A stretch of 63,889 nucleotides of DNA, the filler included, from Candidatus Woesearchaeota archaeon (GTDB lineage: Archaea; Nanobdellota; Nanobdellia; Woesearchaeales; GCA-2685855): the NCBI GenBank assembly GCA_002685855.1. It is 4 parts of 4 records of this genome, joined end to end, with 100 filler letters (N's around TTAATTAATTAA, not from the genome) between each part and the next. Parts side by side here need not be neighbours in the genome. Positions count along the whole stretch, not along the records: positions 18,795 to 40,388 come from NYYS01000033.1; 3 more parts are not named here. One strand, given 5' to 3'. The notes beneath the pieces are model-generated. The model had not been told where the DNA came from, ran no database searches, and was given only the letters and a program-made list of their open reading frames with translations. The translations under genes were made by a program, and so were the position numbers. Shown here piece after piece: positions 1 through 63,889 of the stretch; position 1 is the first letter of the stretch; each line of letters begins with the position of its first letter.

Positions 1-55
1 AACTTTATATAGTCTGCCTTCCTATAAGATCCTACGGGGCAAAGAAGAGGGCTAA

Positions 56-997
56 ATGAAACGGAAGGTCGTAAAGCACGGTCCATCCACCTTAATCGTA
101 TCACTTCCTACCAACTGGGTCAAAACATTTGGTATAACAAAGGGAGATGAACTTGAGGTAGAGGAAAAAGGAACAATTCTCTTAGTGTCAACTCAAAAAT
201 CAAAAAAAGGCGGAATAGCCGAAGTAGAAATAACCGGGCTTGACAGAACATCACTCATCTTCCTCATTCGAAGCCTTTACAAACGAGGATACGATGAAAT
301 ACTCCTTCATTTCAAAAAACAAACACTCATCTATCACTACGAAAACAAAGAACGCACCATACTCTCTGTCATCCACGAAGAACTCCACAGACTCTCCGGC
401 CTTGAAGTTATCCAGCAAAATGAAAACCTCTGTCAGCTAAAAATTCTTTCAGAAGTATCCTATTCAGAATTCAACAACGTCCTGCGACGCATCTTCCTGC
501 TCATCATCGACTCATTAAACGATCTCACCAAAGCAATACAAACAAAGGACCAATTCCTTCTAGAAACAATAGAAGAAAAACATGACACAATCACAAAACT
601 CCTCAACTACTGCATCCGCGTACTAAACAAAGTTGGCTATAAAGAATATCAAAAGACCTGCTTTGTTCAACACATCCTTGCACAACTCGACAACCTTATC
701 GACGTCGAAAAAAACCTTGGACGCCTAAGTCTCGAAATCAAACCAGAACTCTCCAAAGAAGGAGAACAATTCATGCAAAACATAACCTCCTCCTTCATCC
801 TCTTCAAAGATCTCTTCTACAAATTTAATAACCAAACAATATTCAACATAGATCAACTGAGAAACAAAAGCTTAAACAAAATAAAACAAAATTCCTCCGA
901 ATTCAGAAAAAAAGAACTTATCATACTCAACCAGTTTTTCGAAATATCAAACATTATTAAAGACTTGATTGAATCCCGAATGGCACTAGAATACTAA
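56..997 (+). CDS. AbrB-domain/PhoU-family phosphate uptake regulator
   Basis: N-terminal AbrB-like RKVVKHGPSTLIVSLPTNWVK..GDELEVEE followed by helical PhoU-like repeats (LRRIFLLI..., EEKHDTI); TATA-like TTTATATA at 4-11. Confidence 0.8.
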   Translation: MKRKVVKHGPSTLIVSLPTNWVKTFGITKGDELEVEEKGTILLVSTQKSKKGGIAEVEITGLDRTSLIFLIRSLYKRGYDEILLHFKKQTLIYHYENKERTILSVIHEELHRLSGLEVIQQNENLCQLKILSEVSYSEFNNVLRRIFLLIIDSLNDLTKAIQTKDQFLLETIEEKHDTITKLLNYCIRVLNKVGYKEYQKTCFVQHILAQLDNLIDVEKNLGRLSLEIKPELSKEGEQFMQNITSSFILFKDLFYKFNNQTIFNIDQLRNKSLNKIKQNSSEFRKKELIILNQFFEISNIIKDLIESRMALEY

Positions 998-2379
998 CCC
1001 CTGCCAAAACGCTCCCTCTGAAGCACCGCACCAATCTCCCCCGCTATCTGACACGACCCATTTTCTATAGCATCATCATCAAAAACAAGATCAAAAGAAA
1101 ATCTCTCCCCTAGATCTAAATATTGACTAAGCTCTGCACGAGCAGTTGAAAGAGTGTGTTCGACCGAACCCTCTCTTTTCCTATGATAACGCTCAACACG
1201 TTCAGCAGAAGGAAGAAGCAAAACTCGCTTCATCCTAGGATATAATTGAGCCATCCTAAAAAAATAATCAATCGTTTTAATCGAAGCAAAAACCTCCCTC
1301 CCATTTTGCAACGGCTGAAGAAGCTCATCATTCCGTATTGCATACCAATTCCTTTGTTTACTCTGAAAACTAAACAAAAAACCTTCCCTTCTATCAGCCA
1401 TACTATTCTCATCAACAAAATAATGTTCAACACCATTCCCCTCGCCAGGACGAGGCCTACGTGTAGTATCACTCACAACATGATGAACATAGGGAAACAT
1501 CCTCTGCAGCTCACGAATCAAAGTTGTCTTTCCTGATGCTCCCGGTCCTACAAGAGACCAAATCTGTGGATCCCCCTCCTGAACATCTCTTTCAATCCTC
1601 TTTTTTCGCTCATCAAACGTACTCCTCAGAACCCCCTCTCCAACACCCAACCCCCTTCTCACATACAAAGGAAAAGAACCCTCTCCCACTCCACCTTCAA
1701 CCCCTTTAAGATCTACAACCATCTGAAGATAAGGAGAATACCGATGCAATTGTGTGGCCAGATCACGAGCACATTCCACCTCTTCCCTCGTAGCAGGTTC
1801 AAAAAGAACCACACCAATATTAAAGCGAGGATTAAGCAAATACTCGACAATATTCTCTCCGCCAAAAGAAACCGAAAAGAGATTCATATCTCCCTGCTTG
1901 TTCTCTCTCCCTTCCTCCTCAACATCCAGCCCATCTCGAGACCTAACAACCACCACATTATGTTCATCAGTATAATACGAAGTTCCAAGAATCCTCTTTC
2001 TATGTTCCTCTATTAAATCTATCAGATTAAACGAATCAGCTCTTGAATCACACTTTTCAAGAAACGAATAAAGCCCTTCATGCATCAATTTATGCGTCTC
2101 TCCTAAGTGCTTATAATTACTATGAATAATAACCGGAATTTCTCCAGAAAACTGCTCATGAACTCGTCTAAACAGATCCTCTCCTGCCTTTTCATTAGAT
2201 TCCATCCTATTATCCGTAATCACCATATCCGGACAATCACGAACAATTCCTTCATACGCCTCACTCGGACAACTGTAGAGTGTGTGCTCATAAGAATAAA
2301 ACGATAAAAGAGATCCCAAAAAGTCAAGAACCCCGGGATAATCTTCAACAGCCACAATATGATAGCTCTCCTTCCCCAT
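994..2379 (-). CDS. Receiver (REC) domain - guanylate kinase-like fusion protein
   Basis: N-terminal REC motifs (VAVEDY, DMVITDNRM, PVIIHS, FLEK); C-terminal P-loop GPGASGKTT and Gmk signature TTRRPRPGEGNGVEHYFV; ATG at 2379 preferred over TTG at 2394. Confidence 0.75.
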   Translation of the reverse strand: MGKESYHIVAVEDYPGVLDFLGSLLSFYSYEHTLYSCPSEAYEGIVRDCPDMVITDNRMESNEKAGEDLFRRVHEQFSGEIPVIIHSNYKHLGETHKLMHEGLYSFLEKCDSRADSFNLIDLIEEHRKRILGTSYYTDEHNVVVVRSRDGLDVEEEGRENKQGDMNLFSVSFGGENIVEYLLNPRFNIGVVLFEPATREEVECARDLATQLHRYSPYLQMVVDLKGVEGGVGEGSFPLYVRRGLGVGEGVLRSTFDERKKRIERDVQEGDPQIWSLVGPGASGKTTLIRELQRMFPYVHHVVSDTTRRPRPGEGNGVEHYFVDENSMADRREGFLFSFQSKQRNWYAIRNDELLQPLQNGREVFASIKTIDYFFRMAQLYPRMKRVLLLPSAERVERYHRKREGSVEHTLSTARAELSQYLDLGERFSFDLVFDDDAIENGSCQIAGEIGAVLQRERFGRG

Positions 2380-2502
2380 AAAGGAAGAAAACAATGCTCC
2401 TTTTTCTACTTTTTCCTATGAGTATACATAAATCCTACAAACGACCAAAAACTATTTAAATAGCTCTTTTCTAAAAAGTTTTAATCATCTTGGGGGTGAA
2501 TA

Positions 2503-2970
2503 GTGGGAAAAATATCTATAGACACACCATTGGCAGAGCTAACGCTCCGAAAGTATGAAAAGCCAGAAACCTATACAGGAAGAGACCTTGTCAGAAAGTT
2601 CTGCCTATCCATAGGACTCCTGCAGCCAGGCGATAGCAGGGACGTTATTGTAGACATTCTCCTTGTTATGCTTGAACATCAAACCTCTATGAACTCAAAA
2701 GAGATAGAAGATGCCACAATAAAAAAAAGAAAAGAGCTCAAACTCCCCCTCCTCGGCATCGCTCCATCCAATATCCGCAGACAACTCCTTCGCCTTAGAG
2801 ACCACTTCATCCTTGAAAAGATCAAAAACACCTACCGATTCACAGAAAACACAAGCCTTACAGAGATATTCTCAGAAAAACTCGAAAAATACTACCTTAC
2901 CAGCATCCTCGCCCGCATAAAAGAATACGTAAAAGCCCTTGACAAAACGTTTCCAAAGGATACAAAATAA
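2503..2970 (+). CDS. Conserved hypothetical protein, probable winged-helix DNA-binding protein
   Basis: GTG start after GGGGGTGA SD; helix pattern APSNIRRQLLRLRD..ILEKIKNTYRF. Confidence 0.55.
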   Translation: MGKISIDTPLAELTLRKYEKPETYTGRDLVRKFCLSIGLLQPGDSRDVIVDILLVMLEHQTSMNSKEIEDATIKKRKELKLPLLGIAPSNIRRQLLRLRDHFILEKIKNTYRFTENTSLTEIFSEKLEKYYLTSILARIKEYVKALDKTFPKDTK

Positions 2971-3001
2971 CCTTTTTATATCCCTGTTCATTCTCATATC
3001 C

Positions 3002-3526
3002 ATGTACGAACCACACGAAGACTCCTACCTCCTTGAAAGCTGCATCCCTCTCTATGCAAAAGGAAACGTCCTGGACATGGGAACAGGCTCTGGCATCCTT
3101 GCAGCAAAAGCCGCAGAAACAGCCGCCCATGTCACCGCAGCAGACATCGACCCCGAAGCAATAAAACATGCAAAAAAACTCCACAAAGAAAAAAACATCA
3201 CATTCATCCAATCAAACCTATTCACTACAATCACAAAAAAATTCGACCTCATCATCTCCAACCCCCCCTACCTTCCTAACCATCCACAAGACAAAGATAT
3301 CGCTCTCGATGGAGGACCTCAAGGCCACGAATGGATACAAACCTTCCTCAACCAAGCCCCAAAACACCTCAAACCCAACGGCATCATCCTACTCCTCTTC
3401 AGCAGCCTCTCCCATAAAAAGATCATCAACACCACCCTAAAAAACAACAACCTCAACCATAAAGAGATCAAACAACAAAAACTCGCATTCGAAACCCTCT
3501 ACGTCTACAAAATCTGGAAAAAATGA
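3002..3526 (+). CDS. HemK2/MTQ2-family protein N5-glutamine methyltransferase
   Basis: MYEPHEDSYLL start, SAM motif VLDMGTGSG, NPPY, DGG..G. Confidence 0.85.
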   Translation: MYEPHEDSYLLESCIPLYAKGNVLDMGTGSGILAAKAAETAAHVTAADIDPEAIKHAKKLHKEKNITFIQSNLFTTITKKFDLIISNPPYLPNHPQDKDIALDGGPQGHEWIQTFLNQAPKHLKPNGIILLLFSSLSHKKIINTTLKNNNLNHKEIKQQKLAFETLYVYKIWKK

Positions 3527-4395
3527 AAACCCCCTTTGCAAAAGGAAAAAGAAGCAACGTCTTCCTAGAAAACAATATCATCATCAAACAAATAAAAAAA
3601 GACACACAAGCAAAAAACGCACTCCTCTTCGAAGCACAATTTCTTAAAATTCTCAACAAACACAACATCGGACCAAAACTCCTATCAGCAACCCCAACAG
3701 AAATACACATGCAATACATAGACGGAATCCGCATCGGCGACTACCTTCAACAAGCACCAAAAAACAAAATTAAAAAAACACTCCTGCAGATATTCAACCA
3801 ACTCAGAACACTCGACAAACTCAACATAAACAAATTCGAACTCACCAACCCCTACAAACACATCATCATCACAAAAAAAGGACCTGTACTGATCGACTTC
3901 GAACGCTGCCGCCACACCCAACACCCAAAAAACATCTCCCAATTCATCCAATACATTCAAACAACCCGCGTCCAGGAATGGCTCCAAAACAAAATTACCC
4001 TCCCAACCAAACTCAACAAAAAAGCCCAAACCTACAAAAACAACCCCACACAAAAAAACTACAACGAAATCATACACTGGCTCCTTCCCTTTTCAGAACA
4101 GGTCTACACACTCTGCAAACAAATCCCCAAAGGAAAAATAACCACCTACAAAGAAATTGCTAAAAAACTCAACACAAAAGCCTACCGCGCAATAGGAAAC
4201 GCACTCAGAAAAAACCCCGACCCCCCCATTATTCCCTGCCACAGAGTCATTGCATCAGACGGAACAATAGGAGGCTTTATGGGACAAACAACAGGCAAGC
4301 CCATCCAGAAAAAAATTACTCTCCTAAAAAAAGAAGGAATCCCCTTTGAAAAAAACAAGATAAAAAACCTTTCCGCCTATATCCACATATACTAA
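3523..4395 (+). CDS. Archaeal Ser/Thr kinase-like domain fused to O6-methylguanine-DNA methyltransferase (MGMT/Ogt)
   Basis: Kinase part: AKGKRSNVF, EAQFLK, GPKL, MQYIDG, VLIDFE. MGMT part: IPKGKITTYKEIA, YRAIGNALRKNP, IPCHRVI. Confidence 0.8.
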   Translation: MKTPFAKGKRSNVFLENNIIIKQIKKDTQAKNALLFEAQFLKILNKHNIGPKLLSATPTEIHMQYIDGIRIGDYLQQAPKNKIKKTLLQIFNQLRTLDKLNINKFELTNPYKHIIITKKGPVLIDFERCRHTQHPKNISQFIQYIQTTRVQEWLQNKITLPTKLNKKAQTYKNNPTQKNYNEIIHWLLPFSEQVYTLCKQIPKGKITTYKEIAKKLNTKAYRAIGNALRKNPDPPIIPCHRVIASDGTIGGFMGQTTGKPIQKKITLLKKEGIPFEKNKIKNLSAYIHIY

Positions 4396-5316
4396 CTACA
4401 ACTTCTTCTTCTTGCTCTTCTTAATCTCCTTCTCCAGATTCAACTCCTCAAGAAGCTCCTTATACCTATTCCTAATCGTGACCTCAGTAACGCCTGCAAC
4501 ATCAGCAACCTCCCTCTGAGTCCGCTTCTCTCCATTAATCAATGCAGCAACATACAACGCAGCAGCAGCAATACCTGTTGGACCTCTCCCAGAAGTCAAC
4601 TCAACACTCTGCGCCTGCTCAATAATCTCAACACTCTTACTCTGCGTCTCTGCAGACAACTTCAACGCAGAAGCAAACCGCGCAATATAATCAGACGGAT
4701 TTGAAGGCAATATCGTAATACCCAGCTCCCGCGTAATAAACCGATACGTTCTGCCAATCTCCTTCTTCTCAATACTCGAAGCCTCACTCAACTCATCCAG
4801 CGTCCTCGGTACATCATGACGCCTACAAGCCGCATACAACGCACCTGCCACAACAGACTCCATAGATCTCCCCCGAACCAAACCCTTCTGTACAGCCAAC
4901 GTATAGACCCGAGAAGCCTCTTCCTCAACACTAGACGGAAGCTTCAAATAACTACTCACCCGCTTCAACTCAGCCAAAGCCAGCTTTAAATTCCGCTCAA
5001 TAGCCGTACTAATCCTCTGCTGCCATTTCCTCAATCGAAAAAACTTATTCTTATTCTTTCCACCAAGACTATACAGATCAGACTTCCTACCCACATCCGT
5101 ACCCAAACCCTGATCAAACTGCGTATAGGTCATAGGAGCCCCTGTCCGCCTCTTCCGAGCAGCCGCATCACTATCAAATTCACGCCATTCCTGGTCAAAA
5201 TCCACCATCTTCTCCTCTACCACAAGGCCGCAATCCTTACAGATTACCTCGCCTTTCTCTTTATTCCAGAATAAGTTTATTCCACCGCACTCAGGGCATT
5301 TTTTAACATAGGTCAT
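4396..5316 (-). CDS. tfb: Transcription initiation factor IIB (TFB)
   Basis: Zn ribbon CPECG..CKDCG, EWREF B-finger, two cyclin repeats ([30 protein letters not shown]); SD GGAGGTGG before ATG 5316. Confidence 0.97.
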
Positions 5317-5420
5317 GGTGGCCACCTCCGTTAAAGCAGCGCTTTAAGGGAAAATTTTTTAAGAGTTGTTTTGACATACAGCGATGATGACACAATCTTT
5401 ATAAACAGAAGGTGTAACTA

Positions 5421-5440
5421 ATATATAAACCTTTCGATTT
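5421..5440 (-). promoter_or_regulatory. BRE-TATA promoter of tfb
   Basis: Minus strand reads AAATCGAAAGG-TTTATATAT; near-identical element at 6859-6878. Confidence 0.6.
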
Positions 5441-5498
5441 TTCACCTGTTTTTTAGAGAATAAATAGAGAATAGAAAAGAAAAAGAAGAAAAAATTCC

Positions 5499-6059
5499 TT
5501 ATGGGCGAGGAAGAAGCGAAATCAAACCCTGATAAACCCTATCTACACTATCTGCCTCATCAGGGGTCATCTCCCTTCTCAAACCCCCTATGTTATTCGG
5601 ATCAAACCCTGGTTCTGTATCTTCACTTCTTACCAGATCAAGCACGACATTTGAATGCTGAGGAAAGGTTGCTCCGACATCATAAAGCTGAACAACCTGT
5701 TCAACCGTTTGTTTATCTCCATCAAGATCATAGAACAGTGTTTCAGGACCAAATTCGATCCCATAAGGAGATGCATGGATCTTTAACATAGCAGGATTTC
5801 CTATGTTCAGAACAGCTGAAGCCTTTTCCATCCTAGTTTGATCGTTCTCTCTTCCATCGGATCCAGAAATAATATGGGCAGCAATTCCCAACCCTAAGAC
5901 ACCCGCTCCTAACAATGTACCTGTGATAACTATTCTATCAAGTTGTCTTCTATCAAGTTGCCTTTGACCTTCCTTTCTTGGTTTAAGTTTCATTTTATAT
6001 ATTCCTCCAAATCTATCTAATATACCCTTTGACATGCATCTGCCCCCTCTCAGCCTCAA
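5499..6059 (-). CDS. Hypothetical protein with single N-terminal TM anchor (start uncertain; 6035 or 5993 possible)
   Basis: Hydrophobic segment IVITGTLLGAGVLGLGIAAHII followed by a soluble domain. Confidence 0.6.
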   Translation of the reverse strand: MRLRGGRCMSKGILDRFGGIYKMKLKPRKEGQRQLDRRQLDRIVITGTLLGAGVLGLGIAAHIISGSDGRENDQTRMEKASAVLNIGNPAMLKIHASPYGIEFGPETLFYDLDGDKQTVEQVVQLYDVGATFPQHSNVVLDLVRSEDTEPGFDPNNIGGLRREMTPDEADSVDRVYQGLISLLPRP

Positions 6060-6813
6060 GATGCCGTGGCACAGGAGCTAATACGACCTTTTTTCTAACC
6101 TCGGCCTCTTTATCTCGGCTTTCCTTTCCTGTTGAATCATATTCAAGATATGCCTTGGCCTCAACCATTTTATCAGGATACGGCCCAACAACAATGCCGG
6201 CTTCAAACCGTTCATACTCTGCAATAGACTGAAACGCTCGAATAGCGGCCATAGCAGCCTCTAAGCCGGTTTCAGCTCTATTTTCCCTTCCAAAACCAGT
6301 TAGATAGTCTTCACTTACCTCTAAACCATCAAGAAATAACCTATCATCAATATCGCATCCATTACGCTTGTATGCTCGCAAACGCTCAAAATTGTCCTGT
6401 AAGAACTCATTTGCCATACAAAGAAGATCTACACTTCCCTGTCCAGGTATATGTCCAATTGAAATGGCCCGTTCTAGACCTTTAAAATCAGCATCTACAA
6501 GCTCTTCAACAGCTAAATTACGTCTTCGATACGCTTCTCGATCAGCTAATTCTCCAGGTGTAAACTCACTAATATGCCGTTCATAGACGAGAAGGGCTGA
6601 AACCCCTGAATCCACATCCTCTACCATTTCTGCGAGTCTACCAACATCAAACTCCCCACTCTCCATAAACTTTAAATCCCTGTCTTTTGGCAGAGCAGCT
6701 ATATCAGAAAACTTAGAATCAAGGTAATTTAAGGGTTTATCTCCAAATAGTGAGTCTTCACCCTCATCATATTGAAAAGCATCATGGTTCTTATCCAGTT
6801 TATTGTCTTCTAT
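6013..6813 (-). CDS. Acidic hypothetical protein; frame open 49 codons upstream of ATG 6666 to an ATA codon with SD
   Basis: 217-aa ORF in the track; in-frame extension IEDNKLDKNHDAFQYDEGEDSLFG...; GGAGGG 8 nt before ATA at 6813. Confidence 0.55.
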   Translation of the reverse strand: MEDNKLDKNHDAFQYDEGEDSLFGDKPLNYLDSKFSDIAALPKDRDLKFMESGEFDVGRLAEMVEDVDSGVSALLVYERHISEFTPGELADREAYRRRNLAVEELVDADFKGLERAISIGHIPGQGSVDLLCMANEFLQDNFERLRAYKRNGCDIDDRLFLDGLEVSEDYLTGFGRENRAETGLEAAMAAIRAFQSIAEYERFEAGIVVGPYPDKMVEAKAYLEYDSTGKESRDKEAEVRKKVVLAPVPRHLEAERGQMHVKGYIR

Positions 6814-6858
6814 TCTTCAAACCCTCCAATTTAGTTACTACTATTCAATAATTAAACC

Positions 6859-6878
6859 TATATTTAAACCTTTCGATT
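6859..6878 (-). promoter_or_regulatory. BRE-TATA promoter
   Basis: Minus strand AATCGAAAGG-TTTAAATATA, matching the tfb promoter. Confidence 0.55.
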
Positions 6879-7290
6879 CTGAACACTTTTTCCGGCGACA
6901 TCCATCCACCCAACAAAAAATATCCATATAGAAAATAATTCATAACACAACCACCCGCCCCTTCCAAAAAACCCCTCACCCATCCAAACAACACAAGCCA
7001 AATCACAAAACCCCTCATTCCACCAAAAAACACCAAAAACACCTCAGTTTCCCACGATTTCCATTCTCAGCCCCTCAGTTTCCATATTTTCCATAAAAAA
7101 ACAAGTATAGTTTCCACCATACTAATAGCATGATAAGCGCGTCTGGCATCAAAACCAGACAAGCCTTACGCGAATTAACCTTCCGTAAGATCACACACAG
7201 ACGAGGATGACCCTACCATCCATTCACCCCACTCATCCACCATCATCCTCGCCATCATACTCACCATAAAACGAACGGAGGTGAACTACC

Positions 7291-7677
7291 ATGAATAAAG
7301 CAATAAAACAGGTCTTTGCAATCTTTGCAATCTTTGCCCTAGCTGCTGTTCCTGCATTAGCAGAATACGTTGAAGGAACCGGAACGCTTAAGGCAAGAGG
7401 TAACGGTTGGATGGACGTAGAAGGAGACGGAACTGTTACCATTAGAGGTACAGGTATCGTTAAAGTTGCTGGAGCCGAATCCACCTTCAAGAACGGCTGG
7501 GGAACCAGTTGGGAAGAAGTGGAAGGAAACACAACCTATACCTTTTATGAAGGAGACGGTAAGCTTGTCCTTGAAGGAACAGAGCTTGTCATCAACTACG
7601 AAGGTACAGGAAGAGTTAAGGCAACAGGTACTGGATTCTCTAACTTTGACGGAGAAGGATTCTGGTACACATTTTAA
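7291..7677 (+). CDS. Secreted Gly/Thr-rich beta-strand protein
   Basis: Strong SD GGAGGTGA; Sec signal peptide (MNKAIKQVFAIFAIFALAAVPALA); repeated GxGxL/V strands. Confidence 0.75.
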   Translation: MNKAIKQVFAIFAIFALAAVPALAEYVEGTGTLKARGNGWMDVEGDGTVTIRGTGIVKVAGAESTFKNGWGTSWEEVEGNTTYTFYEGDGKLVLEGTELVINYEGTGRVKATGTGFSNFDGEGFWYTF

Positions 7678-7689
7678 TTAGGAAAATCA

Positions 7690-7709
7690 GGGGCTTCGGC
7701 CCCCTTTTT
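7690..7709 (+). terminator. Hairpin plus U-tract terminator
   Basis: GGGGC-TTCG-GCCCC then CTTTTT, 12 nt after the stop codon. Confidence 0.7.
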
Positions 7710-7828
7710 CCACAAATAATTTAAAAGAAAGAAAGCAAAAACAAACAAAAAAAGCAAGAACAAAATAAAAATAAGTAAAAAAAACACAAAACAAAAAGAT
7801 CAACAAAAAATGATCGGAGGAACATAAA

Positions 7829-8689
7829 ATGAAAAAACTAATGGCATTATTCGTCCTCGGTCTCCTTTTTAGCGGCCTGGTGCCTGTAGCATCAGCAGCT
7901 ACCCTTGGAGAACAAGATGACGGATGGATTGACGAGTACAACAGACATAAAGCACACTACGTACAAATGAAAGAGTTTTACAAAGACGCACGACAAGACT
8001 GGATCACAAACAGAAATAAAGTGCGAGAGTACAAAGCAGAAGGCGGAGAAGCATTCAAAACTGCACAACTTACAGCAAAAGAAGCAGGACAGGACTACCT
8101 CATTGCAGCTGTTGATTTAATCGACTCAAAGCTCGTTACAGTAATGTTTTGGGGACAGAACGAAATCGGCAACGAACAAGATGTCAAACAGATAACAGAC
8201 GAGATCGAAGAGCAGTTAGAAGCACTTCGTGAACTCAAAGCAGACATCGAAGCAGTAGACCTTGAAAGCGAAAACGCAGCTGACGAACTTGAAGACTTAG
8301 CTAAAAAAGTAGAAACACGATGGGACGCTGTTAAACCCATCTATAAGAGATGGCTCGGACAGAACCTTGCATGGAGACTCCAACACGTCTTAAACAGATT
8401 TGACAGCTTAGGAGACCACCTCCAGGGAAAACTGGACACTGTGTCTGTAGATGACCCTTTGTACCCTGAAATGGAACAAGACCTTGAAGAGTACAAAGAA
8501 AATGTTGCCCTTGCTTGGGAAAAATACGAAGCTGCAGTAAGTTCGTTTAAAGCAATTAGAAGCGAAAGCGACATGGATAGACTCTACCTGAACGGGAACG
8601 ACTTCCTCAAGAATGCAAACAGCTACCTTGGAGACGCCTACCTGAACTCAAGAGAACTCATCCAGAGCTACAAGCAGTCACAGGAATAA
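7829..8689 (+). CDS. Secreted helical/coiled-coil protein
   Basis: SD GGAGG; signal peptide MKKLMALFVLGLLFSGLVPVASA; acidic heptad-rich helices. Confidence 0.75.
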   Translation: MKKLMALFVLGLLFSGLVPVASAATLGEQDDGWIDEYNRHKAHYVQMKEFYKDARQDWITNRNKVREYKAEGGEAFKTAQLTAKEAGQDYLIAAVDLIDSKLVTVMFWGQNEIGNEQDVKQITDEIEEQLEALRELKADIEAVDLESENAADELEDLAKKVETRWDAVKPIYKRWLGQNLAWRLQHVLNRFDSLGDHLQGKLDTVSVDDPLYPEMEQDLEEYKENVALAWEKYEAAVSSFKAIRSESDMDRLYLNGNDFLKNANSYLGDAYLNSRELIQSYKQSQE

Positions 8690-8708
8690 ACCCCTAGGAA
8701 CAACATTC

Positions 8709-8738
8709 AGGCCGAAAGGCCTCTTTTTTTCTTTTTTT
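8709..8738 (+). terminator. Hairpin plus U-tract terminator
   Basis: AGGCC-GAAA-GGCCT followed by two T7 tracts. Confidence 0.7.
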
Positions 8739-8809
8739 AATTCACTCCCTTATCCCCTATACTATGCTTCAACAGTAAACTATTTAAAGACTAAAAAGAG
8801 AATTCTTTC

Positions 8810-9253
8810 ATGGGATTCTGGAACCAAAACACAAAAGCTCAAGGCTTCAGCCTCGACCTTCTTATCGCAGTCGTCATCTTCATCCTCATCCTAACCGTCT
8901 TTTACTCCCTGCTTTCAGGCTCAAAAGACCAGGACACATCAGGACTCGAATACGAAGCAGATGTCCTCTCCTCACAACTCGACGACGCCAGCAGCACAGA
9001 TCCCACCTACGTCATCATTAAAAAAGGAGAGATCGACCCAGAAGAAATTGAAGCTCTGTTTAATGACATCCAATCAAACTATGAGACCGTAAAAGAAGAT
9101 CTTGACATAAAAGGAGACTTCTGCATCTTTCTCCAAGACCAGGAAGGAAACCTCATCCCTGTAGGACTAAAATCAAGTGCAGGTAATGAAAAAGTTAGCC
9201 TTGGTGAAGATGATTTTGGTGATCCTATTAAATGTAATGAAAATATTATTTAA
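8810..9253 (+). CDS. Class III signal peptide (type IV pilin-like) protein
   Basis: KAQ-GFSLDLLIAVVIFILILTVF prepilin-like N-terminus. Confidence 0.7.
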   Translation: MGFWNQNTKAQGFSLDLLIAVVIFILILTVFYSLLSGSKDQDTSGLEYEADVLSSQLDDASSTDPTYVIIKKGEIDPEEIEALFNDIQSNYETVKEDLDIKGDFCIFLQDQEGNLIPVGLKSSAGNEKVSLGEDDFGDPIKCNENII

Positions 9254-9265
9254 GGTGCCTTTCCC

Positions 9266-9664
9266 ATGAATCTCCCTCTCTTCCTCGCAATCATCGTAGC
9301 CCTTCTTGGATATCCTCTCGGTCTCTGGTTGAAATCATCTCTTCAAGACGAAATAAAAGAACTACAAACCTGGCTTATTGCATCCTGGTACCTTATTGCC
9401 GCAGCAGCAGCATTCTTCCTCATCCTTCAAGGCATCTGGTGGTACAGCTTCTTTATTGCAGCACTCATTATCTCATACCGCTTCCTTCACAACTCACAAC
9501 CCTGGCTCATCACCGTAGACATACTTTTCCTTTTCTCACTCTTCCTCCTTCCAGAACAATCCCACCAACACATCCTCCTCTCAGCATCATTCCTACTCAA
9601 CAGCCTCACCGCTATCCTAAGAAAAGATAACCCAAGAAAAGGAAAACACACAAAAAAAAATTAA
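9266..9664 (+). CDS. Integral membrane hypothetical protein
   Basis: About 5 hydrophobic segments. Confidence 0.6.
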   Translation: MNLPLFLAIIVALLGYPLGLWLKSSLQDEIKELQTWLIASWYLIAAAAAFFLILQGIWWYSFFIAALIISYRFLHNSQPWLITVDILFLFSLFLLPEQSHQHILLSASFLLNSLTAILRKDNPRKGKHTKKN

Positions 9665-10124
9665 CAAACAAACTATACTGTACATAGCGATGCATCCCCA
9701 CCCGTTCTTGACCCTCACGATAACTACACGGAATAGGTCCATGAATAAACAGATATGGATAAAGCCAATAGATCCCTGCCTCATCAAGACTATCCAGCAC
9801 CAGATGCATAAACAACCCCAACACCAAAGCCAAACCATGAAACGGATTTACCACCCAACCAACCACCCCTCCCAATAACAGAATTCCCCAAATCGAATGC
9901 AAAAAGGTCCTTGGATAAAAACCAATCTTCTGCCACCCCGTTAAACGACGTTCAGAACGACTCCAGCTATCACTAGCCTGAGAATAGGCTGCCCCCAGAA
10001 AATGATCCACATCAAGAACAACTGCCCCTACGATAAACCACCACACACTCAAATCAACAGGCATAATCCAGGAAAACAGCACCCAGAACACCAAAGCAAA
10101 GATAATATGGCTAAACGAATCCAT
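9612..10124 (-). CDS. Membrane-bound metal-dependent hydrolase (YbcI/DUF457-like)
   Basis: MDSFSH, LDVDH, RTFLHS and HLVLD motifs with TM segments. Confidence 0.8.
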   Translation of the reverse strand: MDSFSHIIFALVFWVLFSWIMPVDLSVWWFIVGAVVLDVDHFLGAAYSQASDSWSRSERRLTGWQKIGFYPRTFLHSIWGILLLGGVVGWVVNPFHGLALVLGLFMHLVLDSLDEAGIYWLYPYLFIHGPIPCSYREGQERVGMHRYVQYSLFVNFFLCVFLFLGYLFLG

Positions 10125-10180
10125 ATCCCAAGAATAAAAGAACAATTTAAATACTTTTAGAATTCCTCAAAAACAACTCA

Positions 10181-10801
10181 ATGACAGCGATTCTAGCATG
10201 GCAACTCGATCAGATGGCAGCACTCGCCACAGACCTTCTAACCTTTACTATACCCTTTAACTCAGACACACCCCGATATCGCCTTTCAGAAAAGATACTC
10301 TCAACAACCCATGATCACCTCCTTCTCTTTTCAGGTATAATCCGCAGCGAGACAATCAGAGACCTCTGCTCAATCACCCTCCAAGAACTCCTCACAACCG
10401 ACCTCCGCCCCTACCACGACCCCCACAAAATGTCTGTCGAAATTCTCGCCCTGGATCCAGCCGAAAACCAGATCTATACAGGCGGAACAAGATCATCTTG
10501 CTTCGAAAGGATCAACAAAGGAACCTTCATCTACACAGACAGCAGCAACGACAGATGGGCCCCCATCGTCCATCAACAGATGGCAAAATTCTCAAATAAA
10601 AAGACAGACATCTTCAGCTACTTCACCTCTCTCCTTGAACAACTCGCTGAAAAAGACCCTGAAATCCAGGGCCACGCAACCTATATCCTAAAAGAAGGAA
10701 ACCTCTTCAGAGTCTCAATATCTCATCCACCTACAAACGGACTAGCCGCAAAACCTTTTAAAGCCCCCTTTCCCTCCCAACCTCGGGCCCCTGTAGTATA
10801 A
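10181..10801 (+). CDS. Hypothetical protein, possible Ntn-hydrolase/proteasome-beta-like fold
   Basis: M-T-AILA...AALATD...EKI....HLLLFSG pattern; stop codon lies inside tRNA-Arg. Confidence 0.5.
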   Translation: MTAILAWQLDQMAALATDLLTFTIPFNSDTPRYRLSEKILSTTHDHLLLFSGIIRSETIRDLCSITLQELLTTDLRPYHDPHKMSVEILALDPAENQIYTGGTRSSCFERINKGTFIYTDSSNDRWAPIVHQQMAKFSNKKTDIFSYFTSLLEQLAEKDPEIQGHATYILKEGNLFRVSISHPPTNGLAAKPFKAPFPSQPRAPVV

Positions 10802-10858
10802 TGGATAGAATAGAACCCTGCGGAGGTTCAGATCTGGGTTCGATTCCCAGCAGGGGCG
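10787..10858 (+). tRNA. tRNA-Arg(GCG), intronless, CCA not encoded
   Basis: Acceptor GCCCCTG/CAGGGGC; anticodon arm GAACC-CTGCGGA-GGTTC; T arm CTGGG-TTCGATT-CCCAG; followed by a T-tract. Confidence 0.95.
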
Positions 10859-10990
10859 GTTTTTTGAGCCATTGATGGGTCTCCCAACTTTGTTGGCTTT
10901 ATCCACGGCAGGGGCGTCTACATCACTTAATGAGCTACAATCTTAGCTAATTGTGTGTTCATATACCTTTTTGGACATATCTTGTGCTTC

Positions 10991-11971
10991 TTACACTACG
11001 TAGTCCACATAAAGATAAACATAGTTTCTGCCAACATCCAATGTATTGAGTAATTCTCCTGTGTAGGCATCAATAACATAGATGCGTCTTCCTTCTGATT
11101 CATGAGCATAGATCTGGTTGTTTAAAAGGTTGATAGCTCCTGAGCCAGTACTAAAGAAGTCGATGTAGGGAAGGTCTGCTATAACTTCGGACTCTCCTGT
11201 GTATCGGTCAATATGTCTTAACTCTAGTATTTCATAGGTAACATAGTCCCAGGTGATCCCTACTAAGTCACCACTACTTGTAGTAAAGAGCCCCCAATAT
11301 GAATCATCTATCTCTGCTTTGGATAAATATTCACCTGTAATGCTGTCTACGATCATGAGGTGATCTAAGCTATGCAAGGGGGGTTGGGGTCGTCCATAGA
11401 TGATGAATTGATTTTGATCATTGTCTAGTGCGAGAGCATGGCCTGCATGTACCGCGTTTGGTCCATATACCGAGGTAATATGTTCTACTTCTCCACTCAC
11501 AGGATCGATGTTCAAAAATTCTGGAACGAATTTATCACGAGAAATCTCTTGTCCTTCTCCCGGTTGAGTAGGGCGATATCTTTCAATGATGTAGGAGCTG
11601 TTAGTGAATCCTCTTAGATCATCAGCATCCCCGGGGCTTTCGTCTCCGCCTGCAGGAAAGTTCATGTAAACCTTGATGCCGTTTATGGCTACAAAATCTC
11701 CTTCGCTGTTGAGGCCGGTTAAGACTCCTCTCTGTCTTGCATTCCGATGAAAAAACTTGGAGGGAAAAGATGAAAATGGAATCAAACATAAACATAGAGT
11801 TTTTAGAACAACTCTCTGAAATGGTCGAATCAGGCCAACTATCAAGAGAGGAAGAAGCATTTCTAAGAGGGTTAGAGTCCGTTGATTACAATTAAGGACT
11901 CTTTCCTTCCTAAAAACACGCAGAGGAATCAAATGGAAAAAAATAATGATAAATCTAACAAACACCAACAA
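10991..11971 (-). CDS. Beta-propeller-like hypothetical protein (true start uncertain; N-terminal ~80 aa probably spurious)
   Basis: Repeated I/VD-x-x-T/SG-E blade motifs (IDPVSGE, VDSITGE, IDRYTGE, IDAYTGE). Confidence 0.55.
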   Translation of the reverse strand: MLVFVRFIIIFFHLIPLRVFRKERVLNCNQRTLTLLEMLLPLLIVGLIRPFQRVVLKTLCLCLIPFSSFPSKFFHRNARQRGVLTGLNSEGDFVAINGIKVYMNFPAGGDESPGDADDLRGFTNSSYIIERYRPTQPGEGQEISRDKFVPEFLNIDPVSGEVEHITSVYGPNAVHAGHALALDNDQNQFIIYGRPQPPLHSLDHLMIVDSITGEYLSKAEIDDSYWGLFTTSSGDLVGITWDYVTYEILELRHIDRYTGESEVIADLPYIDFFSTGSGAINLLNNQIYAHESEGRRIYVIDAYTGELLNTLDVGRNYVYLYVDYVV

Positions 11972-12094
11972 AAACCATCCAAAAGAACTCAGCCGACAAG
12001 AAAGAAAATCAACCTCGTCAGATTTGAAGATATCTTTATATTTGACAGGGAAGAAGAAGACAAAATATATACAACAAGATCACAAAGTTCATAA
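11933..12094 (+). CDS. Possible small basic protein (53 aa)
   Basis: GAGGA SD-like element upstream of ATG 11933; codon usage matches local A/C-rich plus-strand genes. Confidence 0.3.
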   Translation: MEKNNDKSNKHQQKPSKRTQPTRKKINLVRFEDIFIFDREEEDKIYTTRSQSS

Positions 12095-12269
12095 AAAAAG
12101 TAACCCTTAAGGAACAAAAAAATTCTCATTATTCCAAACAAAATCAGTAATGCTAAAACTATCTGCCTCCTAAAGCGTAAAATATATAAAGAAATATATG
12201 AATACGTAGATATAGCTTTGATCATAACAGTTATTTTTTAAGTAATTTCATATGTGTTGGGGGAAATAG

Positions 12270-12539
12270 ATGAAGAATAAGAAAATTTTCAATGTTTTTT
12301 TTAGGGAAAAACCTGCAATGATGATGGTAACCCTGCTCAATTCTTCCAATGATATCTATGCATCCTCTCTCGCAAAAGTCGTTGACTGCACCTACAGTCA
12401 TGTTGTGAAAATACTCCAGGAAATGCAAAAAGCCGGACTCATTCTCTTTGAAAAACAAGGCAGATTAAAAATCCTTAAACTCACCAAGAAAGGAGAGGAT
12501 ATTGCCAAAAGCATCGACATGATTAAGACAAACATCTAA
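12270..12539 (+). CDS. MarR-like winged-helix transcriptional regulator
   Basis: YASSLAKVVDCTYSHVVKILQEMQKAGLI..EKQGRLKILKLTKKG. Confidence 0.8.
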   Translation: MKNKKIFNVFFREKPAMMMVTLLNSSNDIYASSLAKVVDCTYSHVVKILQEMQKAGLILFEKQGRLKILKLTKKGEDIAKSIDMIKTNI

Positions 12540-12540
12540 T

Positions 12541-13113
12541 ATGAATCAAAAACTTCTTCTTGAAAAAGTCGACCAATACATTAGAACAGAGATAGAAACA
12601 TACGGCGTACCCGCAATCGAAGTGTATGAACTTCCCTATCCAATAGCAGATCATTTAGCCACAAAACTCAAAGCAGATCCTCTTATTGTCAAACTAGGAA
12701 TCCGTCTTATGGATTGTAAGCTCAGTGAAGCCATGAATATGAACCGACTTCAGGAACACGTTAAAATGAGCGTGCAGGCTACAGAAGAGCTCCTTAAACA
12801 GAACAACTGTCCTCAAAAAATCATAAAGCAAGTTATTACATGCATAAAAGAGCACCACAACACAAAATGGTCTTCCAAAGAAGCAGAGATCTGTGCAAAC
12901 GCAAACTGCTACAAGTTTCTCACCCAAAAAGGCGTGTTCCTCTATATGCACTCACTCGGAAAACGATCAATGCGCTACGACCTTGCCTTGGAACTCTTAA
13001 AAACAAAAATTGAAGAAAAATGGAAAATCCTCTCACTCCCCACCTGCAAAAAAGAGGTCTCTCCCCAATACAAAAAGATCATGAACCTAATCAAGAACGC
13101 AAAACTCACTTAA
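12541..13113 (+). CDS. HD-domain-like protein with degenerate metal ligands
   Basis: LKADPLIVKLGIRLMD (HD position), EHVKMS, CIKEHH, EAEICANAN. Confidence 0.55.
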   Translation: MNQKLLLEKVDQYIRTEIETYGVPAIEVYELPYPIADHLATKLKADPLIVKLGIRLMDCKLSEAMNMNRLQEHVKMSVQATEELLKQNNCPQKIIKQVITCIKEHHNTKWSSKEAEICANANCYKFLTQKGVFLYMHSLGKRSMRYDLALELLKTKIEEKWKILSLPTCKKEVSPQYKKIMNLIKNAKLT

Positions 13114-14173
13114 ACTTCTTCACATCTATATGTTCTTTATCTATAGAAATCTCAATATCATCATTCGCTCGAATAGCTGAAATCTTTGTTGCAATCTCAG
13201 GAAGTAAGATCCTCGTACCCCGGAAATCCACTGTTGTAATAAGCTTATGCTGCTCAGTCTCCAGTTCAGCCATGATCTGGGAAGACTTTTTCTTATTCTT
13301 TCCCTCAACAAACAACTTCGTTTGATGAAACAGATGCGCTGCAATCTTGTCAGCAACATCAATCTTTGTAGCATCAGTAATACCCTGAAGCCCTGGACTA
13401 ATATTCGCCTCAATAACCAACGGTCCCTTTGCAGACTCAAGAATATCCACTCCGCAGATCTCAGAATGAATCGCCTGAGCAGTCTTAATCGCTATCTGCT
13501 TTGAATACTCATCCAATTGAACCGGCTCAACACTTCCGCCCTGATGAACATTAGCACGCTCCTCACCCTCCCCTGCCTTGCGCTTCATACTCGCAACAAC
13601 CTTATCACCCACAACAATCGCACGCAGATCAGTCTTGTCCGTATCAATATACTCCTGAAGAATAAACGGCTGCCGCAAAGCCACAAGCGCATCCAGCATA
13701 CTACTCGCACTCGCATAACTATCTGCAACCAACACGCCCTTGCCCTGCGTACCCTGAGGAAACTTCATAATAATAGGAAAATTAACCTTCTTCAGCAAAA
13801 TCCTTGCACCCTCAATAGTCGAAGTAAGATAGGTGCGTGGCATAGGAATATTTTCATTCTGCAACTGAAGATGCGTAAGCAGCTTATCATGAGCAATAGT
13901 AAACGCCTCAGGCTTGTTCGGCATAAAACAGCTCTTATGCAAAATCGTACTCATACTCGTCAATATCGGCGCATAACGAAAACTCCCCTTTGCATAGATA
14001 CAATCATACTTCTTCAGAGGTTCACCCTTATGCAATACCTCAGCAGTCTTTCCACTAATCGTGATCTCCACATCCTTTAAATTCAGAACATCAACATCCT
14101 CAAAATACCTCTTTAATGCTTTCGCTGTCCATTGGCTGCTTACACTTTCCAAACTAATAATTGCCGCTTTCAT
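13106..14173 (-). CDS. RimK-family ATP-grasp ligase with C-terminal AbrB-like domain
   Basis: HDKLLT, FPIIMKFPQGTQGKGV, ILQEYI, DLRAIVVG, RANVHQGG, GVDILES, EANISPG. Confidence 0.9.
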   Translation of the reverse strand: MKAAIISLESVSSQWTAKALKRYFEDVDVLNLKDVEITISGKTAEVLHKGEPLKKYDCIYAKGSFRYAPILTSMSTILHKSCFMPNKPEAFTIAHDKLLTHLQLQNENIPMPRTYLTSTIEGARILLKKVNFPIIMKFPQGTQGKGVLVADSYASASSMLDALVALRQPFILQEYIDTDKTDLRAIVVGDKVVASMKRKAGEGEERANVHQGGSVEPVQLDEYSKQIAIKTAQAIHSEICGVDILESAKGPLVIEANISPGLQGITDATKIDVADKIAAHLFHQTKLFVEGKNKKKSSQIMAELETEQHKLITTVDFRGTRILLPEIATKISAIRANDDIEISIDKEHIDVKKFK

Positions 14174-14529
14174 CGTTGCATAGGGTCGATCAAGAACCCC
14201 TTATTCAAAACATTCTGACCAATAAGCACAGGATACTTCATATGGCTCCTGTCAGCCAACGTGAACGTCTCCTTAATCTTCTTCTTCCGAATAACAACCT
14301 CAACCTCTATCATCGGCCGAAGCTTAACACCATGCGCACTCTTCACAAGCTTGTTCTGAACAACCGGCCCCAACTTCAATTTCGAAGCCAGACTAATATC
14401 CATACTGCTCTTTGTCGCACCTGTATCAATACGAGCAACTAACTCCTTCTGCATACTATTTTTTCCAAGGACAGAGATCTTCTCTGTCAATCCAATAATA
14501 GTCCGATCACCTATATCTTCTGGGGTCAT
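14170..14529 (-). CDS. RimK-associated retropepsin-like aspartic protease
   Basis: ARIDTGATKSS, FTLADRSHMKYPVLIGQN; ATGA-coupled to the RimK-family gene. Confidence 0.85.
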   Translation of the reverse strand: MTPEDIGDRTIIGLTEKISVLGKNSMQKELVARIDTGATKSSMDISLASKLKLGPVVQNKLVKSAHGVKLRPMIEVEVVIRKKKIKETFTLADRSHMKYPVLIGQNVLNKGFLIDPMQR

Positions 14530-16010
14530 TCTGTTTCTGCCTCAGGTTTCATAAAAGGAAATAGGATAACATCACGAATCGAAACAGAATCCGTCAACAA
14601 CATCACCAAGCGGTCAACACCAATACCCAGACCACTCGCAGGCGGCATCCCATACTCCAGCGCCCGAATAAAATCAGTATCCAACCGCTGCGCCTCCTCA
14701 TCAGACTCCTTCGCCCTTCGCTTCTCTTCACGCTCCCAATACTCCTTCAAAATTTGAGGATCATTCAACTCAGAATACGAATTCCCAAGCTCCCACCCAT
14801 TAATATACGGTTCAAACCGCTCTGCAAAACGCGGATTATCCTTCTTAGGCTTTGCCAATCCACACGTCTCAAAAGGATAATCATACACCATCGTTGGCTG
14901 AATAAGCTTTTCTTCAACCAACTCTCCAAAGATAAACTCCATAGCAATCCCCCTATTATAACTTCCTTCATAGGACAGACCCTTCTCCTTAATAAAACCC
15001 TGAATCTCATCATCACTCAGCTTCTCAATATCAATACCTACATACTCCTTAATCGCATCAACCATAGTAATCCGCTTCCACGGCCGCTTAAAATCAATCT
15101 CCTTTCCCTGAAACCTAACCTTCGTCCCCCCGGTAACACGTTTTGCCAAAAACTCAAACATCTCCTCTGTAAGATCCATATTCATCCTATAATCTGCATA
15201 GGCCCACATCGTCTCCATCAATAAAAACTCAGGATTATGCGTCTTATCAATCCCCTCATTCCTGAAATCCTGCGAAAACTCAAAAATCTTATCATACCCG
15301 CCAACCAACAACCTCTTCAAATACATCTCGTTTGAAATCCGCATAAACACAGTCATATCCAACGCATGCAATTTAGACTCAAACGGCTTTGCACTCGTAC
15401 CCCCATAAATAGGCTGCAAAATAGGAGTTTCAACCTCAATAAATCCCCTCTTCAATAAAAACTCGCGAATTCCCTGAATAATCTCCGCCCGCTTCATAAA
15501 CGCCTCCCGAACCTCAGGATTCATAATAAGATCCAGATACCTCTGCCGATACCGAAGCTCCTTCTCCTTCAACCCATGAAACTTTTCAGGAAGCGGATGC
15601 AACGACTTTGTCAAAATCTCAAACAACCTAACTGCAATCGTCAACTCACCGGTCTTTGTAGCAAAAACACTCCCCTCCAAGCCAATAATATCACCAATAT
15701 CCAGCTTCTTCAAAAACTTATAATTATCATTCCCAAGATCATCCTGCTTAAAATACAGCTGAATCTTTCCTGTACCATCCCGCAACGTAATAAACGTAAC
15801 CTTTCCCATCCGCCGCAACATCATAATCCTGCCCGCAGTCTTCACAACATCAGGCAAACTCTCCTCCTTTTTCAGATGCCCATACTTCTTCTGAAGCTCC
15901 CCAGCAGTTATTTGCTTATCAAACCGATAACTATACGGATTCTTTCCAGCCTTTCGAATATCCTGAAGCTTCTCCTTCCGTTCCTTGATAAGCTGATTAT
16001 CCTCTTCCAT
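14526..16010 (-). CDS. lysS: Lysyl-tRNA synthetase, class II
   Basis: OB fold, LPEKFHGL, RYRQRYLDLIMN, FRNEGIDKTHNPEF, EYGMPPASGLGIGVDRL, IRDVILFP. Confidence 0.97.
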   Translation of the reverse strand: MEEDNQLIKERKEKLQDIRKAGKNPYSYRFDKQITAGELQKKYGHLKKEESLPDVVKTAGRIMMLRRMGKVTFITLRDGTGKIQLYFKQDDLGNDNYKFLKKLDIGDIIGLEGSVFATKTGELTIAVRLFEILTKSLHPLPEKFHGLKEKELRYRQRYLDLIMNPEVREAFMKRAEIIQGIREFLLKRGFIEVETPILQPIYGGTSAKPFESKLHALDMTVFMRISNEMYLKRLLVGGYDKIFEFSQDFRNEGIDKTHNPEFLLMETMWAYADYRMNMDLTEEMFEFLAKRVTGGTKVRFQGKEIDFKRPWKRITMVDAIKEYVGIDIEKLSDDEIQGFIKEKGLSYEGSYNRGIAMEFIFGELVEEKLIQPTMVYDYPFETCGLAKPKKDNPRFAERFEPYINGWELGNSYSELNDPQILKEYWEREEKRRAKESDEEAQRLDTDFIRALEYGMPPASGLGIGVDRLVMLLTDSVSIRDVILFPFMKPEAETE

Positions 16011-16125
16011 AAACCGCACAAAACAGGGGGTTCTATTTAAAGTTTGTCACCCCTGTCATCATAAAACCCCTTATAAAACCAAACCTTTTTTAAGGGCACC
16101 AAACCCCCCTATAAAAGGTGGTAGC

Positions 16126-16296
16126 ATGAAGCGGATGGAAGTAATAGACCTTTTTGACGTAAAATATGACAGAATGTCTGATAAGATCAACGAAATATTA
16201 GTTGATATTCAGCAGAAGGGCACAGTAGTCGACTTTAAAGTCCTTGGTTCAGCCCTCAACAAATGCGCGGTCTTTATCCTCTATGAAGAAGACTAA
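16126..16296 (+). CDS. Small protein (56 aa) missing from the ORF track
   Basis: SD AGGTGG then ATG; MKRMEVIDLFDVKYDRMSDKINEILVDIQQKGTVVDFKVLGSALNKCAVFILYEED; stop overlaps the pth2 stop. Confidence 0.7.
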   Translation: MKRMEVIDLFDVKYDRMSDKINEILVDIQQKGTVVDFKVLGSALNKCAVFILYEED

Positions 16297-16670
16297 AGAA
16301 GTGACAACTTCTCAGTAATCTTGTCAATATCCTTCTCTTTATTAGGGCCAATACTCCCTACAGTTGTAGTCCCAGGCTCAACAACCGTCCTGCCGGCATC
16401 AGTAATCAATGCCGTCGTCATCCCAAGATCCTTTGCCTGCTGAATATACCTATACAACTCCCTCTCATCCTCCACCTTCAGCACAACCTTCTTCATCCCC
16501 TCCTTCCGCCACGCCTTCACATCAGAACTCGGAGCCCGAAGCACCGCCTCCACACTTGCATGCGCACACTGAGCACCAATCTTGCCCTTAGGCAACCTAA
16601 GATCCTCACGAACAAGAATAACCTGCTTATACGCAGTCTTTGCCACTGAATCAATAATTCGCTTAAGCAT
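16293..16670 (-). CDS. pth2: Peptidyl-tRNA hydrolase 2 (start 16670 or GTG 16646)
   Basis: YKQVILVREDL, KGKIGAQCAHAS, KKVVLKV, DAGRTVVEPGT, GPN. Confidence 0.93.
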   Translation of the reverse strand: MLKRIIDSVAKTAYKQVILVREDLRLPKGKIGAQCAHASVEAVLRAPSSDVKAWRKEGMKKVVLKVEDERELYRYIQQAKDLGMTTALITDAGRTVVEPGTTTVGSIGPNKEKDIDKITEKLSLL

Positions 16671-16743
16671 CCTCTTCCAACACTCCTTTCTTTTATATGT
16701 TTTTCCACAAAACTTAAAAACCAATCCCTGTCCTCAACCCTAC

Positions 16744-16928
16744 GCCTCTGTAGCTCAGTGGTACCCGCCCAGACAAAATTCTGAGCAATGCACCAAAGAG
16801 CGTTACCTTGGTAACTTCAAGCATGCTCAAAGAAGTAGAGCAAGCCAACGAAGTTCGAAGAGGTAAAGGTCCCGAGTTCAAAGATGCTCTTCTCAAACAG
16901 GGAAGCACTGAAAGTCTCGGCAGAGGCT
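16744..16928 (+). tRNA. tRNA-Thr(GGU) with three introns: D-loop ~16764/5-16797, 37/38 at 16814-16860, T-loop 59/60 at 16883-16914
   Basis: After intron removal: GCCTCTG/CAGAGGC acceptor, GCTC/GAGC D stem, TTACC-TTGGTAA-GGTAA, CCGAG-TTCAAAT-CTCGG; BHB-like helices at each junction; poly-T downstream. Confidence 0.9.
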
Positions 16929-16983
16929 CCTTCTTTTTTTTCAGTTCAAAAAATTTAAATACAACCCACCTCCCCCACCCTCC

Positions 16984-17397
16984 ATGAAAATAGGCATCAT
17001 CGGATCCATGCAGTTCACAGAACAGATGCTCGAAGCCCGCGAAAAACTCAACGAATTAGGTCACACCGCATTTCTTACAGATCTTCACGAACCCTTCCTA
17101 GGAAAAACAGACCAGGAAAAAGAAGAGATCAAACTCAAACAAAAAAACGAATTTGATGCAATCAGGGCATTCTGGAATAAGATGCAGGGAGCAGACGCAG
17201 TACTCGTCATGAACTTTGACAAACACAACATTCCAAACTACATCGGCGGCAACACCCTCATGGAAATAGGATTTGCCCACGTCCTCAACCAGAAAGTATT
17301 CCTCTGGAACCCCATACCCGACATCTCCTACTACAAAACAGAAATAGAAGCAGTCAAACCCATAATCATCGATCAGGACCTTTCTAACATCCAATAA
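16984..17397 (+). CDS. Nucleoside 2-deoxyribosyltransferase-like protein
   Basis: IGIIGSMQF, ADAVLVMN, YIGGNTLMEIGFA..LNQKVFL. Confidence 0.65.
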   Translation: MKIGIIGSMQFTEQMLEAREKLNELGHTAFLTDLHEPFLGKTDQEKEEIKLKQKNEFDAIRAFWNKMQGADAVLVMNFDKHNIPNYIGGNTLMEIGFAHVLNQKVFLWNPIPDISYYKTEIEAVKPIIIDQDLSNIQ

Positions 17398-17437
17398 CAA
17401 CCGACAACTATTTAACCCATAAATAAAACAAACATTA

Positions 17438-17782
17438 ATGGCACAGGAATCACACGGACTCCATCACTATCATCGAAGGAAAAGAATTCATCAAGGCCAC
17501 GAATCCTACCCCCATCCCGATAAAGCAAAGCGGTTCATGGACCAAGCCATCTACCTTGTCGGACTCCTCGGTCCCATCCTCACACTCCCCCAGGTCATGA
17601 TCATCTGGGTCCAGCAAAACGCATCAGGAGTCTCCCTCGTCTCCTGGATAGCATACCTCGTCACCGCCTGCTTCTGGCTCACCTACGGAATCATGCACAA
17701 AGAAAAACCCATCATCTTTACAAACTCAATCTGGATCATGCTCGACATCCTCATCATCATCGGCATCATCATCTACCGGTAA
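17438..17782 (+). CDS. SemiSWEET/PQ-loop family transporter
   Basis: 3 TM segments; TLPQ, ASGVSL, WLTYGI, PIIFTN motifs; His-rich N-terminus. Confidence 0.85.
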   Translation: MAQESHGLHHYHRRKRIHQGHESYPHPDKAKRFMDQAIYLVGLLGPILTLPQVMIIWVQQNASGVSLVSWIAYLVTACFWLTYGIMHKEKPIIFTNSIWIMLDILIIIGIIIYR

Positions 17783-17812
17783 CCTTTTAAACCAGAAAAC
17801 CCCAGAAACAAG

Positions 17813-18694
17813 ATGTTCATCTTCGTCATAAACTGTGGCAGCAGCTCTGTAAAGGCAAAACTCTTCAAAGCAAACTCCCACACAAACGAAATCTGCTCAG
17901 CAAAAGTCGAAGCCATCGGACTCCCCCGCTGCACCCTTTCCTTCTCTTCCAAAGAAAAAAGCCTCACCGGCCCCCTCAACTGCAAAAACCACACAGAAGC
18001 AATCGAAAACATCCTCCACGGACTCCAAAACCACAACGTCCTCAACAATCTAAAAGAAATTATCCTGGTAGGCCACCGTGTGGTACACGGTGGAGAAAAC
18101 TACACCAATCCGACAATCATCACAAAAACCGTTCTCAAAACAATAGACTCCCTCTCCCTCCTCGCACCCCTCCACAACCCGGTCAACATCAAAGGCATAG
18201 AAGCCGCACAAACATTTCTCCCTCACGCAACAAACATCGCAGTCTTTGACACAGCCTTCCACCACACCATCCCCAAAGAAGCATTCCTCTACGGACTCCC
18301 CCTCGAATTCTATGAAAAACAAGGCATAAGAAAATACGGCTTTCACGGCATCTCCACAAAATACGTCTCAGAAAAAGCCCGCCAACTCTCACCAAACCTC
18401 TCAGAACTCATCGTCTGCCACCTCGGAAACGGATCCAGCATCACTGCAGTTAAAGACGGAAACAGCATAGAAACAAGCATGGGCTACTCACCCCTTGACG
18501 GCATCATCATGGGCTCCCGCTCCGGAGAACTCGATCCCGAAGTCGTCCTTCACATCCTCAGACAAGGCACATACACCGTCGACACACTCACAGAACTCCT
18601 CAACAAAAAAAGCGGCCTCTTTGGAATATCCGCAGTCTCCACAGACATCCGCGACCTCAAAGAAGCAGCAGACAACGGAAACAAACGCGCAGAG
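17813..18694 (+). CDS. ackA: Acetate kinase (3' end truncated by contig end)
   Basis: INCGSSSVK, GHRVVHGG, LAPLHNP, VFDTAFHHT, RKYGFHG, CHLGNGSS, ETSMG. Confidence 0.95.
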
Positions 18695-18794
18695 NNNNNN
18701 NNNNNNNNNNNNNNNNNNNNNNNNNNNNNNNNNNNNNNTTAATTAATTAANNNNNNNNNNNNNNNNNNNNNNNNNNNNNNNNNNNNNNNNNNNN
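18695..18794. other. Artificial contig-joining spacer
   Basis: N44-TTAATTAATTAA-N44, giving stops in all six frames. Confidence 0.98.
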
Positions 18795-20245
18795 CTTTGG
18801 ATGGAGCTGATGTGGGCGCGAAGTGCATCAAGCTCACCTACGACACGGACATTTCGAACAGGGTCGCCCCATGTTACGGGTTTTCCTCCTATGCATTTAA
18901 GTTGTTCTTTGGCTTTGTCATGAGTGAATTTATATTTCCAGTAAGTTCCTTCAAGTTCTGCAGTAAGGAGTTCACCCATGAGAGGTATGTTGTGTTCTTG
19001 ATGGGAGTAGGTTGCAAGGGTTGTGAATATCTTTCCTATTGATGCTATTCTTTGGTCTGTTGGGTGGCGGTCGAGATATGTCTCAAGGGTTTTCGGTGAG
19101 AGGTTGAGTCGTGAGAGGGATTTATCTACGAGGTGGACTTGTATGTTTCGTAGTATTGCGTCTTGTGAATCGAGTTCGTAGGGATAATTAAAAGAGGGAT
19201 CACTGACAACGTGTTGAAGAGAGGTAAGTATTTTTTGCAGTTTTTTTACGTTTGTTGTATGGGTGAGGAGGTGTTCGATGATTTGTTCTGATTCTGGTTC
19301 CTGGTCAAGGGTGGCGAGTGCTGCATAGATGTTTCTCTTAATCTCTCTTCCCTGTCTGAAGGAAGAGGTTGCTGCGAGTTTTTTGAACTGGCTTTCTGTT
19401 TCAGGAGAGCAGCCGATTGAGGAAATTGTTGCTTGTATAGGTGCAGGCAGAGGAGAATCGATGAGTGCAGGGAGTCCTTGTTCCCGGATGTGCTGTGCAA
19501 TTCGTTCCACACTGCGGGGTACGCGAAGTTCTCTGTCGAGGGTGTAGAGTGTTTCAACACATTCTGTGTAGAGAGCTTCAGCCTGTTCAGGGGTTAGGGG
19601 TGTTTGTACTGCTCTGATGAATGGTTGTGCTGTTTGTGATGTGAAAGGAATGATTCTTGTATCGGTTTCTGTATAGTTATTGAGTCTTTGGTGGGTTGTG
19701 TCGAGCAAGGCTCTTGTTGGTTGATCGGCTGCTGTAGTAAGAAGCTCGAGGGCGCGATCAAGGTGGGTTGTTTTCTGTTTAAGGAATTCTATTTCATTGA
19801 GAAGTGTTTGTTTTTGGGTTCTTTTTTTGTAGTGACGCGATGTAAGGAGAGTTGTCCAGCTGTTTGCGATCTTTCCGGGGAGATCATCTTTTTCGCCATC
19901 CACGCTCAGTGCTGCGAGCAGTCTTTTTGCAGCACGTTCGCTTGCATGATAGGACTGCATGATCTTTGTGATGTCTGATCCAAAGTGTGCAAGTCCTGCT
20001 TCGAGTGGGTGACCAAAAATGTTTCTGTTAATTTCAATATCGAAGTGGATTGGATCATAGTATTCTCCTCTTTCTAGGATTTTGACGATCTGATTGAGAA
20101 CTTCGAGCTGAGAGATCTGATATTCTTCTCCAGGGGTATGGAATCTTTCTATGTCATCATCTCCTGGATGAAAGACTAAGCGTTGTTCCATTCTTTGTTC
20201 CATTCTTTGAGCCATACGCATTCCGAGTTCAGGCATTGCTATCAC
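18795..20245 (-). CDS. Large helical hypothetical protein (3' end truncated by contig end)
   Basis: Long ORF overlapping the upstream gene; N-terminal QRMEQRMEQRL repeat. Confidence 0.7.
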
Positions 20246-23129
20246 CTTCTGGGGCCCAGGTTGTCATTTGTTCATGATAGTCTTTAATATCTGTTGCACG
20301 GAACTGACTCCAGTGGTTCAGCCTACTTTGACGGGAAAGAAATGATCTGTATTGTTCTGGTGTGAATGCGGGCTTTACATCCATTATTCGCGCAAAGACC
20401 CACCCTCTCTCCAAGTGTCCTTCTGCAAGTTTTTCTGCTGCCTGTTCTGCTGCCTGACGTCTAAGGTCGGGATCGGATATTACTACGGGGACATGTGTTT
20501 TATAGGGGTTTTTGTTAATGTTAGGGGAGTATCCTGTTCCAAGCGGAAAGAATGTTTGCATTTCAAATTTGAAATGGATAGATGTAACTGTAAATAGGTC
20601 TCTTTCTATCGTTCTATACACTCTTTCTTGTTCTTCGGTTTCAAAGGGTTCTTCAAAGGTGTGGCCAAGTATATCGACTGCGACAGAAAGATCTCCCATA
20701 ATGTCGTCCGTACCTTTCGCTCGTGTGATCTTCTCTCGAATGACCTGTTCTTGATCGGGTGTTAAGGATACGCACCCTTTTTTTGAGAGGTTCTGAACAA
20801 GCTCTTTGTGTTGGTTGCTCAAAGAATAATACTTTTTCTCAACAATTTCTTCGACGCAACGGGAGACATATTCTGATGGAAGGACTGCACCAATTCGATC
20901 AAGGATGATGAGGTCTCTTTTTTTATCCTGTTCACATGCTGATTCAACATAGGGTTGAATATCAGCAGGTTCAGGGGGGCATCCTTCTTCGTGAAGACGA
21001 CGATATACATTTATTTTTTGACTTGTTTTCGATATGGTGGCGACGAGGTTTCTCACTCTTTCGGACGTGATAGGGGTACCTGTAAGTCTGGATTGAAGGA
21101 TGAATCTCGATGATCTTCTATATGAATGAGGTTCAAGGTCAACAAGCATGGAGTCTATTGTGTCAGCATCGAGCTGAAATTGAATTCCTCTTTGTTGAAG
21201 GTAATCTCGTGCATCTGTATAGCTACTTGGATATGCCTCAATTTTACAGTTTCGAAGTGCAGCGATCTGCGCATCTTTGGAGACAGGAATGCCTGTTTCC
21301 TGAACGAGGTCAGCAAGGGGGATGTTGCTTCTTCTGTCTCTGTCATTGTTAACAGCCTGGACTAGGAGGATGTGAAGAAGATGCTGGTAGGCGTGTTGCA
21401 TGGTTGGTGCGTCTTCGAAAGGAATGTCGGGATGGGCTTTTTTAAATTGTTTTATTTTTTTTATTGTTTCGTTTACTGTTTTTCTAATGGCTCGTTTATG
21501 GTGGTGATAGAGAGCTCTGTTGTTAATATGTCCTGCCTCCAGGGGAGAGGTGGGTCCATGGTGGGACCATCCGCTTTCTGAATGATGTTGTGTGACAGAG
21601 AGTAGTCCTGAAAGAAAGTCTAGACCGATAAGTCCGGGTTGGAGGGAAACCATTCTGTCGGGTACAGGGACTTTGTAGTCTTCAAGAAGGCCATAGGCTG
21701 ACGCTATTCTCTGTCGCGTATCACCTGCAGCCTCTTGTACAGGACCTCTTTGATCAATCTGAGAGAGTGCGGTTTCAATAGTTTCGAGAGCAAGGCTCTG
21801 AAGATAGGAGTCAGATGGTCTGTAGGCGCAAGTTGTCTGAAGAGCATTAAATGCTCGTCTTGCTTGTGCTAGAGAGTCTTTTGACCGTAGTTTTTCTTCG
21901 AGTTCTTGTTGATCTTTTCTTGAGATCTGATGTGTGTATCCTGTGGCATCTGTGAACTGAAGAAGGGCATCCCATGATTCATTTCTGATGAGCTCTTTTG
22001 CAATAGCTTTGGCAGTTCTTGGTTTTGGTGTGACTTGAGTTTGTTTTGCCATGAGGCAGAGGGAATTTATATCTTCTGCTTCATGAAGCTGTTGATATGC
22101 TGCCTGGATGTGGGAGGGAGGGAGTTTATGCTCTGATTCTGTATATAGCAGTCCAAAGAGAGGGAGGTCGTTGTGTTCAAGGGCCTTTTTTTGCAGTTTT
22201 CGGGTAAGAGGTTTTTTTGTGTGAATGGGAAAAAGCGTATTAAATCCTGAAACGATGTTCGTAGGATTAAAGGGTGATTCTAGTTCTTGATAATTAATAC
22301 AAGGTAAAGCATTGACTATCTTTTCATCAACACCTTTTAGTGTACGTGAATCGACCTCACTCAAATCAACAAGTTCGGCGAGAAGTTTGAGATGGTTGGA
22401 ATAGTAGGTGTCAATCTTGTTCATTATTATTTGATGAATAGATCCTCCTTCTTCATGAATTTTTAAGAAAGGATTGTTATGATTATCTGGCTGAAGTGCA
22501 TCTAGTTCTCTGTCTGTAACAGATTCTATTGTTTCCGGAGATATGGGGATTCCGGTTTCCTGAAATATGCGAGATTCAAGTTCAGTACTGAATTCTCGAT
22601 ATCTATGTTGACCTATTGCTCTTGTATAATATTCCTGTACAACATCATCTGTGAACATTGTGTCAGGAAAGCTGGAAGAGATTTTTTTATAATCATCGCC
22701 ACCATGATCTGTCTCACGTTGAAGGGCTTCAAGGAGGAGGACTTGTTGTGTGTGATCGTCTAATTTTCCTTCTCGAGAGAGTGCAACGATCTTTTCCATC
22801 GCATCCCATTTTCCTGATCGAATTGCTTCTGTTGCATAAGGTGCAAGGTCGCTGAATGAAGGTCGTACTCCAAGGGTTCCTGCCAGGTTGCGTACAAGTT
22901 CGAGTCTATATTGCTGGAGTGTTGAAGAGGTAACCTCGGGTTCTTCATCATATTCGGGATCGTAGTCGCTCTGAGCTTTAATAAGATCTAAGAGGTTTTC
23001 TTTTTGTTGAGGACGTTCTTTTTCAAAGTGTTTTGAAAGGAAGTATTCTGCGAAGAATCTTTCCAGTAGTCCAAAGCGATTTCTTTTTTGTCGCAATAGC
23101 TCTTCCAGGCATTCGGGAGGTGTTTTCAT
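20229..23129 (-). CDS. Large alpha-helical hypothetical protein (966 aa)
   Basis: Long uninterrupted ORF; no recognisable catalytic motif. Confidence 0.75.
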   Translation of the reverse strand: MKTPPECLEELLRQKRNRFGLLERFFAEYFLSKHFEKERPQQKENLLDLIKAQSDYDPEYDEEPEVTSSTLQQYRLELVRNLAGTLGVRPSFSDLAPYATEAIRSGKWDAMEKIVALSREGKLDDHTQQVLLLEALQRETDHGGDDYKKISSSFPDTMFTDDVVQEYYTRAIGQHRYREFSTELESRIFQETGIPISPETIESVTDRELDALQPDNHNNPFLKIHEEGGSIHQIIMNKIDTYYSNHLKLLAELVDLSEVDSRTLKGVDEKIVNALPCINYQELESPFNPTNIVSGFNTLFPIHTKKPLTRKLQKKALEHNDLPLFGLLYTESEHKLPPSHIQAAYQQLHEAEDINSLCLMAKQTQVTPKPRTAKAIAKELIRNESWDALLQFTDATGYTHQISRKDQQELEEKLRSKDSLAQARRAFNALQTTCAYRPSDSYLQSLALETIETALSQIDQRGPVQEAAGDTRQRIASAYGLLEDYKVPVPDRMVSLQPGLIGLDFLSGLLSVTQHHSESGWSHHGPTSPLEAGHINNRALYHHHKRAIRKTVNETIKKIKQFKKAHPDIPFEDAPTMQHAYQHLLHILLVQAVNNDRDRRSNIPLADLVQETGIPVSKDAQIAALRNCKIEAYPSSYTDARDYLQQRGIQFQLDADTIDSMLVDLEPHSYRRSSRFILQSRLTGTPITSERVRNLVATISKTSQKINVYRRLHEEGCPPEPADIQPYVESACEQDKKRDLIILDRIGAVLPSEYVSRCVEEIVEKKYYSLSNQHKELVQNLSKKGCVSLTPDQEQVIREKITRAKGTDDIMGDLSVAVDILGHTFEEPFETEEQERVYRTIERDLFTVTSIHFKFEMQTFFPLGTGYSPNINKNPYKTHVPVVISDPDLRRQAAEQAAEKLAEGHLERGWVFARIMDVKPAFTPEQYRSFLSRQSRLNHWSQFRATDIKDYHEQMTTWAPEGDSNA

Positions 23130-23243
23130 TGTAGTGAGGACTGAATGGGTGTTTATATTGGCGAGAAATGGGGTTGGATTTATAAAAGTTCTGAGGATTT
23201 TACCCTTATTTAGTAGTGTTTTATAAAGCGCAATATTTAAATA

Positions 23244-23267
23244 ATATTACGTACTTTTACGTAATAT
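23244..23267. promoter_or_regulatory. Perfect 10-bp inverted repeat operator between TATA box and start codon
   Basis: ATATTACGTA-CTTT-TACGTAATAT directly after TTTAAATA (23236-23243) and overlapping ATG 23266. Confidence 0.7.
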
Positions 23268-24054
23268 GGAAATAGTTGGAAGAGTAAGCAAGGGAAGCAG
23301 GATGGATCAGGTCTATATTCCAAAACAGAGGTCAGGGTTTGCTGTAGGTAGTTATGTAGTGCTGAGATCTCTAGTTGAACCTCTGGAAAAGAGGTCGCTT
23401 TATTATTATCATGTTAATGATCTTGAGCCAGTGAAGGTGACTATTATCCAGCGTGTTATGGATGAGATTGAACAGAGTAGTGGTGGCTGTGAGAATTGTA
23501 TTGTTATGGGTTCGTTTTTGGATAAGGGTTTTTTCTTTAATGATGTAGATGTTCTTGTTGTTGATGGAGTTGAAACAGATAGGAAGGGAATAGAAGATCG
23601 ATTACGAAAGAGTCTGGGGATTCGTGTTCATCTTCATGTTCTAAGCCAGAAAAAACTGAGGCATTGTTTATCTGTTGACCCGATGTATCAGGTTATGTTG
23701 AGTAGATGTGTGACTCGAAAGAGGTTTTTGTATAAGGTAAAAAAGAAAGTTGAGTATAAGGTGTTGGATCTTTATCTTTTGAAGAGCGAGGTTCTTATTG
23801 AAAATTTTGAGTTTCTTTCAGGGAATGAAAAGTATGATCTTGTTAGAAATATGATTGCCATAGACCTTTTCTTGAAAAGTGACAAGGTTTCAAGGAGTAG
23901 TGTAGATAAGGAGATCGAACGAGTTTTTTCTGTTCGAATAAGGGATTTGAAGAAGAATCTTGTTGAGAAAAGAAGTTTTCTGAAAATCTTTCGAAAAAAG
24001 TATGAGAAGACTTTTAATGCTGTCTTGAATCATTCGAAGAATGGTTCAGAATAG
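23266..24054 (+). CDS. AbrB-like domain plus minimal nucleotidyltransferase (MNT) protein
   Basis: N-terminal GRVSKGSRMDQVYIPK..GSYVVL; Pol-beta motif GSFL....NDVDVLVVD. Confidence 0.65.
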   Translation: MEIVGRVSKGSRMDQVYIPKQRSGFAVGSYVVLRSLVEPLEKRSLYYYHVNDLEPVKVTIIQRVMDEIEQSSGGCENCIVMGSFLDKGFFFNDVDVLVVDGVETDRKGIEDRLRKSLGIRVHLHVLSQKKLRHCLSVDPMYQVMLSRCVTRKRFLYKVKKKVEYKVLDLYLLKSEVLIENFEFLSGNEKYDLVRNMIAIDLFLKSDKVSRSSVDKEIERVFSVRIRDLKKNLVEKRSFLKIFRKKYEKTFNAVLNHSKNGSE

Positions 24055-24382
24055 GAAGAAGCTTATTCAGCTTTTGATTGGAAATCTGTCAAATTATGTT
24101 GTCCATGCAGTTCTTGCAGAAGCGATAGAGGATGATGGCATTATGGAACGGTATCGGAAGGAAGGTCTTACAAGTTTTCGTCTTGCAGAGGGTTATCGGG
24201 AAAGAATACATCCCAAAAGAGAGGTGTTTTCTGGTAAAGATGTTGTTCATATTCGTGTATGTGTAGGGCAGAGGACACGGAATGAGTTGAGAAAACGGAT
24301 TTGTAGAGGGTATGAAGGGATTGATTTGGGGTTGGTTGAGGTGTATGTTGAAAGAGCCCTTGTATTGATAGGAATTGTTTGA
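24041..24382 (+). CDS. Small helical protein coupled to the MNT gene
   Basis: Overlaps the MNT stop codon; 113 aa, predicted all-helical. Confidence 0.6.
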   Translation: MVQNRKKLIQLLIGNLSNYVVHAVLAEAIEDDGIMERYRKEGLTSFRLAEGYRERIHPKREVFSGKDVVHIRVCVGQRTRNELRKRICRGYEGIDLGLVEVYVERALVLIGIV

Positions 24383-24416
24383 AAGTTTTTTAAAGAAGGT
24401 CAGGTTTCTTTTTTTT

Positions 24417-26102
24417 ATGGATGCCTATTTTAAAGAGTTAATATCGCTTATTAAGGAGCGAGGTCCGAGTAAGGAGCAGTTGAGTCGGTTGAAGATTGAG
24501 TTGTGTAGGAAGTATGGGCGGAAGAGTATTCCTACAGATATTGAGGTGTTGCTGAATGTTGGAGTGGAGGATCTTGATCTTGTTCGAAAATTTCTTGTGA
24601 CTAAGCCGGTGAGAACGCAGTCTGGTGTGGCTGTTGTGGCGGTGATGACTGCGCCGTTCTCTTGTAAGCATGGCAAGTGCACGTTTTGTCCGGGGGGGCC
24701 GGGGAGTGTGTATGGGGATATGCCTATGAGTTATACGGGAAAGGAGCCGAGTACGATGCGGGGGGTGCGGAATCGGTATGATCCGTATCTTATTGTGATG
24801 AATCGGCTGGAGCAGTATGTTGTGCTGGGGCAGAGTCCGGAGAAGGTGGAGGTTGTTGTGATGGGGGGGACGTTTCCGAGTTTTGATGTTGGGTATCAGA
24901 CGGATTTTGTGCGGGGGGTGTTTCAGGCGTTGAATGATTTTTCTGAGTTGTTTTTTGATGGGTCGGAATTTTCTGTGGAGCGGTTTAAGGAGTTTTTTGA
25001 GTTGCCAGGGAAGGTTGCTGATGCGGGTCGTGTTGAGAGGATTCATCGGAAGTTGAATGTGTATGAGGGGAGGAGGAAGGGGAGTTTGGAGGATGAGGAA
25101 GGTCGGAATGAGCGGAGTTGTATTCGTTGTGTTGCGTTGTGTATTGAGACAAAGCCTGATTGGTGTATGCGTTCTGAGATTGATCGGATGCTTGTGCAGG
25201 GGACGACGCGTGTTGAGTTGGGGGTGCAGTCAGTGTATGATTCTGTTTTGAAGGGTGTGAATCGGGGGCATAGTGTTGAGGATTCTATTGATGCTACTCG
25301 GTTGTTGAAGGATAGTTTGTTGAAGGTTACGTATCATGTGATGCCGGGGCTGCCAGGAGTTAGTGCTGAGGAGGATGAGGCGGGTTTGTTGAAGTTATTT
25401 TCTGATCCCAGGTTTCGTCCGGATGCGTTGAAGGTGTATCCGTGTATGGTGATGCCGGGGACTCCTTTGTGGGAGCAGTGGAAGCGGGGGGAGTTTGTTC
25501 CGTTGAGTACAGCTGAGGCGGCTGAACGGATTGCGCGGTTTAAGCGGATTATTCCGAAGTGGTGCCGGGTGATGCGGGTGCAGCGGGATATTCCCACATA
25601 TCAGACTGAGGCAGGTGTGGATCGTACTAATTTACGGCAGTATATTGAGAAGGTGATGAAGGAGAAGGGGTGGAGGTGCAGGTGTATTCGGTGTCGGGAG
25701 CCGAAGCAGGATTCTGTGTTTGAGGATGTGCAGGTGTTGGTAGAGGAGTATGATGCGAGTGAGGGGAAGGAGGTGTTTATTAGTGTTGAGGATGTGGAGA
25801 AGGATGTGTTGTTGGGTTTTTGTCGGCTGCGGATTCCTTCGAAGCCGTTTCGAAAGGAGTTTGGGTTGAAGACTGCGGGGATTCGGGAGGTGCATGTGTA
25901 TGGGCGGGCTGTGGGTTTGGGTGGAGAGGGGGAGGTGCAGCACAAGGGATTGGGGATGCGTCTTGTGCAGGAGGCAGAGCGGATTGCCCGGGAGAAGGGG
26001 ATGGAGGAGATGTTGATTATTTCTGGGGTGGGGGTTAGAGAGTATTATGAGAAGAAACTAGGGTATAGGCGGAAGGGAGTGTATGTTTGGAAGAGGTTGT
26101 GA
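24417..26102 (+). CDS. elp3: Elongator protein 3 (radical SAM-GNAT tRNA U34 acetyltransferase)
   Basis: KPVRTQSGVAVVAVM, CKHGKCTFCPGG, SYTGKEP, TRVELGVQS, RVQRDIP, REVHVYG, QHKGLG, ISGVGVREYY. Confidence 0.97.
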   Translation: MDAYFKELISLIKERGPSKEQLSRLKIELCRKYGRKSIPTDIEVLLNVGVEDLDLVRKFLVTKPVRTQSGVAVVAVMTAPFSCKHGKCTFCPGGPGSVYGDMPMSYTGKEPSTMRGVRNRYDPYLIVMNRLEQYVVLGQSPEKVEVVVMGGTFPSFDVGYQTDFVRGVFQALNDFSELFFDGSEFSVERFKEFFELPGKVADAGRVERIHRKLNVYEGRRKGSLEDEEGRNERSCIRCVALCIETKPDWCMRSEIDRMLVQGTTRVELGVQSVYDSVLKGVNRGHSVEDSIDATRLLKDSLLKVTYHVMPGLPGVSAEEDEAGLLKLFSDPRFRPDALKVYPCMVMPGTPLWEQWKRGEFVPLSTAEAAERIARFKRIIPKWCRVMRVQRDIPTYQTEAGVDRTNLRQYIEKVMKEKGWRCRCIRCREPKQDSVFEDVQVLVEEYDASEGKEVFISVEDVEKDVLLGFCRLRIPSKPFRKEFGLKTAGIREVHVYGRAVGLGGEGEVQHKGLGMRLVQEAERIAREKGMEEMLIISGVGVREYYEKKLGYRRKGVYVWKRL

Positions 26103-26197
26103 GATGGTTTTTTTAGAGAAGTATGAAGGGATTAATTGATGTTAAACCATTACTGTGTTTTGAAACTTTTTTAAAATCATTATAGGCAAGAGAAACT

Positions 26198-27079
26198 TTA
26201 CCTTATTTCAAACGTAGCATCTGTATATTCTATTTTCAAATCTTTCAGCAAACGATAACAAGATACAGAAACTCCGACAATCAAACAATCGGTTAACTTT
26301 TCTAAATCAGGATCATCTTCACCCCTCCAATCATCATCAAGACCCTCACTGTCAGAGATTGATTCTCTAAGTATTTCCTCATCATCTATTGGAACTAGTG
26401 CCGAAAGAAGAACCCCATATCCTTTTTCTCCCTGGTAGCGTCCTGCGAATGCTCTTATTGGTGTCCAATCTACACCCGGATTTGTTAGGTTAATAGTTCC
26501 TGCATCAATTTTTTCCTCATCATCTGTAGAGCATGTGTCAAATGGTGGAACTTCTAAACCTCTGTAAATTTTGAGCATTTGTGTTCCATCTACTTCAATT
26601 ATTTCAGGAATGCCTTCTGACATGCGTTTTGCATAGAGCGACTGAAAAGGGAGATACTTATATTCTACTCGCCAACACTCCTCAGAATCAAGAAATGCTG
26701 TATCTGAAAGAGTTCCATCTTCATCACTATAAATATGGAAATATTCACAGACGTGTTTTAATATTAACTTTGCGCCAAATAAGGTTTCTGTACCTACCTG
26801 CTGAACATATTTTTTTGCATGAATTATAAAATCAGACTTAAAGTGTGGAAGGGTGTCCTGTACAGAATATCTCTCATCATAAAAAGAACCCGTGATATAC
26901 TCTTCAAGACCTTCTGTTATGGCATCTTGAATCTCTTCAACTTTATCTCCAACAATCTCCCTGAATTCTATTCCTACTTTCGATCTAGCTTCAGCTATTT
27001 CTTTTTCTAGAGAAAGAACATTTTCCTCACTTATTTCATGATTTGAAATGCGCTTAGCCAGATCGTCTTTTAATGCCAT
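26198..27079 (-). CDS. Acidic hypothetical protein, possible C-terminal ADP-ribosyltransferase-like domain
   Basis: N-terminal coiled coil; KIYRGL...GVDWT...AFAGRY...GVLLSALVP. Confidence 0.5.
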   Translation of the reverse strand: MALKDDLAKRISNHEISEENVLSLEKEIAEARSKVGIEFREIVGDKVEEIQDAITEGLEEYITGSFYDERYSVQDTLPHFKSDFIIHAKKYVQQVGTETLFGAKLILKHVCEYFHIYSDEDGTLSDTAFLDSEECWRVEYKYLPFQSLYAKRMSEGIPEIIEVDGTQMLKIYRGLEVPPFDTCSTDDEEKIDAGTINLTNPGVDWTPIRAFAGRYQGEKGYGVLLSALVPIDDEEILRESISDSEGLDDDWRGEDDPDLEKLTDCLIVGVSVSCYRLLKDLKIEYTDATFEIR

Positions 27080-27181
27080 AAAATCAAAATTTTTATTCTA
27101 TTTATAAAACTTCCTATTTATTACCATTTTTAAGTGATGAAATAAGGAAATATTTATAAAGGATTTAGGGCTTCTTAGAGG

Positions 27182-28810
27182 ATGTCAGAGCTACTTAGAC
27201 GGATTCATGAAGAGTTTCCCGGGTTTGAGGCATTTTCTCTTGATATGTCTCAAGGAGGGTTTCATACAGATTGGTTTCCCCTAGGCAAAATTCCCCTTCG
27301 AAGAGACTCTCTTCGGATCACGATCATTCCTGGTGTGTTTGTAAAAGAGGGGTTTATCGAACACCTTATGCGTGGGGGTTCATTTGATGAATATCTGCGG
27401 GGATCGCTGGATTGTATGGTAAGTGGTGTAAAAGATGGACTATTGGTAATTTTAAATGAGGATGAAGAGGCAGAATACACTCCGGAATCGGTTCCTCAAC
27501 TTTTTATTGGTGATGTAGCAGAATCAGAGGGATCAAAGGTGGTTTCTGCACCTGTTGAGAAGATTATCGAGGTGTTAAAGACTCTTCAGGATACAGGATT
27601 GGAAGGCTATCTTGCGGATTGTTCTCGAACTGAATTAAGGGGAAGAAAGAGGCTGCAAAGGGATGCACAAATTGTTGCTGAATTTTTTGAAAGGGATCGA
27701 TTGTATATAGATGCAAAGGAGTTTTTCAGGAATGCTCCTCTTAGTTTAGATATACAAGCGCTGTCCCCTCACGACTTTAGTGTATATGGACAACAGCTTA
27801 TTCTTGAAGAGATGCGTAAGACGACAGGAAGCCCGGATGTTAGTATGCGACTTGCTCAATTTTTTGGAGGGTATGGAGTATTTGAATCCAGAGCAGAGTT
27901 TAAAGATAGGACTCATGAGGTAGCAGCAGATTTGAGCATGAAAAGGTTTAGGTTAGGAGAGGATTTTTATGAAAATGTACGAGATGAAATGTATCAGCTG
28001 GGCGGTCCTTCTTTTATGGAAAAACTTATTCAACAAATTCAAATTATTGGAAAGGGTCAGGATCATTTTCTTAGTGCTGATCTTGTGTTTTCTGACTGTC
28101 GTTCTAGATATAGCAAGGGTTTGGTTAAAAAAAGATTCCTTCATGAAGAGGTTGCATTGAATGTTGCTCCTGCTCTTTTACATGACACGAAATTTTTAGA
28201 AGCCACAATAAAACATCAACTTGAAGTAGTCAAAGAAGGGTTGTTTGATGATGATGTTTCAGGAACTTATACGGATTGTTTTCCTGTACAGGGATCTGAT
28301 AGAAGTTATTTTCTGAAACGGTTGAATATTCGACGTGTTCGTGGAGCAGATCATGAGCTTGTTAGCGCTTCACAGATTCGTGATAAAGGTTTGTATGTTC
28401 CTGAGGGTTTGGGACTTGTTGTTATTGGTTCTCTTCCCTATCTTGTGTTTGAACATGTTTCGAATGCGATAGATCTTTCTGGGATATATGGGGAGAATGA
28501 GGAAGAACGAAGAAGGCTTAATGCAGCAAAACAGGAACATGAGCCAGAGATCTATCGTTTGTTAGGAGGTTATGTTCAGAATATGTTTGATTGTGGTGTC
28601 AGGGATGAGGATATGGCTTTGCGTAATTTTATGGTGGAGTTTGGAAGAGGTGTTGAACGTGTGTTCATGGTAGATTTTGAAAAGACAACGATCCAGAAAG
28701 GGGGATTGAGTGAGCTTCAGCGGGCTAGAACCTTGGAACAGTTTTTTGAATTGAATGTGTTGAGTGATGAGAGGAGAGGGTATTTTCTGGAAGGGTATTC
28801 TCAGATGTAG
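27182..28810 (+). CDS. Protein with C-terminal Kdo/WaaP/Bud32-like kinase domain
   Basis: YFLKR, E helix, VPEGLG, LVFEHV, DEDMALRNFMV, MVDFE. Confidence 0.7.
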   Translation: MSELLRRIHEEFPGFEAFSLDMSQGGFHTDWFPLGKIPLRRDSLRITIIPGVFVKEGFIEHLMRGGSFDEYLRGSLDCMVSGVKDGLLVILNEDEEAEYTPESVPQLFIGDVAESEGSKVVSAPVEKIIEVLKTLQDTGLEGYLADCSRTELRGRKRLQRDAQIVAEFFERDRLYIDAKEFFRNAPLSLDIQALSPHDFSVYGQQLILEEMRKTTGSPDVSMRLAQFFGGYGVFESRAEFKDRTHEVAADLSMKRFRLGEDFYENVRDEMYQLGGPSFMEKLIQQIQIIGKGQDHFLSADLVFSDCRSRYSKGLVKKRFLHEEVALNVAPALLHDTKFLEATIKHQLEVVKEGLFDDDVSGTYTDCFPVQGSDRSYFLKRLNIRRVRGADHELVSASQIRDKGLYVPEGLGLVVIGSLPYLVFEHVSNAIDLSGIYGENEEERRRLNAAKQEHEPEIYRLLGGYVQNMFDCGVRDEDMALRNFMVEFGRGVERVFMVDFEKTTIQKGGLSELQRARTLEQFFELNVLSDERRGYFLEGYSQM

Positions 28811-29983
28811 TTAGTGTTCTTTAAGGAAGAGGTAGATGATGGGGATGATAAACATGGCTATTGCGGATAGTTTGAATGCGGTGTTGATGGTGTAGAGGTC
28901 TGCAAGGTATCCTATGATGGGTGTGCAGATTGCGAGTCCTAATCGTGCGAAGAAATTATATGTTGAAAGCACTGTAGCTCGTTTACTGGACTGTGCTTCT
29001 GCATTGATGAGGTGATAGATGATGGGATTTCTGAGGCCGAAGAATATTGAGGGGATTGCCCAGAAGATTGCTGCTGTGTATTTTGTTGAGAGGGTTGCGA
29101 GGAGGAGGAAGAGGGGTGTTCCGATTGTTGAGATGAGGAGTGTGTTTTTGTTTCCTATTTTTTCTGATAGTGAATGGGCGAGGTAGTGTCCAACCGAGGA
29201 TAATGCAAATATAGATGCGGTGATGATTCCAAAGTAGACAAGGGGGATCTCTTTGAAGGTGAAAAATATAGACATTAAACGGTGTAATGATTCTCCTAAT
29301 CCCCACAGCAGGAATCCTGCAATGAAGAGGATGATGAGTTGGTAATCAGAGAGAACAATTTTTAGTGATTCTTTTGCATGTTTGAGGATGTTTTTGTCTG
29401 TTTCTTGTTCATAAGATGGTTCTTTCAGGAAGAATGTTAGGATAAGGACAATTATGATTGGAAGCATTGACACAACTACAGGAAGAGATAAAGATATTGT
29501 TGCGAGAAATCCTCCTATAAGTGATCCTGCTGTTGCACCAAATGGCCAAAGAGCAGAATATGTTCCAATTATTTTTTTATAGTGTTTTTCTTTTTTTTCT
29601 TCTTTTAATGTGTCGTAGATGAGGGCCTGGTCTGCCCCGCTTGTAAGGCTTTGGGCAAAGGCGTTAAAAATTGCGAATATGATAAACACGTATAAATTCC
29701 TACCAAAATAGAGGAATGTGAATCCAATGAGTGCAGAGATATTTGCAATTATGATTGTTTTTTTTCTTCCAAAAAGATCTGCAAGGGCTCCTGTAGGGAT
29801 TTCAAAGAGTGTAATGGCTATCGCTTGTGTTGAAAAGATGATTGCAACATTGGTTATGGTGAAGAGATGTGTTTCGAGGTAGAGTGCGATGATGGGGAGG
29901 AAGAAGAGGAGTCCTCCAATTATGTGGATGGCATACATTAAGGGAATGTTTTTTGATTTTATTCCTGCTTGTTTGAGATACAT
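28811..29983 (-). CDS. MFS transporter
   Basis: 12 TM segments; EIPTGALADLFGRKK motif A; SGADQALIYDTL. Confidence 0.92.
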   Translation of the reverse strand: MYLKQAGIKSKNIPLMYAIHIIGGLLFFLPIIALYLETHLFTITNVAIIFSTQAIAITLFEIPTGALADLFGRKKTIIIANISALIGFTFLYFGRNLYVFIIFAIFNAFAQSLTSGADQALIYDTLKEEKKEKHYKKIIGTYSALWPFGATAGSLIGGFLATISLSLPVVVSMLPIIIVLILTFFLKEPSYEQETDKNILKHAKESLKIVLSDYQLIILFIAGFLLWGLGESLHRLMSIFFTFKEIPLVYFGIITASIFALSSVGHYLAHSLSEKIGNKNTLLISTIGTPLFLLLATLSTKYTAAIFWAIPSIFFGLRNPIIYHLINAEAQSSKRATVLSTYNFFARLGLAICTPIIGYLADLYTINTAFKLSAIAMFIIPIIYLFLKEH

Positions 29984-30121
29984 AAAGGGGTTTGGGTTTT
30001 GTTTAGTTTAAAAGGTTTATTGGTTAGAGGAATTGTCTGGTTTGGTTGAATTAATTACAATATAGCTAATAATTATTGGAGTAAGGGATAGGTATAAAAG
30101 AGGGGGCATATCTGCAAGTGA

Positions 30122-31081
30122 ATGGCGGCGTATGAACCTATTCCAATAAAGGAGTTGAAGATCAAGAAGGGGTTTGAGGAGAGGTATCAAAAGATTCTTG
30201 GGGAGCGGTATGATGAGTTTCTGGAGTGCAGTACGAGTTATATTCGGAAGAGTATTCGTGTGAATGGGTTGAAGATTGGTGTGAAGGAGTGTGTGAAAAG
30301 GCTTTCAAAAAATTGGGTGTTGGAGCCGATTCCTTGGTGTAAGGAGGGGTTCTGGATTACGCATCGTAGGGAGAAGCGGTTTGATATTGGGAATACGCCG
30401 GAGCACCAGTTGGGGTATATTTATGTGCAGGATGCTGCGAGTATGTTGCCGCCTGTTGTTATGAAGCCGAAGAAGGGGAGTGTTGTTTTGGATTTGTGTG
30501 CGAGTCCGGGGAGCAAGACGACGCAATTGGCTGCGATGATGGAGAATCAAGGGGTGTTGATTGCGAATGATGTTCAGGGGAGCAGGATTAAGCCGCTGGG
30601 TATGAACTTGATGCGGTGTGGGACGACGAATACTATTATTACGCAGATGTCGGGTGTTGGGTTTAAGAAACATGAGGGAAGGTATGATTTTATTTTGGTT
30701 GATGCTCCATGTAGTGGGACAGGGACGGTTCGGAGGAGTTTGAAGACGCTGCAGATGTGGAGTCCAGGTCTTGTGAAAAAGATGGCAGGGATTCAGAAGC
30801 AGTTGTTATTGGCAGCTTCTACTGCGTTGAAGCCGGGCGGTGTGCTGGTGTATAGTACGTGTACGTTGGAGCCAGAGGAGGATGAGGGGATGGTTTCAAA
30901 TATTTTGGAGTTGACTGATTTGGAGACAGAGGATATTAAATTGGATATTGTGCGGAGTGATCCTGTTGTTGAGTGGGAAGGAAAGGAGTATGCTGATGGT
31001 GTTCGGAAGTGTTTGCGGATCTATCCCCAGGATAATGATACAGAAGGTTTTTTTGTTGCGCGGATGAGGAAGAAGAAATGA
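30122..31081 (+). CDS. NOL1/NOP2/Sun (RsmB/F) RNA m5C methyltransferase
   Basis: YVQDAASM, DLCASPGSKT, LVDAPCSGTG, VYSTCT, GFFVA. Confidence 0.95.
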   Translation: MAAYEPIPIKELKIKKGFEERYQKILGERYDEFLECSTSYIRKSIRVNGLKIGVKECVKRLSKNWVLEPIPWCKEGFWITHRREKRFDIGNTPEHQLGYIYVQDAASMLPPVVMKPKKGSVVLDLCASPGSKTTQLAAMMENQGVLIANDVQGSRIKPLGMNLMRCGTTNTIITQMSGVGFKKHEGRYDFILVDAPCSGTGTVRRSLKTLQMWSPGLVKKMAGIQKQLLLAASTALKPGGVLVYSTCTLEPEEDEGMVSNILELTDLETEDIKLDIVRSDPVVEWEGKEYADGVRKCLRIYPQDNDTEGFFVARMRKKK

Positions 31082-32046
31082 CGGAGTGGATGTTAGATGA
31101 TAAGAGGATGTTGTTTGTTCTGAATCCTCATGCAGGAAAGAATGGGACGTGGAGGAGGGCGGATGAACAGCGGTTGTTGCGGTTGGCAGAGGATGTTACA
31201 ATTCTGAAGACGAGTCGTGCAACCCGGACAAGGGAGGCGATTATTGGTATTGATGATCTTGATCTTATTGGTGTGTATGGGGGGGAGGGGACTGTTGGAA
31301 ATGTTACGCGTGCTATTGTTGAGAAGGGAGTGGATATGCCTCTGGGGTATTTAGGAGGTGGATCGTTTCATGGTGCGTGGAGCAAGGTGACAGGTGTTAC
31401 GAATTTTGAGCAGGGCATGAAGGCGTTGCAGGCTGGAAAGAAGAGAGGGGTTGATCTTTTTGAGATTGAGACAGATACGGGTGAAACAAGGATAGGGTTT
31501 ATGGCGGGGTTTAGGATTGATGGGATTATCTCACGAAATAGATATTTGCTCAGAAAGAGAGGAATTAATGAACGGAAACGAGCAGTGATTAAGGAGGTGT
31601 TGGGTTATGAGTCTGCACACGTGTTGTTGAAGGGAACGGATGTGAATGTTCTACGGGGTGATAGGTCCGGTATTGAAGAACGGCGTGGTGAGGGTAGGAC
31701 GATAGCAGATCTTAGTGAAAAGATGTTGGAGGTTGATTCGATGATTGTGAGTTCTTTTCCGTATATGAAGATGAGGGGGAAGGAATGTGTTGAAGGGAGT
31801 TGTCTTTATGCCACGCTTTTTTCTGCAATGGAACGTCCTCAGCGGCTTACTGCCATTAGTTTCAAGGAAGGATTGCCTTCACGAAGATTTCCGTCTTATC
31901 AGATTGTGGCAAAGAGGTTGGAGGTTACAAGTTTGGCGATGGATCGTCCGCTGCCTATTATGGTAAATGGGACTTGGTTTGATACAGAGGCAAAGAGTTA
32001 TTCTATCACCTTGTTGTCTGAAGCAGTTGATGCGGTTGTGAAGTAG
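31078..32046 (+). CDS. Diacylglycerol-kinase-like protein (divergent)
   Basis: VLNPHAG, GVYGGEGT (canonical GGDGT), PLGYLGGGS. Confidence 0.65.
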   Translation: MTEWMLDDKRMLFVLNPHAGKNGTWRRADEQRLLRLAEDVTILKTSRATRTREAIIGIDDLDLIGVYGGEGTVGNVTRAIVEKGVDMPLGYLGGGSFHGAWSKVTGVTNFEQGMKALQAGKKRGVDLFEIETDTGETRIGFMAGFRIDGIISRNRYLLRKRGINERKRAVIKEVLGYESAHVLLKGTDVNVLRGDRSGIEERRGEGRTIADLSEKMLEVDSMIVSSFPYMKMRGKECVEGSCLYATLFSAMERPQRLTAISFKEGLPSRRFPSYQIVAKRLEVTSLAMDRPLPIMVNGTWFDTEAKSYSITLLSEAVDAVVK

Positions 32047-32079
32047 AACTCTTTTATTCTTTTGATGTTCTTGAAGTGC

Positions 32080-32655
32080 TTATTGGGGGGATGTTTTTTC
32101 TACTGCGTTTGTTAATCGTTCTATTGCGTCCCAGGATTTTTTTTGTTTTTTGTTTGCGTGATCGATGAGATAGCTGAGGTAGTCATCAGTGATGAGTTTC
32201 TGTTTGTCGAAGACGGGTGTGGAGAGTTGTTCTGCGCTGATGAGTTCGATGTTGATCTTTTTTCGTGTAGAGAAGATTCCTGATCTTCTGAAGCCGTTTT
32301 CTCTTGCTTTGTCTACTATCTGTTGTGCTGCTTCGAGTGTTTTGGCGCAGATGTGGAGGATGACTGACTCTTGTTTGAAGAAGATCTTGTGTTGGCCGTT
32401 GTAGGTGTTGAGTGTTTGTTTGAATTGTTCTGGGTTGGCAAGGTCGTGGGTGATGATGAGCCAGTTTGCAAAGCGTTTGTCGTTTCCTTTCTGGAGTTCG
32501 AGGAAGGCGACTCGTCCTGAACAGGAGGAGAGGGTGAATAAGCAGGGATTTTTGTTGATGATGTTGCAGAGGTTCTGGATTCTAGTGTCTATTGTTCCTT
32601 TTTTGGATTTATCGAGTCGAGAAAGGATCTGTTCTTTAGTGTCTTCGAAGGTCAT
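32080..32655 (-). CDS. taw3: tRNA wyosine methyltransferase Taw3/TYW3
   Basis: DKSKKGTID, TLSSCSGR, WLIITH, ILHI, GFRRSGI. Confidence 0.9.
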   Translation of the reverse strand: MTFEDTKEQILSRLDKSKKGTIDTRIQNLCNIINKNPCLFTLSSCSGRVAFLELQKGNDKRFANWLIITHDLANPEQFKQTLNTYNGQHKIFFKQESVILHICAKTLEAAQQIVDKARENGFRRSGIFSTRKKINIELISAEQLSTPVFDKQKLITDDYLSYLIDHANKKQKKSWDAIERLTNAVEKTSPQ

Positions 32656-32765
32656 TGTATGAGAAGAGGCCACTAGTATATATAGTTTTTTTAGGTTTTA
32701 TTATTCTGTTATCGTCACAACAGGTTTATATAGGACTGGGTTGTTGATGTAGAAAGGTGGTGCTA

Positions 32766-34166
32766 ATGATTGAAGATAGAGAAGAGATAGATTCGTGTAA
32801 GGATGCTTTGGATTATTTAGAGGGAGAAGGGGTTCGTTCAGTGAAGTTATGATTTCCTGATATTCTGGGAAGGATTAACGGAGTTACGGTTCCAATGAAT
32901 GAGGCAAGGGAGGGCCTTGCAGAGGGTGTTGGGTTTGATGGGAGCTCTGTGCAGGGATTTGTGCGGATTTTTGAGAGCGATCTGGTGTTGCGAGCGAAGC
33001 CTAAGACTACGTTTATAATCCCAGATCTGTACAAAAGAGATGATGGTGTTGGAGGGATGTTTTGTGATGTGTATACTCCTGAAGGTGAACGGTATGAGGG
33101 GGATTCTTTTTCTGTACTTGAACGACAGGTTGAACGGGCACGAGAGAAGGGTTTTCATTCTGTGAATATGGGTCCTGAGTTGGAGTTTTTTTTGTTGAAG
33201 GATGATAGGCAAGGGGATGTTCGGGAAAAGTTGCTGGATCGCGGGCATTATTTTGGTGAGGGGGCGGATGAGTATGGATGGGTTCGAAGAGAGATTGTAG
33301 ATTGTCTTGAGGATTTGGAGATTCATGTTGAGGCAGATCATCATGAGGTTGCTCCATCGCAACACGAGATTAACTTGAGGTATCTTCCTGCTTCTGAGAT
33401 GGCTGCAACTGCGATGTTGTATAGGTATTTGGTAAAGGAGGTTGCGAAGAGTCATGAGTTGTATGCTACGTTTATGCCGAAGCCGTTGCAGGGACAGAAT
33501 GGGAGTGGAATGCATGTACATCAGAGTTTGTTTCGTTCTGAAGGAGAGAGTCAGAAAAATGCGTTTTATGATGAAGAAGGAGCGATGCATCTTTCGAAAA
33601 CAGCTCAGCAGTATATTGCAGGGATTTTGAAACATGCCCCAGAGATTGCAGCTGTTACGAATCAATGGGTGAATAGTTATCAGCGGCTTGTTCCGGGGTT
33701 TGAGGCTCCGACCTGGCTGGCGTGGGGACAGAAGAATCGGTCTGCACTTGTGCGGGTTCCACAGTACAAACCTGGCAAAGAGAATTCAACAAGGATAGAG
33801 GTGCGGTTTCCTGATCCTGCGTGTAATATTCCTCTGGCGTTTGCGATGATGATTGGTGCGGGATTGGAAGGGATTGAGAGAGGGTATGAGCTTCGTGATC
33901 CAGTTGAGAAGGACATCTTTCTGCTAAGTGGTTTTGAACGGGAGGAGTTGAGTCTTCAAACGTTGCCAGGAAGTTTAGAGGAGGCTACTGCACGGATGGA
34001 GAGTAGTGAACTTGCCCGAAATGTTTTGGGAGATCATATATTTGGCAAGCTTGTTGAAAACCAGAAGATGGAGTGGAGAGAGTACTGGCTTGAGGCACGA
34101 GGAAGGGATCGCGAGGATCATCTTGTGACACGGTATGAGCTGGAACGGTTGTTGCCTGTTCTATAG
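32766..34166 (+). pseudogene. glnA: Glutamine synthetase type I with in-frame TGA at codon 29 (32850-32852); pseudogene, recoding or sequence error
   Basis: SD AGGTGG, ATG 32766, VRSVKL*FPDILG in frame with FDGSS, GPELEFF, HHEVAPSQHEI, ATFMPKP, NGSGMHVHQS, RLVPGFEAP, RIEVRFPD. Confidence 0.85.
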
Positions 34167-34283
34167 ATAGAAAAAGAGAATTCTTCCAATTATCTCGAAG
34201 ATCTTTCGGAATTTTTTGGAGTACACTTTTTAAGAACTTTCTATACATAGTTAAACACCAACGTTGTTGGTGGAGGAATAGCT

Positions 34284-34742
34284 ATGGGAAAGTTTTATTA
34301 TGCAACAGTACGTGAAAGAGTTCCGACACAGGAAAGGGCTGATGAGGAGGGATTACAGTATCTTGAAAAAAGGTTGGATCCTGAAAGTCATCTTGATGGG
34401 ACTGTGCAGGATTTATTGAATTATCTTCTGTCTTCTGAAACAGATAGTTTGAATCCTGAACCGTATGATACGACGCAGGAACATGTGGGAGCGGTAATTC
34501 GAGATATCTTAGAAAAGCCTTCCTTTGAATATAGTATCTTTGCATTGGAACGGAGTTCTGATGGACTGGTGGAGGAGGAGGATCTGAGTAAGAGGGTTAT
34601 TGATCTTGAGGGGACTGTAGGAGAGTATATGGAGCGGTTTGGAAATACAAGAAGTTTCACTCTTGGATCGGATAATAGTGTTGAGGCTCGCGGGCTGGAC
34701 ATCTATCTTTATGAAAATATGATCGGTGGAAATGTCGATTAA
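34284..34742 (+). CDS. Divergent ubiquitin-like (beta-grasp) protein with C-terminal GG-NVD
   Basis: TVQDLLNYLL helix, IDLEGTVGEY (cf. ubiquitin LEDGRTLSDY), final strand LDIYLYENMIGG; first gene of the E2/E1/JAB operon; SD GGTGGAGG. Confidence 0.65.
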   Translation: MGKFYYATVRERVPTQERADEEGLQYLEKRLDPESHLDGTVQDLLNYLLSSETDSLNPEPYDTTQEHVGAVIRDILEKPSFEYSIFALERSSDGLVEEEDLSKRVIDLEGTVGEYMERFGNTRSFTLGSDNSVEARGLDIYLYENMIGGNVD

Positions 34743-35955
34743 GATTCCTCCTACTTTTCTGGATGAGATCGCTGCTTCAAATGAACCTGTGTTTTTTTTC
34801 CAAGGGTTTGTTTATAGTTTGGATTATGGGGAAGTAGGTTCTGAAGATGCAGGAATTCGTATTGGAAAGAAAAGGTATGGTGTGTGTAAGGGGGATTCTT
34901 TTGGGTGTTTGGAGAGGCGTTATGTTGAGCAGTATCGGAAGCAGTTTCAAGAATTGCGTAAAGAAAAGGCGGGAAGATTGTTTCAGAAGCTTTTTCATTT
35001 AAAGGATGAGCTTGAAGATTTGTTGTGTGCTGAAGAGAGGGGGTTTGACCTAAAGCAGTTTGTGTTTGGTTCTGTATATAGATCTTGGCAGGCGAAAGAT
35101 AAAGGATATCTTTCAGAGGAGGTTGATTTGAATTCGGATCAGGGGTTTGAGAATGTGAATCGGTTGTTGTCTGAAACATTTGTGGAAGAAACTCCTTTGG
35201 AAAAGGTTGTTGATATTCCTTATTTGCATTTTCAACAGCGAGTGTATGGTGTTGAGTGTGAACAGGAGGGTGTGTTTTGCTTGGGGGATTTTGTTGCAGG
35301 AATTGATCATTTTTTTGATGCGTATAAACGGATGGTTACAGATATTGTGGAACGGGTGATTGAGCGCAAGAATTCTCTTTTAGAGGATCGGTTACGGGGT
35401 TTGGAGGGAATGAGGCGACGAGTTGTAGGTGAAAGGGAGGCTTTGAAATTGAATGGGTGTGAGCGTGAGGGTGTCGGGTATACAGAGATTGATGGAGAGT
35501 TGTTTGTTTATTGTGTTCAGGAAGAGTTTATTATTGAGAAGGATGGTAATTTTTATCTTTTTCCTGAGGTAAAGATCGGAGTTCCTGTTGCGGTGAGCGG
35601 CGAGGGAATTGATATTCGTGGGAGGGCGAAGTTTCTAACGTACGACTATCATCATCCTTTTAAGACCGGGATTCGTGGGCAGTTTTGTTATTCTTCGTTT
35701 GATCCTATTAATACAGGGAGAGTTCGGTCTGGACTTCGGAAGTTTGGTGAGTTTTCAGAGGATAGGATTGCAGATTCTATTACTGAACTTCTTTGGGTGG
35801 GAAAACAGATTGTGACAAAGGGGTTGTGGAAGTTGGTTCATCATCCTTTGTCTCCTGAGGTTTTTCCTGAAAATTATCTTGCAGAGGGGAGGAGTGAGGC
35901 AGAGCGGATTGGATGTGAGATCTATGTGAATAATACTCCTTTAAGCATACAATGA
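34726..35955 (+). CDS. Coiled-coil protein with C-terminal E2 (UBC)-like domain
   Basis: HHPFKTGIRGQFC resembles the E2 HPN-x7-C flap and catalytic Cys; sits between the Ubl and E1 genes. Confidence 0.55.
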   Translation: MEMSIKIPPTFLDEIAASNEPVFFFQGFVYSLDYGEVGSEDAGIRIGKKRYGVCKGDSFGCLERRYVEQYRKQFQELRKEKAGRLFQKLFHLKDELEDLLCAEERGFDLKQFVFGSVYRSWQAKDKGYLSEEVDLNSDQGFENVNRLLSETFVEETPLEKVVDIPYLHFQQRVYGVECEQEGVFCLGDFVAGIDHFFDAYKRMVTDIVERVIERKNSLLEDRLRGLEGMRRRVVGEREALKLNGCEREGVGYTEIDGELFVYCVQEEFIIEKDGNFYLFPEVKIGVPVAVSGEGIDIRGRAKFLTYDYHHPFKTGIRGQFCYSSFDPINTGRVRSGLRKFGEFSEDRIADSITELLWVGKQIVTKGLWKLVHHPLSPEVFPENYLAEGRSEAERIGCEIYVNNTPLSIQ

Positions 35956-37388
35956 AACGAATCGGATTGCGTGATCAAAGGAATGCTGAAGCATTTGGCG
36001 AGGAGAATGCTGAACGACTTTTAGATGGGCGGGTTGCTGTTGTTGGTTCGGGGAGTCTTGGACAGCTTGTGATGGGTTCTCTTGCAGGATTGGGAGTGAG
36101 AGGGATGTATAGTGTTGATGATGCTGTTGTTTTGGGAAATGAGCTGGAGCCATTGGTGTTGGAAAAGGAGAAAAATGCATCGAAGGTTGAAGTGATTGGA
36201 AGAAGCGTGAGAAAGATTAATGAAGATGCAGAGCTTAAAATTTCCTGTGGTAGGTTTCAGGAGTGGCAGATTCGTTCGTATTCTCCTCAGGTGGTTGTTG
36301 ATGCTTCTAATGATCCTATGAAAAAGCTGAGATGTTTTGATTATTGTGTTGATTATCGTGTACCGTTTATTTCTGGTTCGACTGATAGATATAAAGGGCG
36401 GATGGTTGTGTTTCGTCCTTTTTCTCGTCTTGTTGATCCGGGTCTTCGGTCCAGGATGATTCGATCAGGATTTTTTTTTAAAAATGAGTTGACTTTGGAT
36501 GCGTATGTTGGGAAGGAACAGAGTGGTGTCCCGAGCGGGGTTGTTGCGGGTCTTATAGTTGATCAGGTGAAACGTGTTCTTTTGAATGAGGAGAGAGGGG
36601 ATATTTTTGAAGAGATTAATTATAATCTCTATTCGAGGAAAAGGTTTGGAAGGAATGATAGTATTGTAAATTGCTTTTCTGATTATTCAAAGTATACTGC
36701 TGTTGTTGTAGGGGCAGGGGCTCTTGGGAATTTTGTTGGGATGCAGTTGGCTTTGTTAGGGTGGGGGAAGGTTTTGATTTATGATGATGACAGGATTGAG
36801 GCGCATAATAGGAATAGGCAGATGATGTTTCATTCGGGGAATGAAGGGGAGATGAAATCACGTGTGCTTTCTGAGCGTATGCGTGCGATTAATGCGAATG
36901 TTGCTGTTGAAGGATATGAGAAACGGTTTGTGTTGGGGGATGGTTTTTCTGGTGCTGATCTTGTTTTTTCGTGTGTGGATACTGCACGGACACGGTATGA
37001 GATTAGTAAGCAGGCGTTGCAGGATGAAGTTCCTGTTGTTGATGGCGGTACTACTGCGAGGAATGGAAGAATCAGTATTTTTGTTCCGGGTGAGACCTCT
37101 TGTTTGAACTGTCAGAATAATTTCAAAGAGATGGCAGATCGTCGTGAAAAAGCGGAGCAAAAGCGGTTGAGGGAGGGGGGATGTCTGTATGCTGAACGTA
37201 GTGTTGTTGTTCCGAATATAATTATTGGAAGTGCGATGGTGGGAGAGGGGTTAAAGATTGTGTATTCAGGAAAGCAAAAGGGGATTCTTGAAGGAAATTT
37301 TTTTTATGAGAGTACAAGGAAAGATCGTCCTTTTTATCTTGGACCGAGAATAAAACTTGGAACGGAGGAATGTATATGTTTGGATTGA
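35952..37388 (+). CDS. E1 activating enzyme with two ThiF/MoeB domains
   Basis: VAVVGSGSLG...VVVDASND; AVVVGAGALG..DDDRIEAHNRNRQ..SCVDT; SCLNC, GGC, C-terminal CIC. Confidence 0.9.
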   Translation: MKRIGLRDQRNAEAFGEENAERLLDGRVAVVGSGSLGQLVMGSLAGLGVRGMYSVDDAVVLGNELEPLVLEKEKNASKVEVIGRSVRKINEDAELKISCGRFQEWQIRSYSPQVVVDASNDPMKKLRCFDYCVDYRVPFISGSTDRYKGRMVVFRPFSRLVDPGLRSRMIRSGFFFKNELTLDAYVGKEQSGVPSGVVAGLIVDQVKRVLLNEERGDIFEEINYNLYSRKRFGRNDSIVNCFSDYSKYTAVVVGAGALGNFVGMQLALLGWGKVLIYDDDRIEAHNRNRQMMFHSGNEGEMKSRVLSERMRAINANVAVEGYEKRFVLGDGFSGADLVFSCVDTARTRYEISKQALQDEVPVVDGGTTARNGRISIFVPGETSCLNCQNNFKEMADRREKAEQKRLREGGCLYAERSVVVPNIIIGSAMVGEGLKIVYSGKQKGILEGNFFYESTRKDRPFYLGPRIKLGTEECICLD

Positions 37389-38563
37389 AACGAGGAAAGG
37401 GAAGTGTGAAGAATGGTTGTGGTGAGACAGGGGCAGGTGAGGGTAAGGAGGTTAAGATAGATGGAGAGGATGAAGGTGGAGAAACAGGAGGGGTTGAGAG
37501 GGGGGAGAATTCTGAGACTAATGATGTTGTTCAGGAAGATGTTGGTACAGGCAATAACGGGGGAGTGGTTAGGCGAGAGGGATGTGATGTTTGCGAGGAA
37601 GATATTGAGGTGTTGAAAGAGGATATCCGAAGGTATAATGCAAGTGCCCAACGTGTTGAAGAGGCAGAGAGACTTAAGCGGCGTGTTGTTGGGTGGTATA
37701 ATCGAGAAATTGAAGGTGAGGTTGATCGGTATCTTAAGGGAGATGAGACATTTTTTCCGGAATCTTTTTCTAGGATCGATCTGGGTAAGGAGGCGTTTGA
37801 GAAGGGTTTGAAAGCGGCACGACGGGTGTGTGAGATCGCAGAGCGACCTGTTGAGCTTTATCTTAATACAGAGGGAAGGAAGGGCGTTATTGAGGATGTT
37901 TGTATTGCCACACATCAGGAAGTTGATCATGGATTTTGCAGAATAATGCGAGGGAGAAATGGAAAGGAGTATGTTCGTGAAAATGGTCTTGATGATGTTG
38001 GTTGGATGCATAGTCATTGTGACTTTTCAACGCACCATTCGGATACCGATGACAGGAATACACTTCGTCGTCTTTTCAGAGAGGGAAGAAAAGATGTGCA
38101 TCAACCTTTTGGAGATGGGACTCGTTTTACAACCCATTATTTTTCAAGTGTGGTAATAAATACTATAGGAGGGGCTCCTTTTGGCGCTGTTGGTATGGGA
38201 TATTTTGTGTATGATCCTGATACGTATCGTCCTTGTTTTCGGTCGGTTATTCGAAAGAATGTTCCTGTTCGACTTGTTAATAGCGGTAGTGTTTCAGATT
38301 TTTCTGATCTTGACGGAGAGATTGTTGATCGGGTGGAGTATGAGAGTAAAAAAGTTCGTTTTGATCAGGGAATGGTTTCTCTTCCTGCTAAACAGTTAGA
38401 AGAGGTTTGTTTGGTGTTGGATAGGTGTATGCGTCAGTATGCTGATTTTTCTTCGGAATTGAAGGAGTATCAGAGACGAAATGATTCGAGAATGTTAGAG
38501 ATTAAACAGATTCAACAGAGGTTGGTTACTACAAAGGAGTTGCTTGACCAATATGATGTGTAA
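37376..38563 (+). CDS. JAB/MPN+ (JAMM) metalloprotease
   Basis: PVELY (catalytic Glu) and GWMHSHCDFSTHHSDTD = HxH-x7-S-x2-D; SD GGAGG 7 nt before ATG 37376; disordered N-terminus, coiled-coil C-terminus. Confidence 0.88.
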   Translation: MFGLKRGKGSVKNGCGETGAGEGKEVKIDGEDEGGETGGVERGENSETNDVVQEDVGTGNNGGVVRREGCDVCEEDIEVLKEDIRRYNASAQRVEEAERLKRRVVGWYNREIEGEVDRYLKGDETFFPESFSRIDLGKEAFEKGLKAARRVCEIAERPVELYLNTEGRKGVIEDVCIATHQEVDHGFCRIMRGRNGKEYVRENGLDDVGWMHSHCDFSTHHSDTDDRNTLRRLFREGRKDVHQPFGDGTRFTTHYFSSVVINTIGGAPFGAVGMGYFVYDPDTYRPCFRSVIRKNVPVRLVNSGSVSDFSDLDGEIVDRVEYESKKVRFDQGMVSLPAKQLEEVCLVLDRCMRQYADFSSELKEYQRRNDSRMLEIKQIQQRLVTTKELLDQYDV

Positions 38564-39251
38564 GAAGAGGTTTAGGAATCTGAAAGAGGTTTTTGCAGAG
38601 GGTCCTCTCTATATTTCGGATAGGAAGGGCGAGATTTGTAAGGATCTTCTTAGTGGATATATTCATGAACGTGTTGTGTATGCACAGGAATGTGGGCTGG
38701 AGAATGTTTTGCGATCATCTTTTCATTTTCGGGGGAGAGAGAGGGTTAAAAATCAGAGAATGTATCAGAGTGTTGCGTTTGATTGCTATCTTTCGTTAAT
38801 TAGGAATAGGGGTGTGGAAAGGTTGTTGAGTAAGGTGAATAGTGTTCCTGATTTGCAGCAATGTTTGTTAATTCAGTATATGGTTGATGAGGGAGTACCT
38901 TTTGTTAGACAGAATAGGATCGCGTCTGCATATAATGAGATGAAGGTAGCACATGTTCAGATGAAGAAGAATGAACGTAGGAAGAGGTATCTTAGGGTGA
39001 TTGATGATCAGTTAAAAAAGGTAGAGGGGGTGTTGTATAGGTATGATGGGATTCGTCCGGGTTGGGAGTGGAGGAGGAGAAAGATGATGGTGGATGCTCG
39101 GATGAAGTTTGAGAAGGGTGTGCGTTTTGCTAAGGTCGGGTTTGCTGCATGGCTGGTGTTGTATGCTACTGCTGTGGGATGGGATTTGATGAATCTGGGT
39201 GAGAAGGTTGTTGATAGGGATAATAGTGAACCTGTTGTTGTGGTTCGTTAA
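38544..39251 (+). CDS. Basic protein with C-terminal TM anchor, last gene of the Ubl operon (start uncertain)
   Basis: Overlaps the JAB stop codon; hydrophobic VGFAAWLVLYATAVGW near the C-terminus. Confidence 0.65.
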   Translation: MTNMMCKKRFRNLKEVFAEGPLYISDRKGEICKDLLSGYIHERVVYAQECGLENVLRSSFHFRGRERVKNQRMYQSVAFDCYLSLIRNRGVERLLSKVNSVPDLQQCLLIQYMVDEGVPFVRQNRIASAYNEMKVAHVQMKKNERRKRYLRVIDDQLKKVEGVLYRYDGIRPGWEWRRRKMMVDARMKFEKGVRFAKVGFAAWLVLYATAVGWDLMNLGEKVVDRDNSEPVVVVR

Positions 39252-39793
39252 AGAAATCGCATGAGTGAGACGAGTGATTGGTATCCTTTTTTCATTTCCT
39301 GTAAGGGTGTGAGTCTAGCACGTGCTGAAATTGTTGGATGAAGTATTTTGTGGTAGGCTGTGTTGACAAATAGTTCTTTTTCTTCTGGATCGAGAACAGT
39401 GTCTGGGAGAAGGATAAAGGAGCTGTCGTGATGACGACCTGCTTCTTTTTGTATTCTGAGAATTCCGTCTGCCTGTTCTGTTGTTAGAGGATAGATAACA
39501 TCTTTTTGATCGCGTTGTGGAAGATAAGGGGTTAGGTCACTTACTGCTGAGGGATCTTGAAGAGTTTTTTGTGCATGGTCTAATGCTATTGCTTTTGCAA
39601 CCAGGAGGCAGATGGCCCCTTGAGTAAAATCGATCTGCATCTCTGTAAGTCTTCTTCTTGAGTCAAAAACAAAGGCCATTGGATCGTGTGATCTTGGAGG
39701 TGGTCTGGGTGGGAATCGAACAGGGAGTTCTTCTAGATGAGATCCCCGTACATAGGTGGGGTTCATTGATTTGTATAGGGGTGGTGCGTTCAT
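39248..39793 (-). CDS. Hypothetical protein
   Basis: 181-aa ORF directly downstream of rps12 with strand-typical codon use. Confidence 0.6.
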   Translation of the reverse strand: MNAPPLYKSMNPTYVRGSHLEELPVRFPPRPPPRSHDPMAFVFDSRRRLTEMQIDFTQGAICLLVAKAIALDHAQKTLQDPSAVSDLTPYLPQRDQKDVIYPLTTEQADGILRIQKEAGRHHDSSFILLPDTVLDPEEKELFVNTAYHKILHPTISARARLTPLQEMKKGYQSLVSLMRFL

Positions 39794-39809
39794 TAGGGTG
39801 TTAAGAAGT

Positions 39810-40247
39810 TTATTTTCTTGCTTTCTCTAGTTTTCCTCCTCGCAGTGCTTGCAAGGATTGGTCGTTGACTTTGATAACTTGCCAGCGGACTCCTGGGATG
39901 TCTCCTTTTGATCGTCCCATACATCCACCGATGCATTCGATCATTACTTCGTCGTGTTCGTCTACAAGTTTGGTGGCTCCGTCTCCAGGGAGGAATGCTG
40001 TTACCTGTTTTCCATTTTTTACGAGCTGGACACGGACACATTTTCTCATTGCTGAGTTTGGTTGTTTTGCTTCGAGTTGGACTTTTTCGAGGACGATTCC
40101 TTTGGCTTGGGATGTTCCTCCGAGCGGGTCTGATTTGGCTTTGAGGCCGAGGACTTTTTTGGCATACCATTTATACATGCGTCTGGAGGTTGATCTTCGT
40201 TTTTCCAGCTTTCTGGCTGCATTTACTCCTGAGGACTTTTTAGACAT
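39810..40247 (-). CDS. rps12: 30S ribosomal protein S12 (uS12, archaeal type)
   Basis: [45 protein letters not shown]. Confidence 0.98.
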
Positions 40248-40388
40248 AGTTGGGGGAGAAGCTGGGTGTTTATAAAGCTTTCTGGTTTGGGTGGTGGGGT
40301 TATTAGGGGGTGCTTAATTGTTTTCTATATGGAAGTTTTACCGCTTCGGGCCTCCCTCCGGCCTAAAGGCCGGAGTACCTACCGGCCC

Positions 40389-40488
40389 NNNNNNNNNNNN
40401 NNNNNNNNNNNNNNNNNNNNNNNNNNNNNNNNTTAATTAATTAANNNNNNNNNNNNNNNNNNNNNNNNNNNNNNNNNNNNNNNNNNNN
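40389..40488. other. Artificial contig-joining spacer
   Basis: N44-TTAATTAATTAA-N44. Confidence 0.98.
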
Positions 40489-40606
40489 ACAGTAGTATCA
40501 GTGTGATGCTTTGGGATGGAAGGGAAGTGTTCTCAAAAACACCTCACACACCCTTTTACCTCACACACCCTTTTCCCACCTTCCTCCCTTCATCACACCG
40601 ATATTT

Positions 40607-41086
40607 CTATTTAATCAACGTGGCCATGATGTCTTGAAAAAAAATCTCTTTTTCTTTATAGAATACGGATTCTCTTCCAATAAAATAGGTGTAATCTCCT
40701 TTAAAGGTGAATGTGTACTTGAAGTCGCCCTCTTCAAATCCATCAAGGCCTCTGAACGGGATCTCTTTTGTGAACTTTCTTAGCGCTTTTTTTAGAAACT
40801 CAAAGGTTTCATCAATGAAGTCATCAGAGAGATCTCCAATGGTTTGACCTTGATAGGACATACACCAGACGGGTTTGTTTTTTAGAAAAACGACCTCTCT
40901 TCCAGGCGCCCAGGAGATACCCGCATAGGAATCATGATATCTCCAATCGCCATCGATAAAATCGTAGTCTTTGTGTTCGGCCTGGATGGGTTTTTTACAT
41001 CTATATTTTGATTTTATCTCTTGTGGGGCTGCATAGGTGTTTCTATGTGCTTTTGCTATGAATCCCAATAGTTGTTTTTTATTCAT
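40607..41086 (-). CDS. DUF5680-like protein
   Basis: TYAA, YHDSYAG, GREVV, PVWCMSYQG, FLKKAL, PFRG, FIGRE. Confidence 0.7.
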   Translation of the reverse strand: MNKKQLLGFIAKAHRNTYAAPQEIKSKYRCKKPIQAEHKDYDFIDGDWRYHDSYAGISWAPGREVVFLKNKPVWCMSYQGQTIGDLSDDFIDETFEFLKKALRKFTKEIPFRGLDGFEEGDFKYTFTFKGDYTYFIGRESVFYKEKEIFFQDIMATLIK

Positions 41087-41118
41087 TTTGGAGAATTTGT
41101 TTTATGAGCATGTTCTGA

Positions 41119-41640
41119 TTACCTGAGAGTATTGATGAATTCTTCATAAAAGGTTTCCATGTTGAGTTTATGGTGGAAGAGATAGGTAGCAAAACGGATA
41201 ATGATGAATATGATTGCGACAAAGAGGAAGAGGAATCCAAGGTCTGCTGCTCCCATGTCGAAATAGAAGAAGCTGAATGCTGCACTAATTGCAGGGGGAT
41301 GGACGACGTTGAAGAAGAGAGTTAGGAAGGAGCTGAGAAAGACTGTGAGGAAGAGGCCGAGTTCGTAGGAGAAGCCGATTTGGTTTTTGATCATAGTGAT
41401 GAAGACCGCGCTGGCAGCTGCTAGGAAGTAGGAGTAGAGGATGGTGTGGAGTTTTGTGAGGTGATGAGCGTCTTCATGGGCGAGGATTATTGCAGATCCT
41501 CCAACAGATGAGAAGAGGATAATTTCAGGAAGGGAGAAATTGAAGAAGAATGTTGTGAGTGCAAGTCCTAATCCTGCTACCAGGGCTTGGATAAATTTTT
41601 TGTGCCAGAGCAGGCGTTTCTGGAAAAGTTTGAGCAGCAT
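41119..41640 (-). CDS. HPP-family membrane protein
   Basis: Multiple TM segments; SVGGSA and VHPPAISAA. Confidence 0.8.
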   Translation of the reverse strand: MLLKLFQKRLLWHKKFIQALVAGLGLALTTFFFNFSLPEIILFSSVGGSAIILAHEDAHHLTKLHTILYSYFLAAASAVFITMIKNQIGFSYELGLFLTVFLSSFLTLFFNVVHPPAISAAFSFFYFDMGAADLGFLFLFVAIIFIIIRFATYLFHHKLNMETFYEEFINTLR

Positions 41641-41677
41641 AGGGGTTCTGGGGAGGATGGGTTTAAAAAAGTTATGC

Positions 41678-43351
41678 CTAACCAGGTGTTTCGGTTAGCT
41701 CATAAAAATGAATCTGATTCTTTTCAATGTCTGTGTAGGCTAGGATGTTGTCATGGACTGCCATTGAGCGGAATGCTGCCCATCCCCCGGGGTAGTTTTC
41801 TGGGTAGACGTGGGTGAGAAAGTCTCCGTGTAAGGGTTCTTGTCTGTATGCCTTGATTGATTGGGCAACTTCGTCGGAGGATTCTGTTACGGCGTAGAGG
41901 ATTCCGTTTGAAGATAGGCAATGGTTGCTGGGTGTTGATCCTCTTTTGAGTTGTTCAGGTGCAAAAAAGGCTAGGGGATTTTTCAGTGCCGTATCTGACA
42001 GGCTTTTATCAACAGCAAAGATGTTGTTGTTTGCTTTGAAATAGAGTTGATTTGCATGCAGTTGGATTCGGGCAACGTTGTCTGATTGGTTATCCAGTAG
42101 TCCTCCTGCTGGATCGAATTCAAGATGGGATCCTATTTGTCTTTTTCCGTCGGTTGCAATGATTACATTAGCTGTGTTTCTATGAGACATGGACGGCTGT
42201 AAGACAAAGTAAAAGGTTCCATTGTCTTCTTCAACCTGGAGATATTGGAGGTCGTATAATCTTGATCCCAGGGAATGATCAAGTACACTTTCTGCATCCT
42301 GGAATCCTGATTCGTTATCTGTGAGTTCTTCAAGGTCTTGATTGTATCTTTGTTCTCCGCCGTTTATGTAGATGATTTTGTCTGAGCCGCAGAAGATGGA
42401 TCCCTGAAAGCTAAATCTGTGTCCGAGCGCACCTTTAAATAGTCCTGGTAGAACGGTATCGATAGAGGTTACAATTCCTGGACGGAGATGGTGGAGTTGA
42501 AGGATCATTGTACCAGATAGTGGATCGTCTTTGCCAGGATCGATCTTTCCTCCGAGGACTGCGAGTCTTCCTTCTGGGGTAAAGGTTATTGCATAAGGAA
42601 TGATGTCTACTGTTTTTGTTAGTTCGGGAAGGAGTTTTGGAGGAGGAAGTTTGTGTTTTTCTGTAAGTAGGGAGTGGGCGGCTGTGTGTTGTTGAAGGTT
42701 TCTTCGATATTTTTGAAGGTTCATGGAGAAGGCTTGTTGAAGGCCATCAATACCTTGATACAGAGAGTCTTCACGGGTGCTGAAGGCAAATCCGCCGCGA
42801 AATATTGAATCCATACACTCAAGACCATAGTCTGTTTCTTCAACAGCTCTTAGGAGTTCTTCACGTGTTAAAGGTGTGCCTTTTGCTTCTAGAAGGCCCA
42901 TAAGGATTTTCGAATCATGCATATAGAAAAGGGTTTCTTCATGTTCAGGAATGACAAAACCTTTTTCTCGAGCAGTTTGAAGATAATCCTCTGTTGTTGT
43001 AAAGAACATCCTGATTGCTTTTTGTTTGAGTGTGTCGTTGAGTTCTGCTACTGGTGTTCCCAGGATTGTTCCTACTCTTTCAAGAGATTCTTTTTCCTGT
43101 TGTAATCTGTAGCCAATGCGGAATACAGGCATATCTTGCATAAGAGGGTCATCCATTTTGAAACTTCTGTTGAGAGGATCATAAAAGATTGATGAGAGTT
43201 CTTCGCGTTGGACTTGTCGATCTAGTTGTTGTGAGACTGTTGCGAGAAGGTCGCCCAAGGTTGTTGCTTCTAGTTGTTCTCGATCAATGTGTTTGGTGGC
43301 TTCTTGTACTGCGGTTCGTAAACGGGTTTGTTCTTCGAATGTTTGTGTCAT
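41678..43351 (-). CDS. Hypothetical protein, helical N-terminus plus probable C-terminal beta-propeller
   Basis: PYAITFTPEGRLAV, CLSSNGILYAV, SMAVHDNILAYTDIEKNQIHFY. Confidence 0.6.
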   Translation of the reverse strand: MTQTFEEQTRLRTAVQEATKHIDREQLEATTLGDLLATVSQQLDRQVQREELSSIFYDPLNRSFKMDDPLMQDMPVFRIGYRLQQEKESLERVGTILGTPVAELNDTLKQKAIRMFFTTTEDYLQTAREKGFVIPEHEETLFYMHDSKILMGLLEAKGTPLTREELLRAVEETDYGLECMDSIFRGGFAFSTREDSLYQGIDGLQQAFSMNLQKYRRNLQQHTAAHSLLTEKHKLPPPKLLPELTKTVDIIPYAITFTPEGRLAVLGGKIDPGKDDPLSGTMILQLHHLRPGIVTSIDTVLPGLFKGALGHRFSFQGSIFCGSDKIIYINGGEQRYNQDLEELTDNESGFQDAESVLDHSLGSRLYDLQYLQVEEDNGTFYFVLQPSMSHRNTANVIIATDGKRQIGSHLEFDPAGGLLDNQSDNVARIQLHANQLYFKANNNIFAVDKSLSDTALKNPLAFFAPEQLKRGSTPSNHCLSSNGILYAVTESSDEVAQSIKAYRQEPLHGDFLTHVYPENYPGGWAAFRSMAVHDNILAYTDIEKNQIHFYELTETPG

Positions 43352-43445
43352 GGATGTGCCTCACTATGCTGTTGATTGAGGAGAACGGAAGAGAGGTTAT
43401 AAATGTATCTTTTGTTTTTTAAATGAGATAGAATTGTTTATAGGG

Positions 43446-44807
43446 TTATTTGAACATCATCTTTCCTTTTCCTTTCATCATTTTCTGCATGGCTTTTTCC
43501 ATTCCTTTTTCTGATGATGCGCCTTTCATGAGTTTCATCATTTTTTTGCCTTGTTTGTATTGTTTGAGAAGTGAGCGTACATCGGAGGGGGGGACGCCAG
43601 ATCCGTTTGCAATTCTATCAACTCGGGTTGTTGAGATTAGTTCGGGGTTTTCGAGTTCTTGTTTTGTCATGGATTGCATTGCGAATTTCCAGAGTTTGAG
43701 TTTTTCGTCCTGGACGTTGAGGACTTCTTTGGGGATTTGTGCGCTGCTGAATCCAGGGATCATTTCGACGATCTTGTTGAGAGGGCCCATCTTTTTCATG
43801 GCTTCCATCTGTTCATAGAGGTCGAGGAGGTTGAAGTCGCCTTTGATGAGTTTTTTGGAGAGGTCTTGTGCCTGGTCTTCGGTGATGGCTTCTTTTGCTT
43901 TTTCGAGGAGTGCTTCTAAGTCGCCCATGCCGAGCAGACGTCCAACAAATCCTTTTGGGTTGAACTCTTCGAGGTCGTGGATCTTTTCTCCTACTCCGAT
44001 GAAGCGGACGGGTGCTTTTGTGACTGAGCAGGCGATGAGGCTTCCTCCTCCTTTTGCTGTTCCGTCGAGTTTTGTGATGACGACTCCGGTTACGTTGCAG
44101 GTCTGGTGGAATGCTTTTGCCTGTGCTTCTGCTGCTTGTCCGATGTCTGCGGATATGACGAGGTAGGATTCGTTGGGTTTGACTGTTGTGTTGAGTGTTG
44201 TGAGTTCTTCTATGAGTTCGTCGTTGAGTGCATCTCTTCCTGCGGTGTCGATAATGACGATGTCGTATTTGTTGAGTTCGGTTTCGAATTCTTTGTAGAT
44301 CTGTTCGGGTGTTTTCTTTTCGGGGTTTCCGAATACTTTGAGTTCTGTTTGTTGTCCAAGTTGTTTGAGTTGTTCGAATGCCGCCGGGCGCCAGGTATCT
44401 GTGGAGATGAGGGCGACTTTGTAGGATCTTTTTTTGAACCAGAGTCCGAGTTTTGCTGCGGTTGTTGTTTTTCCGTTTCCAAAGAGTCCGACGAGCATGA
44501 GTTTGTAGGGTTTTTTCTTGATGTCGAACTTTTTGAGTTCTCCTCCGAGGAAGCTTACTAATTCTTCATAGACGATATTGATGAGCTGTTCTTTTCTGTT
44601 GATGCCTTGAGGGGGTTTTTCTTCTATGGCTCGTTGTTTCATGCGTTTTGTGATTTCGAAGACGAGTTTGACGTTGATGTCTGCCTGGAGAAGGGAGCGT
44701 TGGATGTCTTTTATGAATTCGTTGATGAGTTTTTCATCTACAAAGAGTGCTGTTGTTATCTTCTGCATGGTTGCCTTGAGGCTGTCTGACAGTTTGTCCA
44801 GGACCAT
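43446..44807 (-). CDS. srp54: Signal recognition particle protein SRP54
   Basis: LLQADIN, GLFGNGKTT, DTAGR, TKLDGTAKGGG, Met-rich M domain RIANGSG. Confidence 0.97.
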   Translation of the reverse strand: MVLDKLSDSLKATMQKITTALFVDEKLINEFIKDIQRSLLQADINVKLVFEITKRMKQRAIEEKPPQGINRKEQLINIVYEELVSFLGGELKKFDIKKKPYKLMLVGLFGNGKTTTAAKLGLWFKKRSYKVALISTDTWRPAAFEQLKQLGQQTELKVFGNPEKKTPEQIYKEFETELNKYDIVIIDTAGRDALNDELIEELTTLNTTVKPNESYLVISADIGQAAEAQAKAFHQTCNVTGVVITKLDGTAKGGGSLIACSVTKAPVRFIGVGEKIHDLEEFNPKGFVGRLLGMGDLEALLEKAKEAITEDQAQDLSKKLIKGDFNLLDLYEQMEAMKKMGPLNKIVEMIPGFSSAQIPKEVLNVQDEKLKLWKFAMQSMTKQELENPELISTTRVDRIANGSGVPPSDVRSLLKQYKQGKKMMKLMKGASSEKGMEKAMQKMMKGKGKMMFK

Positions 44808-44945
44808 TTGAGGATGGAAGGGTTCTTGGTTTAAAAAGGCTTCTGGTTTGAATTATTTTCAATATAGCTATTAAAGAGGGACGGAGTTGGATTTAATTGT
44901 AACTTTCAGAGTTGTAGGTAAAGAAGGTCTGAGTTGGTATGCTTT

Positions 44946-45848
44946 TTATTGATCGCTCTCATAACAAAACTTTTCAGCTAAGAGGACTGCATCTTTATTT
45001 CCAACGTAGATGGGTGTTCTGTCTCCGATTCCCTGTGGGGTTTTGGTTAGGATGCTTTGTTTGCCGTCTGAGCAGGCGCCTCCTGCTTGTACTATGATAA
45101 ATGATAGTGGATTGCATTCGAATAATAGTCTGAGTTTTCCTTGGTTTTTTTCTTGAAGGGCAGGATAGGTAAAGATTCCTCCTTTGTGGAGAATCTGGTT
45201 AACGTCGGGCACCATGCCTCCGCTATAGCGGAGTTTGTAGCCTTTTTCTCCTAATGCTTTGATATAGTTGCTGTGCCAGGGAAGGTAGTCTTTTGCTAAT
45301 CCTCCGGGGGCGTATAGTTTTCCTTGGGGTATTTGTAGGTTTTCTTTGCGCAGGATAAAATCTCCTATTTCGTTCAGTACAAATTCATGTACTCCTTTTT
45401 TAATTGTATAGACAAGGGTTGTTAAGGGTCCATATACGACGTATAATGCTGCGTCAAGTTTTTCTCCTTTTTCCATGACATTTCCTTCTTCGAAGATTCC
45501 TACTATTGTGCCGATTGAGAGATTGACGTCGATGAGACTGGATCCGTCCAGGGGATCAAGGGTGACTCCAAATTCTCCGTCGGATTTTAGTATTTCAACA
45601 ACTTCGTCTTGTTCTTCTGAAGCTACGGTTTTTACTAGTTTTGATTCACGCAGTCCTTGGATCATGTGATCGTCTGCCCAGGTATCTAGTGCTATTTGTT
45701 CATCACCATGAATGTTTACTGTTCCTGCTTTTCCTTGTTGATGAAGAATGGCGTTGGCAATGTCTTTGCATAGATCTGTGATGCGACAGATGAGTGTTAT
45801 CATGTGTTCTGTTGCTCCTTGTTGTTCGAGATGTTCTCTTAGCTTCAT
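44946..45848 (-). CDS. fbp: Fructose-1,6-bisphosphatase class I
   Basis: ASEEQ, DPLDGSSLIDVNLSIGTI, LRYSGGMVPD, GKLRLLFECNP. Confidence 0.95.
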   Translation of the reverse strand: MKLREHLEQQGATEHMITLICRITDLCKDIANAILHQQGKAGTVNIHGDEQIALDTWADDHMIQGLRESKLVKTVASEEQDEVVEILKSDGEFGVTLDPLDGSSLIDVNLSIGTIVGIFEEGNVMEKGEKLDAALYVVYGPLTTLVYTIKKGVHEFVLNEIGDFILRKENLQIPQGKLYAPGGLAKDYLPWHSNYIKALGEKGYKLRYSGGMVPDVNQILHKGGIFTYPALQEKNQGKLRLLFECNPLSFIIVQAGGACSDGKQSILTKTPQGIGDRTPIYVGNKDAVLLAEKFCYESDQ

Positions 45849-45885
45849 AGCCTTTACCTTTTTTTGAGTTGGTTGTTTTTCTTTT

Positions 45886-46845
45886 TTATGTTCTGTTGTA
45901 GATTTGTACTGCTTCTTCAACGTTTTTTCCGTCGATGGTGATTGCTGAGATTGCGTTGCACATTCTGACGGCTTCGTCTAGTGGTTTTTGGTGGATGTTT
46001 CTTCCTGTTGCGTTTCCTGATGCTCCGCTAATGTGTATCTGTTTATGGAGTCGTGTGAGGAATTTTGTTGCATCTGTGCTTGATCCTCCTGCACAGACAA
46101 CATTACAAGCGCCTGCTGCGAGAACTGCTTCTTTGAATATGTCTTCGGATAGTTCTCCTTCTTTTGATGGGTAGTTTACCTTGACAAAGTCTGCGCCGAG
46201 TGCACAGGCCGTTCCTGTTGCTCCTGCTATGAGATGGGGATCTTTTTCATCAAGAACTGCTTTTCCTCGCGGATAGATCCAGAATACTACGAGTAGACCA
46301 TTTTTATGGGCGTCTATGCAGACTTGTTGTGCTTCTTTGAGCATTTTGTGTTCAAATTCTGAACCAAGGTAGAGGGTGTAGCCTACAGCCATGATGTTTA
46401 GGCCGGAGTTTTTTTTCATGTCAATTACTTGTTGTACGGTTACGAGTTGACTTGAGAAGGGATCTTGCTGGTCTTTTTTAACGAGATGTGTTTTTGAGTT
46501 TATTTTGACAAGGTAGGGTATGGTTGGAAAGAGCGGGCCGTAGCGGGATATTAATCCGTATTGTGCAGCGAATACACCTATTCTTGCTTTGCTGGCGATG
46601 TTGAAGAGGTGGTGGGGTACGCTGTCATCTTTTGCAATGGGTCCGAGGCTGGATTGGCCATAGAAATCATCGTTGAGGTGCTCTATTTTCTGGTCGCCGG
46701 CAAAGAGCATGAGATGGCCTGTGTTGTGGGTAAGAGTAAGAAAATTTTGTATATATTCGTTGCGCATTGTTTTAGGTACATCACCTGGTACGAGAACATC
46801 TTTTGATTCGAGTTTTCTAAATATTTTCACATCACATCCCTCCAC
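45886..46845 (-). CDS. Class I fructose-bisphosphate aldolase (DhnA/FbaB family); GTG 46830 is the likely start
   Basis: AGDQKIEH, VGYTLYLGSE, WIYPRG, LGADFVKVNYP (Schiff-base Lys), GNATGRNIHQ. Confidence 0.9.
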   Translation of the reverse strand: MEGCDVKIFRKLESKDVLVPGDVPKTMRNEYIQNFLTLTHNTGHLMLFAGDQKIEHLNDDFYGQSSLGPIAKDDSVPHHLFNIASKARIGVFAAQYGLISRYGPLFPTIPYLVKINSKTHLVKKDQQDPFSSQLVTVQQVIDMKKNSGLNIMAVGYTLYLGSEFEHKMLKEAQQVCIDAHKNGLLVVFWIYPRGKAVLDEKDPHLIAGATGTACALGADFVKVNYPSKEGELSEDIFKEAVLAAGACNVVCAGGSSTDATKFLTRLHKQIHISGASGNATGRNIHQKPLDEAVRMCNAISAITIDGKNVEEAVQIYNRT

Positions 46846-47077
46846 AGTAGATTATTTTGTTGATGAAATGTAGAAGGCATATAAATATTGGCTTGATCAT
46901 ACTACGTCGGATGATTTTGTTTTCAGCTCTTCTATTGCTCCTTTGATCATCAGATAGTAGGTGTTGCTAATTCAACAAAGTTTTTTACCATGAGGATGAA
47001 ATGTTCAGAAGGGATATATACTATTTTTTGAACGTTAGGAATGATTAAATGATAATATTGAAAATAATGTATCATGG

Positions 47078-47533
47078 GTGAAGGCTAAAGATTATATAGC
47101 ATTAAGAAATCCATTTGCCATGAATGAGTATATCCTACGGCTGAATAGTGGAATTCTTAACATAGGTCTTGCTGTTGTGGTGGGGGGGTGTACGAGCTTT
47201 GGCAGGGTGCCTGATGGTAGTGTGGATCTTGGAGAGAGGTATCAGGGGAGTGTTGAGGCGTTGGCGAAGCTTCGTGAGGCTGAAGAGTGTAATGGGGTGG
47301 CTGAACAGCAAAGGCAGAAGAAGGAGGATCTTCTTGGGTATTTTAAGGGGCCTATACCTCAGTCTATTCTGGATTCCTATTCTCAATTGAATCATATCAC
47401 TTTGTGGAATGCTGATAGTGGTGATAGGGACAGGTTTATTAGTACGGATGAGGCTAAGACCTATGCAGATCAGGTGTGTGGAGTGAGGGCAGCGAACCTT
47501 GGTTCTGTGGGTGTGAGTTCTCTTGAACCTTGA
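47078..47533 (+). CDS. Hypothetical secreted/lipoprotein-like protein
   Basis: Lipobox-like LAVVVGGC; EF-hand-like DSGDRDRFISTDE. Confidence 0.5.
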   Translation: MKAKDYIALRNPFAMNEYILRLNSGILNIGLAVVVGGCTSFGRVPDGSVDLGERYQGSVEALAKLREAEECNGVAEQQRQKKEDLLGYFKGPIPQSILDSYSQLNHITLWNADSGDRDRFISTDEAKTYADQVCGVRAANLGSVGVSSLEP

Positions 47534-47587
47534 TATCTTGTTCTGAGAGGAAACTTTTATAAATCGTATAGAGCTCCAGAAACGTAT

Positions 47588-47759
47588 GCACCGGTAGTCT
47601 AATGGCTACAACCGTTTACATTTGTAAAAGGATGCCGTAAAGGATAGAGGCCTTCCATGCAAGGATTAAGGACTTCAGGGTTTTTGATCTGCAAAGAGAG
47701 CCTTTGATCCGGGAGATGCCTGGGTTGAGCATTCGGATATTCGAATCCCGGCCGGTGCA
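47588..47759 (+). tRNA. tRNA-Gly(UCC) with three introns: D-loop 47609-47639, 37/38 at 47658-47698, 53/54 at 47714-47739
   Basis: After intron removal: GCACCGG/CCGGTGC, GTCT/GGAT D stem, GAGGC-CTTCCAA-GCCTT, CCGGG-TTCGAAT-CCCGG; BHB helices TGGC/GCCG and TCCG/CGGA; TATA TTTATAAA upstream. Confidence 0.92.
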
Positions 47760-47851
47760 TTCAACCCTTTTCTAACGCCTTTTATTGACAGAGTTGCTTT
47801 TAAGCCTATTATTTTGGCAAGCTTTAAAAACAACAGGTTCTCAACAGGTGG

Positions 47852-48268
47852 ATGGTACTTGTGCTTCTTGCCCAAAAGCTACTTCTGATCCTGATCACGA
47901 GCTGCTATATTACCTTCTTTTTTGTGAAATTTAACTATGAGAATATTCAGAACTATTTTTTAAAGCACTGGGCGAAATATATTACGGTATCGGTCTTGCT
48001 TTTTTTTACGCTCTATATTGATCTTACTATCCAGAAGATGAGCATTGATATGCTCGTTATTGTTACGTTAATTTTGATTTCATTTATTATCTGTGGGCTC
48101 TTTATTATGGGTTCAAAGACGAATATTGTAAGTTTGTACAGCAAAGCGTTGATGATTGCAGTTATTGTTGTGATTATGTTTCATCTTTTTGCTGTATTAA
48201 AAGAGCTCGCCACATCTGTCTATCATCAGATTACTGAGTCTCCTGAAATAACGAGTCTAACGAGTTAA
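47852..48268 (+). CDS. Four-TM membrane protein
   Basis: Four hydrophobic segments; first gene of the PIG-L/GT4/MFS operon. Confidence 0.65.
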   Translation: MVLVLLAQKLLLILITSCYITFFFVKFNYENIQNYFLKHWAKYITVSVLLFFTLYIDLTIQKMSIDMLVIVTLILISFIICGLFIMGSKTNIVSLYSKALMIAVIVVIMFHLFAVLKELATSVYHQITESPEITSLTS

Positions 48269-48269
48269 A

Positions 48270-48911
48270 ATGGCCGAAAATGTTTTAGTTATCTGTGCAC
48301 ATTCTGATGATCAAATTCTTGGGGCAGGAGGCACGTTGATTAAGTATGCAAAAGAGGGGAAGAATGTTCATACTGTACTTATGAGTTATGGGGAGTCTTC
48401 TCATCCCTGGCTGAAAGAAAGTGTTACCCGAAAAATGCGATCAGAAGAATCAGAAGAGGCGAACAAGGTTATTGGTGCAAAGAGTTTATCAATTCTGGGT
48501 TTTAGTGAGGGAAAATTTAGTGGAGAATGCCGAGGAAAGCTTGGCAAGAAGTTGAAGGAGGTTATTGTACGATTGAAGCCGAATATGATCTTTACTCACA
48601 GTAAGGAAGATCATCATCCAGATCATAAAACTACTGCAGAGATAGTGTTAGCTATTGCTGAAAAGTATGTTCCCAAGTCTGAGGTTTATTGTTTTGATAT
48701 CTGGACGATTGTGAAGACAAAGAATGGGACGTATCCTAAGCTCGTGGTTGATATTTCAAAGGAGTTTAAGACAAAGCTTCGGGCGCTTGATTGTTTTGAA
48801 AGTCAATGGTTAGCCAGGGCGATGTTGATGTGGAGTATTTATTCGAAAGCTTTTTATCATGGATTTAAGAATGATGTTAAGTATGCGGAGGTTTTTTCAC
48901 GACTCAGATGA
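48270..48911 (+). CDS. PIG-L/LmbE family N-acetylglucosaminyl deacetylase
   Basis: CAHSDDQILGAGG, R..E, DHHPDH, FESQ. Confidence 0.9.
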   Translation: MAENVLVICAHSDDQILGAGGTLIKYAKEGKNVHTVLMSYGESSHPWLKESVTRKMRSEESEEANKVIGAKSLSILGFSEGKFSGECRGKLGKKLKEVIVRLKPNMIFTHSKEDHHPDHKTTAEIVLAIAEKYVPKSEVYCFDIWTIVKTKNGTYPKLVVDISKEFKTKLRALDCFESQWLARAMLMWSIYSKAFYHGFKNDVKYAEVFSRLR

Positions 48912-50023
48912 AAAAGATTCTTATTGCGACGGACAATTATCTTCCACGGAGAGATGGGATTACGCGGTTTTTAACAGAGATTATACCTCGTCTTGAAAAG
49001 CGGTTTGAGATTAGAATTGTTTGTCCGGATTATGGGGAGACTCCTGCTTCTCCTGCTACTACGAAGATTGCTACGTATCCTATTTTGCTGGGAGATTATC
49101 GTCCTGCGAAGCTAGCGTATGGGGCTGTGAAGAGAGCGGTGCTTGAGGCAGATGTTGTGTTTAGCCAGACTATTGGACCTATTGGTGCGTTAGCAATTCT
49201 TGCAGCATCCCGGGAGAAGAAAAAGGTTGTTGCATTTACTCACAGTATTGAATGGGAGTTGTTTCCTAAGGCGATTGAGAACCGGTTTATTAAACGACAT
49301 ATGGTTCCGTTAAGCAAGAAGCTTGCAAGCTATCTGTTGAATAAATGCAGCTTGCTTATAGTTCCGTCTCAGAATATTGCAGATAAGTTGACCTGGGAAG
49401 GGATTCATTCTGAGAAAGCGATTGTTCATCTAGGTGTAGACTCGGGTAAGTTTAAACCTGCAGTAAGTAAGCCGTTTGCAAAGAAGAAGCTGGGTCTACC
49501 AACTGATGGTATTATTATTGGATATCATGGGAGACTGAGTAGAGAGAAAGATCTGTTTACGCTTCTTAGGGGATTTATTCGGATGAGGAGGAAGCATAAG
49601 AATGTGCATCTTCTTGTAGTAGGAGAGGGGATCAAAGATGTGAAGGAACGTCTTAGTAAAGAAGGGGTTAAGCTTGTTGGTGTTCAGAAGGATGTGGTTC
49701 CCTGGCTCCAGGCAATGGATATTTATTGTTTGACTTCACTTACTGAAACAACTTCTTTATCTGTTTTGGAGGCGATGAGTTGTAGTTTGCCTGTTATTTC
49801 AACACCTGTTGGGTTTGTAAAGGATTATATTAAAGAGGGTAAAAATGGGATGCTTATTGAAAAAGAGAATCCTTTCTTGCTGGCAAAAAAGATTGAGGAG
49901 CTATTTTTGGATCAGTTATTGAGGGATCGAATGGGGAGAAATGCGCGGAAAAAGGTTGAAAAAAGTTTTGACTGGAATACGACTGTGGGCAAGATTGAAA
50001 AGATTTTTGAGAAGATGAGATAA
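48908..50023 (+). CDS. GT4 family glycosyltransferase
   Basis: TDNYLPRRDG, GRLSREK, ETTSLSVLEAMSCSLPVIST. Confidence 0.92.
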   Translation: MKKILIATDNYLPRRDGITRFLTEIIPRLEKRFEIRIVCPDYGETPASPATTKIATYPILLGDYRPAKLAYGAVKRAVLEADVVFSQTIGPIGALAILAASREKKKVVAFTHSIEWELFPKAIENRFIKRHMVPLSKKLASYLLNKCSLLIVPSQNIADKLTWEGIHSEKAIVHLGVDSGKFKPAVSKPFAKKKLGLPTDGIIIGYHGRLSREKDLFTLLRGFIRMRRKHKNVHLLVVGEGIKDVKERLSKEGVKLVGVQKDVVPWLQAMDIYCLTSLTETTSLSVLEAMSCSLPVISTPVGFVKDYIKEGKNGMLIEKENPFLLAKKIEELFLDQLLRDRMGRNARKKVEKSFDWNTTVGKIEKIFEKMR

Positions 50024-50024
50024 G

Positions 50025-51191
50025 ATGCCCCATACACGCCACCACACACCTCATTTTATTCTGGATTATTTTGCTAATAGAGAACTTGATGAGCTCTATC
50101 TTGCTGTATTTTTAAAATGGCTTGCTCAGAGCATGATTACTGTGTTTGTTCCAATCTATTTTCTTGTTCTTGGATATGAGTTTTTTGATATTGCAAGTTT
50201 TTTTCTTATCTATTTTATTGTTACAAATATTGTTATGTATTTTGGAATGAGGCTTTGTTCTATTTTTGGTGTGAAGAAGAGTATGGCTTTAGGAACATTT
50301 TTGATAATGATTTTTTTCTATCTTCTTCATTTAGTTTCTCTTGGAGGGTCTTATATCCCTGCAGCTTTTGTGAGTGGTTTAAGTTCGGGGATTTACTGGG
50401 CGGCTTTTCATCTTCATTTTACCCACACTATGTCTGACAGGAAAGAAGGGTTTCAGGTGTCTGTATTCAAGATTATTGTTATTATAACATCTGTTCTGGG
50501 GCCGTTGATCGGTGGCATTATTATTGAGAAGATTTCTTTTGCTTTTGTTTTTGGTGTTGTGGGATTATTACTTCTTTGTTCTACGTTCCCATTATTTTTA
50601 ACAAGGGATTTTAAGATTGAAACAAAGGGTTTTTCGTTGAAGAGGATTGTGAAGGCAGATTCTTTGAGTAAAGGACTTGTTTTTCAGTCTGATGGCATTC
50701 TTCATATTACATCTGGAATCTTTTGGCCTCTTTTTATCTATATTACGTTAGAGGAAATTGTGACGTTGGGCGCAATAATATCTTTTTCGTCTGTGTTTCT
50801 AATTTTTTTGATATTTTATATTGGCTATCTTGCGGATCGGAATATTGGAAGAACGCTTAAAGCAGGGGTTTATCTGCATGCGCCTTTTTGGATTATACGG
50901 CTTTTTTTACTTACACCTATTGGGATGTTTCTTTCGAATTTTTTTAGTATGGCAAGTAGTTCTGCGATTGATATTTCTTTTGGCAAGCTTGTTTATTCAA
51001 AGGCAAAGCGTTCGGATTCAGTTTCAGAATATTTTTTGTTTCGAGAGCTTCATCTCACCATAGGAAGAATTCTTATTTTGGTAGTTTTCCTCTTTATTCT
51101 TAATCTTATCTGGGTATTTGTACTGGCTTTCTTTATTACGTTCATGTATCTCTTGTTAGTTAAAGAATGTTCTAAATCTTCAGGCTCGTGA
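50025..51191 (+). CDS. MFS-type transporter
   Basis: About 12 TM segments; GPLIGG, GYLADR. Confidence 0.8.
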   Translation: MPHTRHHTPHFILDYFANRELDELYLAVFLKWLAQSMITVFVPIYFLVLGYEFFDIASFFLIYFIVTNIVMYFGMRLCSIFGVKKSMALGTFLIMIFFYLLHLVSLGGSYIPAAFVSGLSSGIYWAAFHLHFTHTMSDRKEGFQVSVFKIIVIITSVLGPLIGGIIIEKISFAFVFGVVGLLLLCSTFPLFLTRDFKIETKGFSLKRIVKADSLSKGLVFQSDGILHITSGIFWPLFIYITLEEIVTLGAIISFSSVFLIFLIFYIGYLADRNIGRTLKAGVYLHAPFWIIRLFLLTPIGMFLSNFFSMASSSAIDISFGKLVYSKAKRSDSVSEYFLFRELHLTIGRILILVVFLFILNLIWVFVLAFFITFMYLLLVKECSKSSGS

Positions 51192-54100
51192 TTTTTGAGC
51201 TTCCAAATTCGTCCATTGAAACCCCATAGAGGGTATCTGCTGAGGAGATTACACCGTCGTTATGGCTGATGAGTATGTATTGAGCACGGTCTGCATATTT
51301 GGAAATAAGTGTTGAGAGGAGTTCTGAGTTTGCTTTGTCGAGGGCAGCATCAACTTCATCTAGGACGTAGAATGATGCAGGATCGAATTCCTGGACTGAG
51401 AAAATGAAGGAAAGGGCAGTCAGGGTTTTTTCTCCTCCGCTGAGGCTTCGAATGTCTAAGAAGCGTTTTCCGGTTAATCTTACTTTTATTTCGACTCCTC
51501 CGTTGAATGGATCGTTTTTATCTTCAAGGTTGAGGAAGGCATCTCCTTTTGTTGATAGGTTTTTGAAGATTGTGGAGAACTTTTCATTGAGCTGCTGGAA
51601 GGTTTCTGAGAAGAGTTCTCTTTTTTTGCTGTCGATTTCGTTTATCATTACCAGGATGTCTTCGCGTTCTTTATCGAGGACATCTTTTTTATCAAGTAGT
51701 TTTGTGTATTCCTGTTCGACAGTGTCATAGATTTCAAGGGCTCGTAGGTTAACTGCGCCTAGGTCGGTGGCCATGCGTTCAAATTCAGAAATTTCCTTTT
51801 TTATTTTTTCTTCAGGTTTATCTTTATATATTTCTATGCCTTTGAATTGGTTGATTTCTTCTTCAAGGCCTGCAAGTTCTGCTTTTGTTTTTGCCATTTC
51901 GAGGCTTACTCCGTTGAGGCGGATTTCTATATTGTGCATGGTTTGGGTTTTTTGTTCTGTGTTCTGTTCGAGGTTCTTTACTTCGTCGGAGAGTTTTGTT
52001 CTCTGGTTGAAGAGGCCTTTGAATTGTTCATAGAATCTTTTTTCTGCAACTTCTTTTTCTGCGAGGTCTGCTTTGAGGTTTTTGATGAGGGAAAGTACTT
52101 CTTCTTGTTCTTTGAGGAAGGCTTCTTCTTCTTTTTCGTGTTGTTTAAGGATTCTGACAATGTTTTCTTTTTCAGGGCCGAATATTGCTGTTATTTCGTT
52201 GTCTGCATTTTTAAGTGAGATTCTTGTTTCAGTGAGTTCACGTTGGATTTCTGTTTTCTTTTCTTCGAAGCTGTTGAGTTCTGCGAGAAGAAGGGGGTTT
52301 CTGAGCTGGCTCATTTGTTCTCTTAGTTTGTGCTTTCTTATTTTAAGTTGCGCTATGGCTTGATTTTTTTCTCCGAGTATGTCTGAGACTTGTGTGGTTT
52401 CTTTTTCGAATTGTTTGAGTTCTGACTGTATCTTCTTTTTTTCTCTTGAGGAGAGATCTATCTCTGAACTGTCTACGTGCAGAATTTTTTCGAGTTTGAT
52501 TATTTCTCCTTCAAGTTCGCTTTTGAAGTTACGGAGTCGTTCGATCATTGCTCTGTTATCTTCTCGTTTTGCTTCTAAAGCACTACTGATGACCTCCTGA
52601 TCGGATACTTCTGCATTGAGTTTTTCTATTTGGGCTGAGAGTTCTTTTTCCTGGAATCCGAGTCCTCTTTGGCGTTGTCTGTGTCCGCCTTGCATGGCTC
52701 CGCTGAGTTCAACTAAGTCTCCTGATGTTGTTACCATACGGTATTTTCCTATGCCTAGACGCCGGGATACGTCTATATCGTTTACTAAGAGGGTGTTGCC
52801 GAAGACGTACTGGAATACTTTTTGGAATTTTTTGTCATAGGTTATCTGGTTTACGGCAAGGCCAATTAATCCGTTTGCTTTTATTGATTTGAGTTCTGGT
52901 TTTGCAGGAGGGGGATTGAGTTTGTTCATGGGGAGGAATGTTGCTACTCCTAGCTTTTTTTCTTTCAGGAATCGTATGCAATGGGCGGCCGTGGAGTCGT
53001 TGTCGACGACGATGCTTTTGATTCTGTTTCCTGCAGCGACTTCAAGTCCGAGGGCGTAGTCGCTGGAGACGCTTCCTAATTCTGAAACAAGGCCATGGAT
53101 TCCTTTTACTTTGTTTTTGAGTTCAAGGACCTTTGTGACTGCGGTCTGGCCTGCGAGGGATTCCCGTAAGGAGATGTTTCTCGCTGAGAGTTTGGCAAGC
53201 TCTTCTTTTCTTGAGAGGAGTTTTGATTGGGCGGTCTGGAGTTGTGCTGCAAATTGGCTGTCATTTGTGAGGCAGGTGTTGAGTTCTGATGTTGCTTTTT
53301 TGAACTCATCTTTGTTTTTCTTTAGTTGTTCAAATTGACCTTTGAGTTCTTTTTTCACATTAGCCATACGGGATATTTTTTCGTCGATGTTGCTGAGGAT
53401 GACTTCGAGTTTGTCTTTTTCTCTGAAGAGGTTTTGTTGTTTTTCTCTGAGTTCCTGGATTTCTTCCTGAAATTTTTCTGCTTCCTGGTCTATTGTTTCT
53501 ATTTGCTTATCGAGTTCGTGAGCGTCGTCAAGCTGGTTCTTTTTCTTAAATTCCAGGACTTTTTTTTCAAGGGCCTGGAGCTCTTTTTCTTTGCGGAGTA
53601 TTTCCTGTTCTTGTTGTTTTTTTCGCGAGAGGGTGTTGGCGACTTTGGATTCTGCCTCTTTCATTGTTGAAGCGAGTTCGGCTTTTCGTTCTTTGAGTTT
53701 GATGAGTTCCTGTTCAATGGTCTGGATTCGTTGTTCGTTGAGTGCGATGTCTACCCGTAAGCGTTCAACCATCTTATGAATTGCGACTTGGTCTTTTTCT
53801 CCTTTTCTTTCAACTTCTTTGTTGATTTCTTCTATTGCTTCCTTTTTTTCTTCAACTGTTGATTTGAGTTTTCCTATTTCTGATTGTGCCCCTTCGATCT
53901 TTGTATTGAGGCCTTGGATGTCTTTGTCGAGTTTTCCTCTTTTGTCTTGGCGGATGTCGATGCGTTTTTGGATCAGGGTTGCCTTGTTTCGTTTGATCAT
54001 GAGATCGAGTTCTTTGAAGCGGGCGGCCTGATCTCTTTCTTTTTTGAGTTCTTTAAGATATGTTTTTCGTTCTATGAGTACTATGTGTGCTTCGTTGAGT

Positions 54101-54663
54101 TTTTCTTCCACTCTTCCAAGTTCTCGCATTGCTTTGTTCTTTTTTTCTTCGTAGACACTGATTCCTGCTATTTCCTCTACTATTTCTCTTCTTTGGATGG
54201 GGCTCATCTCAACAAGTTTTACAATGTCTCCCTGGAGGACGATGTTGTAGCCGTCAGGGTTTATTCTTGCTCTGCTAAGCAGGTCGAGTATCTGAGCGCG
54301 TGTTCTGACTTCCTGATTTATTCTGTAGACGCTTTGGCCAGACGGTTTTATGGTTCTTGATACAGTGAGTTCTTCGAATTCATCTCCAAAAATTTTTGAG
54401 GTGTTGTCAAAAACTATTCCTACTTCTGCTGTTTTTGCAGGTGTTTTCTTTTTTCCGCCGTTGTAGATGAGATTGGCTGATTTTTCAGCTCTGAGACCTT
54501 TTGCACCCGCCTTTCCTAGAACAAAACAGAGTGCATCTATGAGATTAGATTTTCCCGACCCGTTGGGTCCAAGAACACAGTTAAAGTTATCATTGAAAGG
54601 GATTTCTGTCTTATTCGCGAAGCTCTTAAACCCCTTCATATATAGCCGCTTGATCTTTGTCAT
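51172..54663 (-). CDS. smc: Chromosome segregation protein SMC
   Basis: GFKSF, GPNGSGKSN, hinge (GIHGLVSELG, GAMQGG), LSGGE, VLDEVDAALD, ISH. Confidence 0.97.
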   Translation of the reverse strand: MTKIKRLYMKGFKSFANKTEIPFNDNFNCVLGPNGSGKSNLIDALCFVLGKAGAKGLRAEKSANLIYNGGKKKTPAKTAEVGIVFDNTSKIFGDEFEELTVSRTIKPSGQSVYRINQEVRTRAQILDLLSRARINPDGYNIVLQGDIVKLVEMSPIQRREIVEEIAGISVYEEKKNKAMRELGRVEEKLNEAHIVLIERKTYLKELKKERDQAARFKELDLMIKRNKATLIQKRIDIRQDKRGKLDKDIQGLNTKIEGAQSEIGKLKSTVEEKKEAIEEINKEVERKGEKDQVAIHKMVERLRVDIALNEQRIQTIEQELIKLKERKAELASTMKEAESKVANTLSRKKQQEQEILRKEKELQALEKKVLEFKKKNQLDDAHELDKQIETIDQEAEKFQEEIQELREKQQNLFREKDKLEVILSNIDEKISRMANVKKELKGQFEQLKKNKDEFKKATSELNTCLTNDSQFAAQLQTAQSKLLSRKEELAKLSARNISLRESLAGQTAVTKVLELKNKVKGIHGLVSELGSVSSDYALGLEVAAGNRIKSIVVDNDSTAAHCIRFLKEKKLGVATFLPMNKLNPPPAKPELKSIKANGLIGLAVNQITYDKKFQKVFQYVFGNTLLVNDIDVSRRLGIGKYRMVTTSGDLVELSGAMQGGHRQRQRGLGFQEKELSAQIEKLNAEVSDQEVISSALEAKREDNRAMIERLRNFKSELEGEIIKLEKILHVDSSEIDLSSREKKKIQSELKQFEKETTQVSDILGEKNQAIAQLKIRKHKLREQMSQLRNPLLLAELNSFEEKKTEIQRELTETRISLKNADNEITAIFGPEKENIVRILKQHEKEEEAFLKEQEEVLSLIKNLKADLAEKEVAEKRFYEQFKGLFNQRTKLSDEVKNLEQNTEQKTQTMHNIEIRLNGVSLEMAKTKAELAGLEEEINQFKGIEIYKDKPEEKIKKEISEFERMATDLGAVNLRALEIYDTVEQEYTKLLDKKDVLDKEREDILVMINEIDSKKRELFSETFQQLNEKFSTIFKNLSTKGDAFLNLEDKNDPFNGGVEIKVRLTGKRFLDIRSLSGGEKTLTALSFIFSVQEFDPASFYVLDEVDAALDKANSELLSTLISKYADRAQYILISHNDGVISSADTLYGVSMDEFGSSKITSLKI

Positions 54664-54731
54664 TCAGCTTCCCTCATGGTTTTGTGTCTCATACCTATCT
54701 TTATAAAGGTTTCTTTTCTCTATTTGAAGAA

Positions 54732-55226
54732 TTAGCTGAGTTCCTCCTCGAGAAGTTTCTTAAATTCGTGATCGAAATCCTGGACTTTTCTTGGAGGTGG
54801 TGGTGGGAGAGGAAGTTCTAGATCAGGTTCTTTGTTAGTAAGAAGAAGGTTCTCTCGTTCAAGGTGGAAGACCTCCTTTTTTAGGGTGAAGATTTCCTGC
54901 AGGAGATTTTTTAGAATCAGGTTTGTTTTATTGTTATGAGAGCTGGATTTTTGGTGGAGTTGGAGCTTAAGTTGATAGATTGTGTCCATCATGTGTGCGT
55001 GATCTCTTTTTGTAGCAAAGTTGGTGTAGAGCTGGTGTTCCCGTATATAGTTCTGGTTGATTTTGTGATTGATATCGTCAAGGAGGGTCGAGGAGCTTTC
55101 TACGCCTTTTTTAAGGGAGGGAAGAAGTGTAGAGACTGCTTTGAATTCTCTTTTGAGGCGTTCAAGTTCCTTTTTTGTAGAGTAGAGTTCTTTCTCGACC
55201 TGGTTAAGACGTTTTTTCATGTGCAC
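54732..55226 (-). CDS. Coiled-coil protein with C-terminal polyproline
   Basis: Heptad-rich; LPLPPPPPRK. Confidence 0.6.
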   Translation of the reverse strand: MHMKKRLNQVEKELYSTKKELERLKREFKAVSTLLPSLKKGVESSSTLLDDINHKINQNYIREHQLYTNFATKRDHAHMMDTIYQLKLQLHQKSSSHNNKTNLILKNLLQEIFTLKKEVFHLERENLLLTNKEPDLELPLPPPPPRKVQDFDHEFKKLLEEELS

Positions 55227-55323
55227 CCCTTAGACTGTTTGAGATGGAAGGGTATTTAAAGGTTTTGGATTGTTGAGATGGAAGTAAGCAAGGAAGTATC
55301 AGGCTTAAGATTTGGTAAAAGCT

Positions 55324-55806
55324 TTAGGATTGGTTGAGTGAGTTGTTTGAGGGGGAATTGTTTGTGGGAATGTCGGGTGTTTGATTATCTTCTGGAGGAT
55401 TCTCTGACTGATTTTCTGGGAAAGGTTCTTCTGATGTTGTGTTATCTGGAGGCATACTTTCTTCGGGTTCATCTACGAGATCAGGAGTATTTTGAGATTC
55501 AAGTGGTGTGTATTCTCTGTCTGCCTCGAGTGGTTCGAATGTTACTCTGTCGTCAGGTGCGGGCGTGGTGAATAGGGTGAAGTATCCTGCTACTACGAGT
55601 GCGATGAGGATGAGAGCTCCTATAAGTATCCAGAGCCAGAGTTTGCTTTTCTTTTTTTGTTGTTGTGGGGCTGTGATTCCGTGGATGGCTTCTTTTGCTT
55701 CGACCATGCTGTAGCCGCGTTGGAGCATGGAGTTTGTGAGTTGTTCTTCTGTGTAGCCTTGTTTTTTCTGTGTTTTCACCCATTGGATGACGTCAGGGTC
55801 TACCAT
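55324..55806 (-). CDS. Single-pass membrane protein with small N-terminal helical domain and disordered external tail
   Basis: WVKTQKKQGYTEEQL..GYS; TM LWLWILIGALILIALVVAGYF; P/S/N/E-rich C-terminus. Confidence 0.7.
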   Translation of the reverse strand: MVDPDVIQWVKTQKKQGYTEEQLTNSMLQRGYSMVEAKEAIHGITAPQQQKKKSKLWLWILIGALILIALVVAGYFTLFTTPAPDDRVTFEPLEADREYTPLESQNTPDLVDEPEESMPPDNTTSEEPFPENQSENPPEDNQTPDIPTNNSPSNNSLNQS

Positions 55807-55836
55807 AGAAGATATTTGATTGTGTGTTTTTTAAAG

Positions 55837-56097
55837 TTATTGATTAAAGGTGTTGAGAGAGGTCTGTTGTTTGGTTTGGGCGATGTTTTTGTAGGTTTTC
55901 CAGGTGGTTCTGAAGATGTCGTATTTGTCGTGGTTGTTTTTTATGAATGCCTGGGTTTTTGGGTCTGCGGGGTAGCCGCTGCCGAAGTCTATTTTGATTT
56001 TTTGTTTTATTTTTTCTATTTCTCTGTCTCTGGTTACTTTTGCGATGATGGATGCTGCTGAGACAATGGGGTGGTTGAGGTCTGCTTTGTGTTCTGC
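55837..56097 (-). CDS. rnhB: Ribonuclease HII, C-terminal fragment (5' part lost at contig end; not in ORF track)
   Basis: Manual translation AEHKADLNHPIVSAASIIAKVTRD...DFGSGYPADPKT...FRTTW...QQTSLNTF (PIP-box-like). Confidence 0.9.
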   Translation of the reverse strand, partial: AEHKADLNHPIVSAASIIAKVTRDREIEKIKQKIKIDFGSGYPADPKTQAFIKNNHDKYDIFRTTWKTYKNIAQTKQQTSLNTFNQ

Positions 56098-56098
56098 T

Positions 56099-56198
56099 NN
56101 NNNNNNNNNNNNNNNNNNNNNNNNNNNNNNNNNNNNNNNNNNTTAATTAATTAANNNNNNNNNNNNNNNNNNNNNNNNNNNNNNNNNNNNNNNNNNNN
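56099..56198. other. Artificial contig-joining spacer
   Basis: N44-TTAATTAATTAA-N44. Confidence 0.98.
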
Positions 56199-56254
56199 AA
56201 GGAGAAGGATATGACTGGAGCTTTGGATGCGGAGATATCTCGCATATCTTTGAC

Positions 56255-58810
56255 ATGTGTGCGGATCCTGTCGAAACAAGCTGTCCTGAAACCTCTTTTA
56301 ATATTTCAGAAAAAGAGAAGTATTACACAGGGGATGAAACTATTCGTCAATCTACCTGGCTGAGCTATTACGGAGAAGATCTCGGAAACAACACAGGGTA
56401 TCCCAATGTAACAACCTACTTGGTAAGCACAGACGGAACTCCTCCAGGGATAGAGATGGTTGTTACCTTGGCCGGGCAGATTGTTGTTCCGGCACTTGGC
56501 TATGATTGGCCGACCATGACGTATGGAGAGTATGAGGTTGAGATCACAGCGAACGAGGGGATGAGGCTGGAAAGTGTGATTATGGACAATGGAAAGAACC
56601 AGGTCACTCTTGATCTGGAAGAGAAAGAGGGCTACTATACTGAATGGAAGGCGTATGTGCACGTGAATGAAGATGACTTTGAGATTGAGGTAAGCAACTA
56701 TACGATTCTTGCAACAGGAAAAGACAAATTCGAGAATGAAGGGTCGGGTTTGTATACTGTCACTGTGGATTTGGTTAATCCGCCTGTGCCTGAGCTTGAT
56801 CCCTTATTAGAAGACTACAACTTTATGAATTATCCTCTTTCTGAAGAAGAGGAAGAAGGGTTCTACACTAATACTCCGACGTTGTATGTGACGGGGAAAA
56901 ATGCCTATCCTGATGAGATCGAGTTCTATCTTGATACGTCGATTCAGCATCCGCGTTGGCAGGCAGTCTATAATCAAACAGCGAATAATGCACAGTACAT
57001 CTATATTGAAGACACCACACAGTCAGAGAATGCGCTTATGGGAGATGAACATGTTAAGGTAAAGCTTTCTGCAAAGGAGGAAGCGTGGGATACGGTTCCT
57101 TTTGTCCAGCTTAACAGGGAACGATCGAGTTATATGCACTGGAGAGAATATTACACCTTGGATTCAGTAGAGTATGAAGAGCTTGAAACCTATGTTGTCT
57201 TAAATGTGAGTCCGCCTCTTGAACATGATCTGTTTGCACAACCGAGTCCGATGACAGCGCCAGAGGATGTGTTTGGTTTTGATAAAGTACATCCGTATGA
57301 CTGGTTTGGACAGAGTCTTGAGTTTATTAAAGGAAATAATAGCTTCTATGTCAAGGTTGTGAACATTCTTGGTATTCCTTCCAAAACAGATACGTTTAAT
57401 CTTATCTATGATCCTGACAGTCCATTAGCATTGGATAGATCTCCCTATCTGGAAAGTTTGAACGACCCTTCACGGAATATTACCTTCACATTACGTGATC
57501 TGGCAATAGATGAGGAGAGTGTCTCTGCTGTCCTGACAGATGAACTCTTAGCAGCTGTTGCAGGAACAGTGAGTTTTGAAAAGGTTCTTTCACCGGTGGG
57601 CTGCGGAGAGACCCATTGTACGTATGATTATCTGTATGTGTTTGATCCGGATTCTAATCTGACAGATGGCGTGTATAATATCACGCTGTATGCAGAGGAT
57701 AAAGCAGGGAATAATATTTCTTCTGAATGGTGGTTTGAGATGAGAAAGAATGCACCAAGCAATCCTGCCTTATACTATATTGAAAGTGCCGGTCACCAAC
57801 CGAGTCCGTTGGGTCACTGGTATACCTCTGCAACAACCGATCCCAAAGCCTATCTTGTCTATGCAAGTTCAGATATTATTATAGAGGATATTACATTTGA
57901 TGAACTTCCTCTGGCTGTAAATTGTGATTCTGTAGACTATGCAACACTTGCTGTAGACGTGCAAGAGCAGATCGAAGGTCAGTTGGGAACGTTTGTAGAA
58001 AGTACTGCATTCACGTGTACGTTTGATGGAACCTATGAAGAAGGAAATCATAGTCTTCGGGTTGATGCAGTCAAAGACCTTGGCGAAAACGAGTTTAGCG
58101 ATCCGGGCTTTAAGATCTTTAGCACGATTATTGATATAGAGCAGCCGATCTTTGATCTGGAGATGACGAATGTGACAAAGTCAAACAGGAGTGTTGATAT
58201 CAAAGCAACAGTGACAAATCTTGAACACGAGCTCCTTGCAAAAATCTCAGTAGATGGTGTTGAATCCGACTTAGAAGGTGTATATTCAGAGGGAAGCTTT
58301 ACCTTTGTTATTCCTAGTGACTTTGATTGGGGTGTTGCAGAGGGTGAAGAGGCATTGAAAACCGTTGGTATTACGATAACAGACTATGCAGGAAATGGAG
58401 ATGAAGTAACAAAAACGATCCTTGTAGATAATATCAAGCCCATCCTGATGCGTGTCCTTATCGAACCCAATTATATTAACGGATCAGGTGGGGAGTTTAT
58501 TGTTGGCGTTGCAGAGATTGTCATGGCGGGGGAAACGAGCTTGGACGCAGATAATATCTGTGCATTTGATGAAGAGGTAGAGCCGTTGGGAGAGGAGTGT
58601 GCAATCCGCTGTTCATCCTTGGAAGAAAACTGCATCAATGATGGGGATTTCAGACTATCAATTACTCTTCCAAGCTTTGTCGAAAACAATGAAACCGTTG
58701 CTGAGTTTTACCTGAGAGCAGTAGATCATGCAGAGAACGAATTCAATGTTACGCTTACTGTAGTAGCTGATGATATGCCTCCCTTAGAGCCCGAGATTAC
58801 CATCACCTAA
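56255..58810 (+). CDS. Large acidic surface protein with tandem Ig-like domains (probably 5' truncated)
   Basis: Repeated D-x-x-P-P linkers and A.D.AGN motifs (DGVYNITLYAEDKAGN, TDYAGN, AVDHAEN); many N-x-S/T sequons. Confidence 0.75.
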   Translation: MCADPVETSCPETSFNISEKEKYYTGDETIRQSTWLSYYGEDLGNNTGYPNVTTYLVSTDGTPPGIEMVVTLAGQIVVPALGYDWPTMTYGEYEVEITANEGMRLESVIMDNGKNQVTLDLEEKEGYYTEWKAYVHVNEDDFEIEVSNYTILATGKDKFENEGSGLYTVTVDLVNPPVPELDPLLEDYNFMNYPLSEEEEEGFYTNTPTLYVTGKNAYPDEIEFYLDTSIQHPRWQAVYNQTANNAQYIYIEDTTQSENALMGDEHVKVKLSAKEEAWDTVPFVQLNRERSSYMHWREYYTLDSVEYEELETYVVLNVSPPLEHDLFAQPSPMTAPEDVFGFDKVHPYDWFGQSLEFIKGNNSFYVKVVNILGIPSKTDTFNLIYDPDSPLALDRSPYLESLNDPSRNITFTLRDLAIDEESVSAVLTDELLAAVAGTVSFEKVLSPVGCGETHCTYDYLYVFDPDSNLTDGVYNITLYAEDKAGNNISSEWWFEMRKNAPSNPALYYIESAGHQPSPLGHWYTSATTDPKAYLVYASSDIIIEDITFDELPLAVNCDSVDYATLAVDVQEQIEGQLGTFVESTAFTCTFDGTYEEGNHSLRVDAVKDLGENEFSDPGFKIFSTIIDIEQPIFDLEMTNVTKSNRSVDIKATVTNLEHELLAKISVDGVESDLEGVYSEGSFTFVIPSDFDWGVAEGEEALKTVGITITDYAGNGDEVTKTILVDNIKPILMRVLIEPNYINGSGGEFIVGVAEIVMAGETSLDADNICAFDEEVEPLGEECAIRCSSLEENCINDGDFRLSITLPSFVENNETVAEFYLRAVDHAENEFNVTLTVVADDMPPLEPEITIT

Positions 58811-58825
58811 GATGCAGAAAAAGAG

Positions 58826-61800
58826 ATGGAAGCTCAAACAAAAAAGAGGTGGAGAGATAAAGGCAGGTTAGCCTTTCTTCTAGCTGTAGCTCTGTTTCTG
58901 AGTTTGAATCTTGTATCAGCGTATGATAATGTCACAACAGACACAAAACCTGTTATTACGTTTAACTATGGAGAGAAAGTTCTTGTAACCTTTGCAGAAC
59001 TAAAAGATCTTACAGAAGTTGTCTGGGAACTCGAATCACGACCCGATATCGGGGTGCAGTATAGTAGTCAGTATGAGTTTGAGCCGGTAAGTCATCTTCC
59101 AAACCAGGAATATGTTCTAACCATTACTGCAGAGGATCTGATTGGAAATGCTCGGACAACTGAATACCATTTTCTTGAGAATGCAAGCTACATGGATTTC
59201 TGGGTTAAAGCTCCTGCACCTGATTTTGCGAGCTTTCCTGATATTGGCGTAAGCGTTTCAAGCCCTTTTAATGCAACTATTGAATCAGAGGAAGCAGCAA
59301 CGTGTGAATGGGGCTTTAGTCCGAGTGCCTATCCCTACCAGTTTGATGACATTGTTGGAAACAATTATCTTTTGGAGGCTGTGAACGGGCTGGGAGGAAC
59401 AGCGGGAAGCGAAATCAGTGTTAAAAAAGACGACAATGCCGGAAATAATAATATTTTAACATCGATCTATCTCTTTTGCGAAGAGATTAGTCAACGACCC
59501 CACTTTGGGACAGTTCAACTTGGCTGGGATGATACGCCGCCAAGTATTGATGTAGAAGCAGTACCTAATCCTGTTGTTGATTTTATCGATCCCACAACAA
59601 AACTTTCTATCAAAAGCAACGATCCTTCCTACTGTACCTACAATCTCACACCCTTTCCCAGTATGAACAAAGCACAGCTGGATACCTATGTTGCAGAGAT
59701 GGAGAACACGATCGATTATACTGAGGTGACCTTGTTGCCGTTGGAGGAACGATTTTCTCCTCATGCCTATGTGTATGATATTACCTGTGTGAACTGGGCA
59801 GGACTTGAATATTCAACAAGTTACACTGTTACTGTTGATCTAGCAAAGGAGTTTGCAATAACTCTTATTGAACCCGAAGGGTATACAAACACTGAACCGG
59901 TTGTGTTTTCAATTGAAACACAAGTAACAACCGATGAATGCAGGTATGGAGAAACAGAACCAACCACGCCGTTTGTAAAAACAGGTCCACGAAGCTATAC
60001 AACTTCGTTGGCTTTACTTGAAGAAGGAACACATAGCTATCTTGTAGAGTGCAGCGGAAGTATTGGAACGCAGAGTTCAACGTTGAGTTTTGTTGTTGAT
60101 CGTACACCGCCGACAAAACCGGTGCTGAAGCCGGTTGATCCAACGTGCAGTTTGGAAGAGTTGCAAGTGGAAGCCATTTCAACAGATGAGGTTTCAGGTG
60201 TGGCCTATTATAATTATAGTGTAAAAAACGGAACAAAGATAGTTGTAGACTGGACGACGACAACAGGAGAGCAGATAACTGAATCTGTGTCGATGTCTGA
60301 AGGCGAGAAGTATTCCTGGCATGTAAAGGCAGTAGATAATGCAGGAAATATGGGCCTGGAAAGCACGGTGACTGTGATGGCAACTGCACAGAATGCATCT
60401 GACTGTGATACTACTCCTCCGATCGGAGGGATCACAAGTAATGCAACAGAGACAAGTATTGCGGTGAGTGTTACGTGTAGAGATGTAGGAACGGGCTGTA
60501 GTGATATATACAATTATAATTTTGTCCCTAATGGAAGCTGCAATGCATCGATGCTTGGTAAATATGCAGAACAGCCGCTTACCTTTTTGACAGAGGGAAC
60601 GTTCTGCTGGACGGTCTATGATCGAAATGAGAATACACATTCCGGAAGTGCATCGCTTTCTCTGGTTCCAAAGAACGAAAGTAGCCTGCCTGAAGAATGT
60701 TTGAATGGTGTGATGGATGGGAACGAGACCGATATTGATTGTGGTGGCGGTGAGTGTGAAGGTTGCGAAGTAGATGAGACCTGTATTTTGGATGATGATT
60801 GTAAATCAAAGATGTGTCCTGAAGGTATCTGTACTGAAGCAGCGTGTAATGATGGCTTGTTGAATGGAGATGAAAGTGATATTGATTGCGGAGGTAGTGA
60901 GTGTGAGCCCTGCGATAATGGAATGAACTGTACAGAGCATCCAGATTGTTTCTCTGAGTTTTGTTCACCTGAAACTGAAACGTGTGATGATAGCAGTTGT
61001 ACAGATGGTTTTAAGGGAGGAGATGAAACAGATATTGATTGCGGAGGAAGCTGTCCTGCGTGCGGTGAAGGAAACAAATGTATAGAAAATAGCGATTGTG
61101 ATACGGGAAATTGTGCGATGGGTGTCTGTGATGTTGATAGAGATGCAGATTCTGATGGAGATGGCATGCCAGACTATTGGGAAGAGGAAAACAGCTTTGA
61201 TCCGAACGATCCAAGTGATGCACTTGAAGATGCAGATGATGACGGCTTTACAAATCTGGACGAATATTATGAAGGAACAGATCCCTGGGATCCAGAAGAC
61301 CATCCCTATGTTGAGAAGAGCTCGCTTCTTGCACTTATCTTGCTTATTCTTGGTATTCTCTTATTTGTCGGAGGTATTGGATTCCTTGTTGCAGACAAGT
61401 ATATGGGTTTAACTGCGAGTAAGACAAAGCCGATGCCTGCACCCCGCTTACTTTCAGGGGAGAGAGGAAAGCCACCCGTGCTGCAAGCACGGCCGCAACA
61501 AAAACCTTCCAAAGAACAGGAGATCAGACAGGCCCTGGCACGTTTGAGACAGGCAAAGAAACAGGAGAAAAGAAAAACGCTCTTATCCACGTTTGGTAAG
61601 GAAGAGGAGGGAAAGGCTGCTACTGTGAAAAAGGTTCTTGGTGGAAAGGCAGCAGCAGGAAAGAAAGGAGAGACAGCCAAAACCAAAGAGAAACCTCTTA
61701 AAAAACTGGATGAAGGAAAAACAGAGGAGTTTATTCAGCTTGGAGACAAATTCGAGAAAGAGGATGTAGGAAAGGATGTCTTCCAGGAACTCGAAGAGAT

Positions 61801-62248
61801 GACAAAGGAGAAAGAACCTGCTAAGAAAGGGAAGACTCCTGAGAAAAAGACAGAAAAGAAAGAGCCCCCCAAGAAAAAAGAGACTAAGAGTGTTGGAAAG
61901 AAGAAGGTCATAAAAAAGAAAAAAGCTGTAAAGAAACTCCCTTCCTCTGCTATTGATAAGGATGTCTTTAACCAGCTCCAGGTAGAGACAGGGCATTCTA
62001 CAAAAAAATTAGAGTCTGTTGTAAAGAAAAAAGAGGTCAACACAAAGGATATGCTGAAAATCTTTGCGCAGACAACATCAAAGAAGCAGATCGATGCAAA
62101 TGTCTTTGAAACCTTGCTCTCAGAGCTCATGAAACGAGGAAAGGTGAACAAGCTCGAAATATCTGATATGGTGTTAGAGTTCTATGAGCAGGATCTGCTG
62201 ACAAAAAAGGATGTTCATTCTATTTTGACCAGGTTGAAGCTGATTTAA
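58826..62248 (+). CDS. Membrane-anchored surface protein: Ig/FN3-like domains, Cys-rich ETDIDCGG repeats, TSP3-like Ca-binding repeats, TM segment and charged cytoplasmic tail
   Basis: Signal peptide; DRTPP/DTTPP, AVDNAGN; three C-x-D/NG...E-T/S-DIDCGG repeats; DSDGDGMPDYWE, DADDDGFTNLDEY; TM LLALILLILGILLFVGGIGFLV. Confidence 0.85.
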   Translation: MEAQTKKRWRDKGRLAFLLAVALFLSLNLVSAYDNVTTDTKPVITFNYGEKVLVTFAELKDLTEVVWELESRPDIGVQYSSQYEFEPVSHLPNQEYVLTITAEDLIGNARTTEYHFLENASYMDFWVKAPAPDFASFPDIGVSVSSPFNATIESEEAATCEWGFSPSAYPYQFDDIVGNNYLLEAVNGLGGTAGSEISVKKDDNAGNNNILTSIYLFCEEISQRPHFGTVQLGWDDTPPSIDVEAVPNPVVDFIDPTTKLSIKSNDPSYCTYNLTPFPSMNKAQLDTYVAEMENTIDYTEVTLLPLEERFSPHAYVYDITCVNWAGLEYSTSYTVTVDLAKEFAITLIEPEGYTNTEPVVFSIETQVTTDECRYGETEPTTPFVKTGPRSYTTSLALLEEGTHSYLVECSGSIGTQSSTLSFVVDRTPPTKPVLKPVDPTCSLEELQVEAISTDEVSGVAYYNYSVKNGTKIVVDWTTTTGEQITESVSMSEGEKYSWHVKAVDNAGNMGLESTVTVMATAQNASDCDTTPPIGGITSNATETSIAVSVTCRDVGTGCSDIYNYNFVPNGSCNASMLGKYAEQPLTFLTEGTFCWTVYDRNENTHSGSASLSLVPKNESSLPEECLNGVMDGNETDIDCGGGECEGCEVDETCILDDDCKSKMCPEGICTEAACNDGLLNGDESDIDCGGSECEPCDNGMNCTEHPDCFSEFCSPETETCDDSSCTDGFKGGDETDIDCGGSCPACGEGNKCIENSDCDTGNCAMGVCDVDRDADSDGDGMPDYWEEENSFDPNDPSDALEDADDDGFTNLDEYYEGTDPWDPEDHPYVEKSSLLALILLILGILLFVGGIGFLVADKYMGLTASKTKPMPAPRLLSGERGKPPVLQARPQQKPSKEQEIRQALARLRQAKKQEKRKTLLSTFGKEEEGKAATVKKVLGGKAAAGKKGETAKTKEKPLKKLDEGKTEEFIQLGDKFEKEDVGKDVFQELEEMTKEKEPAKKGKTPEKKTEKKEPPKKKETKSVGKKKVIKKKKAVKKLPSSAIDKDVFNQLQVETGHSTKKLESVVKKKEVNTKDMLKIFAQTTSKKQIDANVFETLLSELMKRGKVNKLEISDMVLEFYEQDLLTKKDVHSILTRLKLI

Positions 62249-62290
62249 GCTATTTGAATCCACAATCCTTAAAAAGGATCGATTCTTAAA

Positions 62291-62776
62291 ATGAGGATGA
62301 AGCGAAAAGCACAGATGCAGCACGTTTTTATCTATATTATGGTGATGGTGGTGGTAGGGGGTATTCTTTTAGTGGGATATGGTTTTGTAAAGGATCTTCT
62401 GAGCAAAGGCTGTGAGGCAGAGTTGTTCTCTTTTAAGACAGATCTCCAGAAGATGACAAATACCTATAATAGTCATGGAAGTATGAATATTGAGAGTTTG
62501 AACCTTCCCTGTGAGTATACTGAGCTCTGCTTTGTTGATCGTGACAGTATCGGGAGTAGGGGTTTTAATTCACCGCATTCTTATATTGAGACGAGTGTTC
62601 AGTCAGGAGTGGATATGAACATTTTTCTGGTGGGACCGTCTGTTGAACCCCTGCTTTTTGCCCAAAAGGTGAAGTTGGAGAATATGGAATCAGATCTCTG
62701 CTTCAAGGCAAAGACAGGTATTGTCAAGGTGAAGTTTGAAGGAAAGGGCAGGACGATTAAGGTGACAGGGGTGTAG
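62291..62776 (+). CDS. Class III signal peptide (pilin-like) protein
   Basis: KRKAQ-MQHVFIYIMVMVVVGGILLVGY. Confidence 0.75.
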   Translation: MRMKRKAQMQHVFIYIMVMVVVGGILLVGYGFVKDLLSKGCEAELFSFKTDLQKMTNTYNSHGSMNIESLNLPCEYTELCFVDRDSIGSRGFNSPHSYIETSVQSGVDMNIFLVGPSVEPLLFAQKVKLENMESDLCFKAKTGIVKVKFEGKGRTIKVTGV

Positions 62777-62777
62777 G

Positions 62778-63845
62778 ATGATTTTTAACAGGAAAAAAGG
62801 CGCGATTGAGATGTCCTTTACCTGGATCTTTATTCTTGTAGGGGGTGCAGTTTTTCTTTTGTTCTTTGTCTTCCTGATAAAGGGAATGACCTCCTCTTCA
62901 GAGCGAGAGGTAAGCTATGCAGTGGGGCAGAATATTGATACAGTGTTGCGGAACACGATGAAAAGCCCGAATACGTATAAGGATTTGCAGATACCTGATA
63001 TGGATATTACCTTTGAATGTGATTCGGTTTTAGGAATTTCAAACTATGAAATTGGAAAATCGGGCATGACACAGCCAACAGACGAATTAGCAATCTTTAC
63101 AGTAAAGGACTTTAAAGGACCTGAGATGCATGCCTGGAACCAGGAGTTTGTTTTAGGATACAAGATTACCGATCTCTTGATGTTAAATGATGGAAGATCA
63201 CAGTTTGTATTTGTTGAGGACACAACAGGATATGCACAGGAGTTGTATGATCAATTTCCCTTGGATGATGATGTTGAGCTTGATCAGAGAAAGCTGAAGA
63301 TTATGTCAGCAACAACAGATATTGCTTCGACCCCTTTTGAACGAACGGTCTTTATTACTGTGAATGGTGAACATGATGTGGGTCCTCCCTCTGATTCCAA
63401 ATCAGAGAACGTACGCATAGATATAGAACCTTTTAGTTATGGGCTTGATGGAGATGGAGCAGTTCACTTTTATTATGATGATGGAGGAAGTTGGATGTCT
63501 GATGGTAGTTCGGCCTATCTTACCCGGCCGGTCCTATGGGCAGCGATCTTTTCAGAAAATGCAGCAAGTTTCAACTGTAATATGGATAAAACCATGGAAC
63601 GCTTTCAGTTCCTAACAATTCTTGCAGAAAAAAGACGAGAACAGATACGGGAAGCAGTAGGATCTGATCATGACTGTTATGCACTCTATGTTACTCCGGA
63701 AGTAAGTTTTCAGGTCTATTTAGAGCAGATAGGAAATCAGGTCTATAAAGACATGGATGTGGGTGTAGTTTGGAATGAATACCTGAATCTGGAACGAGAT
63801 AATGATGATCTCTTACGGGGAAGGAACTGTCCACCTGTCTATTAA
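62778..63845 (+). CDS. Class III signal peptide (pilin-like) protein
   Basis: KKGA-IEMSFTWIFILVGGAVFLLFF. Confidence 0.75.
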   Translation: MIFNRKKGAIEMSFTWIFILVGGAVFLLFFVFLIKGMTSSSEREVSYAVGQNIDTVLRNTMKSPNTYKDLQIPDMDITFECDSVLGISNYEIGKSGMTQPTDELAIFTVKDFKGPEMHAWNQEFVLGYKITDLLMLNDGRSQFVFVEDTTGYAQELYDQFPLDDDVELDQRKLKIMSATTDIASTPFERTVFITVNGEHDVGPPSDSKSENVRIDIEPFSYGLDGDGAVHFYYDDGGSWMSDGSSAYLTRPVLWAAIFSENAASFNCNMDKTMERFQFLTILAEKRREQIREAVGSDHDCYALYVTPEVSFQVYLEQIGNQVYKDMDVGVVWNEYLNLERDNDDLLRGRNCPPVY

Positions 63846-63889
63846 TGATTGAAAAAGGAAGAGGAAAAGAGTAGAAAAAGAAGAAGAAA

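Follow-up and report, generated by a model that had tools for sequence, protein, structure and literature searches.

A putative E2-dependent ubiquitin-like conjugation operon in Nanoarchaeota-type archaea

Bacterial BilABCD operons of types I and II encode a ubiquitin-like protein (Ubl), an E2, a JAB peptidase, and an E1 in the order Ubl-E2-JAB-E1, with no E3 (PMC10557695; 10.1101/2023.09.04.556158). Bub (6E/DUF6527) operons likewise carry Ubl, E2, E1, and JAB genes without an E3 and are marked by Tyr/Ser oxyesters, gene fusions, and BubE (PMC11601596). Among archaea, E2-dependent conjugation has so far been described for the Caldiarchaeum/Asgard lineage, whose operon encodes pro-ubiquitin, an E1, an E2, a JAMM protease, and a small RING E3 (PMC5654768). 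The literature that we searched contains no description of an operon such as the one reported here or of E2-dependent conjugation in DPANN archaea.

Here, we analyzed a five-gene operon in a window (the whole stretch of DNA under study, 63,889 nucleotides) from a woesearchaeal genome and surveyed 109 loci from 67 genomes, 41 families, and two orders of Nanoarchaeota-type archaea. We consider it probable that the five genes make up a self-contained pathway for ubiquitin-like protein conjugation, operating in the manner of bacterial Bil. The tag, the E2, and the fifth gene belong to families largely unrecognized by current libraries; the gene set is already known from Bil. The operon, with its eukaryote-style two-domain E1, occurs in about one in seven genomes of a phylum whose cells are reduced and mostly host-associated, and so brings a third lineage into the question of where the E1-E2 cascade, and E1s that join an inactive to an active adenylation domain (IAD-AAD), originated. 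An earlier note on this DNA had proposed an E2-dependent, RING-less system in a DPANN-type host: the host assignment is borne out by the named relatives (Nanoarchaeota, Woesearchaeota, and Pacearchaeota), and the type of system is supported by conserved gene order and by the E2 fold of ORF2. The same note did not recognize the architecture from described systems; this point did not stand, because Bil has the same genes, the same order as the commonest one here, and an E1 of the same layout (PMC10557695).

Gene layout and comparison with described systems

All five ORFs (positions 34284-39251) lie on one contig (window positions 18795-40388) and, as the earlier note had read them, are packed on the same strand with an overlap at each junction (17, 4, 19, and 20 nt, taking the longest starts; Table 1). 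Their neighbors in the window encode a glutamine synthetase, TYW3, an RsmB/F methyltransferase, a DAGK-like protein, and an MFS transporter; no ThiS/ThiG/MoaE-like gene was found among the locus neighbors examined, which agrees with the reported absence of adjacent ThiS/MoaD sulfur partners. RNA reads from two runs of one sample covered short, scattered stretches both within the operon and beyond it, and may be DNA.

Table 1. Features of the operon, in window coordinates
Feature	Position	Strand	Description
ORF1	34284..34742	+	152 aa; putative precursor of a ubiquitin-like tag; beta-grasp probable, with inserted helices and hairpins
ORF2	34732..35955	+	407 aa (409 aa from GTG at 34726); E2/UBC-like protein
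ORF2 putative E2 active site, His308-Pro309-Phe310-x8-Cys319	35653..35688	+	407-aa numbering
ORF3	35952..37388	+	478 aa; E1 with both adenylation domains on one chain (N-terminal inactive, C-terminal active)
ORF4	37370..38563	+	397 aa; zinc peptidase of the JAB/JAMM type; N-terminal extension acidic, C-terminal tail helical
ORF5	38544..39251	+	235 aa; fifth-family member; helical domain matching no known Pfam family
ORF5 C-terminal part	after helical domain	+	basic helical region; borderline hydrophobic segment near residue 198

The arrangement is conserved elsewhere. Genes for the tag, the E2-like protein, the E1, and the JAB peptidase occur together in 75 of the 109 fetched loci, which share with Bil this gene set, a single-chain IAD-AAD E1, and the lack of an E3; their commonest order, Ubl-E2-JAB-E1 (30/109 exactly), is also that of Bil. 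No RING family was found among 51 operon-cluster representatives. The E1 resembles BilD in its tandem IAD-AAD layout, its IAD arginine, and a zinc site made of CxxC and a C-terminal CxC (PMC10557695). Unlike Bil, the archaeal E2 carries a stalk and head of ~240 residues and has HP-x-C with no conserved His after the Cys (in Bil E2s a His comes after the catalytic Cys, as in the CEHH of type II), the tags are 110 to 240 aa long with insertions, the operons have a fifth conserved gene, and the loci are without defense-island context. PADLOC, Bil models included, gave no match for ORF1, ORF2, ORF4, or ORF5; ORF3 matched BilD only at E = 4e-6, ranking below Cap2-type models, and no ORF2 relative (0/111) matched a Bil model.

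Other systems share fewer features. The Caldiarchaeum/Asgard operon is likewise archaeal and encodes a tag precursor, an E1, an E2, and a JAMM protease, but its ubiquitin is recognizable, its E2 is a canonical HPN E2, and it includes a small RING E3, whereas the tag and E2 described here are unrecognized by Pfam, there is no RING gene, and the E1 has two ThiF domains. Bub operons match in gene content and lack of an E3; here, however, both catalytic cysteines are conserved in place of Tyr/Ser oxyester chemistry, the genes are separate rather than fused, and BubE was not seen. The haloarchaeal SAMP/UbaA/JAMM1 system shares a small protein ending in GG, a ThiF-family E1, and a JAMM protease, but has no E2 and a single-domain E1. 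ThiS-type proteins of ~65 aa, present in 114 of 201 phylum genomes, form a family separate from the tag. Eukaryotic E1s (UBA1/6/7, NAE1-UBA3, and SAE1-UBA2) are IAD-AAD pseudo-dimers too, with SCCH, FCCH, and UFD domains that ORF3 lacks.

Occurrence is patchy, covering 61 of 401 order genomes and 53 of 401 phylum genomes, with up to three complete loci in one genome. E1s from the same family often group together in the E1 tree, which implies much vertical descent (a quick FastTree tree with weak deep nodes, of which only well-supported shallow clades were used). The ORF2 domain matched nothing in plasmids or phages, and a search with one E1 query returned no viral locus. Pattern scans with the window's own E1 found zero relatives in named genomes; in metagenomes, the sole match was an identical copy.

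Predicted proteins of the operon

The motifs previously claimed for ORF1 to ORF4 (GG-NVD; HPF-x8-C; two ThiF domains with CxxC, GC, and CxC; and JAMM) were confirmed, and they are more than chance occurrences because they are conserved family-wide; catalytic residues are kept although overall identity is only 12 to 35%. In ORF3, two ThiF stretches (Pfam ThiF, E = 3e-57) carry C384xxC387, G410-C411, and C474xC476. Residues G254, G256, N286, R289, K302, and C411 are kept in 88/88 homologues, the inactive-domain Arg10 in 77/88, and the zinc-site cysteines in 73 (C384), 67 (C387), 64 (C474), and 70 (C476) of the 88. We regard C384/C387/C474/C476 as putative zinc ligands and Cys411 as the putative catalytic cysteine. 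The Bil E1 houses its catalytic Cys in a helical CYS domain of ~80 residues, which the archaeal E1 lacks: the columns from C387 to C411 span 10 to 43 residues (median, 17), and the conserved core restarts directly after. The best PDB matches of the E1 profile are eukaryotic canonical E1s (E = 6e-40 to 2e-36); a special closeness to these was rejected because bacterial MoeB-type proteins reach equal or higher scores. The genome (94% complete) carries a separate single-domain ThiF elsewhere and has no ThiS or TtuA-family match. In ORF4, the JAMM motif is complete (E162 and H214-S-H216-x7-S224-x2-D227), and the Pfam Prok-JAB match (E = 0.005) falls below the cut-off. Each of E162, H214, H216, S224, and D227 is kept in 94 to 98 of 99 rows, and the exact E...HxH-x7-S-x2-D pattern occurs in 73/98 relatives.

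An AlphaFold2 model of ORF2 built from 111 sequences (pLDDT 87) places an E2 domain, split between residues ~104-123 and ~243-383, on a coiled-coil stalk whose duplicated head consists of two beta-hairpin repeats (~20-56 and ~164-190). In a wide structure search, a coiled-coil match ranked first and 19 of the 50 matches listed had the E2/UBC fold; in a second look, 49 of the 50 listed did. The alignments to E2s (Z 5.5 to 6.3; rmsd 4.1 to 5.4; 122 to 138 residues aligned over E2s of ~150 residues) support, at a middling Z below 8, a modeled UBC fold for ORF2 in which nearly the whole UBC domain is covered, a point on which the earlier reading had depended. BubB was also a structural match (Z 5.2, 109/128 residues), although hhalign gave the ORF2 domain against BubB a probability of 2.8%; BilB was not among the matches listed. 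Canonical E2s carry HPN-x7-C, and the HP-x-C of ORF2 would occupy that place. It lies in the family motif Y-x-H-P-F...I-C-x-G and is conserved (His 103/111, Pro 103/111, and Cys 104/111) among relatives of about 15 to 20% identity, with the Asn replaced by Phe (69/111), Ala (11/111), or Cys (8/111). Searches of Pfam, PDB, and PADLOC linked neither ORF1 nor ORF2 to a Ubl or E2 family by sequence, and profile searches against PDB and Pfam gave chance matches only (e.g., proteasome alpha-4, E = 0.009). Foldseek returned nothing at E <= 0.001 against PDB and viral models, ESM Atlas gave no match >= 0.9 and no TM > 0.5 for ORF1 and ORF2, and the genome has no UQ_con match.

ORF1 ends in Gly148-Gly149 followed by the 3-residue tail NVD. 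It has 385 relatives at 50% clustering, and across 244 aligned homologues a C-terminal Gly(-Gly) follows the final hydrophobic strand, with Gly in 167 and 197 sequences at the two columns. A GG lies within the last 32 residues of 54/84 operon-adjacent tag genes and 2/13 detached copies; the other 30 of the 84 lack a literal GG, many of them having a single Gly. Most tags carry a tail beyond the Gly, which explains the presence of a JAB peptidase; BilA and Caldiarchaeum subterraneum pro-ubiquitin are likewise synthesized with such a tail (PMC10557695, PMC5654768). The ORF1 profile matched no family in Pfam or PDB, and none of 65 tags matched a ubiquitin family. Profiles of ThiS/SAMP type aligned colinearly but non-significantly (hhalign probability 0.6 to 3.6%), and the ThiS score beat 30/30 column shuffles in one form, with the probability still <= 3.6%; against BubA, the probability was 0.1%. 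A single-sequence AlphaFold model was unusable (pLDDT 35). Mean-field covariation across 244 tags (Neff 203) was weak, with no clear strand ladders and a few pairs that fit a beta-grasp (7-48, 41-85, 44-112, and 36-110). A beta-grasp fold is likely, and the GG together with genomic context points to ORF1 as a putative Ubl.

ORF5 had no relative in a single-sequence search, and the possibility that it is an outsider was rejected on its match to a profile built from 15 proteins encoded at other loci (E = 3.8e-8; 31.0 bits, with none of 500 shuffles above 4.1) and on the occurrence of its family in 32 of the 75 complete loci. It is thus a true fifth component of the operon, as claimed previously; the proposed C-terminal membrane anchoring fared less well. 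Its hydrophobic stretch scores 1.46 (Kyte-Doolittle, 19 residues) and a value above 1.6 is reached by 5 of the 35 proteins in the family, so the label "membrane protein" is borderline.

Proposed mechanism and possible roles

In the mechanism that we propose, the JAB peptidase would trim the ORF1 tail after Gly149, and the active domain of the E1, aided by Arg10 of the inactive domain, would adenylate Gly149 with ATP, whereupon Cys411 would take the tag as a thioester (the residues are conserved, and the chemistry is that of ThiF/E1 enzymes). The tag would then move to Cys319 in the modeled E2 fold of ORF2, which may attach it to a target lysine without a RING or HECT E3. The target would be selected by the coiled-coil stalk and duplicated head, by the fifth protein, or by both, the stalk and head being a candidate substrate selector built into the E2 itself. 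The JAB peptidase could also take the tag off again. As a kit of five proteins, the system is suited to in vitro reconstitution.

Two other chemistries are improbable. ORF1 could be a thiocarboxylate sulfur carrier matured by JAB (CysO/Mec-type), with the ORF2 Cys sulfur-carrying or structural. This would fit the SufS-like cysteine desulfurase upstream in 5 loci, two of which have a radical SAM gene downstream, and the ambivalence of the E1 profile between MoeB-type proteins and eukaryotic E1s. However, those 5 loci fall within one E1 clade (support 1.0) that excludes the window's E1, and no sulfur-accepting enzyme is among the conserved neighbors in the 109-locus survey (ThiG/MoaE assessed at the locus only). 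To our knowledge, moreover, known sulfur relays do not include an E2-fold protein that conserves HP-x-C. Slightly more improbable still is a SAMP-like route in which the E1 conjugates the tag unaided and ORF2 serves as a noncatalytic UEV/RWD-like adaptor: the structural matches of ORF2 are middling and include the noncatalytic UBC-fold protein FTS, and the HPN Asn is absent, but Cys319 is retained despite the low identity of the ORF2 family, and Cys411 of the E1 is invariant.

What Bil-like conjugation would serve is a separate matter. Action at a membrane or host-cell interface through ORF5 is improbable: DPANN archaea are mostly host-associated and the hydrophobic stretch of ORF5 has clear counterparts in 5 relatives, but 30/35 fifth-family proteins have no clear transmembrane segment, and the enzymes require cytoplasmic ATP. 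As a tentative possibility, the operon may be an archaeal antiviral system of the Bil type, with a virion assembly protein receiving the tag, given the resemblance to Bil, the patchy presence, fast divergence, multiple complete loci, and variable flanks. The antiviral role suggested in the earlier note was nevertheless not borne out by a PADLOC scan of the flanks at 74 loci: of the 136 nearest flanking ORFs (of 250), 9 matched at E <= 1e-25, all to generic Ser/Thr kinase models, a blank that counts weakly because PADLOC was built mostly from bacterial systems. Also against this role are the housekeeping neighbors in the window, the equal GC of operon and genome (0.426 and 0.423), and the vertical descent of the E1s. 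A serious possibility, if short of an even chance, is that cellular proteins bearing the tag are destined for unfolding by AAA+ ATPases, for the proteasome, or for regulation; some other purpose is rather unlikely. Doubtful, too, is a broader proposal that Nanoarchaeota own an old, widespread Ubl system apart from Bil and Asgard, in which the E1 charges a split E2, the stalk/head and fifth protein substitute for an E3, and tagging serves AAA+ unfoldases or kinase signaling and not (only) defense. Evidence for marking by the tag is limited by an ATPase neighbor in only 9/109 loci, by an ARC query itself taken from one such operon, by an ATPase located elsewhere in 2/6 genomes (once in a Pup-ligase operon), and by the lack of a full-length ARC-like or ClpX-like match in the source genome, which does have a proteasome beta subunit. 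On the other side, kinases join 9 loci, ClpX-like ATPases adjoin the operon in 5, and in 4 the tag gene has an ARC/Mpa-like proteasome ATPase 0 to 14 nt upstream, the ARC-like and ClpX-like linked loci falling in separate E1 clades; the ARC-like ATPase occurs in 6/401 genomes, and all six also hold this E1 or E2 family.

A five-gene operon and its distribution

The five-gene operon is real. The earlier note had described five overlapping genes on one strand of one contig, and the same coordinates were recovered, with overlaps of 17, 4, 19, and 20 nt between successive ORFs and every quoted motif found. ORF3 (the E1) gave the sole clear library match, to ThiF in two stretches (E=3e-57); ORF4 (the JAB) matched Prok-JAB below threshold, and ORF1 (the tag), ORF2 (the E2-like protein), and ORF5 (the fifth gene) had no match in Pfam, NCBIfam, or PADLOC. 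Housekeeping genes (glutamine synthetase, TYW3, RsmB/F, and MFS) lie on either side, and the genome, which is 94% complete, has a single copy of each operon gene. The letters fused to the start of ORF1 in one RNA-library contig (see table) were absent from this genome when looked for; that contig may be a chimera or reflect another strain context.

Coordinates of the operon and of associated features (numbers without a locus handle are window positions)
Feature	Location	Observation
ORF1-ORF5	34284-39251	+ strand; tag, E2-like, E1, JAB, fifth gene
ORF of 542 aa	27182-28810	No Pfam match; D-x4-N...D-F-E pattern in C-terminal part, which we take to be kinase-like
Diacylglycerol-kinase-like protein	31078-32046	Pfam E=4e-12; gene overlaps RsmB/F methyltransferase gene
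RNA-contig junction	34283	255 unrelated letters immediately 5' of ORF1 start; one contig, one sample
Repeated small domain in operon-linked protein	L040:4998-9875	YYYGG...PLG motif, SH3-like by pattern alone; also in C-terminal parts of fifth-family proteins at L130, L134, and L141
Stand-alone E2-like domain	L034:2492-3085	
Stand-alone E2-like domain	L034:5613-6224	
Second ThiF gene of the window genome	L173:381-2181 (G000:C46)	Single-domain; shares a gene run with a presumably ThiI-like gene (SGGFDS motif) and an ORF of 82 aa
Pup-proteasome-like operon, same-order archaeon	L207:6484-12140 (G021:C15)	ARC-like ATPase, then at least two Pup-ligase (Dop/PafA) genes (E=4e-135, 2e-100); small ORF ending GGQ

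E1 matches at E<=1e-20 were present in 61 of 401 same-order genomes, a tally that counts the window's own genome and an unpublished one (G120), the latter contributing to no other result. A profile built on the C-terminal domain of ORF2 hit 53 of 401 phylum genomes, 39 of them from the same order and a further 14 from elsewhere in its class. From 109 fetched loci of up to 16 kb each (69 via E1 and 40 via ORF2 matches, some truncated at contig ends), iterated profiles placed tag, ORF2, E1, and JAB together in 75, which derive from 67 genomes and 41 families, with 11 genomes outside the order. Whole-genome searches covered the phylum, and these range figures hold within it. The commonest exact order is tag-E2-JAB-E1 (30 of the 109 loci); the order in the window, tag-E2-E1-JAB (19 loci), is among the commonest, and additional JAB or tag copies are frequent. 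Those relatives that have names go under Nanoarchaeota, Woesearchaeota, Pacearchaeota, or DPANN, with the exception of a 2.2-kb contig labelled Bdellovibrio, which is probably a binning error.

Features of the five proteins

All 88 aligned E1 sequences share G254, G256, N286, R289, K302, and C411; 77 of them retain Arg10, and each of the four zinc cysteines recurs in 64 to 73. In the N-terminal ThiF domain the P-loop is degenerate and the N-x-x-R-Q motif is missing, so the E1 pairs an inactive with an active adenylation domain. BilD, the E1 of the bacterial Bil operon, has the same plan: Arg9 is supplied by the inactive domain and zinc is bound by CxxC and a C-terminal CxC (PMC10557695). Unlike BilD, the archaeal E1 has no CYS domain of ~80 residues, and 10 to 43 residues separate CxxC from the catalytic Cys. 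Against the PDB, the E1 profile scored best with eukaryotic UBA1/UBA3/UBA2/UBA6, narrowly above ThiF/MoeB; in a large database, MoeB-type proteins reached equally high scores.

In the ORF2 family, His308 and Pro309 are each present in 103 of 111 sequences and Cys319 in 104. Sequence searches from ORF2 found no link to E2s, and Foldseek with its AlphaFold2 model (built with an alignment; pLDDT 87, pTM 0.61) returned no match at E<=0.001, with E2s recurring in weak rows. UBC-fold chains made up 19 of the 50 listed rows of a wide VIA search (best 1yrv, Z 5.9, 134 of 153 residues; BubB, the E2 of Bub operons, Z 5.2); coiled-coil matches to residues ~70 to 240 took first place and most of the remaining rows. 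In a second structural look, E2s filled 49 of 50 listed rows (best Z 6.3). The model supports an E2 fold: Z scores are middling, yet the matches span almost the entire E2, and the HP-x-C motif, an independent feature, fits the same reading. Alignment to E2s runs from residue ~103 to ~383, and these ranges, read together with secondary structure, suggest a split E2 whose first helix would be residues ~104 to 123 and whose remainder would follow ~243, with ~120 residues inserted between. The N-terminal half contains two similar beta-hairpin units, a long helix after each, and may form a duplicated head on a coiled-coil stalk. Stalkless stand-alone E2-like domains (180 to 260 aa) occur at L034, L158, L164, L165, and L166, and some of these short copies sit away from any operon.

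The ORF1 profile retrieves 385 representatives (50% clustering). Of 244 sequences, 167 have Gly in the Gly148 column and 197 in the Gly149 column, both beyond a strand in which hydrophobic residues alternate. Among operon-adjacent tags, 54 of 84 show GG within their final 32 residues, mostly with a tail after it, as do 2 of 13 detached copies. The fold is likely beta-grasp, since global alignment of the family to 29 same-phylum ThiS-type proteins, though non-significant, is colinear by element, with an extra helix and hairpin inserted. Tag-family variants (P0011 and P0016) include one with two domains in tandem and no GG, and one in which a hydrophobic segment lies C-terminal to the tag domain.

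The ORF4 family conserves each JAMM residue in 94 to 98 of 99 rows. A profile built from 15 proteins encoded downstream at other loci picked up ORF5 (E=3.8e-8, 31.0 bits; 500 shuffles scored <=4.1 bits), and the ORF5 family, with no Pfam match among the representatives scanned, occurs at 32 of 75 complete loci. The family is a real part of the system, its protein being a candidate substrate or adaptor. ORF5 had been called a membrane protein of the unit; the profile match bears out that it belongs, but just 5 of 35 members have a clear hydrophobic segment, so the family is not generally one of membrane proteins.

Known systems, genomic context, and candidate roles

The archaeal operon probably works like Bil (Ubl/E2/JAB/E1, no E3; PMC10557695), although it departs from Bil in three membership features, the CYS domain, the E2 motif, and profile matches. 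It also differs from the Caldiarchaeum/Asgard loci, having neither a canonical ubiquitin or canonical E2 nor a RING (PMC5654768), and from 6E/DUF6527 (Bub) operons in keeping its cysteines (PMC11601596). No description of the five-gene system was found in the literature searched, largely the main text of papers outside subscription journals and including the accessible portions of PMC11354881, PMC4571572, 10.1101/2024.10.26.620412, and 10.1101/2023.09.04.556158; supplementary operon tables may contain archaeal examples. The available text of a study of 208 complete Nanobdellota genomes (10.64898/2026.05.13.725050) has 0 occurrences of ubiquitin, ThiF, or JAB.

Among 362 same-strand neighbours, the recurrent clusters include AAA ATPases (12 loci), transglutaminase-like proteins (11), Ser/Thr kinases (9), and cysteine desulfurases (5). 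Of the ATPases, four ARC/Mpa-like ones lie directly beside the tag gene and five ClpX-like ones directly beside the operon. An ARC-like protein is found in 6 of 401 genomes, all of which also carry the E1/E2 system, with the ATPase located elsewhere in 2 of the 6. The window genome has a proteasome subunit and no ThiS or TtuA-family match; its other contigs carry two desulfurases as well as a second, single-domain ThiF. The desulfurase-linked loci all fall inside one E1 clade, and the window falls outside it. PADLOC, run on 136 of 250 flanking ORFs, returned generic kinases only. Together, these observations point to conjugation as the best explanation of the chemistry, one we consider quite probable, and they split the role between proteostasis or regulation and antiviral defence, both candidates.

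In one E1 clade (L086, L093, L140, L141, and L159), a SufS-like desulfurase and a large uncharacterised gene lie upstream, tags are longer with PG-like ends, and JAB motif spacing is altered; this is possibly a derived, sulfur-linked subtype. Another clade (L043, L045, L046, L049, L052, L053, L055, and L059) carries the fifth gene followed on a single strand by Ser/Thr kinase, cytidylyltransferase-like, and pyruvate-kinase-like genes. The genome with the Pup-proteasome-like operon has two E1/E2-system loci as well.
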